This document shows, in pieces, positions 1 through 64,000 of a DNA stretch of 64,000 nucleotides (positions within the stretch are counted from its first letter, which is position 1; the number at the start of each line of letters is the position of its first letter). The notes beneath the pieces are model-generated. The model saw only the letters and a list, made by a program, of their open reading frames with translations. It was not told where the DNA came from and did not search any database. The DNA comes from Octopus vulgaris (lineage: Eukaryota): contig OX597816.1 in the NCBI GenBank assembly GCA_951406725.2, forward strand, positions 139,128,001 to 139,192,000. The letters run 5' to 3'. The position numbers and the translations under genes were made by a program.

Positions 1-113
1 ACACTCATACATAATTGGAGACGACTAAAACATACATACTCATGATAAAACACACACACATGCACAAGCATTCACATTTATACATGCAACGATAATATAG
101 AGGTATGTATATG

Positions 114-157
<44 letters not shown>

Positions 158-227
158 CATATGTATGGATATGTATGTGTGTGTATGTATGCATATATAT
201 ATATGTATGTATATATATATATATATG

Positions 228-267
<40 letters not shown>

Positions 268-268
<1 letters not shown>

Positions 269-513
269 GAGGCGCGTGGCTTAGTGATTAGGGTGTCAGT
301 ATCATGATCGTAAGATTTTGGTTTCGACACCTGGACCGGGCGATGCGTTGTGTTCTTGAGCAAAACACTTCATTTCACGTTGCTCCAGTCCACTCAGTTG
401 GCAAAAATGAGTAACGCTGCGATGGACTGACGTCTCGTCCAGCTGGGGAACACATACGCCATAGAAACTGGGAAACATGGCCCACGAGACTGGCTAGGCT
501 TTAAAAGGGTGCA
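268..513 (+). mobile_element. tRNA-derived SINE, family A head with tail alpha
   Basis: A-box-like GGCGCGTGGCTTAGTGATTAG and B-box-like GGTTTCGACAC, followed by the body GTTGTGTTCTTGAGCAAAACACTTCATTTCACGTTGCTCCAGTCCACTCAG shared with about 9 other copies. Same tail as 43009-43230. Confidence 0.85.
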
Positions 514-519
514 TATATA

Positions 520-729
520 TAGATCGTTAGCCACTACACACATTTTTTCTCTCCTTGTTTCTCTCTTTTTTCTCTCCTTGTTTCTCTCCTTTTTCTGTGT
601 CCCTTTCTGTAGAAGAGCGTAAGACCCGAAACGTAAAAGTATTTTCCTATTCCTGAGCGTTATACTAATACATCTGTTTGTTTTGTACACCACCTGCCTT
701 CGTCTTTTGTTGTTTTTTTCGTAAATTCT

Positions 730-733
<4 letters not shown>
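520..733 (+). mobile_element. Probable Penelope-like element terminal (pLTR) remnant with a degenerate minimal hammerhead at 603-639
   Basis: CTTT-CTGTAGA-agagcgtaagaccc-GAAACGTA-AAAG: stem I CTTT/AAAG, palindromic ACGT stem III, variant core, weak stem II. Flanked by (TA)n. Confidence 0.45.
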
Positions 734-766
<33 letters not shown>

Positions 767-1133
767 CATACATGTGTATATATATGTATATGTATATATA
801 TATACGTTTAAATGTATATAAACAGAAGATACAAATATTACAGGCACCCCCACACACACACACTAAATAAACATAGACGCACATAGAGATATAAGCATGC
901 GCAAATGAAGACATACAATAGAAATACAAAATGGCTGACGGTTAGTAAGGAGAGACACCAATAAGTGAGAAGAAAACAAAGGACCACTGATGCGGTCACA
1001 GGAGTGTGACGAAAGAACTCTGGCCGAAATAAGATTAAGATTAATGTAATAAATAAATATCACTGAAGCAAAATAACACCAAATATATAGTGCGTGTGTT
1101 TTTATTGGCTTAACTGGCAATATGACCATTCCG

Positions 1134-1191
<58 letters not shown>

Positions 1192-1619
1192 CATACATGT
1201 CTACATATATACGTACATTCATACAAACATACATGCATACATACATATATACATACATACACTGTGTGTATGCATGTGTATGCGTGTGTGCGTGCTCGCC
1301 GCGCGCGCGTGCGTGTGTGCGTGCGTGAGTGAGTGAAAAAGAGAGAGACAGGGTGCCAGAATCAATAAAATACGTACCAGAGTGGAATATGTGCTGAAGT
1401 CGATACTATCTACTAAAGAGCCTGCAAAGACAATATCTTACATCCGCACAACAATGATTGAGACCAGCCATAGAAGAAATTATTAAAGAATATGTACGCA
1501 CCCTACTCACAGCACACTGTTAATCCACTTGCGTAGGTGAGCTGTCAGTGTGTATGCAATATATGATAATAGAGAAAACATGTGGTTTAAGTGTATCTCT
1601 TTTCTAACATATGATAATC

Positions 1620-1678
<59 letters not shown>

Positions 1679-1778
1679 AGTTCAATTATTAACAGATTGC
1701 GAGTGGAAAAGTTAAGTATGCAAAAGTCGGCTTTGTTACTTAAGTATATTTATACATACAAACAACTTTATACAGATT

Positions 1779-2101
1779 GGCGCACGAGTGGGCTGTGTGA
1801 TAAGTCGCTTGCTTACCAACCACATGGTTTCGGGTTCAGTCCCACTGTGTGGTACCTTGGGCAAGTGTCTTCTACTATTGCCTCGGGCCGACCAAAGCCT
1901 TGTGAGTGGATTTGGTAGACGGAAACTAAAAGAAGTCCGCCGTATATCTATATATATAAACAAATTATATATATATATATATACTTATTCTATTGGTCAC
2001 TTCTGCCGAACTGCTAAGTTACGGGGGACGTAAACACACCCAGATTGGTTATCAAGCGATTGTGAGGTGACAAACAGAGAACAGAGACACACATACATAT
2101 A

Positions 2102-2178
<77 letters not shown>

Positions 2179-2214
2179 CACATACATATATGTATATACA
2201 TATATGTATGTGTA

Positions 2215-2247
<33 letters not shown>

Positions 2248-2435
2248 GTATGTGTGTCTCTGTTCTCTGTCACCTCACAATCATGGTGTGTTTACGTCCC
2301 CCGTAACTTAGCAGTTCGGCAGAAGTGACCGATAGAATAAGTACTAGGCTTACAAAGAATAAGTCCTGACGTCGATTTGTTCGACTAAAGGCGGAGCTCC
2401 ATCATGACTACGGTCCACTGACAGAAACAAATAAA
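1779..2435 (+). mobile_element. SINE family B (CORE-like) copy with an internal inverted duplication
   Basis: Head GGCGCACGAGTGGGCTGTGTGATAAG, CORE-like ACCTTGGGCAAGTGTCTT. The 3' half is present twice, in opposite orientations (about 1982-2100 minus, 2245-2435 plus). Confidence 0.85.
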
Positions 2436-2679
2436 AAATGGAACGCGCACACACAACATGCATATATATATATGTGAAAAAAGACTTTGATGGACATTTT
2501 GCATGGGCGCAACGCTGTGTGGTTAGGAAAGTTGCTTCGGTAATATGCGGTGCTTATTTCATCACCATGGGAAGTAACTTTTGCTTATAGTCCTCCGTCA
2601 CCAAAAAAAAAAAAAAAAATGGGTAAACGGAAATTGTACATCTTATGTATGTATGTATGTATGTATCTAGCTATCTATC

Positions 2680-2798
<119 letters not shown>

Positions 2799-2867
2799 AC
2801 GTAGATAGATAAATATGTGTATGTGTGTACATATATATATGTGCATTATATATAGACACATATGTAA

Positions 2868-2936
<69 letters not shown>

Positions 2937-3120
2937 TAATGTTTATCACCATTTCAAAATGGCTGTTCCGTAGGAACCGACGTTGCATCATTTTAACGCC
3001 AGGAGGACGCCTCCTTCAGCTGTTGAAGTGGCGATAAACATTACTTCTCAGTATAGTTACTGCTTTCATCTCCTATAGAAATTTTTCAAGTAGCTAATTT
3101 GTTTATATATATATATATAC

Positions 3121-3417
3121 TGAAGATGCATGGCTTAGGAGTGAGTGTGTTGCTGACGCGCTTGCGAGGTTGTGTTTTGATTTCTCAGACTGAGCGTTGC
3201 ATTGTGTTCATGAGCAAAACAACTCATTTCACGTTGCTCTACGATTATTTTGTCATCTGATATGTGACACACCGTTCGCCCGTACAAGTAATTTCGATTT
3301 GATGGAGGGTGTGAGCTTATATGAACGCAAACATTTGATCACTATAAACAAATCGGCCCCTGTGGTTATTCAGCAAGAAATTGCAGCACCTACGTCGTCT
3401 AACGACAGGAGAGTCCA
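3121..3417 (+). mobile_element. Old SINE, family A head with tail zeta
   Basis: Degenerate A head and body. Tail CGATTTGATGGAGGG...ATCACTATAAACAAATC...GGAGAGTCCA is shared with 9456-9718. Confidence 0.7.
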
Positions 3418-3420
3418 AGC

Positions 3421-3489
<69 letters not shown>

Positions 3490-3506
3490 TAGAGAGAGAG
3501 AGAGAG

Positions 3507-3583
<77 letters not shown>

Positions 3584-4047
3584 TACCTATATCCATATCA
3601 ATATATATGCACACACACACACACACATGTATATTTAATACGTATAAATTAATATTCGTTCACTGTAAAATTGATTGAGTAGAAGATATGAGAATTCATG
3701 ATTGTGTTAGTCAATGAGAACTAAAAATAAGTGAAACGTCTAAGGACTCTTAAGACATTATCCTATATTTATTTACTCATGTTTAATTTAATCGTCCCTT
3801 TTATGCTCTAAGACTGTTACACGTTCCACAATGATTGGCAGGAAGTTACTTTTTAAAGGGTTGTTTGACATTAGCGTTCAGTTATTGTTATGTATTATAC
3901 TTATAAATGAAAAGTGTATACGCTTTTGGGGTTTATATACGAGTCATAATATATTTGGACTTAATAAATGAATTGATGGATAGGTTTTCCAAATTGTATT
4001 GCATATTAATAAAAACAATATATATCTTGAAGACAACTACAAGACAT

Positions 4048-4252
4048 TGGCGGAAGTATGGTTAAATTTAAGAAGCGAGATTTGCATGCTTGTAATTTGG
4101 AGTCCAGTCCCTCTGGGGGTATCTTGGAGCGGGTGTCTTCTTCTGTAGCCCCGGGCTGGCCAATGCATTGGGAGTGAATTTGGTAAAGGAAAACTGTGTG
4201 GAAGCCTGTCGCATATATGTGTGTGTGTGCGTGCGTGTGTGTGAGTAGGTGA

Positions 4253-4298
<46 letters not shown>

Positions 4299-4545
4299 CT
4301 GTCTGTGTGTGTGTGTGTGATTGTGGCTGTGTTTGTTCTACCGATCGCTTTGATAACCAGTTTTCGTTTGCTACATTCCCGTAATTTATCGATTCGGCCT
4401 AAAAAAACAACAACAAAAAGAGCATAGAATAAGTACCAGACTTTAGAAAAAGTACTGGGGTCGATTTCTTGACTAAAACGGTTCAAGGCAGTGTCCCAGC
4501 TTGGGCGCAGTCTACTAACTAAAACAAATAAAAGATAAGATAAGA
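4048..4545 (+). mobile_element. Old SINE family B copy with an expanded internal (GT)n
   Basis: Colinear with 20103-20512 (TCTTGGAGCGGGTGTCTT, GAATTTGGTAAAGGAAAACTG, AGAATAAGTACCAGACTT). Confidence 0.75.
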
Positions 4546-4656
4546 TTTGGTAAAACTGCAAGATACAGCAGAATGTGTTTGTGTTCTGTCACTTTGAAAA
4601 CGATTACGACCAGAAATTCACTGATGAATTTATCTGGCCTTATAGTAAGCGTTAGA

Positions 4657-5031
4657 ACAAATGAATGAAATCTGTTCTATACTTTTGAGATGAGGAATTC
4701 TGTACATTATTTACATTGGACGGGTTTGTGTCCTCATATTGTTTGTTGTTACCACAAAGTTTCGACAGATTTACACTCCAGCCTTTGTATGGTGAGCTGA
4801 AATCTTTCAAGCGCATGATCCAAATTTTGAACGGAGTGCAAAACTTTCTACTACAATAACAAATGCTTCTGCGTGTTACTGAGAAATTTATAGAGAGTGA
4901 AAAAAAGCTTCTCTAGACGTGTGAAATTTCACTGGTGACCACCGTTGTTTGTTAAAAAGAAAGTTGTATCAATGTAAATAATGTACAGAATTCATCATCT
5001 CAAAAGTATAGAACAGATTTCATTCATTTGT
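4657..5031. repeat. 62-bp inverted repeat (4657-4718 / 4970-5031), likely a Penelope-like inverted terminus
   Basis: The arms are reverse complements with 1 mismatch. A decayed hammerhead-like segment on the minus strand (AGGCTGGAGTGTAAATCTGTCGAAACTTTG) lies inside, at about 4755-4790. Confidence 0.7.
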
Positions 5032-5557
5032 GAATTGGTGATCGCGTCTGTAAGTGATGGTGTGTGCGAGTCTAGTGCGAGTGAAGTGATTCAGGAAATG
5101 ATTATATCTTTTATTATAAATGATCTTGACATTCGTTTTAATTTACATAAAATATTCTTTACATCCCACTGTTGTTTTATTGCCATTTATGTACGAGTAT
5201 TATAAATTCTGTAGGCAAAATATTTTCTCTGGGAACGAATTACGATTTATAACATTGCTACTGTGGGAAATGATGCTCTGTTTTACGAGTAGTCTCCGGG
5301 TACAAATTAACATGTATATCGAGGCATTACTGTATTTTGTTGAGAGATAACAATAACTTTCAGTCTGAAAATACCACATGTTAAACATCTGAATAATTGG
5401 GAACGACTCCAACCACAAGTCTTAAATGCTTTTAGAAAGTTTGAAGTACATGTATGTCACCTACAACAAGGAATTCAAGGCCTGTTGTAGACCAACCATC
5501 GAGAAGCTAATTTATTTCTTTACTAGAAAATACGCACGCACACACATGTACACGTGC

Positions 5558-5604
<47 letters not shown>

Positions 5605-5605
<1 letters not shown>

Positions 5606-5647
5606 TGAGTAACGGCATTTGTTATATTTGTGCTGCTTTTAAATAAA

Positions 5648-5707
<60 letters not shown>

Positions 5708-6324
5708 AAAACTTACTTGGAAGAGGATGCGTGACGTTTCGTCATATAATAACAAAATAATAAATAAAACATATGCATATATATACATACCTACATCTAT
5801 ATGTATATATACATATGTATATATACATATGTACGTACCTACATCTATATGTATATATACATGCATATATAGGTATAGGACACCAAACAAACGTCGAACA
5901 CAATGAGAAACGAAAACATAAAAACGGAACCATGGAAACGGACATTGTGTTCGACGTTTTTTTGGTGTCCTGTACCTATATATGCATGTATATATACATA
6001 TAGATGTAGGTACGTACATATATGTATGTATATATGCATATGTTTTATTTATTATTTCATATATATATATACTTTATTTAAAAGCAGTACGAATATAAAT
6101 AATGCTGTTACTCAGAGTTTCACGTTCCCGTTCGTCGGACAGTTATATATAACTGAAAAATGCATTGTAAATAAACAACGACAAATAAAAAGCGTATACG
6201 TATCAGACACAGAGGGTCGCGAAACTGAGTATTACCATTCTGGTTGATAACTGATGAAGAATTAGAGATCCTCTGTGTCTTATACGTATACATTTTTTTA
6301 TCTGTCGTTTATTTACAATGCATT
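5605..6324. mobile_element. Doubly folded-back ribozyme-bearing repeat (Penelope-like or retrozyme-like)
   Basis: IR1 is 5605-5905 / 5943-6115 (the left arm carries insertions). IR2 is 6159-6218 / 6267-6324. Hammerhead-like cores are present on both strands. Confidence 0.65.
6105..6142 (-). ncRNA. Candidate minimal type I hammerhead ribozyme (U4C core variant)
   Basis: Minus strand reads CTGT-CCGACGA-ACG ggaa CGT-GAA-ACTC t GAGT-A-ACAG. All three stems pair, and the cleavage triplet is GUA. Confidence 0.6.
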
Positions 6325-6441
6325 ATTTCATTTTTTAGTAACGGTACGCAACACACACCAGACGTTTATTAACAGTAAATTCATTTATATATATATATAT
6401 ATATATATACATACATACACACACACAGAGACACACACACA

Positions 6442-6520
<79 letters not shown>

Positions 6521-7110
6521 CATCTCCAAACCTGTACATTATCTCCAAACCTTCTAATATATATATATATATATATAGCAATTCAGCAAAAGTGCGACAG
6601 AATAAACAACTGACAAAACTCCCCAAGACAGTGTTCCAGCAAGTCCGCAGTTTTATGCCTTTCACAAAAAGAGTAAAGGAGTATATTCTTTAACAGTATG
6701 GTGTTTTGTTAAACTTCAGGGAAAAACCCCAAATCTTCCCCGAATAAAAAAAAAAATTACCACGGAAGCCTGTAGCCTTTAGTTTAATACAAGTTAGCAT
6801 AAAGTTTACTACGATTACTGCTATGTCTTAAATATAATGCCCAGGGGCTCTTAGATTGGGGTCCAGCCGGTACTTTGTTCCGGGGCCAAAGAGATAAAAA
6901 GAGCTCCACAGTAACTACGTAACATTCATCTCCCCTTGAAAACAAGCACCTTCCACTACCCACAGCCCGACATACTTTTACATTTATATACTGAAGCATC
7001 ACTATACTAATCAACACCACACTTCTTTTAAATAGTATTTATTATTAATTATTGTGGGCCTGGTTGTATAGACATATGATAGAACCAAGACTTCTACCTA
7101 CAGCCCGGGG

Positions 7111-8074
7111 CTCCAAAGGGATCTTGTACCTATTTCTTTACTACTCAAAAGGAGCTAAACACAGAGGGGACAAACAAGGACAGACAAACGGATTAAGTCG
7201 ATTATATCGACCACAAGTGCGTAACTGGTACTTAATTTATCGAACCCGAAAGGATGAAGGGCAAAGTCGACCTCGGCGGAATTTGAACTCAGAACGTAGA
7301 GGCAGACGAAATACCGCTAAGCATTTCGCCCGGCGTGCTAACGTTTCTGCCAGCTCGCCGCCTTCTCCAAAGGGATCTTGTATCTATTTCTTTACTACCC
7401 ACAAGGGGCTAAACACAGAGGGGACAAACAAAGATAGACAAACGCATTAAGTCAATTACATCGACCCCAGTGCGTAATGGTACTTAATTTATCGACCCCG
7501 AAAGGATGAAAGGCAAAGTCGACCTCGGCTGAATTTGAATTCAGAACATAAAGACAAACAAAATACCTATTTCTTTACTGCCCACAAGGGGCTACACACA
7601 GAGGGGACAAACAAGGACAGACAAACGGATTAAGTCGATTATATCGACCACAAGTGCGTAACTGGTACTTAATTTATCGAACCCGAAAGGATGAAAGGCA
7701 AAGTCGACCTCGGCGGAATTTGAACTCAGAACGTAGAGGCAGACGAAATACCGCTAAGCATCTCGCCCGGCGTGCTAACATTTCTGCCAGCTCGCCGCCT
7801 TCTCCAAAGGGATCTTGCACCTATTTCTTTACTACCCACAAGCGGCTAAACACAGAGAGGACAAACAAAGATAGACAAACGGATTAAGTCAATTACATCG
7901 ACCCCAGTGCGTAACTGGTACTTAATTTATCGAACCCGAAAGGATGAAAGGCAAAGTCGACCTCAGCGGAATTTGAACTCAGAACGTAACGGCAGACGAA
8001 ATAGGGCTACGCATTTCGCCCGGCGTGCTAACGTTTCTGTCAGCTCGCCGCCTTCTCCAAAGGGACCTTGTACC
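7111..8074 (-). mobile_element. Head-to-tail array of SINE family C (Nin/Deu-domain-like) units separated by a repeated ~19-bp target sequence
   Basis: CTCCAAAGGGA(T/C)CTTG(T/C)A at 7111, 7365, 7802 and 8055 separates the units 7129-7364, 7383-7801 (dimer) and 7820-8054. The body on the minus strand contains GACTTTGCCTTTCATCCTTTCGGGGTCGATAAA. Confidence 0.9.
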
Positions 8075-8960
8075 GCCGTGCAAAATTTCTCTTGGAGCCC
8101 TGATAATGCTATGATAAATCTTTGAACGGTACAACTTAATCAAGATGGATTCAGTAGACCAATGATAATCTGTCTAGATTTAATGTTAAAAAAAATTGTA
8201 AGAATATTCGGAAAACTGATAATCTAACAGAAAAAATTTCGGGCGTTAACTGAATACTTCTTGTTAACCTAGCTCGTTTTCTGTTTAGTTCCAATTTTTA
8301 ACCAGCTTTATAATTATAAGTATTATGTAACTTCTTGTTACATATCTGTACGCCTGTTAGAAAGAACGGGGAGGAGAAGATAAGTATGGATGTACGTAGG
8401 TGGCTAAATAAACAGAATACATTTTTTGTCTTGATTGTCGTTTTTCTCTGTTGTTTTTGAAAGCAAGGAGAATGACAGAGCCAAGGGTGTCTGGGGGACG
8501 TATGAAATGTGTTTATATTTGTTTAGATTAAAACTCATATGTTAAGAAGCTCTCGCTGTTGTTTTGAAAATATATCGCATTTTAGACGTTCTTACATATT
8601 AAAAGACTTCTGTAACTAGAGAAGCTCAATTTTAACTGCATTAACAAAGACATACTTAGATATGTATGCAGGCAGAATACACACAAATACGGACGTTTAT
8701 ATACATACTCATACACATGTGTGCGTGCGTGCGTGTATGTGTGTGTGCGTGCGTGTGTGTATGCATGCATGTATGTATGTATGTATGTATGTATGTATGT
8801 ATGTATGTATATGTATTTATACACAACTCTAAATGTATGTGTGCATGAGTATGTCTGAGTGTGCGCGTACATGTGTACGTATGTGTGTGTGTATATATAT
8901 ATATATATTTGTATGTATTATGTATGTATGTATGTATGTATGTATGTACGTATGTATGTT

Positions 8961-8992
<32 letters not shown>

Positions 8993-9455
8993 TGTATGCA
9001 TGTATGTATGTGTGTCTGTATGTATGGCTATATAGTGCACATATGTGAACCAGGTTTTCGCATATTTAATTTAGTTTTCGTAAAAAAGTCACATCTGTCA
9101 ACCATTATTCATCATCTATTTTTCTTTTCTTCAATTTTGCATTGGAACCCTTCTGCTGTGTATGAGTGTAGGGTGGTGTATGAGTGTATATGTGTGTGTG
9201 TGTGTGTACGTGTTTGTGAGTGTGTGTAAGTATATTTTATAGGATATATTACATGCCTAACTACCCTTCCACCTGTAGCTCTCTATACATATATGTGTGA
9301 ATGTGCGTGTTGGTGAACGTATGCGTTTGTATATGGCGAGAGGGAGAAACAGAGAGGAGAGGATTGAGAGGCCACAGAAATAAGTACTATGAATGTATAT
9401 AGATAGTTATATGCATTCTGTGATTACGTTTATTAGTATTCGTCCTTAGTATCCT

Positions 9456-9718
9456 GAGGACGCATGATCCAGTGATCGTGAGATCGTGGTTTCAATTCAT
9501 GGACTGGATGGGGCATTGTGTTCTTGAGCAAAACTTCGTCTCACGTTGTTCTGCTATTGCTTCGACACCTGACTCGTGGTAGATTGTTCACCTGTTCAGG
9601 CAACATCGATTTGATAGAGGGAGTGAGCTATAACAAATCACTATAAACAAATCATTTGCGCAGGTCGTTCTACAAAAACGGAGCACTCATACGCCGCCGT
9701 CTCCAGTGGGAGAGTCCA
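9456..9718 (+). mobile_element. Old SINE, family A head with tail zeta
   Basis: Body CATTGTGTTCTTGAGCAAAACTT; tail matches 3121-3417. Confidence 0.65.
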
Positions 9719-9940
9719 TCATTAGTGATTAGTATGACTATATCGATAGGTACAGTGATTATAGTAACGTAAATAGAACTACAAATCGAAGATGGAATAG
9801 TCCGGTATAGTTGTGTGCTTTCTGAAATCCGCATCGGAAATATGTAGTTTGAGGTTCAATATCAATTCTCCGCTCTGAGAAGGTGTATTGTATTATAAGT
9901 TTAAGTTGACCAAAACTTCGATGGTTTAATTCGGTTGTTG

Positions 9941-10152
9941 ATGTTGTTTAGCTCCCAGTTAGCCATCACCAAGCAGGACTATAATCAAACATATACAAGA
10001 CAATGAAAACTTTCCATCGGTTTGTATATCAGAGTATGCATCATCTAACCTACTCATACCTTTTTTTATTATGCCAGGATGTGATATTTTTCAGCAAATT
10101 TTGTTGCTTTTTCTAACAGCTCAAATAACCACGAAAGGCACCCTTGTTGGCT
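9941..10152. repeat. Old unclassified interspersed repeat (family E)
   Basis: Degenerate motif GTTGTTTA..CCCAG.T.AGCC.TG...GAGCAG.C.TATGATCAAA, recurring by eye near 19845, 21640, 25290, 25560, 38760 and 55615, and in reverse near 26100, 30340 and 46330. Confidence 0.4.
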
Positions 10153-10279
10153 TCAGTGAAATTTAGTAGACGGAAACTGAATGGGAAATTAATCGGAATG
10201 AACGTTCAATCTTACTTTCTTTTTTCTTTCTTTTTTTTCTTTTGACTAATAAACTTAATCCGTCATTCGGTTTAATACC

Positions 10280-10509
10280 TATTTCTTTATTACCCACAAG
10301 GGGCTAAACACAGAGGGGACAAACAAGGACAGACATAGGTATTAAGTCGATTACATCGACCCCGGTGCGTAATTGGTACTTAATTTATCGACCCCGAAAG
10401 GATGAAAGGCAAAGTCGACCTCGGCGGAATTTGAACTCACAACGTAACAGCAGACGAAATACCACAAAGCTTTTCGCCAGGCGTGCTAACGTTTCTGCCA
10501 GCTCGCCGA
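10280..10509 (-). mobile_element. SINE family C, tail 1, with 12-bp TSD
   Basis: Near full-length copy; TSD CGGTTTAATACC at 10268-10279 and 10510-10521. Confidence 0.9.
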
Positions 10510-11089
10510 CGGTTTAATACCGTCACCTGATAGATTTATACATCTATTGAAAGCATTTGGACCATATCCCTGGATTGATTATACATATTTTCATCCTTCA
10601 ACCAGTCTTGGAGGCCGTGAAAAATGACAGATGCAATGTCCTTCCTCCTTTGATTATGTGATAAAAGAAAGAAAAATGAATGTTTGTGAGTTTGAGTGAT
10701 ACAACGTCAGATTTTTGTATTTAAATAATAGTTGTATCAAGTTCAAACAACTACATCGGTAACCGATGCAGAAAGGAACCCATGATTAATTAAACATTAT
10801 ACCCTGTTACATGCTCGGAATTTAAAAAGAACAATAATACACTATTCATACAATATCACTATTATCTAATTATTTAAAAAGCGTATTCTTTCTTATTCCA
10901 AAAACAATTTGCTTCTCACGGACGACTTTTCTCCACTGTTGCCGTCTCTGAGCTGTCTTGTCTGGTTCTCTCCAGTTGAATTCGCTCTTTTTTTAACTCT
11001 ACTTTAGTATCTTATCTCGTATGATTTCCTGACAGAAGATCTTCCTCTTCCGAGTTTTGTCTTTTTTGAATTGCCATCGGTCATTCTGT

Positions 11090-11280
11090 AAGTTTACTTT
11101 TTTGTAGGTAGGGGTGTTGGCTCTTCATGAACTTATTATTACCGCTAGGAAGAGGTAATCCATATTAATTTGTCCTCTTCTCTGAGTTGTCCAATTATGG
11201 CAAGACCTAACAGGAGTTTGCGCTCTCTGGTATAATTCCTAAAGTAATTGACACACAAAAGCCTTCACACGGCAAAAGGG
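11090..11280 (-). mobile_element. Decayed RTE-clade LINE 5' UTR remnant
   Basis: Minus strand CCCTTTTGCCGTGTGAAGGCTTTTGTGTGTCAATTACTTTAGGAATTATACC...CTCCTGTTAGGTCTTGCCATAATTGGACAACTC resembles the Bov-B/RTE 5' start pattern (CCTTGTCGTGGCGAAGGGGCTTGCGT...). Compared from memory only. Confidence 0.45.
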
Positions 11281-11795
11281 ACTGGACTTTGTGTTGGTAC
11301 ATAGACAGAATGTACTAAACAGAACAGGAGGAGATACGTGGAATGGAGAGTCGTTGAAGAGGTCACAGGATGCGTGACAAAAGATTTCCAAACGAAGTAC
11401 TTAAAATAACAACAATAATAAAGCTGAAATGAAGAACAAGTATATAGTGCGTACGATTAATTAGCAAAACAAACAACGGTTCCTAAATATAACGAGTACA
11501 GAAAAATTTGCACAAAATGTATTCCAAAACTCAACTGTGATACAACTTATGTAAATTAATCTATGAAAATTACTTGGAAATAATCAGTCAATTTTAAAAC
11601 CGCCAACGATGAACTTCTATGATCTTCAAGCCAGATGATTGACCCGAGAAGGTCTTGAAAGATTAACAGAGTTTGCAATTCGAAGCAACATGTAAATGGC
11701 TAATAAGGTAATATGAAAAAAATATTTAATAAAGCAGATTAAACATGAAAACAGACGTCACTTTAATATAGCATATCGAAAAGCAAGCTTCACTA

Positions 11796-11866
<71 letters not shown>

Positions 11867-12287
11867 TCCACCACGCTATTGCAGTCACCGGAAATTACAC
11901 GAAATATATACAGTGTCTGTGACCGAAGAGGAGATAACTACTCCGAACCGTTAGCATCTCGCAGTTTGGGTAGTTGGCGCTGCGAGCTGATCAACAAACG
12001 GAATATACAAGGGGGATATATCGACAAACAGGATATATTTTTTCCGTGACAAAATGCAGTGAGTAGCTTGTTCCTCAATTCGGACATGCCCTAAACATAT
12101 TCAGACTGAAAATAGCATTACGTTAAATATACGTAGTTAATAATATTGATTATACCAGAGCTGCTTTTTTTCATCTTAAAAGAGTAAATGTCCTTACAGC
12201 TTCACTGCGTTCAAAATTTACTTTCTTGTGCGCAAAATACAAACCACATTTGACGTTCCTAAAGTTTGTTTATAATATGTGTGCGTG

Positions 12288-12326
<39 letters not shown>

Positions 12327-12469
12327 ATGTGAGCGAGTATGTGTATTTGTGTGCTTGTGTGTATGTGTGTGTATACATGCATACATATGCAAATATAATG
12401 TCATATAAATGCATGTTTCTGTATACGGGGAAGCTTGTCTATCACATACGCTAGATGGATAGATGGACG

Positions 12470-12548
<79 letters not shown>

Positions 12549-13304
12549 TGATAGATAGACATGTGTTATAATTCGCTTAAAGTGTTGTGAAACATCTTTT
12601 AGGAAGCTCACAGGATGCAAACGGCATTACATATAAATAAAAGAAAAATAACAATCACAGAGAAAACAATATGTTACCATTTAAATATTAATATTACGGT
12701 ATATTTCGTGTAACGTACCTTTCGGTAGAGTAAATTAGCTACCAAAGGAAGAGAATGATTTAAATTGTCATTCGGTTAAAGAAATGTAATTGAACAGACG
12801 ATTAATTCATGAATGATGTTAAATTCTCGTATAGACATTAATTCATGAATTAATTGTCCTTTCATAACAAGGAAAATGTGTAATTTATAGGTTTCTTTTT
12901 ATACGAAATTTATCGATGTAATTGCTTGAAACTGATAAAACTGCATATCATTGAATACAAAAGTACTAATATCACTACCAATACCACCACCACCACTGCG
13001 GTAAATACAACACAAAATTTATGATGTGAACAAATATTCTAATATCTTATTTACTAGAATTACCACCTAAACGTTGGATGAGATAGCGGCCAATATCATT
13101 TTCAAACAGAGGCGTGACAGCACTACATTACAAAAATGTGTACCTCTCTGTACCCCAGGAATTTATTTAAAAGCAATCAAGGCGGAATGTAACATAGCTC
13201 TGCTTCATGAAAAATTAGGGGAGATTTCCGTGTGCTCTCAAGGAAACAGTTAAGACTTACATGATGTGTCTTCCATTGATACGGTTTATGGCACATATAT
13301 GTGT

Positions 13305-13580
13305 GTGCCGGACCAATATTGAGGATGAGGTAAGAAATCAGAGTGAAGGATTGCTCAAAAATCTCCTCTTATACTGATAACAATATACAAACGATGAGAT
13401 AACTGGAGGGTCACAACGCCAGGAATTCGTAGTCACATTTTCATAAGAATCGAATTGCCAATTCTGTACAAGACATTGTAGATCTTTGGCTGGGCTAAAA
13501 AGTCACATTCGATCACAGCATCAGTAACAGTTAAGCTACGTACAATGGCCATACTCGATAACGAGGGGGTAGCCATAATG
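13305..13580 (+). mobile_element. RTE-clade LINE 3' fragment (C2H2 finger plus 3' UTR)
   Basis: 13453-13527 translates NCQFCTRHCRSLAGLKSHIRSQHQ*. The 3' end ATGGCCATACTCGATAACGAGGGGGTAGCCAT parallels the RTE end at 15066-15097. Confidence 0.7.
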
Positions 13581-14029
13581 TATGTATGTATGTATATTAT
13601 ATATATATTTAATAGATTTTAAATAATAAATTATATTTAAATAAACACTCCGTGAAAGATAAAATTAAAATTAAATTAAAATAAAATTAAAATTAAAATT
13701 AAACAGAGAAATAAATGTTAAAGTGTAACGCACCCTCACCATTTGAAAATAATCTAGCTCCATACATATGATACATAGTGGAATAGTAACCCCATTAAAA
13801 ATGCATAACAATTGAAGTCTTTTTTAAAATATATAAACTACCCAAACTAACAACAAATAAGATTAACACATCTAATTAAATAAAAAATTGTAATAATAAT
13901 AAGACTTTTAATTCTCACAATTAAATAAGTAAAAGTTAAATAATTATATAGATTTGGATACTTACTAATGTATATATTTTTATCTTTATTTTTATTCTTC
14001 TGAGTAGGGAGAACAGTGACAACCAGCCT

Positions 14030-14233
14030 CTAAAAAATTGCTTGGGTCAATTTTTCCAGTTGAAATCGGGTGATTTTTACCAACAAGGTATTCAAAATCT
14101 TGTTGAACGTTGGGAAGAAGTTGTAAACAACAAGGGTGAATATATTATTGATGAATTAATTGTTATTTTTTATTAAACCTTCAAAAAAATTTAAATTTTA
14201 AAAAACGGCGGGGATTTAGTTGCCAACCCAATA
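14030..14233 (+). mobile_element. Mariner transposase C-terminal fragment plus right TIR
   Basis: Translates KNCLGQFFQLKSGDFYQQGIQNLVERWEEVVNNKGEYIID (typical mariner C-terminus). TIR-like AAAAACGGCGGGATTTAGTTGCCAACCCAATA ends in TA. Confidence 0.85.
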
Positions 14234-14406
14234 TATACACACACATATACATATGGTGATATATAAATATATCTTCAATGTATCATATGCTCTCTCTATA
14301 TATGTATGAATGTATGTATGTTAATGTGCATGTAGAAATATAAATATATACACATGTATGTATGTATGGATATAAAAAGGAATACAAAAAATGGGTCATA
14401 TATATA

Positions 14407-14515
<109 letters not shown>

Positions 14516-14619
14516 ATGTGTGTGCATATGTATATGTATGTATACATATTTACATACATTAATACATTAATATGCATATATACACACATACACACACATA
14601 AATCTGTATAGAAGGGTGT

Positions 14620-15100
14620 ATGTATAAGCACCGGTTACGTTGGACTGGACATCTTATGAGAATGAAGGATAGCAGGATTCCTAAGCAGATGCTCTATGGA
14701 GAACTTGTGAATGGAAGGAAACTCCGGCAGAAACCAAGGCTGCGATTTAAGGACTGTGTGAAGTCCACATTAAAGGCCTGTGATATGCAGGACACTGACT
14801 GGGAGAACAATGCCTGTCATTGCCACAGATGGAGGAAGCAGGTTAAGGAGGGGATCGACACTTTTAAGAGAGCACGTATCCAGCATGAAGAACTTAAGCG
14901 AGCTCCGCGAAAGCGCAGGCCTCGTATAGTGAATGGAGAAAGCTTGGTCTGCAATGTTTGCAGTCGTGTATGCTTGTCAAGAGCAGGGCTCATTAGCCAC
15001 CAACGGAGCCGCAAATGCAAAATATAAGTTAGTCCTAGAGCGTACAATGTTCCTGAAGGTCGGCAATGGTCTTCCTCGGTCACGAGTGGACGGCCATCAT
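14620..15100 (+). mobile_element. RTE-clade LINE 3' end (post-RT region, C-terminal C2H2 finger, 3' UTR), 5'-truncated
   Basis: ORF 14620-15027 reads RLRWTGHLMRMKDSRIPKQMLYGEL..KPRLRFKDCVKSTLK..CNVCSRVCLSRAGLISHQRS. Short 3' UTR with a stem-loop. Confidence 0.9.
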
Positions 15101-15244
15101 ATATATATATATATGTAAAAATGTGTTACTTATACTGCATAATACATTTATTTACATACTACACTACAATAAACAATTCCGCGCTACACTACAGAGCAAA
15201 TTATGTTACTACATATATAGTGAAGTTGCACATAGATGTTGTCA

Positions 15245-15592
15245 TAGCTGTGTGGCTAAGAAACTCGCTTTGCAATCTCCTGGCTTCAGGTTCAGTCCGA
15301 GCTCCTTGGGTGACTGTCTTTTATAGGCCCCGTCGACCAGTGACTGTGGGTGAATTTGGTAGATGAAAAACTACACATATGTGTGTGTCTTGGTTTTTTT
15401 ATGGTGTAATCATCTCCACTACCGCTTGACAATCGACTTTGGTTTGTTTATGTCCCCGTAGCCTAGCGGTTCAGCAACGGCGCCGGAAAGAATAAGTTCC
15501 AGACTTAAAATATAGCTTGGGATCGATTTGTTCGACTAAATCTTCCAAAGCGGTACTCTAGCATTGATGCAGTCGAATGACTGAAGCAAATA
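15245..15592 (+). mobile_element. Old SINE family B
   Basis: Colinear degenerate match to 20103-20512. Confidence 0.7.
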
Positions 15593-15620
15593 CAAATAAT
15601 GATAAAAAAAGTTACATTTA

Positions 15621-15815
15621 ATAATCCTTTCTACTATAGACACAAGGCCTGAAATTGTAGGGGAAGGGACTAACAGATTCATCGACCCCAATGTTTCACT
15701 GGTACTTTGTCGACCCTGGAGGGATGTAAGGTGAAGTCGACCCCGGCGGAATTTGAACTCAGAACGTTGAACAGTTTTCCCCGGCGTGCTAACGATTCTG
15801 CCAGCTCGCCACCTT
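15621..15815 (-). mobile_element. SINE family C, tail 2
   Basis: AAGTCGACCCCGGCGGAATTTGAACTCAGAACG...GCCAGCTCGCCACCTT; imperfect TSD AAAG(A)TTACATT. Confidence 0.8.
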
Positions 15816-16040
15816 AAAGATTACATTACACAATAAAATTAACAATATACTATATGCTGCAAAGTAAAATTCTTTTATTATTCAACATAGTAAAGTTACA
15901 GCTACATTACAATATGACACTGGGTGTAGGAAAACAGTACTGACCTTTAACGCCGAAGCCTTTCATAAACAGTACCGCCGGTATGAAATACAATACAAAA
16001 CCAGTCTGACAAATATTTCACTATGCATACACACACACAC

Positions 16041-16337
16041 TGGCACTCCGTCGGTTGCGACGACGAGGGTTCCAGTTGATGCGATGAACGGAACAGCCTG
16101 CTCGTGAAATTAACGTACAATTGGCTGAGCACTCCACAGACACGCGTGTCCTTAAAGTAGTTCTGTGACAAAGCTGGCCCTTTGAAATACAGATACAATT
16201 CATTTCTACCAGTTGAATGGACTGGAGCAACGTGAAATAAAGTGTCTTGCTCAAGGACACAATGCGCTGCCGAGAATTGAACTCACAAACTTACGATCGT
16301 GAACCGATTACCCTAAACACAAAGTCACGCGCCTTCA
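16041..16337 (-). mobile_element. Chimeric SINE: family A head with tail delta
   Basis: Head and body as in 268-420; tail as in 55150-55330 (GTGGAGTGCTCAGCC...CGTCGCAACCGACGGAGTGCCA). Confidence 0.85.
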
Positions 16338-16712
16338 CCAACATGCAATACAACAAAATAAAATGTATTAGAACACAAAATAGTAAACTTGTATTCTATA
16401 TGACATGGTAAACTAACCACATGTTGTCTTACGAGTAAAATGTATTACAACATTACATAGTTAAGTTGCATGGTAATATAAATTTTATTGCATTTCAAAG
16501 TTACAACCGGTATTACACAGTATAACTAACTATACGCTATTCTGCAAAGCAAAATGCGTTATTGAGTTACATTTTAATAGTACACATTGCATCACATAGT
16601 AAAACAAACTACACAACAAATTAAACTCTAATCTAATATCATAGAACTTACTATGCATTATCCCACATAGTAAAATGTCTTATACCACTACATTGTAAAC
16701 ATACATTATACA

Positions 16713-17380
16713 TCGATTTAAATTTTTGCATAGGGCCAGCAGTTTCGTGGGAGGGGGTACGTCGATTACATCGACCCCAGTTTTCAACTGATACTTACTT
16801 TATCGATCCCGAAATGATAAAAGGTAGAGTCGATCTCGATGGGATTTGAACTCGGAGCGTAGAGACAGAAGAAATGTCGCTAGGCATTTTGCCCGGACTG
16901 GTGACGATTCTTATTTCTTTATTACCCACAAGGGGCTACACAAGAGTGGACAAACAACGACAGACAAACGGATTATATCGACTCCAGTGCGTGACTGGTA
17001 CTTATTTAATCACCCCTGAAAGAATGAAAGCAAAGTCGACCTCGGCGGAATTTGAACTCAGAACGTAGCGGCTGATGAAATACAGCTAAGCATTTCGCCC
17101 GGCGTGCTAACGATTCTGCCAGCTCACCGCGTCAAAGTTACGTTCTATACTGAGCAGTGAAACTAAAGCGGTGAGTTAGCAGAATCCTTCGAGAGTCGAG
17201 CAAAGTGATAAGCGGCATATCTACCAGCGCCTACGTTGACTTCATGTCCTCCACTGAGGTCGATTTTGTATTTTACTATTTCGGTGTTAATAAAATAACT
17301 ATCACTCTAGGACTGCGGCCGATGTAATCTACTTTCCTCTTACCTCAAAATTGCTGCCCTTGCGCCGAAATGTGAAGCAT
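16713..17380. mobile_element. Cluster of three SINE C copies (about 16713-16910 minus, 16911-17132 minus, 17165-17380 plus)
   Basis: Each carries the GTCGAC/GAATTTGAACTC core; tails 3, 1 and 3 respectively. Confidence 0.75.
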
Positions 17381-17968
17381 ATTACATAGTAACACTGCAC
17401 GCTACACTATAATGAAAAAGATGCGAGTACACTACATTTTAAAGTTACACATTGCATCATATAGTAGAACAAACTACCCTCCTCACTGCAAAGTAAACTC
17501 TAATGTGTTACAACATATCTAAAACTACGCATTATACTGTAGCCGAAGAGAGATACATCTAAACGATTCCTAGTCCTGCAATCAAATGATTCCGCGTCCT
17601 GCATTCAACTTTCTCTGAAGCCATACACATTCGCACATCAGCTAATGTGAACGTAGATGTACAAATGTCGTGTTAAAATAAGACTGGCTGGTCACGGCTA
17701 GAATGCCTTTATTCATAGGTCAGATCAAACAGTGCTCTCCTGAAGCTAACAATGAGTAAACGCTTTATACCACTCAGTATAAAACTTGTCATCACACGGC
17801 AAACAAAATCTGCCAACATAATCACTATCGTGAGAAACACCAGACTTGATACGCACAGATGTCTATGTATACACACACACACAGAAACAGGCACACAATG
17901 CTCACATATATTTATGCATATACATACATACATACATACATACATACATGCATACATACATACATACA

Positions 17969-18014
<46 letters not shown>

Positions 18015-18194
18015 CATGTTGACACATAGAAAATGTCACGTGTGTATATGTCTGTAGTTGAGTGTTCATGTAAATTAATGTTAGGACGTAAATTGAAAAT
18101 GTAATATTTCTTTGACATTTTAAATATATCACTTTCCTGAAAAAATTAATCTGATATACGAGTCGGCGTAAATGTGTGTATATGTGTGCGCAGC

Positions 18195-18287
<93 letters not shown>

Positions 18288-19365
18288 TGTGTGTATGTAT
18301 ATACACATATATATAAAGATGTAAATGTGTGTGTGTATGTAGGTATATTTGTGTGTTATGCGTGCGTGTGTATTCGTGTAGGTCTATGAAAACGTATGTA
18401 CGTTTTATATATGTGTGCATGTGTGTGTGTGTTTGTGTGTGCATGTATGAAATATTTTCTCACATGCATGCGTAAGACTGCTGAAACACAGGTGCAGTGG
18501 AATCTGTCCTTAAATTTGCTGCAATCTCTGTGAAAATCATATGTCTGGTGAGGGTTGGTGGTGTGAAATCTTGACAAATTTACACTCACCCCGCCTCACC
18601 TCCACTTATGTATACACATGTACACACAATTACATATATACGTATACGCACATGCACATATATAGATAAACATATATATGCATATATATATATATATATA
18701 TTATATTTATCTCTCTTTTTTCATTTTAACAAGGTGAGAAGTGAAATTAAATTAGATACATGTATTTGATTAAAATATGATATCCTTCATTCAACAAACG
18801 CATAGACACATCTGTGACTATGTGATATGTGTGATTGTGAGTGTGAGTGTGTGTTTGTGTGTATGAGTGGATTGTCAACACATGTCAATATAAATGTGTA
18901 ACTACATAAATTTTTTAGGCATTTGAATACACATATATGATTACACACACACGCGAGTTTCTTCTTGTGTGGGAAACTCTGTGTGTGTGTGTTTGTGTTT
19001 GTGTTTGTGTGTGTGTGTGTGTTCGTGTATGTGTGTGTGTAGTAAGCATATATGTGAATGCAAGAGTGTAGAATATGAAGAAGCGAGAAGGCGAGAGATT
19101 TTTTCAATTATTTGGTACGATGGCGAACATGAATTGCAGAACGTTGAATTTTATTTTTTGATAATCTCTGTTCGAATTCTACCGAGTTTGATTTTGCCTT
19201 GTAACCTTTTTGTTTAAATAAACTAATTACAGGTTAAGTATAGGGATTGGTTTAATCGGCTATTCCACTTCAAAGTCGTAAGAAATTAGCATTATGGCTT
19301 TTTGTTATTATCTTTTTTCGTCACCATCATATTTATAAACATACATATATGCACACACACACACA

Positions 19366-19411
<46 letters not shown>

Positions 19412-19460
19412 AGATATAAGAACACATTTATCTATCTACCTAGCTTTCTTTCTCTCTCAT

Positions 19461-19504
<44 letters not shown>

Positions 19505-20102
19505 GACACAGATGTGTGTGCCTTTAGATAAATAGAAACTAATATCGAAACTAATCATATAAGGGATGTATTATGTATTATAATTTTGTTGACAGTTGTT
19601 CCGAAGTTTAAAAACGAAACGTAATCATAAATGAAATACGCAAAGGGATATATCTCAAATGTTTCGTTGATCTGATTGTATGTATTCATGCAGGAATTAA
19701 AGAAAATGATTCTCAATATATTATGTGGAGCTCTATTTATACACAGGCAACCGCTGTTTGCACGGCCATCACTCAAAACGGTGCTTTTATTTACTATTTA
19801 TTATTGTTGCTATCAGTGTTACTTTTGTTGTAGCTCTCGGTGTTATTAATCCCCAGGTTAGTTCTGTTTGAGCTATGTACGTGCTATAGTATACATAGGT
19901 CATAGGTCAAATGACTGTTCCGCAGATACAGCGTTTCACTTGAACTGCAGGGCCACATTATGTATGTTAATAGACTGTGGTTTACCGCAAGGCAAGGAGC
20001 GTCGAATATATAGTTCGTAATAATGTTTCGTGCCCACGCTTCTGCCGTGCTAAATTTTATATATGAAATAATATTTTATTAAATTTTAAAATATTTTCTA
20101 TA

Positions 20103-20512
20103 GGCGCAGGAGTGGCTGTGTGGTAAGTAGCTTGCTAACCAACCACATGGTTCCGGGTTCAGTCCCACTGCGTGACATCTTGGGCAAGTGTCTTCTGCTA
20201 TAGCCCCGGGCCGACCAATGCCTTGTAAGTGGATTTGGTAGACGGAAACTGAAAAGCCTGTCGTATATATTTATATATATATATGTGTATGTATGTGTGT
20301 GTTTGTGTGTCTGTGTTTGTCCCCTACCATTGCTTGACAACCGATGTTGGTGTGTTTACGTCCCCGTCACTTAGCGGTTCGGCAAAAGAGACCGATAGAA
20401 TAAGTACTGGGCTTACAAAGAATAAGTCCCGGGGTCGATTTGCCCGACTAAAGGCGGTGCGCCAGCATGGCCGCAGTCAAATGACTGAAACAAGTAAAAG
20501 AGTAAAGAGAGA
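20103..20512 (+). mobile_element. Full-length young SINE family B (tRNA head, CORE-like domain, internal microsatellite)
   Basis: GGCGCAGGAGTGGCTGTGTGGTAAG (A box), GGTTCAGTCCC (B box), TCTTGGGCAAGTGTCTT, internal (TA)n(TG)n, 3' (AGTAAAAG)n-like tail. Confidence 0.9.
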
Positions 20513-22126
20513 GTATATATATTGCTAGCATACGTTCACAGTCGGAGCCCAGCTCAGATTGTGATTAGATTAACACCTCTTCCGTTTATTAGGCAAATTA
20601 GTGCAATTTAGTAAATCTGTTAACTTAACCAATGAAAGAGATGCTTTTATATACTGAAAAATGTGGTCTATTTCTCCCTCATGCTGGGCCAAAACGGATC
20701 TTTTTCTAATTTACGCACGATTCGTCTGACATTCTAGTGATATGAATGTCGTTGGACAATTTTTCATTTGAATCAGAGCAAGGTTTCTATCAAGCATTGG
20801 TATTCTCATAAACTTTACACATTCATTTATTTTCAATCGTCATTCTGAAAGGACTTTTGCGCCATGTGGCTCTATATATACAGTGAGAATGTATTTCCCA
20901 CACCTCATTGATCACAAATTTTGCTAACATCTCATAGTCTTTCCTTTCTTTATAGTTAATAAAGTTATTATAATATATATTAATTCATTTAATTCTAAAA
21001 TTAGGCTTACATTATAAATAGTGTTTTTCACATTAATTGCTTTAATGCAACGCGCAAGATCTATTTTATGCTTCAATCTCGCCCACAAAGCTAAACAAGT
21101 CCAATCTTTATTGTAAGGCGTACTCTGTGGCAATTTGGGGGATCTATTTTCTTCTCTGTTCAGACTGTTTCCTGTATTAAAAATAAAATAATTGATGGGA
21201 TGTAATTCATATTGATCAGGGACACGAATTTAGATAATTAAGTTGAAGTGTAATGTACTGAATAATGCACTCCTTATTTAACTGAGATTTTCCTTATATT
21301 TGGAGAAAATAAATAAAAATTTGACGACGTATTTATAAATTAATCTATCAAAATATTTACATGATTATGGAAAGGAAATCTGATATCTGTAGAAGAAGGA
21401 TAACTCTGGACACGTTTCGGTCTATTCGACCTAATCCACATAGCATAGTCTAACGATGCTTATCGATCAGCAGGCATAAATTTACATATAAATTAAGTAA
21501 AAGATACGGGTAAATTTTTGGTCAAAAGAATTAATTTAACATACAATACAGAAAAGAATATCACTTAAATAGCTTAATGAAGTTAATACCGGAAATTAAT
21601 CTAAAATATAATGTACTGAAAGTTGTATATTTGTAACTATTGTTTTGCTTAACCCCAAGTCGGCTCCGGTTATGATACTGAACACATATCTTTAAAGCCA
21701 TAAAAAATGTGGTAGGTAGAAAGTATGATGCACTATTTCCGCAGGATGCAGGTGGCCCATACCTTCAGTAGTGGTTTCTTACTGCTGACATTACTTTCCC
21801 GTCATTACTGTTACTTCAGTTTTCTGGATATTACTTCAGATGTAACTGATGTTGTTGTTTCAATTCACACTGCTGCATTGTATATAGAAGATTCGACCTA
21901 GTGACCCCTGAAATAGTTGATGATAATAAAGAAGAAGAAACAGAGAACGGAAGAAAGCGATATTATTTAACAGCAATAATAATAACAATCACAGCAAGAC
22001 AAGCACTCTGTTAATGAGTTTTCCAAATATGTCTAGTTTTCCGAGAATATTAGCATATATACAGCACTCAATAACAGCCATGATTTATATACAAACACAC
22101 ATATATATATATGTACATATACATAC

Positions 22127-22257
<131 letters not shown>

Positions 22258-22297
22258 GATATATATACATACATAAAATATATAGAGATTTATATTT

Positions 22298-22515
22298 ACT
22301 CTTTTACTTGTTTCAGTCATTTGACTATGACCATGCTGGAGCACCGCCTTTAGTCGAGCAAATCGACTCCACGACTTATTCTTTGTAAGCCTAGTACTTA
22401 TACTATCGGTCTCTTATGCCGAACCGCTAAGTCACAATGACGTAAACACACCAGCATCGGCTGTCAAGCGATGTTGGGGGAGGGGACAAACACAGACACA
22501 CAAACATATACACAT

Positions 22516-22546
<31 letters not shown>

Positions 22547-22708
22547 CGACGGGCTTGTTTAAGTTTCCGTCTACCAAATCCACTCACAAGACTTTGGTCG
22601 GTCCGAGGCTATAGTAGAAGACACTTGCCGAAGGTGCTACGCGTAGGACTGAACCCGGAACCATGCGGTTCGTAAGGAAGCTGCTTACCACACAGCCACT
22701 CCTACGCC
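22298..22708 (-). mobile_element. Full-length SINE family B
   Basis: Reverse-complement match to 20103-20512. Confidence 0.9.
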
Positions 22709-22752
22709 TATATATTTACATATATTCATATATATTTATGTGTGTGTGTATA

Positions 22753-23264
22753 TCTATATATATAAAACTGTAGTTGTGTGAGTGTCTATCCCCTTCGATT
22801 TAGATTCCTAACTACTCCCACATTTTGCGGTGCAGTTTAACCAAATTCGGGTATCTTATAGTCGTGATTCATATCGAGCCCGTCTGAGTATTAGCACGCG
22901 TCTACGATGAGTCTACGATTTTAAAAATAATTTAACATCATTTTTTATTCCATTTTAATGCATAATTTTTCGTGTGTCGATGGCGGCGGAGTTGGCATCC
23001 ATGGTCACACCTGCACCTGTTTGCTTCCCCCCTTCTTCCCTCCCTCGTGAAGCTGTGGGGAAGGGTGTGTAAGGAAATCAACGTCGTAAAGCGTTGTCAA
23101 GGAGACCAGCGTTCTTTTAGAACAACGACTTCATGGCTTGAAGACACCAAAACAGAAATGGCTAAGAAAGCCCGAATTGGCATCTATAAGGGAAGTAACT
23201 CTCTAAAAATGCTTATATAGTTATTTCCCTTACAAATCCGAGCAACGCCGGGCGATACTGCTAG
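22753..23264 (+). mobile_element. Non-autonomous Helitron
   Basis: A|TCTATATATATAAAA 5' end; subterminal hairpin CCGAGCAACGCCGG; 3' CTAG|T; A/T insertion site with no TSD. Confidence 0.85.
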
Positions 23265-23337
23265 TATATATATATATTTTTTTCAGGATTAAATAAAAAT
23301 ACAACAAACGGAAAATATGACCTACCTGTATACATTC

Positions 23338-23394
<57 letters not shown>

Positions 23395-23395
23395 T

Positions 23396-23501
23396 GACCT
23401 GCTCGCTTAGCCAGCGGGGTGGCGTCATTCGAAGGCTAAAACAATGCGAACGCATTGTGACCAGCGATGTGTAACAACATCTGATGGCCTGGTCGGTCAC
23501 G
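23396..23501 (+). mobile_element. Isolated SINE tail (tail eta, same as about 39995-40130)
   Basis: CCTGCTCGCTTAGCCAGCGGGGTGGCGTCATTCGAAGG...GGTCGGTCACG. Confidence 0.8.
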
Positions 23502-23506
23502 GAAAT

Positions 23507-23617
<111 letters not shown>

Positions 23618-23996
23618 GTATGTATACACATACACACACGCACATAAATGCACACATACACATACATGTATATAACTAGCACCACTTCAAACTACCACAT
23701 AACGACCGTAACCACACCATCACTACAGCTATGCATTGCACAGCCAACATAACTACTAACAACTAGAACACCTTCAGCATTACCCCACTACCACCACAGC
23801 CACTTCTACATCAAACCACAAATATTTGCAATGTCAGGAAAGATATTTGTCTTATTTCACAGCAGTCTATATTACGGCGTGATATCATATTGTATTGTAA
23901 TTCATCATATCACATGGAAAGCACTGATATACTGTAATATTACCACAAATCGATACATACGTATATACATATATATATATAGATAAACAGATAAAC

Positions 23997-24101
<105 letters not shown>

Positions 24102-24577
24102 CAGACAGACATGTATACGCACATACACACACGTGCACGCATGCGTAAAGTGTTCTTATATTCAACTGTTGAATTCTCAGGGAGGGTAACAAACTTGAAA
24201 AATCTATTATTAATAATTCATTAATTGTGTAAGATATGAAAAATTATCAGCAAGAAAGTCCATTAAGAAATCGTTAAACTGTTTACATTAGCTGAAGAAT
24301 CTTTCAAAATGTCGTTTAGCTGAAATGCCTTTTTCAGATAATAGCAGTAGAAACGGAGACACAGTTCTTTACTACAAGTCTTGGAAAGTGATCAATTAAC
24401 GTGATTTATTTGTCTTGAATATGGCACAGTTGCATCCAAATGCACAGTGCTACACTGATGATAGTATAATAACAACAACGAAAACAATAGTAACAAAAAC
24501 AACAACAACAAGAACAGCAGCAACAACAAGAACAAGAACAACAACAACAACAACAACAACAACAATAATAATAATAA

Positions 24578-24747
24578 TAATCCTTTCTACTAAAGGCACA
24601 AGGCCTGAAATTTGTGGGGAGGGAACTATTCGATTACATCGACCCCAGTGTTTCACTGGTACTTAGTTTATCGATGAAAGGCAAAGTCGACCTCGGTGGA
24701 ATTTGGACTCAGAACGTAATGACGGACGAAATGCCTTGCGGTATTTC
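24578..24747 (-). mobile_element. SINE family C, tail 2, ending in an (AAT)n/(AAC)n tract
   Basis: Core GAAAGGCAAAGTCGACCTCGG; microsatellite at 24470-24580. Confidence 0.8.
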
Positions 24748-26191
24748 GTGCTTATCGACTCTGACTTTCTCCCCGCCTTTCTCCAGCCATAACTTTTCTA
24801 ATTCCTTACGCCCACGGAAATACTGTGTGTTATAAGTTTTATTAATTTTATCTTGATGCATTAATTCATAAATCTTCATAACATTGCTTCATTATATTCA
24901 AGACTTCGGTTATGTCCTTGCCATTGTTCTACAGTAAAGGATGCTTCAACTCTATAGCACGAATTAGTTTCACTTTGCTTAATTATCTCAATTATGTCCT
25001 AGATTTCATGCTCTAGTTTAGGCCTTTGAAAGCATTTTCACGTGGACTGCGCTTAAATATTTCGATTGTATCTCCGTTATTGTTCCACCGTGAAGGATAT
25101 TTCAAATGTAACTCATAATAATGTTTCCAAGCTTTGTTCCACGCTTTATGTTATTGGAATCGTAACACACGAATTGCGTGACATAAATATTATAAATATT
25201 TTTCTTATAACATCACGAAACTACTCATCAAAGGAGAAGGAACAATTGGTTGAAGCAACCACATTAATTAGTGGGTACTTATTATCATTATTGTTTAATC
25301 CCAGATTAGCCCTGTTTGAACAGCTCTTTTAAGAAAAGTATTGCAGCCTTAATCATTGTGTTTATTTTTTATTTTTTCAAGTATAATATATATTAGACTA
25401 CATTATTAGAACTGCCTTTTGTAAAGAATAGTGTGGTTTTTATGAGACTTGCCTGTTCTTGAAGCATCTCTAGCTACCGCGTAGAAAATCTCTCGATGGT
25501 TCTCATAGGACAAACAATTGTTTAAAATCTTCCCTCCTTGCTTGCTGTTATTATTAATGTTGTTGTGCTATTCACTAGCTCTAAGTCAGTCCTTATCGAA
25601 CGAACCAATGATCAAAGATGATCCAGCCACGACCATTTCTTGTTTTGTTTTTCTTTTCTCTTTTTTTTTTTTTTTTGTTTCCAATAGTCAGTGCATCCAG
25701 GACCGCATTTTCCAATGTGTCTTCATTTTCAAGGCGGCCAGATGTGATAGAAAGGAGATTCCGCTTCTATTTCTAGCAGTTCGAGTGAACATATATAGAT
25801 TCTCTTATTGGTGCATCTGTTTTACTGTTATTAGTTAATCTAATAAAAAAATCAGTATTAATAATAATTCATGACAGTTTGTTAGAGTAATTATCCAGCT
25901 GGTTGTAGATGTTATTGTCAAAACTAATAATCCTCTTCCGTATTACAAGCTGTAATCCGTTAATCAAATACAAATCTCCAATTTCTGGTTTATAGATATA
26001 TTTCCCACCAGAGTGCGTCTCTGGTTTTTCTCTTATTGCGTTTTCTTTTGTGAGAACTGATCCTTATTCTGAATATCTGGTAATGTCTAAACTGATGCAA
26101 GACCTGCAACAAATAATAGCTAACATGCCCTCAAATCACATCCTGCTGTCTTATATGGTAAAATATTTCATATAAGCAGACCTAGATGATA

Positions 26192-26349
26192 TGCGCAGGA
26201 CTGATTGCGGGGTATAAAAGCTCGCTTTGCAACCACGTGCTTTCAGGTTCAGTTCAACCCCGCGCCACTTTGGACAAATGTCTTCTACTATTGCCTCCGC
26301 TGACTAATTCTTCGTGACTGAATTTGGTAAACGACAATGTTTAAGCACG

Positions 26350-26389
<40 letters not shown>

Positions 26390-26490
26390 TACGTGCGTGC
26401 TTGTTTGTGTGTGCGTGTCTTTGCACTTGTCACCGACCGCTTGACAACCGTTGTTGATCCCTCTAACTTAGCGGTTTGGCAAAAGTGAAG
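26192..26490 (+). mobile_element. Old SINE family B
   Basis: CTTTGGACAAATGTCTTCTACTATTGCCTC, internal (GT)n, CGCTTGACAACCG. Confidence 0.65.
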
Positions 26491-26494
26491 GTAG

Positions 26495-26777
26495 CATACA
26501 TGCTTTAATGACCATGGGATTGCACCTACAAAGTTCCCCTCCAAGACATCACTAGTCGCCCATGCATACCAGCCTCTACGTCACCGATGGTATCCAAGGG
26601 AAAGGTAAAGGCCAGTACAGATTAGCACCAGTGATGTCGCAACTCATTTCTTCAGCTGAGTGAACTGGAGCAACATGAAATAAAGTGTCTCTCTCAAGAG
26701 CACAACAAACAGCCCAGTCCAGGAGTTGAACTCACTACCTCATGATTGTGTGCTCTAACCACTGAGCCATACACCTT
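26495..26777 (-). mobile_element. SINE family A head with tail epsilon
   Basis: Reverse-complement match to 39275-39493. Confidence 0.7.
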
Positions 26778-27322
26778 TACTATACATAACATAAGAAGCG
26801 GACTTTTAAAAAATAATTACTGATGTAGATTCAATCAACCAAATACTTCAAAGCCGTGTCTCAGTTTGACCGCCGTCAAACGATTGAAATAACTAAAGGA
26901 AAATAATAATCATACATGTACATGTAGGGTATACTCGTTCCATGGAACAAGGTAATGAATCAGATATTTATCGTACCGAAATATTTACCGTACCACTTTT
27001 TCACGGCTGAGGTACGTTTCATATTCATTGCAGCAAACCTCTAGAATTCCCTTATTTCACGTGCGCACTCGCGCTCACAGGTGCATAAGTATTTTTTTAC
27101 AAATATTTGGGGAAGTAAGTTGTCAGTGGAATCGTTCTCTAATGTCACCACCTTTGAAGAACTTACAGACTTAAAGTGCATATACCTTCTCCTTTGTATC
27201 TCTCTGACTAATTAACAAAAATAATTGACGATGCATTTCTAATGGAATCAGTGAGAAAGAAAAAAGAAAGAAAAACTCGTAGGTATAAAATAGAGAGGGA
27301 GAGGGAAAGAAAAAAGAAACAA

Positions 27323-27407
<85 letters not shown>

Positions 27408-28082
27408 CGAACACTAAATTAGTCCGAAACAAAAAAAAACACAACAAACAACGAAAGAAACAAAAGAAGAAATAATGAAAAAGAAAAGAAGGAAAATAGA
27501 TAGGACTGAGCGAAGAAATGCCGAGCGAAATAGAAGAGACAAAGATATAATATTATGTCAAAGAGATAAATTTGGAGAAGGATACGAGAAAGCAAATATA
27601 TCTTAGAGTTGAAAGTTACGTAACAAAATGTGATAAATAAATGTATATAAATGTACACGTGAACGCGTACACACATACATATATACACATGCCTAGTATA
27701 TATACAAACATAAATATTTGCATACATATATAAGCATACATATTTATATATGCATATATAGATATATTTGTATATATATTTATACTTAAATACCTATCTC
27801 CTTCAAGTCAGCAGTTCAAAGCGTGCAGGCTCTTCATGTCAGCGCACTTCCGGTGCAAGTTGTCATCATTAGACCTGAGGGCGCCACTAGCCAGTAGTAA
27901 CGTCATCAGGTTCATTTGTGATCAAGTAGCACTCCTGGCTCTACTAATGATCCGGAAGTGATAACAGCTTTCGACGCTTAATTATAATTCTATTTAAATC
28001 ATCCCCGTCCGCCATAAAAGCTACTCTTTATACATACGTACATACATACATACATATATACATACGTACATACATACATACA

Positions 28083-28116
<34 letters not shown>

Positions 28117-28130
28117 CATACATACATACA

Positions 28131-28166
<36 letters not shown>

Positions 28167-28382
28167 TACATACATACATACATACATACATAGGTATATA
28201 GTCATGGATGCACCAACAAACACGAATTTAGTTGTATTGCGTACTCTATACGTATGTCTATGTGTACATGCGTGCACGTATGTTTATATGTGTGTATATA
28301 TATGTATATATATATATATGTATGTATATGTATGTATATATATAATATATAATATATAAATATATACATTATTATGTGTGTG

Positions 28383-28433
<51 letters not shown>

Positions 28434-29337
28434 TGTAATTATTATTATTAATAGTATTTTTGTTGTTATCATTCTTCATAATCATTAATGACATCTTGCC
28501 TAGCGAGAAATGCACTGCATATGCGAGCGGCAAAATTTATTACACACTCGCTGTCCTTCCTGCTCACACACGATGATAATGATGATGACGATGATCGCGA
28601 TAACGGACGGCAGTGGCGTTGATGATGACTGACGTTGATGATTATGACGACGATGACGGCGAAGACGAAATTGGTGGTGGTGGTGGTGGTGGTGGTTATG
28701 GCGGTGGTGCTGGTGCTGGTGATGGTGGTGGTGTATGTTGTGATGATATATGATGGTGATGACGGGTGGTGATGAGAGGAAGTAGGCAGAAACATGGGTA
28801 CATGAACAGCAAACAACACAACGCACACTGCATTTAAATACACACACACACGCGCACACATAGCGTCCCAAATGCACAGATACACATGCGTTTATGTACA
28901 AACACACACACATGCCTACAGACATACATACGCACGCACACACACACACACACACAGACACACACACATATATATATATATAAGCCCTTTCGTACATTGG
29001 TGCTAAAGTGCTTGGGTGAAATTGCACCCTGCACATTGGTCAGTTATCACACTTACCCATGTCAGTTTGGGACATAGTAATTAGTGTACCTTTCACCTTT
29101 GGCTCCATGCTGTCATATTCAGTGGTCTATACATATACCTTAATTTATTTGTGGGAAAATCTCCTTCGACTGTGAATATATTTTTGCTCATACGTAGTGT
29201 TCATGAAGTTAATACGGTCTTTCACATATATAGTTGTTTTTGTTTTGTTTTGTTTTTTTTTTGCAAATATATACCAGTCTTTGGTTTCATAGATGCAGTT
29301 TATAAATAAACACAAACGCCTGGCTCGATAGTTATAT

Positions 29338-29683
29338 CGATTTCAAATTTTGGCACAGTTTCGGGAAAGGGGCTAGGTCAATATTATCAACCCCAGTAAT
29401 CAAATTCCACAACGACGGTGGAATTTGAACTCAGAATGTAAAGACGGATGAAATGTAGCTTAACGATCCTGCCAGTTTGACTCGATAATTATATTCTTTT
29501 CTACTCTAGGCACAAGGCTCGAAATTTTGGGGGAGAGGGCCAGTCGATTGGATCGACCCCAGTACGGAACTGGTACTTAATTTATCGACCCCGAAAAGAT
29601 GAAACTCGACCTCGGCGGAATTTCAACTCAGAACATAAAGACAGGCGAAATACCGCAAAGCATTTCTGCCAGCTCGCCGTCTT
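29338..29683 (-). mobile_element. Two tandem SINE C copies of different tail types sharing a triplicated TSD
   Basis: TG(G/A)CTCGATA(G/A/T)TTATAT at 29321, 29478 and 29687. Confidence 0.85.
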
Positions 29684-30562
29684 ACTTGGCTCGATATTTA
29701 TATTAACAATACATCTAGATGACATCTCTTAATAACATATCATCTACTAAAATATATTAATTTTCTATACTAATGCATGATATTGTACTTTTAATTCGTG
29801 ATTCTCACATCCCTGCCTCTGTAGCAATCGTGAAAAGTATGCATTGTAAATATGAGTTAATATGATGAAACCATGCTTGGAATTGTCTTCCGTACATGCT
29901 GGGATAATTGAAATATTATTACTCTATGGAAAAAATAGTTTTCTTTTTCCCACTCCGCATAATTATTTGTAATTTGCTTTTCAATGTTTCTAACATTAAA
30001 TGTATTAACATGCGGATGGCGTCTATGTCTAATTTATCTAACTTTTAAATAATTGCATCTTTAATATGTTTAGAAACTTGTAATTACAAAATTACTAAAT
30101 TATGAATGCGTCTAATTATGAAAATGTCTGTGAATATTTGTTGAATAAAATTAATCCAAAAATAAATCTACATTTGCAATAATTCTGCTCTCATTATGTA
30201 ACATAATCAGAAGAAATATTTCAGACTATATTAACCTAGAAGTCATCCAATGAATCTAAACAGTAAATTCTTCTCTACAATGGGAAACATTTGAATATAG
30301 TTTGCATTACGCATTCTGTAACCATACTACTTGTTATATTCCAATGAGCGCCAGCGAACAGGGATGGAGTCGGCTTTAAGTTCTTCTGAGTCTCCAAGAA
30401 ATAGCAACCAAATGTCCATCAAGTTACATACCAAAATCTTTAAAAGAAGAAAACTTTCGATAATATGTACGAAATAAAAAAGACTCTATGGTCAAGTTTA
30501 GAACAGCAGTAATCCTATATCTACTTCACCAGAGTTTACCTGTGGTTAAACAATTCTAGTTA

Positions 30563-30760
30563 TAATATCCTTTCTACTATAAATTCAACGCTTGAAATTT
30601 TGAGCGAGTGGGATAGTTGATTATGTCGACCCTAGTGCTGTTCGACTGGTACTTATTTTATCGACCACAAAAGAATGAAAGGCAAAGTTGGCCTCAGTGT
30701 TTTTGAACTCAGAACGTAAAAAAATCCGAAGAAATATATCTAAGCAGTTTTTGCTCGAGT
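30563..30760 (-). mobile_element. Old SINE family C, tail 2
   Basis: TCGACCACAAAAGAATGAAAGGCAAAGTTG core. Confidence 0.7.
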
Positions 30761-31047
30761 TACTAATATTAGTTATCACAGCTACTAATATTACTATACT
30801 ACTATAGCTGTTACTATAACTGTTGTCATAGCCAAAAACGAGGAAAAAAGTCTGTGAAAGTATGTTACTATATACTTAATTTCTCAGATCTCTCTATAGC
30901 TCATAGTTTCTCCAAGCAACTGATTTCAATATTTGTAACACCCAATATATAACATTTTGAAGAGAAATACCTGAACAGTATTGATTATTCACCAAATCAC
31001 TTGCAAAGGAATCAAAGTTTAGAAATTGTGCAATATTCTGATAAGTA

Positions 31048-31448
31048 AGGCGGCGAGCTGGCAGAAACGTTAGCACGCCGGGCGAAATGCTTAGCGGTAT
31101 TTCGTCTGCCGTTACGTTCTGAGTTCAAATTCCGCCGAGGTCGACTTTGCCTTTCATCCTTTCGGGGTCGATAAATTAAGTACCAGTTATGCACTGAGGT
31201 CGATATAATCGACTTAATCCGTTTGCCTGTCCTAGTTTGTCCCCTCTGTGTGTAGCCCCTTGTGGGCAGTAAAGAAATAAGTATGTTGTCTGTCTTTATG
31301 TTCTGAATTCAAATTCCGCCGAGGTCGACTTTGCCTTTCATCCTTTCAGGGTCTATAAATTAATTACCAGTTGCGTACTGGGGTCGATCTAATTGACTGG
31401 CTCCTTCCCAAAAATTTCGGGTCTTGTACCTAGAATAGAAAAGAATAT
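31048..31448 (+). mobile_element. Dimeric SINE C (full monomer with tail 1, then truncated monomer with tail 2) with 12-bp TSD
   Basis: TSD TTCTGATAAGTA at 31036-31047 and 31449-31460 flanks the whole dimer. Confidence 0.9.
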
Positions 31449-31586
31449 TTCTGATAAGTAATTTTAAATTTTTAGTTTCCGGAAACTCTGAAGTTTCAGA
31501 ATAGAGACTAAATTGCTACAGCCAAGCAAACAAATCATATCAATAGCTATGCCATCCAATTTCTTGTTATTTACCGATAACAAAAC

Positions 31587-31903
31587 TGGCATTCCGTCAG
31601 TTGCGACGACGAGGGTTCCAGTTGACCCGCTCATCGGAACAGCCTGCTCGGGAAATTAACGTGTGTGTGGCTGAGCACTCCACAGACATGTGTGCTCTTA
31701 ACGTAGTTCTCAGGGAGATTCAGTGTGACACAGAATGGGGCATGGCTGGCCCTTTGAAAAATACAGGCGCTACTCATTTTTGCTAGCTGAGTGGACTGGA
31801 TGAACGTAAAATAAAATGTCTTGCTCAAAGACACAACGTATCACTGAGAATTGAACTCACGATCGTGAGCGGAATATACTAACCACTTAACCACACGCCT
31901 TCA
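31587..31903 (-). mobile_element. Chimeric SINE: family A head with tail delta
   Basis: Same architecture as 16041-16337. Confidence 0.85.
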
Positions 31904-32317
31904 CCGTTTACCAATGCATTTACTCTAATCAAGTAGGTTCAATGAGTAAACACATTCCTGTTTTCACATTTCCAGTCTCCCAGATATTGTATTTGACGAT
32001 ATATATCATCCAATGTAGCCGTCACGTTTTAAGGCAGAGAGATGTGATTTTGCTGCTACTTTTAATGGATTGAGTGACTTCGTAGGTTAAAATTAATTGA
32101 GAGTTAAGTCGGTTGGTTGGTTGGCTGGCTGGCTGGTTGGTTTGATGGTTGGTTGGTTGGTTGGTTAAAATGGCGGTAACTATCAGCATTTATTTGATAA
32201 TATACAAATATATTTGATCGACTCTCGTATAGCATTTTAACCTATGTGATTCCTCCCTTCAAACAAGTTGATTGGGGTGAAGATGTTCAGTAGAATAAAT
32301 ACCCTCAGTTTCACTGG

Positions 32318-32365
<48 letters not shown>

Positions 32366-32413
32366 CTGTCATTCACGAACATGAATGATTTTGTATCATC
32401 TATTATGTTACCG

Positions 32414-32630
32414 CTATTGTTGTTTTAGGTAACTACGTTGTCGCGAGCAGATATAGAACTCCCGATCCGCCCCTTGATCCGTAACCCAGCGATATAGTAA
32501 GGATGTGTAATCGGAGGGACAGTACCAGCTGGGTACGTGTGGAGTACCCAGCTGGAACTCATTATATCTGAGTAGAGTGGAGTAACGTGAAATGAAGTGT
32601 CTTGACCAAGTACACAAAGCATCGCCTGCA
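32414..32630 (-). mobile_element. SINE family A body with another distinct tail
   Basis: Minus strand CAAGACACTTCATTTCACGTTACTCCACTCTACTCAG followed by an unrelated tail. Confidence 0.55.
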
Positions 32631-33559
32631 CCATTATTTGTATCCAAAACAACAGGTCTTCATTAACTAAAACCTTATCCATTACGCGACGCATCTTCAC
32701 ATTCAACTCTACTTTAATGATTATAAATGCAATCATTCAGTATATATAAGAAGAAGAAATTTATGATTTTGAATCTCTTCCGTTGCTTTTATAAAACGTA
32801 TCAAGGTCAATTTGAAACACCTAAAATCTCTTGATACAAACAGTCCTCAGTGAACCTTCATTTCCAGACCAAAAGAAGATTGTCCGTATCTTTTTAATTA
32901 TTTTAAGCGATTTATTTAAAATATTAGTATACATTCTAAGGTTTTAAACTAAGTTCGTTAGACTGCTACAAACTGATACGTCAAGCAAACTGGTTTGCTG
33001 TATCCGGTTACAGCTGTTTACATTTCAGTCCAGGATAAATGTCAGCTTTGCTTTTCATTCTTACGGGGTCGCTAAAATAAAGTACTAACCAAAAACCTGG
33101 ATTTTTATAATCCATTGTTCCCTCTTCAATTTTCTAGGCCTTGCATCTATGTTAGAATTTAATATGATCCGTTTTGCTTTTCATTGTCTTTACACGTTTT
33201 AATATTCTGCTCTTCCCTTTTTCGTTTTCTTTTCTTTTCTGATCTTTCACGTTCAACTCACTTTCCTCCTCCTATTAATTTTTCTCATTAACTTACTCTG
33301 CTTTTTCTTTGAACTCCTACTACTGTTTCTCTGTTTCTCTCTTTCTCTATCAAATGTTATTGCACAAACACTTCCCTATTTCTTTGAATTTCCTTAACTT
33401 ACTTTTTCTTTAGCATTTGTAAAAGGGTTCAAGTATTTGCATATCACACTTTTTCATTCTCTTCTGTGTGTATGTGTATGTGTGTGTGTGTGTATACGTG
33501 CGTACACCTACATTTACACAACGCACGGTCACACACACATATACAAAACACAATCCAAA

Positions 33560-34140
33560 GAGGCTGGTGATCAGAAGGAGAACAGTGATTTTGTTGTGGA
33601 GAGTGAAGATTCCAACGTTTCAGGCAGAGATCTTCTTATAGGAAAGGTTGTCAGGGGGCAGATTAAAGAAAGACAGCAGAATTTTCTATCTTCTACGTTT
33701 GAGAAATTGGCGGCAACTGATGGGGAACGGAAAAAAAACTGATAGGGAACGCAAAAAGCGTGGACTTCATACTTAGTCAGGAAGAAGTAAGAGACAGAAA
33801 CTTGGGGAGAGAGATAGAAAGAATAAGAAATGAACTGATGAACATAATTGGGTTCAGACAAAATTACGTGAGAGTGGAGTTGAAGAATAAGAAAGGGATT
33901 ATTTAATTAAGAGGTGGTGTAGGAGTAACAGTAAAAACTGCCTGTTTAAACCCATCAATGACACTGCACCGAGTTCGAATATCAAACGTTCATCTTCCTG
34001 TGTCCTTGAGTATGTAAATCCTTGGTATACGGAAATGTTGCACACTGGGAAGTGAATAATGGTACGTCCTTTTTTTTGTTGAAGTGGGTAGCAACGTGTT
34101 GGCCTCGCATGCAATGGATTTTCCGGTCCCTTTGGCAATT
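33560..34140 (-). mobile_element. Penelope-like element fragment: GIY-YIG C-terminus plus pLTR with a decayed hammerhead (33610-33644)
   Basis: Frameshifted [55 protein letters not shown] matches the PLE pattern PVA.HFN..GH..EQRLIF.LGTL.P.GLN. Downstream TTCC-tataaga..GAAACGTT-GGAA. Confidence 0.7.
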
Positions 34141-34201
34141 TCACTGTACTCTTCCTGTTGATTTATGTCTATGCGTATGTGCACATGAACACACACTCAC
34201 A

Positions 34202-34204
<3 letters not shown>

Positions 34205-34277
<73 letters not shown>

Positions 34278-34456
34278 TATATATATATATACATATATAT
34301 ATATACATATATACATATATGTATATATATATACATATATATATATGTATATACATATATATATGTATATATATATACATATATATACACATATATATAT
34401 ATGTATATACATACATATATGTATACACACGAATATATATACATGCATACAAACAT

Positions 34457-34517
<61 letters not shown>

Positions 34518-34600
34518 TATTTATTTTCACACATATGTATACATGCACACATATCCATACACAGATACACTCTCTCTCTCCCCGTCTCTTCCTCCTCCTA

Positions 34601-34637
<37 letters not shown>

Positions 34638-35700
34638 TCGCTATCTTACAATATATGTATTTTCCCATTTATTTATTTTCATAATAGATATTCCTCAATC
34701 TTTCTCCATCATTTCTTTTCCAATAGTTGTCGGTTTATGTCCACTGCTATCATAATCCTTGCCAGCACTGCCACCCCTGCGCTACAGCCAACCGACATCG
34801 TCATCATCACAACCACCACCATCAACAGCGGCAGCAGCAGTAGCAGCAGAACTTCCGCTACCACCACTACCACACCAAAATCACTACCACTTCCACCGTC
34901 GCCACTAATACCAACACCATCATCATCATCAGCAGCAGCAGCGCACTAAGCTCTACCATCATCACCACCACCATTACCATCACCGCCACTACCACCAATA
35001 CCACCACTGTCACCACCGTCATCAGCAAAATCAGCTCTACCCTCTCCGCCAGAGCCACTACCACTACATCAACACTGCCGAACAACATCACTCCACGCAA
35101 CCATCAATTTCGAACAGTGCCACAACCACTCAACCACTACCACCACCACCACCACCACCTACACCACCACACCACCACCACCGCCACCACCACCACCACC
35201 ACCATCACAACTGCTATTACCATACCAACACTGCCAACAAGCAACACCATAACTAACAACCATTACCAATGAACCAGCACTATCACTTAACCAGACCACC
35301 ACCTCTCAACCACCTCTCCAACTCTACCACGACTACCACCACGACTACCACCACCACCACCACCACCACCACCACCACCACCACCACCACCAATACCACC
35401 AGTAACACCACCACTGACATACTAGCACTATTCAGATACAACCACGAATACCATTCAAACCTTACACCCAAACGTTCTCTCACTCGAAAACCTCTACCAT
35501 CATAACAGCCATAAGCACCACTAACACCACCGCCACCATAAACATTGATACCATCTTCAGCATCATCACCAGTGCTACAAACATACCCTTTCTCCTCTCC
35601 ATCATCATCATCATCATTTCCATCTTTAACCATTGCCTCTACTACATCTCCCCACCACCAACAACAACAGCAGTAGCAGCATCCCCTTCACCAACATCAT
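34205..35700. repeat. Compound microsatellite block: (TA)n/(TACA)n, then about 1.1 kb of degenerate (CAT)/(CAC)/(CAG) triplets
   Basis: Direct reading; source of the spurious poly-YI/T/H ORFs. Confidence 0.95.
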
Positions 35701-36485
35701 ATTTCTTAGACCGTCTCTCCTTACTCGCCTTCTGTCTCTCCCCCTTACTCTCTTTTTCACTCTCCTCCCACTTTCCCCTCTCCTCTTCTTCTCTCCGCCC
35801 CCCCCCTCCCGTCTTGTCTTTTCAACAGTATTTCCTCTCCTGTTCCTCTTCCCTTCCCATACTATTGAGAAATTACTAGAACTCCAACGTCAATACAAAG
35901 AAATTTATTATCTCGAAATCCTGCTTATTTTTGACCTGATCTAGGCACGCTCGCCCGGTTGCCTTCACTTGTTCTTCGCTATATTTATGGCCCCAAAGTC
36001 TTAAGTAAATGAAATGTGTCTTATCTTTCATTCTTCTTTTAATTCTTTCATGAAAGCCTTGATATATCGATATGTTTATGAGAGAAACTGGGCATAAATC
36101 ACATTTAAGCAGACAGGGTGCCTTCACTCTTCATTCTTTATATGTATATGTGGGTGTGAATGTCAATGCGTATGTGATGTGAGGTTGTGTGTGTGTGTGT
36201 GTGAGTGCGAGTGTGTACGTTTTTGTTTATGAATGAGTACGTATATGCGGCGGCGGCGGCGGCGTTACTGCGTGATTATATGCATACTTGCTTATGTGTT
36301 TGTTTTATTGTATGGAAGGAAAAAAAAATATCTGCTGCTGTAGTGTGAACTACATCCATAAGTGTCTGAGTGTGTGTTTGGGAATGGATATGTAAGGAAG
36401 GTGAGCGGGCTGGGTGAATAATGTTTGTGTGTGTGTGTGTGTGTGTGCATATCTAGGTATACGTATGTACACACACGCGCGCACG

Positions 36486-36544
<59 letters not shown>

Positions 36545-36589
36545 CACAAACACATATACATTTACATATATAAAATTACTCCGATATAA

Positions 36590-36629
<40 letters not shown>

Positions 36630-36643
36630 ATATGCATATATGG

Positions 36644-36721
<78 letters not shown>

Positions 36722-36883
36722 CATATATACATATATACATACATATATATGTATGTAGGTATGTATGTATATGTATATATATATATAACTGTTGTACCAC
36801 TATTTTATATATATATATATTCATATATATACATATACGCTTTATACTTATATATATATATGCATATATATATACATATATGC

Positions 36884-36934
<51 letters not shown>

Positions 36935-37295
36935 TGTATGTATGTATGTGTTTGTGTAAGTGGACATAAAAATGCATGTAAGTAATTTATGAACGTATTT
37001 ACATCCAAGTAAAAAACCACATACACAAAGATGCACGCACATAGATGATAGATACGCATTATATATAGTATTGAGAAGAAATATAGCTGAATGAAGAACT
37101 CAATATGAGAAGTAGAGTACAAAAATTATATTCTAACAAAATTTCGTCAAGTAATGCAGCTTAATTTCTATTATTAGAAAAGCCTTATTCGATGAAACCT
37201 AGCGGAACTGTGAACTCACCATCGCCTTTATATGCATTTGCTTGCTTACGTGTGTGTGTATGTGTATGCGTGTGTATGTGTGTGTGTTAGTGTGT

Positions 37296-37336
<41 letters not shown>

Positions 37337-37583
37337 GTGGGATTTCTTGTGTGCGCTGTTATATATATTCTATTTACAAATAATGGTGATGTATATGTTT
37401 GTTACGTGTCTGTGTAAAGTTATGTGTATGTACATGCATGATTGATTATATGCGTATAAATGTATTTTTATATTTGTATATAGATAGAGATATAGATATT
37501 GGTATGCGCGCACAACACACACACAATGTAACAACAACAACTTGGCAAAATAAAATACTAAATTGTTATATGTGTCACTAGCG

Positions 37584-37672
37584 CAGTGGTTTCCAACCTG
37601 TGGTCAGCGGACCCCTCGTGGTCCGCTAATGTAGTACTGCGAATCCGTGAACTAAATTCAAAATTTCACACT

Positions 37673-37710
<38 letters not shown>

Positions 37711-37720
37711 AATGTATATA

Positions 37721-37773
<53 letters not shown>

Positions 37774-37891
37774 ATGTGTATTACATACATACATGCATAC
37801 ATACATAAAGATAAGCATATTAAATGGAGTCCGTGGGGAAACTCATTTAAATAAAAGGGGTTCTTGGTAGTGAAAATGTTGGGAACCACTC
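37584..37891. mobile_element. hAT (Charlie/Buster-type) MITE
   Basis: TIRs CAGTGGTTTCCAAC / GTTGGGAACCACTC; 8-bp TSD CACTAGCG (37576) / CACTAGAG (37892). Confidence 0.85.
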
Positions 37892-37936
37892 CACTAGAGT
37901 CATAAAGTCGCTTACTTCAGTTCAAAATGTAATATT

Positions 37937-38533
37937 AATTTAAAATTTTGGCATAAGCCAGCTATTTCGGGGTTAAGTCGATTATATTTCGTGAATAAGT
38001 CGATTTCATCCAGCCTCTGGGCTGAACATGTGTCTGTTTTATCAACGCCAAAAAGGATCAAAGGCAAAGTCGACCTCAACAGTATTTGAACTCAGAAAGT
38101 AACACAGGACGAAATGTTGTTAAGTATTTTATCCGGCGTGGTAATGTTTCAGCTGGTTCGCACCTTAGTTAAAAAGTGTAAAGTTGGTTTTAAATTTTGG
38201 CACAACACCAGCAAAACCGTGGAAATGTAGTCGATGTAACTGACTACAGCGCCTGAGTGGTATTTATTTTATCGATCCCGAAAGGATGAAAGGCAATATC
38301 GACCTCGGCAGAACTCGGAATATAAAGACGGACGAAATGCCGCTAGGCATTTTCCCCAACGTACTAATGATTCTGCCAGCTCATGGTCTTAGTCTAAAAT
38401 ATAATATTTGTTTCAAAGTTTGGTACAAGGGATAAGGGTAAGACTTAAGTCGGTTACATTGACCACAGTGATCACGTGGTCGTTATTTTATCGAATCTGA
38501 ATAGATAAAAAGCAAAGTCGACCTCGACGGAAT
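37937..38533 (-). mobile_element. Array of three diverged SINE C copies separated by a four-fold repeated ~19-bp target
   Basis: (T/C)AGT.(C/T/A)AAAATGTAATATT variants at 37918, 38166, 38390 and 38534. Confidence 0.8.
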
Positions 38534-38852
38534 TAGTCCAAAATGTAATATTACTAAGAGAATGAAGACTGTAAAATCGGTTTACCAATTACAGATGACC
38601 AAATTTCATGGCATTTTGATCGACTGTGACTCATTTAAATTTGGCGTTCTGCAGAGCCTTCTTCCAGATTAAATTTTAAAAGCTTGCAATGGCACCATTT
38701 GATAATAGTTATATACATCCTATGTATTTTGCAGTTTATGTATATAATACATATTTGTTTCTGTTGATTATCCCCATCCTCAACATAACTCTGATCGGGT
38801 TAATGTATGATCAAAGAAGTTCCAACCTTGTCTAAATACAGAGGCTTACTAT

Positions 38853-39085
38853 ATGAAGACGCATGGCCTAGTTGTTACGGTGTGTTCGACACATAATCAT
38901 GAACCGAGCGTAGGTCTATGTTCTTGAACTTTATTTCATGTTGTCCACGTCTACTCACTTGCCAAAGTGTTTGTGCAGCAGTCCTCGACCAGGGGGCGGG
39001 GACATTATGGGTATTTTGATTGCTCATGGACGTGGAATCTGAGACGGTGTTTCGGTCTGATTGTGAGTACATAAAGCCTTGAGAT
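38853..39085 (+). mobile_element. Old SINE family A
   Basis: GAAGACGCATGGCCTAGTTGTTA head; GTTCTTGAACTTTATTTCATGTTG body. Confidence 0.55.
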
Positions 39086-39244
39086 AATCCAAGAAAGTCT
39101 ACTACATGTTATGAAGGAATATTCATTTACCAGTGCTGGATGTACCCTATAATTATGTTTATATATACATACATACATGCATACATACATACATACATAC
39201 ATACATACATACATACATACATACATACATACATACATACATAC

Positions 39245-39274
<30 letters not shown>

Positions 39275-39275
<1 letters not shown>

Positions 39276-39493
39276 AAGGCGCATGGCTCAGTGGCTAGAG
39301 CGTCGAGCTTATGATCGTGAGGTTGTGAGTTCAACTCCCGGACCGGGCTGTGTGTTATGTTCCAGAGCAAAACACTTTATTTCACGATGCTCCAGTTAAC
39401 TCAGCTGTAGAAATGAGTTGTGACATCACTGGTGCCAAGCTGTATTGGCCCCTTTGCCTTTACCTTGGATAACATCAGTTGTGTGGAGAGGGA
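39275..39493 (+). mobile_element. SINE family A head with tail epsilon
   Basis: GGCGCATGGCTCAGTGGCTAGAGC (A box), GAGTTCAACTCCC (B box), shared body. Confidence 0.85.
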
Positions 39494-39505
39494 TATATAT
39501 ATATA

Positions 39506-39553
39506 TCTCTCTATATAAACGGCTCTGTGCGTGTTTCGTGGCTGTTGCTGTAC

Positions 39554-39594
<41 letters not shown>

Positions 39595-39721
39595 GGGTGA
39601 AATAAAACACCGTTAGGACGCAACTACTTTTTATCTCAAAAAATTTCATTTTTTTCCATTTTTGGCTATAACTCTCAAAATGATAGTTATTTCCTACAAA
39701 CCTGAGCAACGCCGGGCGATA

Positions 39722-39724
<3 letters not shown>
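39506..39724 (+). mobile_element. Non-autonomous Helitron (terminal CTAG lost)
   Basis: 5' TCTCTCTATATAAAC. The 3' end ATAGTTATTTCCTACAAACCTGAGCAACGCCGGGCGATACTG is nearly identical to 23217-23260. Confidence 0.7.
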
Positions 39725-39814
<90 letters not shown>

Positions 39815-39819
39815 GTGTG

Positions 39820-40140
39820 TGGAGGCGCAAAGGCCCAGTGGTTAGGGCACCGGACTTGCGGTCGTAGGATTGCGGTTTCGATTCCCAGACCGGGCGTTGT
39901 GAGTGTTTATTGAGCGAAAACACCTAAAAGCTCCACGATGCTGCGGCAGTTGGTGGTGATCCCTGCTGTACTCTTTCACCACTCTTTCTTCTGTTGGCCT
40001 GCTCGCTTAGCCAGCGGAGTGGCGACATTCGAAGGGTAAAACAATGCGAAAGCATTGTGACCAGCGTAACAACATCTGGTGATCTGGTCGGTCACGTGTA
40101 ACAACATCTGATGGTCTGGTCGGTCACGTGATCACGTGAT
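39820..40140 (+). mobile_element. SINE family D head with tail eta
   Basis: tRNA-like GGCCCAGTGGTTAGGGC...GGTTTCGATTCCC; head as in 55360-55526; ~31-bp tandem duplication near the 3' end. Confidence 0.85.
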
Positions 40141-41212
40141 ATATATATATAGATATGGGATAACATCTAGTCTTCAACTATTTGTATGGATTTGGAAGGT
40201 TTACGATTCGAGTTATTTGCTTACTACGTAACCAATATTGTTTGAGACAATAGATGTAGTAATTACACACTACATTATCAATGTTTAAGTTGGTCCTTTA
40301 AATCCTTGGTGATGGAACCGTGTGTCTGATAAAACATGTGTTAATACTTACAGTTTCATTATCTTTTAACAATTTTAATTAGCTTTAAACATAGCAAGGT
40401 TTAATAGTAATAGTTAATTACAAGTACATTTGTTAGATCCTATTTAATAATATTTAATGTTTCTATTAGTTACTGGTAATTTAATATTAAAGCTTGTAGC
40501 GGTGATATATTAATGAGTTTGTAGTGTTTTATTATTAACTTTTGAATGATGAAATAATGTATTTCACTCATAATTATTATATTATTAGTTAAATTAATTT
40601 CAATCGTGTTTGTTTTGTGTTGGAGAGATTTATATATAGCTTTACCTTTCATTATAGTAGTAACTATGGAAGACTGGTGGGATTATTATTTATATGGACT
40701 TAAAGATTGGTCGCGAGTTAGAATATAATTTAGTTATTGCGGTTTACTATTAGTACCAATACAATTTACATTGGTTTAAATGTGTCTTTGTTGTAGTTTT
40801 ATTAAAGTTAGTGTTTAATTCTGCCTATTAATTTATTGATTGAATGATTGTGGTTATTAAGCCTTCACTTTTATATTATACTATGGAAGACAGTAGAGAT
40901 TATAATTTCTGTATGACTTGATATATTGGTCGCTATTGTGTTACGTGTTTAGGAGTTGGTTGTAATTTCCTTATTGAATTTATGTACCGATATAGTTGTG
41001 CATAGGGCAAATGTATTTGAAATTTGTGGTTTCTTTGGTTTCTTTGTTCCGAAACAACACTTATTTTAGTACTGTTGACAGCGCAGGATTGAATGGTACT
41101 CCCCAGGTGTAGAAAACATAATGATATCCGTGGGGCTGCTGATGATGGATGCATGTTGGATTGCTGGTATGGCTGTTTTGTATATGTGGAATAGTATTAT
41201 AACACAGCCTTT

Positions 41213-41280
<68 letters not shown>

Positions 41281-41281
41281 C

Positions 41282-41315
<34 letters not shown>

Positions 41316-41322
41316 ATATATA

Positions 41323-41353
41323 TGGAAACTGAAAGAAGCCTGTCGTATATATG

Positions 41354-41385
<32 letters not shown>

Positions 41386-41615
41386 CGTGTATGTTTGTGT
41401 GTCTGTGTTTGTCCCCCTAGCGTTGCCTGACAACCGATGCTGGTGTGTTTACGTCCCCGTCACTTAGCGGTTCGGCAAAAGAGACCGATAGAATAAGTAC
41501 TGGGCTTACAAAGAATAAGTCCCGGGATCGATTTGCTCAACTAAAGGTGGTGCTCCAGCATGGCCGCAGTCAAATGACTGAAACAAGTAAAAGAGTAAAA
41601 GAGAAAGAGTAAAGA
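41323..41615 (+). mobile_element. SINE family B, 5' part missing
   Basis: Near-identical to about 20244-20512. Confidence 0.9.
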
Positions 41616-41659
<44 letters not shown>

Positions 41660-42184
41660 TTATATGTATAGGTATGTATATATATGTCTGTGTGTGTGTG
41701 TGATGGGGTGTGTATGTGTAAAAGAATATTCTTATCATTCGTTGCCATATATTGCACATCGGTCAATCGCACATCCAACATCCCTTGACTTTTTGAATGG
41801 TTTTTGATGCATTCAAGAATAGGGTATGTTTGTGAGCCCTTCGCTGAACCACCTCCATTTGTTGGACGGAATACACACTCTTATAGGTCTATCATGATCC
41901 TGTCGCTGGGCAGCTTAGCCCAACCTTAAGGAGTCAGAGAAAGAAAGGAAGTCTTAATTTGACTGCTGCTTTATTTATAAACTTCGAAAGGATAAAACAC
42001 AAATTTGAACTCAAAACGCAAAGAGTTGAATTTCGGTCTGGTGATTCTGTCAGTCGAATATGTAGCACAGAATAATCTCTTAACATGGATTGTAACGCCT
42101 CATTAGGGACGTTGTGCATTTTCAAATAGACTCTATTTGATGCTTAGCTTTTTGTGAAATAAAATACTTAAACCACGCACAATA

Positions 42185-42394
42185 CTTATATTCTAAATCA
42201 CCTGGATTGGCCGAGTCCGGCCCCGCTGGGCAGAGCATTCGCTCCATTCCCCTCGTTCTCTCGCCACTCTCCGCCATGCTGCTCCAAACATTCTTCTTAA
42301 ATTATCTTCCCAACTGAGTGGTCCCTTCCGCTCGCGCCTGTACTACTCGACAACTGCTCGAGTCCATCGATCATCTTTGAACCTTCTAAATATG
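42185..42394 (-). mobile_element. RTE-clade LINE 3' fragment (different family, no C2H2 finger)
   Basis: Translates RRFKDDRWTRAVVE*YRRERKGPLSWEDNLRRMFGAAWRRVARERGEW, matching the GH..R..D.RWT....W.PR...RW.D.L...G..W.R.A..R..W pattern. Confidence 0.8.
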
Positions 42395-43008
42395 TTTTCA
42401 AAATATCTTTACTGGGATATATGAATAGAACGTTGTGTTATCGGTGAACAGAAAACCTGACTGCTGATTCCGAAGGTGTAGCGTAATTTCATTCTGTTAT
42501 TTCTCGCTTTCTTTAGTAATTTCCATAAAAAATTGAACATAGGGGACAGCATCCACTATATCTAAAAAGTGACACAAATTATATAATACAAGAAAAAAGC
42601 CTATTTGTTTGAAATCTGCCATTTTTTTCAAAATAAGAGGAGGGGTCATTTGTAAAACGTTCTCCGGTGAAAGACATAAAGAACACAAAGCTAGAAAATG
42701 TTGAAGGCTACTGATGTAGTATTTTATTTTTATATATTTCAATATTCTGCAGTGCAGTATTGTTGTACCGTAATTTGTTGTAAGTGTAGTGGAAGAATGT
42801 GTAGAACACTGTAAAGAGTCTAATATAGTTTTATTTGGAATTTTAATATTTTAGAGCTTCGAGTGACTGTTACTTTGTATCCCAAAGAAATTTCATACAC
42901 TGATGAAAATAACATTATGTAGCAAATTCTACAAAATATTTATCAATATATTTGCCTAAACTTATAGCGATGCTTTCAAAATTAGTAGTAGTTGTTCTCT
43001 ACTATTAA

Positions 43009-43230
43009 GGAGTGGCGTGGTTTAGAGGTTAGGGTGTTGGACTCATGATCGTAAGATTGCGTTTTCGATTCATGGACCGAGTGAGGCGTTGTGCTCTCGA
43101 GCAAAGCACGTCATGTCACCTTGCTCCAGTCCACTCAGCTGGCAAGAATGAGTAATCCTGCGACAGACTAGCATTCCGTCCAAATGGGGAATACATACGC
43201 CATGGAAACCTGGAAACCGGCTCTATGAGT
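43009..43230 (+). mobile_element. SINE family A head with tail alpha
   Basis: Colinear with 268-490. Confidence 0.8.
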
Positions 43231-43553
43231 CTATCTTTTACTCCACTATCAACCGTCATAGAGCTACACTTGCAATACGAAATTTTTTTTAGCTATTTTA
43301 CACGTAAGCAAATAACCCTTTCATCTATATACCTAAAACCAGATTTTTCACATACCTCAAGCCATATTTTTTTTTCTGTTTCAGATATTTTTTTAAAATA
43401 TGAGAAAGTGGTGAATGTAAAAATCCGTTCTGTTAGCAACTATTATGTTGAAACCAAGCAGATACCTCACAAAAATGTGACAGGTGCCAGATTCTAAAAA
43501 TTATATATAGACTGCATTTTAAAATACTTATTTGTGATTTGGGCCTCTCAAAT

Positions 43554-43771
43554 AATTCTTTGTACTATTGGTACAAGGCCTGAACTTTTGGGGGAGGGGG
43601 CCAGTGGAGTAGGTCGACGCCAGTACGCAACTGGTACTTCATTTATCGACCTCGAAAGGATGAAAGGCGAAGTCGACCTCGGTGGAATTTGAAATCAGAA
43701 CATAGCGGCAGACGAAATACTGCTAAGGATTTCGCCAGGCGTACTAACCATTCTGCCAGCTCGCCGCCTTA
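43554..43771 (-). mobile_element. SINE family C, tail 2
   Basis: Full-length; imperfect TSD GGGCCTCTCAAATAAT / GGGTATCTCATATAAT. Confidence 0.85.
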
Positions 43772-43819
43772 AGGGTATCTCATATAATAATATGTGAAAG
43801 ATATTGATAGGCGCGAGTG

Positions 43820-44960
43820 GAACTTTGCCTTTTGCTATTCCCAGAAAATGCAGACAACTGAAGAATCCCAGGGTGACTTCTACTTCTGTTTTATGTTTAA
43901 AAGCACTGTATGGTTAAATAAAGGTAAACTCATCAGTAGCCATACACTGTCATCTATAGAACTTATTTTTCAAAGCGAAGGCATACCGATGCTACAGACT
44001 TCAATAATTATAAATAATATTATTTGTAAATATATTACTATATAACTTATTCTTTGTTTACTATAAATCTGTAAGGTAAGTATACAATCTCATACCAACT
44101 AAAAGTGCTATTAATTTCAAAATGGAAAACAATCCATCTCTATCTCTAGCACACTCGGTACAATTGAATGACAGTTAGGAAAATATGTTTTATCTTCTGA
44201 TTAAGTGATAACAGAGTTGTTAGTAATCATTACTGTCAACTTCAGTGGTCCCACAGCAGGATTTACAGCAAGTAAGTTAAATTTAGTCAGGCAGCTAGAA
44301 AATATTATCTTGTTTCCACTTGTTTCTCTTGATAAAACAGTTTACAAACCCCTAGAGAACCTATGCTTTTAAAACTGTCCGGTGCCAAAATCAAGAGTGG
44401 TATATTTCTTGATGTCCATGTAAATGCTATGTTGAACTTAGATAAAATGAATAATATTCAAAGAAAGGTGATCAGATCTGGAAAAGAAATACAGTACTCA
44501 TTTCACTGTGTAGTTCATGAATTTGGAAATATTTGCAAAGGCCCTTATCTATAGAAGGTTGATGGCAAAGCTTTTTTTAAAATATTTACAGAATGTTGAT
44601 AAATTACATTTGTAAATTGAAAAATTTAGAAAAAATAAAAAAGGATAATTCGGCAGAGCTTAATAGAAAGCAGAGGCACACAAATTAAGTTTTATTGGAA
44701 ACATTAGAACACTTGTACTTGAGTTCCGTTGTTCGCCCTCAACCTGCTGATTTACTTTTTTTTTCTAAATGTTTCAAATTGTAAAGATAATTTATGGACA
44801 CCCGTATTAAAATATTGTATATCGATTTTTAAATTTTTTTATGGAATTTAAAAGTTCATTTTTGCATTTCCATCGTGATTTTTGTTATATTTTAAGTGAC
44901 ATCATTGAGAAATATGGTGGAAGGTTTCACCAACAAATTTTAGGAATAGTTAGGACACAA
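43820..44960 (+). pseudogene. Decayed Chapaev3-type DNA transposase (the element may extend about 43230-46075)
   Basis: Colinear frameshifted motifs: LPFAIPRKCRQLKNP/GDFYFCFM (43825-43895), LIKQF and LSGAKIKSGIF (44329-44410), LKVHF/HFHRDF..SDIIEKYGGRFHQQI (44846-44940). Compare the Chapaev3 motifs PFAVPMVWREP..H..DCYFC, LGLMKQFVKAL, LS.AKIKEGIF and LKIHFLHSHLDFF..VS.EHGERFHQDI. Confidence 0.75.
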
Positions 44961-45032
44961 AGATGTTGCCGTAAAGGGAAACTATACAGGATTTCAAGCT
45001 AGGAAAGCTGAAAAACTTTACAAAAGAAAATT

Positions 45033-45716
45033 AAGATCTTTACCTTTTGACCTACATACAGATTTAAAAAATGACTTTTTGTAACTAAACACTTTCAAAC
45101 TTTGGACACTGGTAGAATGTGTCATATAAAACATCTTTTACTCTTTGCATTTTTGAGAAAAACTTATATTTACGAAGTTATTTCACGTTTAAGTTCTCGT
45201 ATTTCGGTAATTTCAACCAATCAATGACGTGTGTTCAGCTGAATAAAATTACTGCCATTATTTGTCTACAGCAACTATCGGTGATGTATTTTTCGTTTTT
45301 AACTGTTATTTATGACATCGTTCGTCCGTTTGTACTGGTTTTAAGGCTTTAGGGTTAGGGTGTTAGGGTTTAAGGGTTTAGGGTTAGGATTAGGGTTTTA
45401 GGGTTAGGGTTAAGGTTTTAGGGTTAGGTTTAGGGTTGTAATAAATAACAGTGACAAACAAAATGTACACCGCCGGAAGTTCTTGTTGACAAACAACAGC
45501 AGTAATTTTATTCAGCTGAATACACGCCATTGATTGATTGAAATTACTGAAATACGAGAACTTTAACGTGAAATAACGTCGTAAATATAAGTTTTTTTTC
45601 AAAACTGCTAAGAGTTAAAGATGTTTTATGACACATTCTACCAGTGTCCGAAGTTTGAAAATATTTAGTTACAAAAAATTATTTTTTAAATATGTATGTC
45701 AAAAGGTAAAGATCCC
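45033..45716. mobile_element. Foldback/MITE with ~280-bp TIRs and a central telomeric (TTAGGG)-like array
   Basis: Arms 45035-45317 / 45437-45714 (GATCTTTACCTTTTGAC ... GTCAAAAGGTAAAGATC); TTAGGG variants at 45349-45436; AAAATT on both flanks. Confidence 0.9.
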
Positions 45717-46794
45717 AAAATTGCAATCTTCAAAGCACTCTTAATTCTTTAAAAAAGATTGATGTTTCCAAGAGTTTGTTAATTTATTTGTAAAATATAT
45801 TTGTTTGGGAAACGTTCAGCAAAATAAACATAAAATTGCAAGTTTTTCAATACGATTGATTTACTTTTCTCCCAACACAGGAATAAAAATAATGCCAACA
45901 CTTTATCCCTTAGAGATGTTTGAACTTTACAAAGTCTAAATATAACTAAAAGAATTCCGAAAATATCAATGCCAGGCGGAAACTAAAAATATTTTTGAGT
46001 TCAGTGCCAAAAAAATATACATATAAACAGAATGTAAAATTGAAACAAAGCAAAAAACCTGGCTAAACAAGTCATTTTTTACTTTGTCTAATCTTTTATT
46101 ACGGCCATACATAAGCTAGCAAAAACTACAGGCCGGTGACTAGAATATTTTTCTGGATCAGACGCTCGGCTATGGTCATTTTTTTTACTAAGAGTATTGT
46201 TCCAGTGTTAAAGATTTGAGCAGCTACCACACGCTCGCACACAAACACACACACACATGTATGTATACATTCATACAGACACTCAAATACGGATATAAAG
46301 TCACACCGGTATGCACACGGATTAAATCATTCCTCGGCCAGGCAAGGAGCCCCTATGCGATCGCTTGATCTGCAATAAATCAATAAATAATACCCAGATC
46401 TTTCTCGAATCAAAAACTTTAAAAACAAGGACGAAATGAATAGTGCCGGTTTAGGTGTAGTTTACTCAGGGAGGAAAACCTGTTCAACTTGTTTTAATCT
46501 GGAAACTGTACACTATAAGCTGCCTACACCATATCTTTTCCTATTCATCCATACTGTACCTCGTTACCCAAACTGCATACCGGAGACATTGTGCTGGGTT
46601 CCCTGTAATTGTTTTACATATTTACCTGTGGATCACATGAAAATCACATCTTACATATACAAATATCATGTGTATCCGCCATTTCTGTGATGGTAGTATT
46701 TATGTAAGCAAAAATTAAACTGTGATTTTAAAAAATCACATAAAAGCCATCAACTGTTCAATAGCACAAATATATAAAATTTGAAAAGCGAAAG

Positions 46795-47216
46795 TATGGC
46801 TGTGGTGTCAAGAAGCTCAAATTGCAATCTTGTCGTTCACTCCCACTGAGCGGTACCTTGGGCAAATATCTTCTCATATAAACCTGAGCCGATCAACCTT
46901 GTGAGCAAATTTAGTAGATAAAAATTGCGAGGAAGTCCGTCTCATATGTATATATATATTTTCTTTTCGTCCTTGCTTTCGAATACATTCGCTTGCTTTC
47001 TTCCAAAGAATCTATTGCTCTTAGATTTCCTTGGGGTCGGCCAGATTAGAGCAGTCTCGAGATTAACCAGCCGAAACTGCAAAGATGATCTGCTTCTTGA
47101 CTGAAGATTGAAAGCTCTGAATGTCCCGTCCTTGTTTTTTTCCGGCCCTTTTCTGTTTTACCTATTGTATATAATTGTTACGTTCTTGTTCCATTTTTGT
47201 TTAGATTATAAATATA

Positions 47217-47252
<36 letters not shown>

Positions 47253-47460
47253 CGTGCGTGCGTGTCTGTGCCTGTGTTTGTCTTTGAGTCACCGCTGGAA
47301 ACCGGTGCTGGTTTGTTTAAGTGTCTGTAACCGTGCGATTTGGTTGGAGTAACTGAGTAGTACTTTTCAAGAAAAGAAGTACCGGCGTCGATTTGCTCGA
47401 CTAAAAACATTTCAAGGCAGTACTCCAGTATGGTTGCAGTCCGATAACAAAAACAAGGAA
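46795..47460 (+). mobile_element. Old SINE B split by an inserted ~250-bp repeat (about 46960-47200, possibly Penelope-derived)
   Basis: 5' half at 46795-46945 and 3' half at about 47210-47460; the insert sits in the internal (TA)n. Confidence 0.6.
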
Positions 47461-47859
47461 AATATAAACAAAAACAAAACACTTAAAGATAAATGATCAT
47501 AGGCCAAAAGAAAATACCTCAATGACAATAGTTCACTTGCAGGTCAGAGCCTACTTATTGCCTACACATGCCCTACATTCACAAAGAAGAAAAACTCGGT
47601 GACACTTTTATCCCCATAACTGCACTTCTACAATACTTTCTCTAAAGGTACGTATTTGTATAAAGGATGAAACACACACCTTATCGACCTGGATGGCTTG
47701 TGTACTCTTTCATTTTATATACGACCTAAGTTATTCATTTGATCTTAAGTTGCAGTTTTCCTTCTTTTCGAAGATGAAAACGTGGAAGTACTTGCCAAAG
47801 TGTCGAGGTAGCGGTCACTGTTAGAGATAAAGCTTCTGATGTTACCACCACCACAATCG

Positions 47860-47946
<87 letters not shown>

Positions 47947-48370
47947 ATAATAATAATAATAATAACAATAATAATAGTAATAATAATAATACCACCGTCA
48001 CTACTACTGCTACTACTATTACAAACACCATCACCACCACCGCCGACGCCTCACTGCTATTGTGATGCTGTGCGGCTGCTGCTGCTGCTGCTGATGATGT
48101 TGTTGATACTGATGATGAGGGAGAGGAGAAGAAGAAGAAGAAAGACGATGGCGATGACGTAGATGATGGTGTAGATGAGGAAGAAAAGGAGGAGGTAGAT
48201 GTGGAGGTGTTAGTGGTGGAGGATGAGGATGAGGGGGAGTATGAGGGGGAGAGGAGTGTAGGGTAGGAGGAGGAACATGACGACTTGATGATCATAATAA
48301 TGATGATGATGGTGATGATGATGACGACGACAACGGCAATGACGACGACGACGTCGACAACGAGATGATG
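47860..48370. repeat. Compound trinucleotide block (CTA)n(TAA)n(CTG)n(GAT)n(GAG)n
   Basis: Direct reading. Confidence 0.95.
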
Positions 48371-48643
48371 CTGGTTTGGAAGTGGCAATTGATACTCTGA
48401 AGTCTAATCAAATTACAAACAAATAAAAAAAAGAATTTTCTAATTTTCTTGCTAAAATGTGTTCACTCATTTTTTTTTAATATATTTAAACTTAGTAACA
48501 AGTTACAAATAACACTTCAATCACTCATAGGCAGGCACATTTAAATAGGCATGCATTTATTTACCTATATATATACACACATATCTATATATGCGTCTGT
48601 ATATGCAAGTATGTATATTTGTATGTACGTATGTATGTGCGTC

Positions 48644-48682
<39 letters not shown>

Positions 48683-48776
48683 ACATAAGCACGCATACAT
48701 GCATATATTTGTACATGTATATATATATATGTATATATATACATACATACATTAATTCATACATAGATACATACGC

Positions 48777-48839
<63 letters not shown>

Positions 48840-50860
48840 TATATATATTTACATATATGCATATACATACATACAGACATATATATATATATAATCATTC
48901 ATACATACGCATATATATATATATGTATGTATCTATGTATATACGCTCACACACGTATACATACGTAATATGGAATAGTCGTACTCAACCTAAAAGACAT
49001 TCATGGCGATGCAATGTGTCAATGAAGAATGATTACACTTTTACCTGAAAACATTCAATAAGTAAATATTTCGAATTAAAATGCCCCTTTTCTTTTTTCA
49101 AATATTGACAGAAATAAGTGAAAGCATTCTGGTTCTTACTGTTTCTAGTCTTTATGGCTCAGTAAAAACACATTTGGTTTAATTTTGAATTAGAGTCACA
49201 AATTGTCTTGCTTATGGTAAGACAAGAATTTTTGTCAGGATTTGTCAAGAATTTTTCAAAGAAGAGTATAAAGACTATATGTGGATGAAGAGTATGTGTG
49301 TACTGTACCGGGTCGGTGAGAATGTGTCAAGGTTAGTCAAAGTGTTCATCCCATTCTTATATGTTGTAGGCATAGAAGGTGAATTTTTTTCTTCAGTTAG
49401 CATTTCTTTAAGGATAGGGTCAACTCTACATCAAGCTCCCACCCCTATAGATAGCCTTGTGTAATGCAGCAGTTTTTATGTTGCTGGAGTATGACAAATT
49501 CGGGAAACAGACCTTGAAAAAGTTGTTCAATCGTGGGAGCTTCGAGCCCTTGCTGGTAAAGAAAGTTGAGTAGCAGGAAACTTCCAGAACTCCTTAGAAA
49601 AGCTCAGTTTCAGGGACAATATCTCCTGACAATTTATATTTTCAACCATGTCCTTTACCCCCATATAGTCCGTTTTATTGTTACTGTGAGAAGGGTGCAT
49701 TTAGGGAAACATCTGTGAAAAGATGACTCTCAATCACTAACAAACTATGTGCGTGTGTGAACTTCCTCATCCGCAGCACAGGTATATCTCCAGCGTAACT
49801 TAAGTGTATACCATCTGGAGCAACCTTCGAGTTTTTTATCTTCTCCCTGGCTCCAAAGCCTATACAGGCTTATGCAACAGATCCAAAATGCTGCCCCATA
49901 CAGCGCCGTCTGAGGTACACCTCCCTTCGACACCGTCACCGGCTACGCTACAGCATACGACTGTGAGCATATATCGCCCATAGAAAAGTTTAACAAATAC
50001 AGCGAAGGTTGCATTGGTAGCATGATGGGGCAGTGTTGCACATCCGAATCAATGGTCACAGCCATGAGGGGTACTTCATCAGTCAACTATCACTTAGAGA
50101 AATACCGAAGCCTGAATATCAAGTCAGCAATCACAATCCGAGCCCAAAATGTCAGGGACATATTGATCAAAGAAATTACCCTCATTTGAGAACACATCCA
50201 GCCACTAACAACGGACAAGAACTGGATGAAGCTCAATATTTAGTCTATAGATAAATTCAGTGATCTATACCATGCAACACAATTCGAAACCCAATATTCT
50301 TGCACACTTCAACAGCACGTGGTTTTTCTACCCTATACAGACTTCACACATTGAAGAACCTGGACTGCAGTTTTCTCTTATCATCACTCTTAGAAAATGA
50401 GTATCTTCATTCGAAGTATTGGATTATTAAATGTTTTAAGGTAAAAGTATAATATTTGTTCTAATTTAATTAAATCTTTCGCCAAATGCATTGGCATAAA
50501 TGTTTAAAATAGTTACTCTCTTCCTCCCTTTCTCTCTCTCTCACTCTTTCTCTCTCCTCTAACATGTGTATATGCGCGCGCGTGTGTATGTGTGTGTATA
50601 TATATATATACATATACGCACATACATGTGTGTGTGTGACTACACGTTGAGACAGATATGTGATGCATAAATATATATATACATACATTAATTAAATGTT
50701 CGAGTATGCGTGTTTTCATATGTTCAATTCAAACCCATATATACATATATGTGTGTGTGTATATATATATATGTGCGTGTGTATGCGTGTGTGTGTAATA
50801 CACATACATACATACATACTCATTTTCATCGATAGGTAGAAAGTTAGATTGATAGATAGA

Positions 50861-50910
<50 letters not shown>

Positions 50911-51107
50911 GCACGCACGTTTATAGTGTGCGTACATATACGTCTGTGAAGGTTTGTATTTCTACGTGGCTATGCGGGTTTAAACAATATTCTTGTATGC
51001 ATAGATGAAACTCACACAGATGTATGGAAACACACATTTACACGTACAGACTGAGAAACACAAGTGCAGACATTTACACGAAGAGACAGAAAAACGCAAG
51101 TACGCTT

Positions 51108-51179
<72 letters not shown>

Positions 51180-51563
51180 ATACATACACACACGAACCTG
51201 ACACTTCAAATATTACGCGTTGACGCATTTTAAACACAGCTCAAGAAAGCCATATCAAAAGATGAAGCGATAAACGCAAAGAGGCCGCTAGAGTCTCTGA
51301 TTGCTAACAAGATAGGTGATTCAACACCTCACCTTAACATGTATCTAAGACATGAGATTTATATCTACCTATTTAGCGACACTTTCATATAATATTTGCA
51401 CTGTAGCATTAACGAAAGTATGTGAACATCGGAAGAGAATTCTGTACCGTTCTTCAACAAAATATATGCATTTTTCTACTTATCTATCTCTTTATGGGAT
51501 AGTCTATATATGCATGTATCTGTTTATCTATTTATGTGTATCATCATCATCGTTTTGGTGGTT

Positions 51564-51750
51564 TCGTATTTTGACACAAAGCCAGTAATTTTAGGCGAGG
51601 GTGTAAGTCGATTACATCGACTCCAGTGCTCAACTGGTATTTATTTTAGTAACCCCTAAAGGATGAAAGGCAAAGTCGAGCTCGATGAAGTTTGAACTCA
51701 GAACGTAAATGGCCCCGAGAAATGCTGCTAAGCATTTTTTTCCGACTCAT
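51564..51750 (-). mobile_element. Old SINE family C, tail 3
   Basis: GGATGAAAGGCAAAGTCGAG core. Confidence 0.7.
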
Positions 51751-51854
51751 GAAGGGTTCTATCGATTCAACAGTCATCATCAAAATAATTATCCTTTACA
51801 TGTGTGCAAATACAATGTTACATTGACAGAGCTATAGACATTCTTTTATTCTTT

Positions 51855-52410
<556 letters not shown>

Positions 52411-52499
52411 TACAACAACAATGAACACATATAATGCTAAATTATTATACGTGTCGCTACAATTATAAACTCCCTACTCAAATCCAAAATGTAATATTA

Positions 52500-53385
52500 G
52501 TTTCAATTTTTGACACAAGGTCAGCAATTCTAGGGAAGGTGTAAGCCGATTACATCGATGTCAGTTCTCAGCTGGTGCTTATTTTGTCGATCCGAAAAGG
52601 ATGAAAGACAAAGTCGAGCACGGTGGAATTTGAATTCAGAGCATAAACACAGGTGAAATGCCGATAAGCATTTTGCCTGGTTTACTAACGATTCTGCCAG
52701 TTTACCGCCCTTCAAAATCATAATAATCCTTTCTACTAAAGGTACAAGTTCTGAAATTTAGGAGAGGAGGATAGTAGATTACATCGACACTAGTGCTCAA
52801 CTGGTACTTATTTTATCGACCCCAAGAGGATGAAAGGCAAATTTGACCTCTGCGGTATTTTAACTCAGAACGTCAAGACGGATGAAATGCTGCTGAGTAT
52901 TTTGCCTGGTATACTAACGATTCTGCCAGCTCAACGCCTTCATGATCACAAAAAACAATAGTTTCAATTTGTAGTAGAAAGCCAGCAATTTTTAGAAGAA
53001 AGGGTTTTGTCGATAACGCCGTTCTCATACTTGAATGGTACTTTATTTTATTCCGTATCATAAAAGATGAAAAGGCAAAACAAATTCCGGCAGAATTTGA
53101 ACTTAGAACATAAAGAGCCAGATTATTGCATTGTTCTCGATCCAAATGATTCTGCCAATTCACGTCCTTAACAGTTTCTTTCTAAATAAAGTAACTAGAG
53201 CGGTAACCTGTAGAATCGTTAACGCACCGGACAAAAGGCAGAGCGGCATATCTTTCAACTTTACGTCCTGAGTTGAAATACCAGCAAGGTTGACTTTGCC
53301 TTTCATCCTTTCGGGGTCATTAAAATAAGGAACCAGTGGAGCACTGGGATTGATAAAATAAGTCCCAGTTGAACACTGGGGGCGA
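52500..53385. mobile_element. Three head-to-tail SINE C copies (minus, tails 3/2/3) plus one plus-strand copy at about 53195-53385
   Basis: Repeated cores; spacer TCCAAAATGTAATATT (52483) / TTCAAAATCATAATAAT (52711). Confidence 0.75.
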
Positions 53386-54444
53386 CAACGAAATAACCCT
53401 GTATTTTTAGGATCATTTTGACTATTAAATCTATACTGACCCTTCTTGAATCGCATGTCATTTCTCGATACCCGATTTACAACCTGCCAATGTTGCACAA
53501 AAGTGCAGGAAAAATAAATTAAGAAGAAACCTCTAACCTCCATTTGTAAGAAGTCCGAATGATATGAGGAAGAAATAAATAATCATTAAGTGTTTGAAAA
53601 CGAAGTCAATATTTTGTCATTCAAACTTAGGAGTTTGCCAGAAGAATAAGCTCCAGCAGTAGCAACACCAACAACAATTATTATTATTGTTTCTTTTTAA
53701 GCACAAGGCCTACAATTATGAGGGCAGAGTGTCTGTCAATCTCTTCGACACCAGTACATAATTTAAATTCTTCACTTTCGACTCTGGAGGAAAGGCGAAA
53801 TTGGAACTCAGCATGTAACGAGCCGGAACAAATGCTGCAAAGCATATTATCTAAAAAGCTAACGGTAGTTGAAAAAAAAAAAGAACCAAAAAAAAAAAAG
53901 AAAAGAAAATGATCGTATATTTATATGGGAAATAAACAACTGTTGAATTTAAGATATATGTAAACAAAAGAAAGTCTTTTGATTAGCTCGAAGCGTTTAA
54001 ACTGTATTATATGAGACTATACATCGTTTAACTCTTCGGCATTTTGAAATATTTCAACAAACATTTTGATTTATGGCGATAAAAAGATGTTAGCTAAGAA
54101 CGAAACCCCCTACAGAACAATATATTCAACTTTTCAGAAATTGAAAGATTACGATCATTGCAACATAAAAGCGGCCCGATGATAAGTAGTTATATTTATG
54201 TACTGTAAATTTTCATTCGGTTTTCTGAACGGATAATATTTATTGGTTTCTAAATTTATGGTAATATCTAAAACATTTACAAAATGTAAGTTCGTATTGA
54301 CAGCAATTTTTAGGTCTAAAGGTCTTTAACTTTATGAAGGTTTTTTGTTTTGTTTTCTTTCTTTTTTTTCTGAAACTGTCTAACTGCTGAGCATCCATAT
54401 TACTCGTAAATGACAATTACATCGTCTCAATGTTAAACACATTG

Positions 54445-54884
54445 AAGGCAGTGAGCTGGAAGAATCGTTAGCACGCCGGGCAAAATACTTAGCGGCATTT
54501 CGTCCGTCCTCACGTTCTGAGTTCAAATTCCACCGAGGTTGACTTTACCTGTCGTCCCTTTCAGGTCGAAAAATAAGTACCAGTTGACCACTAGGATCGA
54601 TGTAATCGACTTGGCCGCTTCCGGTAAATTTCTGGCCTTGTGCCAAAATTTGAAATCAATATTAAACAGTGAAGGCGACGAGCTAACAGAATCGTTACCA
54701 CGCCAGTCAAAATGCTTAGCGCCATTTTCTTCCGACTTTACTTCCTGATTTCAAATGTCTCCGGAGTCGACTTTGCCTTTCAACTTTTTGCAGTCAATAA
54801 AGTAAGTACCAGTTGAGCACTGGGGTCAACGTCATCCACTTCCTCACGCCCCGACATTGCTGGCTTTGTGCCACAATTTGAAGC
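54445..54884 (+). mobile_element. Two tandem SINE C copies with a triplicated target
   Basis: CAAT(G/A)TTAAA(T)(A)CA(C)..TG at 54428, 54657 and 54885. Confidence 0.8.
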
Positions 54885-55149
54885 CAATATTAAATACACT
54901 GCAAATTATTGAATAAATGTAAAATATAATCACATAAAAGGTAAGAAATTTCACCAAATTCTAAATTACTCATAATGAAAGGAAGAAGTCAATTTTATTT
55001 GCCCACACATTATCGAAAGAAAGTAATGTTCTTCGTTACTTTTAATATCGGAGTTACTCTTTGAAATATAGTTCCTGGTTAGAATAATGCTTTCTGGGGA
55101 AAATAGCTACTGAAGAGTATTTTCCTTCCTCCTCTTTCTTCTTTTGGAA

Positions 55150-55526
55150 GCACTCCGTCGGTTACGACGATGAGGGTTCCGGTTTATCCGATCAACGGAA
55201 CAGCCTGCTCGTGAAATTAACGTGTAAGTGGCTGAGCACTCCACAGACACGTGTACCCTTAACGTAGTTCTCGGGGATATTCAGCGTGACACAGAGAGTG
55301 ACAAGGCCGGCCCTTTGAAATACAGGTACAACAGAAACAGGAAGTAAGAGTGAGAGAAAGTTGTAGTGAAAGAGTACAGCAGGGATCATCACCATCCCTG
55401 CCGGAGTCTCGTGGAGCTTTGGGTGTTTTCGCTCAATAAACACTCACAACACCCGGTCTGGGAATCGAAACCGCGATCCTACGACCGCGAGTCCGCTGCC
55501 CTATCCACTGGGCCATTGCGCCTCCA
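55150..55526 (-). mobile_element. SINE family D head with tail delta
   Basis: Head as in 39820-39980; tail as in 16041-16195. Confidence 0.9.
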
Positions 55527-56747
55527 ACTGAAGAGTATAACCCGATGATGTCAAACTGAATGAATTTATAAAGATGCTCGTTACTAATAATATTGAAATT
55601 AATAACACAATATTGTTGTTTGGGTTTAGGGTTAACCCTAAGTCGGCTCGAGTAGTTCTATGGCAAACAAAGATAACGCGTTCATTTCTGGGGTTTTTTC
55701 CCTTATTTTTTTGTTTTGTTATTTTAAGAATTATTGAGTGGAAGATGTTTTTATTATACTTAATTCAGTTTTGTTTGGAACAGTTAAACAAGCTGGATTT
55801 GTTTTTGTTAATCTGATAAAATTCCTATAAATCATAATTAAATGTAGCACATAAATAACTATGTGCATATAAGTGCGCGTGTGTGCGCTTCGGTATTCGT
55901 ATGAGAATGTACCTATTATAGCAATCAGATTTGTTCTACATACAAACACACACCTACATATATAATACAGAAAAATATATATAAGTAATCAGACAGACAG
56001 ACCGTAAAATAGATAGGTAGATAGACAGACAGACAGATAAATAGATAGACAGACAGGCTGACAGACAGATTGATAGATTGATAAATAGACAGACAGACAG
56101 ACAAATAAATGGACAGACAGACAGATAGAGAGAGGAGGAGGGAGACAGATAGATAGAAGTGCTATCAAACAGCGTCCTTGGGTACAAGACGGATGGACCA
56201 TTTAAATTATTTGTTGCCTGGTTCGGACCGGGTTGCCGGGTGGATAGCAACTGGGACTAATTTACGTACAAAGTGACTGTTTTCACTTAGAAATAGCCTC
56301 AGAAGAATCTATTCTTTAAAAATCTAACAGAGTCGGTGAACGCTTACTCCGTTTCCGTCATAATTTATCCCTTAACCGCTGTGCTTTGGTCCAAATTTCA
56401 TCTGTCCAGATTGCAACTTTCTGATCTGCTGCTTCTTGTGGTCTACTGTACCGGAGGCCCGGCATACTGTGGCTGTTGATGTGCAGACATGCACTGCTAC
56501 TGTAGCATCTGCAGTAGTTCCTGAACGGTTGGAGTGTTTAGTCTTTCTTCGTAAGGCTGGTCTTTTTACTAGCCATGTCTTTGGCGGAGCTATAGTCTTT
56601 TGTCAGGCAAAGAGTAAGAGTAACCTAAAATGTTGTCAGGAAAACAGACCGCTTTCTACATTTTGGGCAATGGAGTCGGTAGAAGTTTCACGATAGTAAT
56701 CTATAAGCATTTATTTTTTCCACAGAGGGCAGGGGGAGGAAAGGAGG

Positions 56748-56810
<63 letters not shown>

Positions 56811-56998
56811 GGGGGAGTGTTATGTTATCACTTTTACGCATCTTTCAAAGGTATTAATATTATATATGAACAGAAATGGTTACCATCGGGACCCGAAAAA
56901 TAGTGCAGATTCGGTGCACCGAGAATCACACTATCGCATTACAACATTCACGACAAATATAGATTACTTTGTTGAGATTAAAACCATCCACTTCTATC

Positions 56999-57031
<33 letters not shown>

Positions 57032-57885
57032 CATATATATATGTGTGTGTATATATATATGTGTGTGTATGCATATACACATATATATACATACATAATT
57101 ATACATACACACACATATACATATACATACATACATTACATATATACATTGTCAGGCTGTTAATTTTTTTCTTCATTTCTACAGAAGATGAAAACAAATT
57201 AGTGCATCCTGTATGCTGGAAGTAATAGAAGCTAGAATATTTTTTTAAAACAGTATTTTAGAACTATCATAACTTGCAAAAAGCAAAGCAAAGCAATGTG
57301 GTTTTGGCTTTCCCTCCCTCTGCTCATTTAGTAATGTCATTCCGTGTAGCACGATGGGTGTTAATGTTTATACATAGCACAGGAAATACGAACGCCTGGT
57401 TGTTGGCTGTTGAAACAGACGTCGAAGTGTTTGTATTCAGTAGGAGGGATTTGATGTCCCGGGGGTCAACAAAATGGTTTCAGTGTAATAGAAGACGTTT
57501 GAAATATTTATGAAGCAGACCGGAGTTTATCAAGACAACGTGATGTTGTTTCAAACGGAGGCTTTTCTTGTCTTTATTTTAAAACATATTTTTTCGTATA
57601 TTTTTATTTCTATTTTTGACGTACGTTGTTCTGTTAGTTGTTACTGTTGCTGTTTCTTGGGGTTGTGTGTTATGGTTCTTATTAGTATTGCTGTTAGTGG
57701 TGTTGTAGTTAATGAGTTTTGTATTGTTTTTGTTGTTGCTATGTTATTCTGTTCAGTGAAATGGCATGACAACAGATACATGTTGTGATACCCCGCTGCG
57801 AAGGTAAATACCTCTATCAATTCACACAATATTGCAGTGTTTCTGGTTGGAAACTCCGCCCATCAAAGCGACGAGATTTCCAAAA

Positions 57886-58055
57886 TGGCCGCATATATCA
57901 GTAAAGCAACATCTACTGGCAAAGATTGCTTTCCATTCACGTGGCTCCGGGTTCAATTCCACTGCGTGGCACTTTGGACAAGTGCTTTCTACAAAAGCCT
58001 CGAATCGACCAAAGCCTTGTGAGTGGATTTAGTGGACGGAAATAGAAAGAAGTTC
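57886..58055 (+). mobile_element. Old SINE B 5' half
   Basis: GGGTTCAATTCCACTGCGTGGCACTTTGGACAAGTG...ACCAAAGCCTTGTGAGTGGATTT. Confidence 0.75.
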
Positions 58056-58072
58056 GTTTTTTTCTCTCTCTC

Positions 58073-58129
<57 letters not shown>

Positions 58130-58490
58130 GTCTTTCTGCGTATGTATATGCATGTGCGTATAATCTACGTTTTGTATATCCGCGTATGTATGTGCGTGTG
58201 CGTGTAGAGATGTATATATGAGCGTAGTGATGCGTGCATGGGTATATATGCGTGTGTATGTGCGTGTATGCGTAGACATATATATGTATATATGTGTGTT
58301 TGTATGTATATGTACACGCGTGTGTGAGTATGTATATAGATATATATTCATAGATGTATCTGTGTGCGTACTTGTATGTGTGTGTATATGCGTCCATATG
58401 TGGATTCTATGAATGAAGTAATACTTTCTCTATGCCTATTGGAGTAATTTCCCTTTATTCAACGATTTTTTTTTCTCATTGCATTTGTCT

Positions 58491-58553
58491 TAATAACTGA
58501 TGAGATGCCAGAGCAGACTCCAGCCCCGACATCCGAAACTCTGAGTTTTATTA
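58491..58553 (+). ncRNA. Minimal type I hammerhead ribozyme (Penelope-type)
   Basis: TAATAA-CTGATGA-GATG(22 nt)CATC-c-GAA-ACTC t GAGT-T-TTATTA: canonical core, 6-bp stem I, GUU triplet, one extra C at the base of stem II. Confidence 0.7.
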
Positions 58554-59205
58554 TGTGATACCTGCTCGGAGGCCTGCGCAAAGTTGCAGAAAGTGTATGG
58601 AGATGAGTGTATGAGCCACACACAAGTGTACGAGTGGTTCAGACGTTTCCAAGATGACCGAAAAAATGTCAATATTGACGAACGTTCTGGGAGACACGCA
58701 ACCAGCAGGACTGAGAAATACATCGCAGAAGTGCGTACAGATTTAAGGGAAAATGGTCGAATTATTATCCATGAGTTATCAGAGTTTGTGCAGATTAGTT
58801 ACGGTTCAGTTCAGTCCATTATCACTGCAGATTTGGGTACGAGACACGTGTCTGCCAAGTCTGTGCCAAAACTGCTTTCAGCTGACCAAAAATACACTCG
58901 GGTTTCAGTTGCGCAACGTAGAGAACGATGAAAACTTTTTGAAAACTTTGCGTAGGCCTACAAGCGTTAGACAAAATTTGATGCAGATTCTCTGATCAAC
59001 TTTTTCTGTCATGGTCGATGCGACGATCACATGCTATATAAATTTCTTCCAAGCACTGCTGCAAACGACAGAAGCTAGAACGTTAAAATTTTGTACGCAT
59101 GCACAGCAGGGTTCAAGGTCAATCTGTTTCAAACGGCTTTACTCTGCATGCCTTAGCTTCGTTACTATGGCAACAGTCCGCATACTTATTGATCCGACCA
59201 CACAT
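58554..59205 (+). mobile_element. Internally deleted mariner element (N-terminal HTH transposase fragment plus putative right TIR)
   Basis: ORF 58584-58931 reads QKVYGDECMSHTQVYEWFRRFQDDRKNVNIDERSGR..VSAKSVPKLLSADQK (WVP linker equivalent); no DD34D domain. Confidence 0.9.
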
Positions 59206-59469
59206 ATATATATAAAAGGATAAGATCATTATTTAAAATATCGATCAAATCAGGTGGCTAGTATGGGAATAAAAACCTCATAGGTAATAATTATTAAGAT
59301 TATTTGTTTTTTCTTTTTCTAGTCTGACATATTTTCTTTATCCTTTTTGTCTTTCCGAGCGCTGTACTGAGTTTAGACACGAACTTTTACTTTTACTTCC
59401 ACTGATTAGGGGTCGTCAAATATTTGTCATGTGACCTTTTCGTCATAGTCAACTAAAGCTGTAGATATT

Positions 59470-59520
59470 CCACCTGTTACTGCTGCTGCTGCTGCTGGTA
59501 CTGATGGTGATGACAACCAC

Positions 59521-59554
<34 letters not shown>

Positions 59555-59713
59555 GCGGCAGCACCGGTTGTGGTGACTAGTTGGGTGGCAGCACCGGTTG
59601 GCAACAGTGATGGCAGAAGTGGTGGGCAACAGTAGTGATGGAGGTGTTGCACACTAGACACGTCACTCAGACATCGAGGTTGATAGTGATTAGCAAATCA
59701 CTATGTAACCAGC

Positions 59714-59771
<58 letters not shown>

Positions 59772-59772
59772 A

Positions 59773-59803
<31 letters not shown>

Positions 59804-59967
59804 CAGAGATGATGATGACGACGTTGATGATGATACTGATGATGAAGATAATGATGATTATGGTGAGAAAATAAAGAAAGGAGTCAAAGTATGACAGGAA
59901 GAGGAGGAGGTGAAGTGAAGAGAGAGAAAGAAAGAAAGAAAGAAAGAAAGAAGGAAAGAAAGAAAAA

Positions 59968-60031
<64 letters not shown>

Positions 60032-60070
60032 AGGAAACGAAGGAAGAACGGAAGGAAGGAAGGAAGAAAG
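59470..60070. repeat. Compound (GAT)n/(TAG)n/(CAG)n and (GAAA)n block
   Basis: Direct reading. Confidence 0.95.
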
Positions 60071-60621
60071 AATGCAATGGGGAAAGAGATCGTTTGATGA
60101 GTTTCCACGTAATACTGCTACGGTATTAAACTGCTTTCACATGGCCCCGATGTTATTTTAGTACAAAATCCGCCCATTGTTGCCCCTTTTTTTCCGTTTT
60201 AGTTTTCGTGTTTTCTTTTTGTTTTTTTTTTTATAATACATCTGTCTGTCAGTCACTCTCTTCACTCCACCTTCAGCTAGACTTTCAGACCCTCCTCCTC
60301 CTTCTCCTCCTCCTCCTTCTCCTCCTCCTCCTGGACTCCTCTATTCCCGTCACATCTTTTATATCACCATACGGTTATTTCAGTTTTTTTTTCTTCCTCC
60401 CACCTTCAACTGTTATTTCATTTAGTTTGATCTGACTACCAGTATGCGCGCGCGCGCGCGTGTGTGTGTGTGCGTGCGTGCGTGTGTGTTTATGAATGAA
60501 AGTGTGGAATTGTACGAGTGTACGTGTATGTATGCATGTATGTTCGTATATGTATAAATATATATATATACGTAAGCATTCATGTATGTATGTTTGAATG
60601 TATGTATGTATGTATGTACGT

Positions 60622-60656
<35 letters not shown>

Positions 60657-60819
60657 CACACACGCACAAACACACATACGCATATGTACACATACATATA
60701 TGTATTTTATCTTCTATCATATAATTGATTCTTTGTACATTTTTCTGTCAACTCTATTGTCATATATATATATATAAATATTTATATACATTCATATCTA
60801 ATATACATACATATAATAT

Positions 60820-60857
<38 letters not shown>

Positions 60858-60922
60858 CATACATACATACATATATACATATATATATACATACATACAT
60901 AGATATAAAACATTTGTATATA

Positions 60923-60958
<36 letters not shown>

Positions 60959-61775
60959 TGTATGTATGTATGTATACACATACACACATACTCGTATACA
61001 CATATGACTATATGCCTATGTGACATTTCTAAATGTATATATCATCTATTTTTCATTGCTGTTTCATGAAAATATATTGCGTTGAAGCCAAACTTGCAAG
61101 TTAAAAAAAACCTTCTCCTTTGACCTGCGTTGAAACCCTGTCACTTATTTAAAAAATATTTTTTTTCTGTATTGAAGATATATACCTTTTTCTCCTTAGA
61201 TTGTCGGCACATTTCTGAAGAATACAAAAGTGGGAATGGCTGTCTGGTTCTTACAGAGCTTAAATACCCACTTTTAACCAATTTATCAGCTTCTTATCTA
61301 GTCGGCAGTGCTTTCATGTCGTTCATAGTCGGTTATCACTGGTTTCCTTTGGTGTATATTACCAATTATTTGACTGGAGCTCTGTATGGTACGACACGTA
61401 TGAAATAAGAAGAGGGGAGTTGAATATGTTTTAAGAGAAACCATCACATCAGTGTGTGACTGTTGTTTAAATAGAAACGAATTGATGACAGGTTATGTGT
61501 GTTCGTTGGCGGAGGAGTACGGGTGCGAGCCTGTATGAGTGTGTGTGCATGAATGTGTGTGTGTGTGAATGTGTGTGTGTGTAAATGTGTGTGTGTGAAT
61601 GTGTGTGTGTGAGTGTGTGTGTGCGCGCGCCCATGCGTGAGTGTCTATGTAGTTGTGGGATGTTGTCTGTCCGTGTGTGTGCGAATGGTTTTAGCTTACA
61701 ACCAGATTGATGCGGTTACATAAGTGTGCATACACAACATATACTTATGTATGTGTGTATATGTATGTATGTACG

Positions 61776-61809
<34 letters not shown>

Positions 61810-61871
61810 TGTATGTATGTATGTATGTATGCATGTATGTATGTATGTACGTATGTATGTATGTATGTATG

Positions 61872-61902
<31 letters not shown>

Positions 61903-62772
61903 GCATACATATGTAGCTTCCAATTGCAACAAACTCATATCGTTCTTTTTTATATATATATACGAACAGCTCACATACTAATATACGTACATATGTACAT
62001 ACAAATGTACTGTCACGCACGCGCAAACGCATACATAGAGAGGGAGAAGGGAGAGAGAGAGAGCGCGCAAGGAGGGAGGGGTAGAGAGATAGAGCCTGTA
62101 ATATTTAAAATTAGGTTTTTGAAATCTTATTCCAAGTTCATTGTGAGAATAGCAAAAAGAGAAGCATTAACAATATGTTAATGACCGAGAAAATGTAGAC
62201 ACGTAGTCTTGTACACAATTTCTGGATTGTATCCGCCACACCTAACTTTCATGTATTTATTTCTGTTCTGGTTTTCGCATCTGCCACACAGATAATATTT
62301 ACCTACATTATTCATGGAATATGATATATTCCTGACAGTTAAATATTTTACGAGACAAATCATTTTTTAGAATTTTCGCAGCGATGTTTGTTAAATATTA
62401 ATGTTGATCGAGACGTTCGTAAATAAATTCTTATTTACTATCTAAGCGATACTGCAAATGGATTGCATGTAGAAAATACGTAAATAATATCTATATCGCC
62501 TAAAGAAGAAAATATATGTGAATAACATAGAGAAAAGTGAGTAAAAGAAGATCAAGGTATATAGAAGGAGGAGCAGAATAAAGGCGCTATGCAAAGCAGA
62601 ACTACTCCACTTACATATATTTGTTTCGATAAATATTGCTTGAGAAGCTCTCTGGATTTTTCTTTATTTCTGTGTATTGGTGGATTTTCGATCTTTGAAA
62701 CATAGACGATAAAGGTTTGGTCAGTAAAAAAAATGTATAAGATAAATAAATAAATACATAAATAGATAAATG

Positions 62773-62844
<72 letters not shown>

Positions 62845-62846
<2 letters not shown>

Positions 62847-62928
62847 TGTCTTAACTGGTACATCACATGTATATTGTCTTAACTGGTACATCACACGTAT
62901 ATTGTCTTAACTGGTACATCACACGTAT
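62845..62928. repeat. 3 x 28-bp tandem repeat ATTGTCTTAACTGGTACATCACA(T/C)GTAT
   Basis: Copies at 62845, 62873 and 62901, directly after an (AAT)n tract. Confidence 0.95.
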
Positions 62929-63115
62929 TGAGAAAAGCATTGTCGATGTGAGAACTATTACTACCCATGTATTGTAATTTAACTTTAAAAAAAATGAACG
63001 AACTAGTGAATTTAGTTTAATGGCCTACCAATGTATACTATGAGTTTCTTTGCCCTAGGAGTCGGGAAGACACTCGGCAAGAAATGGAAGCAAATTTGAA
63101 AGAAGAAAAAAAAAG

Positions 63116-63116
<1 letters not shown>

Positions 63117-63160
<44 letters not shown>

Positions 63161-64000
63161 TCTTTTATTTGCTACAAGGGCCAAGGATGAGGGGGACAAT
63201 ACAAAGACAGACATAAACTGTGGGGGTTTACATAAAAAACAGCATATACGGTATACACTTGAAGAGAGGTATACGACACTAGAAGAGGGGGAAAAAGAAA
63301 AGAAGAAAGTGACAGTAGGGATGGGGTCCTCCTGATGCAGGAGGACCTCTAGGGATAATCAAGGAACCCCAACATCAAAGATCACCCTGCATACCAAGGA
63401 CGAATGTCCTCTCCAACTGCTTTCTTCTGACATACAGGTCTACAGTCAAAGTGGTCAACTTCCACCCACTTTTTGATGAATTCATTGGAGGGCAGCACGT
63501 CCCTCTCCTCCCCCACTTTCCTTTTCAAGTAAAACTTGAAAAAGTCGATTAGGGCTTTATCAAGGAGGAATGTTTCTGTCTTCATTCCTTTCAGCCTCGT
63601 CCACCACATAACCTCTTTTGCCACACCCACCAGATAAGGGAAAACTGCCTTGCCTGCCTGATTAAAGGAGGGCGGCGGGGCACTCATCATTATGGACTCG
63701 GCTGACGGACGGATCCGTCCCACACACGGCAGCACCTGGTCGACATGACTCCACAAGTCAACAATGCCCGGACACTGAACGAGTGCATGCAGAACGGTTT
63801 CGTCGTCGCTCTGCGAGCACCTCGTACAAGCCCGTCTGACAGCACACCCATGCCTGTAGAGTTTACCTCGAAGCGGTAGTGCCCCTCCCTCCCCCCGGTA
63901 GCACTGTCAGGCCAAAGATATCTGGAAATTATTCATAATAATCCCTGACCGGAAAGTCCTCTGGAAAGACTTGCCACTTCGTCTTCGTCAACGCCTAGGG
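63117..64000 (-). mobile_element. L1/Tx1-like LINE 3' end (zf-RVT CCHC region, 3' UTR, (TTA)n tail); continues beyond the window
   Basis: Minus strand ALPLRGKLYRHGCAVRRACTRCSQSDDETVLHALVQCPGIVDLWSHV (C-x2-C..ET..H...C motif); AATAAA then (TTA)n. Confidence 0.85.

Follow-up and report, generated by a model that had tools for sequence, protein, structure and literature searches.

Several described systems join hammerhead ribozymes to repeated or circular nucleic acids, and we compare the locus reported here with the accessible parts of the papers that describe them. Penelope-type elements (PLEs) are on record as leaving inverted 5′-truncated copies and as targeting (TA)n (PMC8557442), and those of the Hydra clade carry minimal type I hammerheads (PMC8557442; PMC4209133). 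For Naiad PLEs, the available text of Craig et al. 2021 (PMC8557442) reports no canonical hammerhead, and eight Naiads are flagged there as half-core. Animal non-LTR retrozymes derive from PLEs (PMC7229834; bioRxiv 10.64898/2026.07.22.740005), and viroid-like circular RNAs with paired ribozymes are also known (PMC10162972). According to the consulted sections of Eckert 2023 (PMC10085705), known hammerheads hold at most 1-2 nt between CUGAnGA and the next stem.

We analysed a stretch of 64,000 nt from Octopus vulgaris (GCA_951406725.2, contig OX597816.1, positions 139,128,001 to 139,192,000, forward strand), referred to below as the window. A sequence-only reading had proposed that 5605..6324 is a single element made of two adjacent inverted repeats, with ribozymes in both polarities. 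Both repeats are present: hairpin 1 has core arms at 5807-5905 and 5943-6041 (92/99 matched) and outer arms at 5605-5650 and 6070-6115 (41/46 matched), and the arms of hairpin 2 lie at 6149-6218 and 6262-6333 (59/77 columns matched). The single element did not survive genome searches with parts of the locus, which separated it into three high-copy repeat families, with 254 first-look candidates for family A (6070-6146), 984 for family B (6219-6398) and 1148 for family C (query 5870-5946). The two ribozyme motifs come from different families, and A and B are seldom neighbours, the minus-strand motif being present in 2 of 29 other fetched loci that bear the plus-strand motif. In hairpin 1, two C copies lie head-to-head between two A pieces that are tail-to-tail; hairpin 2 consists of a B copy and its own inverted 5′ copy, and (TA)n terminates each piece. 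The two A copies of the window are 41/46 identical, about the same as unrelated A copies are to each other (88-93%).

We consider it quite probable that the locus is a composite of 5′-truncated pieces of three Penelope-type families inside one TA microsatellite, and that the motif on its plus strand is an orphaned 3′ half, derived from a conserved hammerhead fold of the non-circularly permuted kind; in intact copies this fold likely cuts the element RNA. The earlier assignment to ribozyme-bearing retroelement DNA stands. The features of the locus are listed in Table 1. Further along the window, at 7127-8116, lie tandem copies of a repeat of ~250-300 nt with a tRNA-like box and four copies of a 90-nt core, which resembles an abundant SINE.

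Table 1 Features of the composite locus, in positions of the window.
Positions	Strand	Feature	Basis
5605..5650	+	Family A, 5′-truncated 3′ end of Hydra-clade PLE: the 7 nt preceding the hammerhead cut, the 3′ strand of stem I and AATAAA, into (TA)n	Sequence, A-copy comparison
5708..5945	-	Family C, 3′ part of non-autonomous ~840-nt unit, with internal 36-nt duplication and GTAAGT tail at the end; truncated downstream of the ribozyme	Genome copies
5943..6058	+	Family C, another copy, facing the first head-to-head as a PLE-type inverted 5′ copy; core of hairpin 1	Self-comparison, genome copies
6070..6146	-	Family A, 3′ pLTR piece of Hydra-clade PLE	Genome copies
6105..6142	-	Minimal type I hammerhead	Sequence
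6149..6218	-	Family B, inverted 5′ counterpart of 6262-6333, with which it forms hairpin 2	Genome copies
6219..6398	+	Family B, 5′-truncated copy of ~710-nt non-autonomous unit, (TA)n end	Genome copies
6219..6229	+	Permuted hammerhead, block G: final 2 nt of the stem II 3′ strand, then GAAA and the 5′ strand of stem III	Comparison with intact copies
6232..6243	+	Strand b′, one side of the helix predicted to bridge stems I and II; partner lost in the window copy; register differs between families	Comparison with intact copies
6245..6262	+	Block C: 5′ strand of stem I (6245-6250), then CUGAUGA (6251-6257) and w′, a strand of helix W (6258-6262); the window copy has lost every partner	Comparison with intact copies

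The minus-strand hammerhead (6142-6105) has the type I layout that had been described, with a predicted cut between 6109 and 6108, and the left arm of hairpin 1 does begin 7 nt ahead of that cut site. Its core CCGACGA (a U4C change) and its short palindromic stem III had gone unmentioned; stem I has 4 bp and stem II 3 bp with a GNRA loop. Because stem III is short and palindromic, a dimer is expected to be needed for cleavage, following a rule given in the accessible text of PMC4209133, and PMC3088659, as far as available, describes U4C as a change that reduces in vitro activity but suffices in a viroid. The family A motif lies ~1.2-1.5 kb behind an endonuclease-coding stretch at four loci (L088, L090, L091 and L095), and a protein piece upstream of an A copy gave 150 scored genome matches; Pfam and PDB searches with family A protein pieces returned no match. 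At locus L149, direct pLTRs of 725 nt, 99.9% identical and each with a hammerhead, surround a 727-residue frame that bears, when read by eye, the Hydra marks RWK, DKT and CxCX5C (marks from PMC8557442). Judged by these signatures, with the CxCX5C linker, the canonical order of the hammerhead and the (TA)n all present at L149, family A is an ordinary Hydra-clade PLE end. An ordinary autonomous PLE carries the minus-strand motif at its 3′ end, an outcome which the sequence-only reading had itself named as telling against it.

The core differs between subfamilies of A, being CUGAUGA in a young one (16 copies) and CCGACGA in that of the window (15 of 27 parsed copies), and three further CCGACGA copies are linked to a coding stretch. 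Another family of PLE-type minimal type I hammerheads (loci L023, L028, L030 and L054) alternates between CUGACGA and CCGACGA cores, so the U4C change may have expanded here on more than one occasion. Loci such as L148-L150 belong to a very young Hydra-clade PLE family, for which more than 100 listed places score equally; many of them keep the 727-residue frame intact, and both tandem and inverted arrangements occur. This family is a candidate helper for the young C units described below.

On the plus strand, both words that had been pointed out, GAAACTGAGTA at 6221-6231 and CTGATGA at 6251-6257, were found, with one match in the window against 0.01 expected by chance. They had been taken for a hammerhead in type II order (GSC), closed by the inverted repeat and cut after GAGUA. 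The permuted words are genuine and conserved in genomic copies, but the type II order is not borne out, as pairing in these copies follows the order S-G-C. The local stem I after the NUH that follows GAAA has 0/5 pairs in 73 of 99 GAGTA copies, and a pattern excluding GAGTA at that place has 3067 genome matches (control 150), so that the proposed cut site is not conserved. Type II stem II (the strand after A9 with the strand before G12) is 74.5% paired with no double change, and has 1-2 of 5 pairs in lineages B, D and E. Closure by the inverted repeat also fails, since the repeat is private to the window copy, where 7 bases after A9 stay unpaired and no usable stem II results. A dimer reading of the motif was rejected, as was a coding explanation of the similarity between B and C, whose shared words lie in different frames by eye.

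By comparison with its intact relatives, the plus-strand motif, with its GAAA and CUGAUGA blocks, is the 3′ half of a hammerhead in non-circularly permuted order. The window copy cannot fold a ribozyme because 5′ truncation has removed the cleavage block and the partner of stem II. Its predicted fold buries CUGAU in a side hairpin, no S-like block occurs upstream on the plus strand within the window, and an Rfam scan of 3000-9000 gave no hammerhead among 81 matches up to E 5, just weak miRNA-like hairpins below threshold.

In the flanks of the subfamilies, the strand before CUGANGA pairs upstream of GAAA, and this partner is preceded by NUH and, before that, by the partner of the strand after GAAA. 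The complete fold would run, from 5′ to 3′, through strand w, hairpin Z, strand a (stem II 5′), strand b, the stem III 3′ strand with U16.1, H17 and the cut, strand c (stem I 3′), 3 to 6 nt, strand a′ (stem II 3′), GAAA, the stem III 5′ strand, strands b′ and c′ (stem I 5′), CUGANGA and strand w′, which places the predicted cut of intact copies upstream of GAAA. As read from these alignments, the block order S-G-C is that of the SGC/CSG class in the accessible text of Eckert 2023 (PMC10085705), but opened between A9 and G10.1. The stem II 5′ strand stands at the 5′ end of the motif, directly after hairpin Z and not after CUGAnGA, the strand after A9 (w′) pairs with the strand directly before Z (w) to form helix W, and in intact copies the two extra helices W and Z take the place of the A9-G10.1 link. 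W and Z are predicted to stack coaxially, so that A9 would enter and G10.1 leave at one nick. Under the rule of 1-2 nt cited above, this junction is without tested precedent. In C copies, a′ can alternatively pair with G8-A9-AGG, giving an inactive fold.

Several other architectures were tried and rejected. A strict type SGC, with block C unbroken and a stem II strand right after CUGAnGA, does not fit, since the stem II partner lies upstream and w′ follows A9; the motif works like SGC only. A hairpin after A9 ('Y'), our first model, was superseded by helix W, and a splice acceptor before stem II that would join A9 to G10.1 is contradicted by several families that have lost its AG and carry a change in helix Z that compensates. 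A kink-turn between stem III and b:b′ has its pattern in the Naiad-type majority and in 0 of 9 C families; the Naiad-type motif (L346-L390) shows a kink-turn-like GA, 3-nt bulge, GA arrangement beside stem III.

The shared-word pattern has 3260 exact matches in the genome, against 0 for a reversed control. Ninety-seven of 184 motif copies passed a filter for an intact upstream part, and among these pairing is full in 78 for stem I (5/5), 78 for stem II, 67 for stem III, 66 for W and 74 for Z (4/4). The core bases CUGAnGA, GAAA, U16.1 and H17 are conserved in intact relatives; conservation of CUGAnGA and GAAA was preset by the search pattern, unlike that of U16.1, kept in 94 of 96 intact copies, and of H17, which is C in 54, U in 26, A in 15 and G in 1 of 96 (not G in 95/96). 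Stems I and III pair within their own copy at a mean of 9.41/10, compared with 7.94 ± 0.11 when halves are swapped between copies. In a MAFFT alignment of 22 hand-picked C-type copies, from which B rows were excluded as MAFFT shifted them, 97.3% of cells pair (slid controls, 41-48%) and both sides change in 10 of the 24 pairs (6.7 in shuffles, 1/500; the shuffles ignore relatedness). These double changes fall in stem I (4), stem III (3), Z (2) and stem II (1), with none in W. Because W and stem II are nearly invariant within the C lineage, their support comes from the comparison of four or five lineages.

Four deep lineages carry four different, fully paired versions of stems I-III; a fifth, the Naiad type, does likewise. 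For stem II these are GAAGG/CCTTC, GCACC/GGTGC, GAGCA/TGCTC and a D version, with GACAC/GTGTC in the Naiad type. The majorities of 12 families pair at 60/60 positions in stem I, 60/60 in stem II, 59/60 in stem III, 48/48 in Z and 58/60 in W, where W and Z of family D were misplaced by the parser (3/5 for W) and the correct pairing, TTTCC/GGAAA, was seen by eye. The candidate bridging helix b:b′, which stands outside the formal covariation count, has 5-10 ungapped pairs in seven of the 12 majorities and 3-4 in five. Stems I, II and III pair in S-G-C order with covariation in the intact relatives, the window copy not being among them. On this comparative evidence the RNA fold of intact copies appears well supported, and we would be surprised to see it overturned; that the fold cleaves we regard as likely. 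A metagenome pattern scan gave 14 matches, all 14 without the fold.

The last 600 letters of 18 of 54 published Naiad consensus records, identified by file order, were read by eye. The form with W and Z is readable in five of the 18 tails (two octopus, two coral and one box jellyfish), with a squid record as a probable further case; four tails (three nematodes and one spider) have a plain CSG form, and eight showed no such fold. In the octopus genome the Naiad-type motif has 427 exact matches (control 0), and the majority of 26 copies has stems I, II and III fully paired, Z at 7/8 and W at 5/6. At locus L372, a reverse transcriptase (RT) remnant (RVT_1 E 1.3e-5, below the curated cut-off) lies ~0.9-1.1 kb upstream of a Naiad-type motif on the same strand. 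The window itself contains, at 40654-41246 on the plus strand, the decayed 3′ tail of a Naiad, at 85% to L365, which has a (TA)n end and, near 41050-41145, a mutated permuted hammerhead. The Naiad tails of oyster and acorn worm (in the PMC8557442 supplement, the records that precede Naiad_Sglo and Naiad-2_Skow) have another conserved-looking structured motif in common, lacking hammerhead boxes, which may be another ribozyme class. On balance, we lean towards the view that Naiads and their protein-less derivatives carry an active hammerhead in a seventh order beyond the six published, with the core opened at A9/G10.1 and splinted by two stacked helices. The missing Naiad ribozyme would then have the W/Z form in cnidarians and cephalopods and the plain CSG form in nematodes and spiders, and would define a large class of circular-RNA retrozymes in animal genomes.

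Families B and C form partial head-to-tail tandems with periods of 709-711 and 836-875 nt and arms up to 99.7% identical; in the young C subfamily the unit, present in partial tandems, is 836 nt long and its longest frame 85 aa. They share with retrozymes a build of non-coding tandem units with one ribozyme each. No coding link to Naiads, elements with an N-terminal GIY-YIG and a C-terminal RT, was found for families B, C, D and E, and no sequence link of B or C to any specific autonomous protein; PLE-like coding remnants near B-E copies (four loci and two loci) have mixed orientation and were taken as neighbours. GTAAGT occurs at the usual 3′ end of B/C units, with branch-point and acceptor-like words ~80 nt later (loci L007, L012, L081 and L087), and B and C units have in common a CACGTG-like box. 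These words could possibly mark a short intron and a promoter as in Penelope; no spliced contig was seen for B/C units.

The 5′ ends of copies bear on processing. Among 111 pattern matches, taken largely in list order and with the hand-picked loci L182-L201 and L282-L291 excluded, 103 could be assigned, and 28 of these begin within 14 nt 3′ of the predicted cut, that is 0.019 per nt against 0.002-0.004 in six upstream bins (about fivefold). An independent set of 23 C copies, obtained with a downstream query, has 5 of 16 in this zone (0.0195 per nt, against 0-0.005 on both sides), and the B copy of the window starts in it, 2 nt before GAAA. Many A copies also start, by eye, right at the 5′ edge of their own hammerhead. 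The pile-up could also come from reverse transcriptase stalling at a pseudoknot. Of eight public runs, all contig sets of guessed or unknown run type with none recorded as RNA, two contained one unit-length self-closing contig each with a 30-nt overlap (X1, 829 nt; X19, from another organism, 838 nt), and run X7 shows cDNA adapter ends; closed contigs fit circles or multimers, and tandem DNA could also give them.

We propose that a partial tandem copy is transcribed and that two cuts would release a monomer of 710-840 nt, perhaps circularised, which PLE protein supplied in trans may reverse-transcribe into (TA)n. Since the template stops there, copies would often have their end at the cut or just 3′ of it, and the B copy of the window, unable to fold a ribozyme, would be such a product.

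The covarying fold could be real and yet have no cleavage of its own, being a protein-binding or RT-stalling structure descended from a hammerhead, or one in need of a host factor. We hold this to be unlikely but to deserve attention, given the A9/G10.1 junction without tested precedent, the alternative inactive pairing of a′, and the 26 of 96 copies with U at H17. PLE hammerheads are also weak in vitro (PMC4209133), and for a lizard PLE the accessible text of PMC11167929 states that hammerhead cleavage was not needed in vitro and that no reads ended at the site. Against it, five lineages retain all catalytic-core bases and obey the NUH rule while their stems turn over, and the Naiads of nematodes and spiders have the plain CSG form, a type for which cleavage has been shown.

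Another possibility is that the active form spans two neighbouring tandem units or a circle, joining block C of one to S and G of the next as a CSG hammerhead with an insert of ~700 nt, in place of the compact fold with W and Z. Units do occur as partial tandems, and helix W is able to join units as well as to close one; the bridging helix b:b′, however, needs b′ next to c′ in one unit, and autonomous Naiad tails hold the whole fold in about 100 nt, which makes this very improbable. Hardly credible at all is the original single viroid-like element with working hammerheads in both polarities, the plus-strand one being of type II and cutting after GAGUA. Both motifs and both inverted repeats do exist 80 nt apart, but they belong to three families that adjoin in few other loci, the plus-strand motif lacks its 5′ half, and neither stem I, stem II nor the GAGTA of type II is upheld by the copies compared above. 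The reading we retain is that of a composite locus with the orphaned half of a permuted hammerhead that is probably active in intact copies.

If the permuted fold cleaves, natural hammerhead topologies go beyond the six thought possible, and non-circular permutations move from unplaced environmental RNAs into animal chromosomes, in thousands of copies. It would also explain why Naiads seemed to lack hammerheads. The fold offers a construct of 100-130 nt with a predicted cut and built-in compensatory variants and is directly testable. The window locus itself is a warning that pile-ups of PLEs in TA repeats can mimic two-stranded viroid layouts.

A full-text search of the literature, largely without subscription papers, found no permuted hammerhead in Naiads or retrozymes and no helices at A9/G10.1, and the accessible parts of PMC13725137, PMC11167929, PMC10162972, PMC6765202 and PMC7229834 hold no such description either. 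The likeness to viroid-like circular RNAs with paired ribozymes (PMC10162972) is superficial, consisting in ribozyme words on both strands, whereas the two motifs here are unrelated insertions, one of them incomplete. Family A agrees with the Hydra-clade PLEs of PMC8557442 and PMC4209133, as far as described there, in RWK, DKT, CxCX5C, the C-terminal endonuclease region, (TA)n and the palindromic stem III, and stems I and III of Hydra-2_aMil are nearly identical to its own; it differs in that the window's subfamily has spread with a U4C core, while its younger sister subfamily has CUGAUGA.

Families B and C resemble the animal non-LTR retrozymes of PMC7229834 and bioRxiv 10.64898/2026.07.22.740005 in their non-coding tandem units with one hammerhead each, PLE derivation and predicted linear and circular monomers, but retrozymes carry type I hammerheads in units of ~170-400 nt, whereas the B/C units of 710-875 nt carry the permuted fold. 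Naiad PLEs (Craig et al. 2021, PMC8557442) share (TA)n targeting, partial tandems, inverted 5′ copies and the same tail fold, and octopus and squid records carry the flag 'HHR_half_core'; in contrast to Naiads, no protein is encoded by families B-E, and the young C copies, at 97-99% identity, are more recent than the cephalopod Naiads, which the available text calls long inactive. The type-SGC/CSG hammerheads of Eckert et al. 2023 (PMC10085705, consulted sections) have, as here, the cyclic order C-S-G, a short linker between stems I and II and full conservation of the core; their helix bridging the far sides of these stems has a candidate counterpart here. In contrast to them, block C of the fold described here is split, the stem II 5′ strand stands at the 5′ end, and helices W and Z occupy the A9/G10.1 position.

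What the first reader, a model, noticed from the sequence alone, without database searches (positions are those of the whole stretch)
29321..29703. Two different SINE C subfamilies inserted successively into the same 17-bp target
Seen: TGGCTCGATANTTATAT occurs three times around an old, deleted tail-3 copy and a younger tail-2 copy. Different tails and ages argue against simple tandem duplication. The pattern recurs at 7111, 37918, 52483 and 54428, giving five loci in 64 kb, always head-to-tail. Inference: new copies are targeted immediately next to an existing copy and re-duplicate the old TSD, much like repeat duplication in CRISPR adaptation. Targeting could be through Pol III factors, as established for Ty3 and Dictyostelium TRE elements. 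Such arrays would record insertion order.
Basis: partly seen in the sequence, partly recalled or inferred. Interest (0 to 1): 0.72.

Follow-up and report, generated by a model that had tools for sequence, protein, structure and literature searches.

The report
SINE copies stack at relatives' heads
Two different versions of a very common short jumping repeat sit head-to-tail between three copies of one 18-base target, and across this genome younger copies land on the head side of older relatives far more often than chance, likely because the new copy's matching front end pairs with the resident copy to finish the insertion, not because RNA polymerase III factors guide it.

Summary
Real at this locus. 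Three 18-bp target copies flank an old T3-tail SINE (15% diverged) and a younger T2-tail SINE (6%) on its head side. In 1.6 Mb of random stretches 18 of 229 heads have a same-direction tail 7-25 bp upstream (0.34 expected). Genome-wide about 178 exact-motif T2-then-T3 junctions stand against 5-7 from target-motif preference; all 9 testable ones repeat the spacer; the head side is favoured about 10-40-fold; neighbours are not closest relatives (0 of 55). Pol III targeting is not supported: 0 of 118 heads of another tRNA-headed SINE have such a neighbour, against 38 of 250 own-family heads. Best reading: target-primed reverse transcription at a tail-matched nick, finished by pairing with the resident head (inferred). 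Target-site triplication is known (Alu, snoRNA retrocopies, clam SINEs); the family-specific, one-sided excess was not found in my searches. Earlier scan notes on other pieces of this genome had already reached the head-replacement reading for nested copies. New variant of a known kind.

The parts
29321..29338 (-). Target copy on the tail side of the old element (3' duplication of the first insertion)
29339..29477 (-). Old SINE copy, T3 tail, 14.7% diverged, first model bases missing, four internal deletions
29478..29495 (-). Middle target copy (spacer): head-side duplication of the old copy and tail-side duplication of the young copy; begins with the AATAT word that T2 and T3 insertions prefer
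29496..29683 (-). Younger SINE copy, T2 tail, 6.3% diverged, 20-nt deletion in the head and 6-nt deletion in the body
29684..29686 (-). Three extra bases between the outer target copy and the young head (extra bases are common at 5' joints of solo copies)
29687..29704 (-). Target copy on the head side of the young element
54428..54902 (+). Second locus of the same kind: two T3 copies (9% then 16% diverged) with three decayed target copies
7111..8073 (-). Four T1 pieces with four 19-bp target copies and one seamless joint; partly duplication or conversion
37918..38557 (-). Three old T3 copies head-to-tail, target sharing weak
52483..53168 (-). T3, T2b, T3 head-to-tail, shared target not confirmed
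31047..31443 (+). Seamless nest: T1 tail joined to model position 50 of a T2 copy, one outer duplication
16718..17131 (-). Seamless nest: T1 tail joined to model position 17 of an old T3 copy

Best explanation
A younger T2 SINE copy sits on the head side of an older T3 copy with the target present three times, likely because it was reverse-transcribed at the same tail-matched nick and its new DNA end then likely paired with the old copy's matching head and recopied the spacer. Steps: (1) T3 inserts first and duplicates an 18-bp target (structure shown, order inferred from divergence and genome-wide polarity). (2) A LINE enzyme nicks at the AATAT that begins the head-side target copy, where the T2 RNA tail can prime (motif shown, enzyme not identified). 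(3) The cDNA end, complementary to the SINE head, anneals to the resident head about 16-18 bases on and is extended back across the spacer, so the duplication ends exactly at the old head (inferred). (4) Events primed on the tail side would find the homologous copy upstream and replace it without leaving a second copy, which would explain the one-sidedness (inferred, untested). The same pairing gives the seamless nests when the nick lies inside the old head.
For: Excess: 18 of 229 heads against 0.34 expected; 438 exact T2-tail/spacer/head matches, 0 control; about 178 of these lead into T3 (11 of 27 classified loci) against 5-7 from a target-motif model. In situ and sequential: 9 of 9 testable T2-then-T3 junctions repeat the spacer upstream; the spacer is closer to the head-side flank than to the tail-side flank (0.90 against 0.73, n 8, p 0.016). 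Polarity about 10-40 to 1 from reciprocal searches, although the motif model rates the tail-side site at least as well. Family-specific: 38 of 250 against 0 of 118; genome-wide 438 against 20, of which 4 of 8 inspected were true heads of the other family. Duplication ends exactly at the old head in 24 of 31; about 13% would match by independent draws from the solo length spread (my arithmetic). One 38-bp spacer, twice a normal duplication, is copied whole (L006). Homology-guided joints are shown by nests: 67 seamless against 2 with the head fragment kept, 23,793 against 47 exact matches genome-wide, while an unrelated long element at the same site keeps head bases 1-65 in 9 of 10 loci. T3 hosts of T1 nests are as old as solo T3 and unrelated to each other; the T1 part is less diverged in 14 of 14. 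Precedent: R2 'anneal' junctions are seamless (PMC11331408, passages).
Against: No clear trace of copying from the neighbour's head: T2-then-T3 pairs share 3 of 40 private changes in bases 1-49 (control 4%); T3-T3 pairs 9 of 57 (control 6.5%), no excess further on. Head-side units lack a head as often as solo units (10 of 33 against 13 of 45; 11 of 31 against 27 of 76); truncated copies with their own duplication are rarer on the head side (1 of 21 against 10 of 58) but not significantly. 7 of 31 duplications do not end at the old head, and that set was chosen for ungapped likeness. Long spacers are usually not copied (L177 54 bp, L019, L132); only one is. [quoted passage not shown] The motif model rests on 22 sites and 15 intact tails. 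The seamless counts include tandem expansions and re-mobilised dimers. At this locus the three target copies differ 2, 2, 3, which does not by itself give the order, the young head has 3 extra bases, and no relative lacking the T2 copy was found.
Confidence: 0.6

Rival explanations
1. Plain re-use of the endonuclease site: the head-side target keeps its upstream context, is cut again, and the new copy is joined in the ordinary way with a second nick that happens to fall at the old boundary.
For: T2 and T3 share the AATAT target word. The same logic was proposed for Alu (reported in PMC3783187 section 27) and for snoRNA/ID triplications (PMC1687206, passages). Some truncated head-side copies look conventionally joined (L198, L200, L209, weak). 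T2 does land before heads of the unrelated family at a low rate. Heads of that family carry a different old target, so the cross-family test does not separate this reading from mine.
Against: Motif models predict 5-7 junctions against about 178, upstream context carries almost no information, and the tail-side site scores as well yet is 10-40-fold rarer. Exact ends in 24 of 31. It does not explain seamless nests or the 38-bp copy.
Confidence: 0.22
2. Pol III factors bound to the resident SINE tether the insertion machinery, as recalled for Ty3 and Dictyostelium TRE elements.
For: Insertions sit right at the transcription start of a tRNA-like head and are orientation-biased; TRE5 is orientation-specific (recalled, no call).
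Against: 0 of 118 heads of another tRNA-headed SINE have a neighbour, and 0 of 250 own heads are preceded by that family's tail; 0 of 30 tRNA loci (weak, about 13 are retro-chimeras); site choice follows the tail word; most stacking is inside the head at tail-matched words.
Confidence: 0.05
3. Tandem duplication or unequal crossing-over between target copies, later diversified.
For: Real elsewhere: 7111 array, L130; proposed for clam arrays (PMC11481361, passages).
Against: The two copies here have different tails, divergence and deletions; the neighbour is the closest relative in 0 of 55 pairs; the process is symmetric and gives no age polarity.
Confidence: 0.05
4. One event: a ready-made dimer was pasted in, or the enzyme primed twice or jumped templates at one nick.
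For: Dimers with a foreign spacer inside one outer duplication are common among T2-T2 and T1-T1 pairs; template jumps occur in this genome (tRNA plus T1 inside one 15-bp duplication, L235).
Against: Here the spacer matches both flanks; the two copies differ in age; for T2-then-T3 pairs the tail-side target copy is the more decayed.
Confidence: 0.08

Closest known systems
[quoted passage not shown] 2015, Gene 561:283; title and its citation in PMC11481361 seen only, paper not held) and tandem Alu insertions (El-Sawy and Deininger 2005, as reported in PMC3783187 section 27)
   Same: Two SINE copies head-to-tail with a shared target; re-use of the head-side site.
   Different: For Alu, head and tail sides were hit about equally in 27 cases and no enrichment remained after correcting for nick-site preference (PMC3783187); here about 30-fold over the motif model, 10-40-fold head-sided and family-specific.
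snoRNA retrocopy / ID / Alu triplications (PMC1687206, passages)
   Same: Different elements inserted one after the other at one site, target present three times, read as consecutive events.
   Different: A few cases between unrelated elements; no homology between partners, no polarity statistics in the passages seen.
TSD1-(SINE-TSD1)n and TSD1-(SINE)n-TSD1 arrays of the blood clam (PMC11481361, abstract and passages)
   Same: Same two array layouts in a mollusc tRNA SINE.
   Different: Clam units are highly similar and ascribed to unequal recombination; here units are often different subfamilies of different age.
Head-to-tail multimers of rodent and bat SINEs Dip, B2, Ves (PMC8466645, passages)
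   Same: A large share of copies in head-to-tail multimers, mixed families.
   Different: Multimers were set aside unanalysed; insertion into the A-tail was the suggested route; these elements have no A-tail.
R2 'anneal' 5' junctions (PMC11331408, passages)
   Same: cDNA end pairs with homologous target DNA and gives a seamless joint.
   Different: R2 is site-specific and anneals upstream of the nick; here the partner is a resident relative, upstream (nests) or downstream (spacer copied; inferred).
Ty3 and Dictyostelium TRE targeting of Pol III genes (recalled, no call)
   Same: Insertion at the start of a Pol III-type unit.
   Different: Other tRNA-headed units are not hit.

Membership tests
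tRNA-derived SINE | Short, high-copy, non-coding interspersed repeat | tested here: met
   212-234 bp, 432 pieces in 1.66 Mb
tRNA-derived SINE | Variable-length target duplications | tested here: met
   10-20 bp in 31 non-repetitive solo cases of 99 examined; shuffled null 2 of 99
tRNA-derived SINE | tRNA-related head with A and B boxes | tested here: inconclusive
   Box-like words seen by eye in the consensus (box patterns recalled); ARAGORN and Rfam found no tRNA match
tRNA-derived SINE | 3' tail shared with a partner LINE | tested here: inconclusive
   No LINE carrying the T2 or T3 tail in 1.98 Mb; a Tx1 partner for T1 is claimed in earlier notes, not checked here
Known octopus SINEs OR1, OR2, OK | Sequence identity to the published consensus | not testable with these tools
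   No repeat library held; names recalled, OR2 mentioned in PMC4758252; one search gave no sequence
Target-site triplication | Three copies of one target around two elements | tested here: met
Target-site triplication | Consecutive events, not one composite | tested here: met
   Different tails and ages here; 9 of 9 T2-then-T3 junctions native, tail-side copy more decayed
Pol III-tethered retroelements (Ty3, TRE) | Insertion next to Pol III units regardless of their sequence | tested here: not met
   0 of 118 heads of the other SINE; 0 of 30 tRNA loci (weak)
Pol III-tethered retroelements (Ty3, TRE) | Contact between integration protein and TFIIIB or TFIIIC | not testable with these tools
   Partner enzyme for T2 and T3 not identified
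Tandem duplication array | Neighbours are each other's closest relatives | tested here: not met
   0 of 55 pairs; met for two pieces of the 7111 array
CRISPR-like ordered array | All units added in place at one end | tested here: not met
   Polarity real for mixed pairs, but 7 of 9 T2-T2 junctions are not native and nests overwrite heads

The most novel reading that the evidence does not exclude
This SINE family homes on itself by sequence: pairing of the new copy with a resident relative rescues or directs insertion, adds copies only on the head side, silently replaces copies hit on the tail side, and thereby swaps tails between subfamilies. Thousands of mixed pairs would then be a dated record of second-strand joining, the least understood step of non-LTR retrotransposition.
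Probability: 0.3. Interest if true: 0.7.

Novelty: new variant of a known kind. Interest (0 to 1): 0.46.

Why it matters
How the 5' end of a non-LTR insertion is joined is still poorly understood. An estimated 4,000 T2-then-T3 loci (rough) plus tens of thousands of nests give a natural data set in which homology at the joint can be varied and counted, with an unrelated element at the same site as a control. It would also explain SINE clustering and tail swapping without selection, give a relative clock for subfamilies, and warn that SINE sites here are re-used, which matters for presence/absence markers. It is not a new targeting system of the Pol III type.

Tried and rejected
Pol III tethering: rejected on the cross-family test. 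Tandem duplication for this locus: rejected. A single composite source for T1-in-T3 nests: rejected, hosts are unrelated, best pairwise identity 0.71-0.81. Looking for the neighbour's private changes in the new head gave little. A rule that foreign spacers lack a run of four T was looked at by eye (about 2 of 12 foreign against 6 of 15 native have one) and is not established. Search for a relative lacking the younger copy: organisms B, C, D, E all seem to hold its head junction and repeat noise hid any joint across it; uninformative for order. No partner LINE for the T2 or T3 tail in 1.98 Mb. Rfam and ARAGORN gave nothing on the element. A genome-wide count of long spacers could not be made, so that test rests on the random sample. 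The divergence polarity 17 of 21 was not used as proof because the loci were picked by an intact upstream tail. Lee et al. 2015 could not be read. PMC11699766 and PMC8501958 (passages) held nothing relevant. Supplements were not opened; those of PMC11481361 and PMC8466645 may hold array tables that bear on novelty.

Full report
What is at the locus. The window lies on a 182-Mb contig of a 2.8-Gb animal genome; 'octopus-type' is my recall of the repeats and the wording of earlier notes, not a call. On the minus strand the order is: target copy (29704-29687), three extra bases, a T2-tail SINE (6.3% non-CpG divergence), target copy (29495-29478), a T3-tail SINE (14.7%, four deletions), target copy (29338-29321). 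The three 18-bp copies differ at 2, 2 and 3 positions. Contigs of four other coded organisms carry the head junction.

The family. From the window and 160 evenly spaced 10-kb stretches (1.66 Mb) I built four subfamily models with a shared head and core and different tails; median divergence is 5.6% (T1), 10.3% (T2), 14.8% (T3), 16.4% (T2b). Solo copies have 10-20-bp duplications (31 clear non-repetitive cases among 99 full-length solos) that begin with a word matching the element's own 3' end: GGTAT or AGAAAC for T1, AATAT for T2 and T3. The target carries about 4.5-5.6 bits, nearly all in that word (18-22 sites each). A link between tail sequence and the start of the duplication is reported for RTE-related SINEs (PMC6007223, abstract only); the partner LINE of T2 and T3 was not found.

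Excess and direction. With the window left out, neighbours within 50 bp are 110 same-direction against 17 opposite; beyond 200 bp 67 against 61; 18 of 229 heads have a tail 7-25 bp upstream against 0.34 expected. Exact patterns over the whole genome gave 438 T2-tail, 186 T3-tail and 199 T1-tail junctions, 0 in each reversed control. Of the first 30 T2 loci 27 could be classified: the downstream unit was T3 in 11, T2 in 13, T1 in 3; of the first 30 T3 loci 26 could be classified: T3 in 21, T2b in 1, T2 in 3, T1 in 1, and only one (L219) is a clear young copy on the tail side. Correcting for motif survival gives about 4,000 head-side against 100-400 tail-side loci (small denominators). All 9 T2-then-T3 junctions with an intact upstream head repeat the spacer there, but only 2 of 9 T2-then-T2 junctions do. 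In 8 T2-then-T3 loci the spacer is closer to the head-side flank (0.90) than to the tail-side flank (0.73), p 0.016, as expected if the head-side duplication is the younger. The neighbour was the closest relative in 0 of 55 pairs.

Is target preference enough? A model that places T2 copies by the target matrix alone predicts 16-35 of the 438 junctions and 5-7 of the roughly 178 that lead into T3; it rates the tail-side site at least as well as the head-side one (that figure is inflated by picking intact tails). The model rests on 22 sites and 15 intact tails, so the factor of about 30 is rough. For Alu the same kind of test left no enrichment, and 27 older cases were split evenly between head and tail (PMC3783187, section 27 read whole).

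Is it Pol III tethering? A second abundant tRNA-headed SINE serves as control. 38 of 250 own-family heads have an own-family tail within 40 bp upstream, 0 of 118 heads of the other family do (p 2e-7), 0 of 250 own heads are preceded by the other family's tail, and 5 of 118 of its heads are preceded by its own tail. Genome-wide the cross-family pattern gives 20 matches, 4 of 8 inspected being true heads. None of 30 top tRNA loci had a copy at target distance upstream, but about 13 of them (by eye) are retro-chimeras, so this is weak. Tethering is not supported.

Evidence that homology makes the joint. Most stacking in the sample is not spacer-separated: a tail, nearly always T1, is joined straight to model position 17 or 50 of the next copy, where tail-matched words lie, with no duplicated head (67 against 2; 23,793 against 47 exact matches, both including tandem runs). 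T3 hosts of such nests are as old as solo T3, unrelated to each other, and older than the T1 in front in 14 of 14. An unrelated long element with a zinc-knuckle frame, inserted at the same internal site, keeps head bases 1-65 in front of it in 9 of 10 loci. So a matching 5' end is absorbed and a non-matching one is not, as in R2 'anneal' junctions (PMC11331408, passages). For spacer-type pairs the duplication ends exactly at the old head in 24 of 31 and within one base in 28, and one 38-bp spacer starting at a T1-type word is copied whole.

What speaks against. Head-side copies show little of the neighbour's private changes, lack heads as often as solos (truncated copies with their own duplication 1 of 21 against 10 of 58), several long spacers are not copied, and in R2 assays the joining route did not set efficiency. 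That homology is why the head side is hit so often is therefore inferred. Plain site re-use remains the main rival.

Limits of the 'record' idea. Several arrays have a spacer foreign to the locus inside one outer duplication (L061, L062, L176, L181, L195, L268, L269), and two distant loci share nearly the same spacer (L166, L195), so arrays also move as units. The enzyme jumps templates (L235). L130 is a plain segmental duplication and two pieces of the 7111 array are closest relatives.

What is known. Target-site triplication is named for Alu (Lee et al. 2015; title and citation only) and for snoRNA/ID retrocopies (PMC1687206, passages); both array layouts are described in a clam (PMC11481361, abstract and passages); head-to-tail multimers are common for Dip and B2 (PMC8466645, passages); SINE-derived satellites in reptiles are a different structure (PMC10702118, passages). 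Nine library searches showed no report of this in octopus or of a family-specific head-side excess; the library lacks most subscription papers.

Verdict. A real, ordinary-looking target-site triplication that belongs to an unusually strong, one-sided, family-specific pattern. New variant of a known kind; interest 0.46.

Noticed in passing
L226-L255 (30 top tRNA matches in G000): About 13 of 30 (by eye) are a tRNA plus its T-rich trailer fused directly to a short 3' tail of another repeat (three or four different tails); L235 is tRNA, trailer and a full T1 SINE inside one 15-bp duplication. Likely template-jump chimeras, SINE-like in layout.
   Followed up: partly
L272-L281; L219:200-598: A young long element (93-96% alike, at least 40 copies, zinc-knuckle frame of 517 aa in L281) starts right after head bases 1-65 of the SINE in 9 of 10 loci: site-specific insertion into the SINE.
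   Followed up: partly
window 31047-31443 and 16718-17131; 23,793 exact junctions genome-wide: Seamless nests of the youngest subfamily at model positions 50 and 17 are the commonest form of stacking.
   Followed up: yes
L061, L062, L166, L176, L181, L190, L195, L268, L269: Arrays with a spacer foreign to the locus inside one outer duplication; L166 and L195 share nearly the same spacer. Dimers seem to be re-mobilised as units.
   Followed up: partly
G000:C14:84691056-84691413, C11:19231495-19231651: Tandem runs of a 65-66-bp unit made of SINE head bases 1-65 (6 and 3 junctions), a small SINE-derived satellite.
   Followed up: no
L130:6125 region: Two T1 copies 185 bp apart are a plain tandem segmental duplication including flanks.
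   Followed up: yes
random sample: 17 of 41 solo T1 copies, the youngest subfamily, show no clear target duplication; possibly deletion-type or chimeric insertions.
   Followed up: no
random sample: The second tRNA-headed SINE also self-stacks (5 of 118 heads preceded by its own tail), so the behaviour may not be limited to one family.
   Followed up: no
window 45344-45437: Short array of TTAGGG-like units (14-bp and 20-bp periods), an interstitial telomere-like repeat.
   Followed up: no
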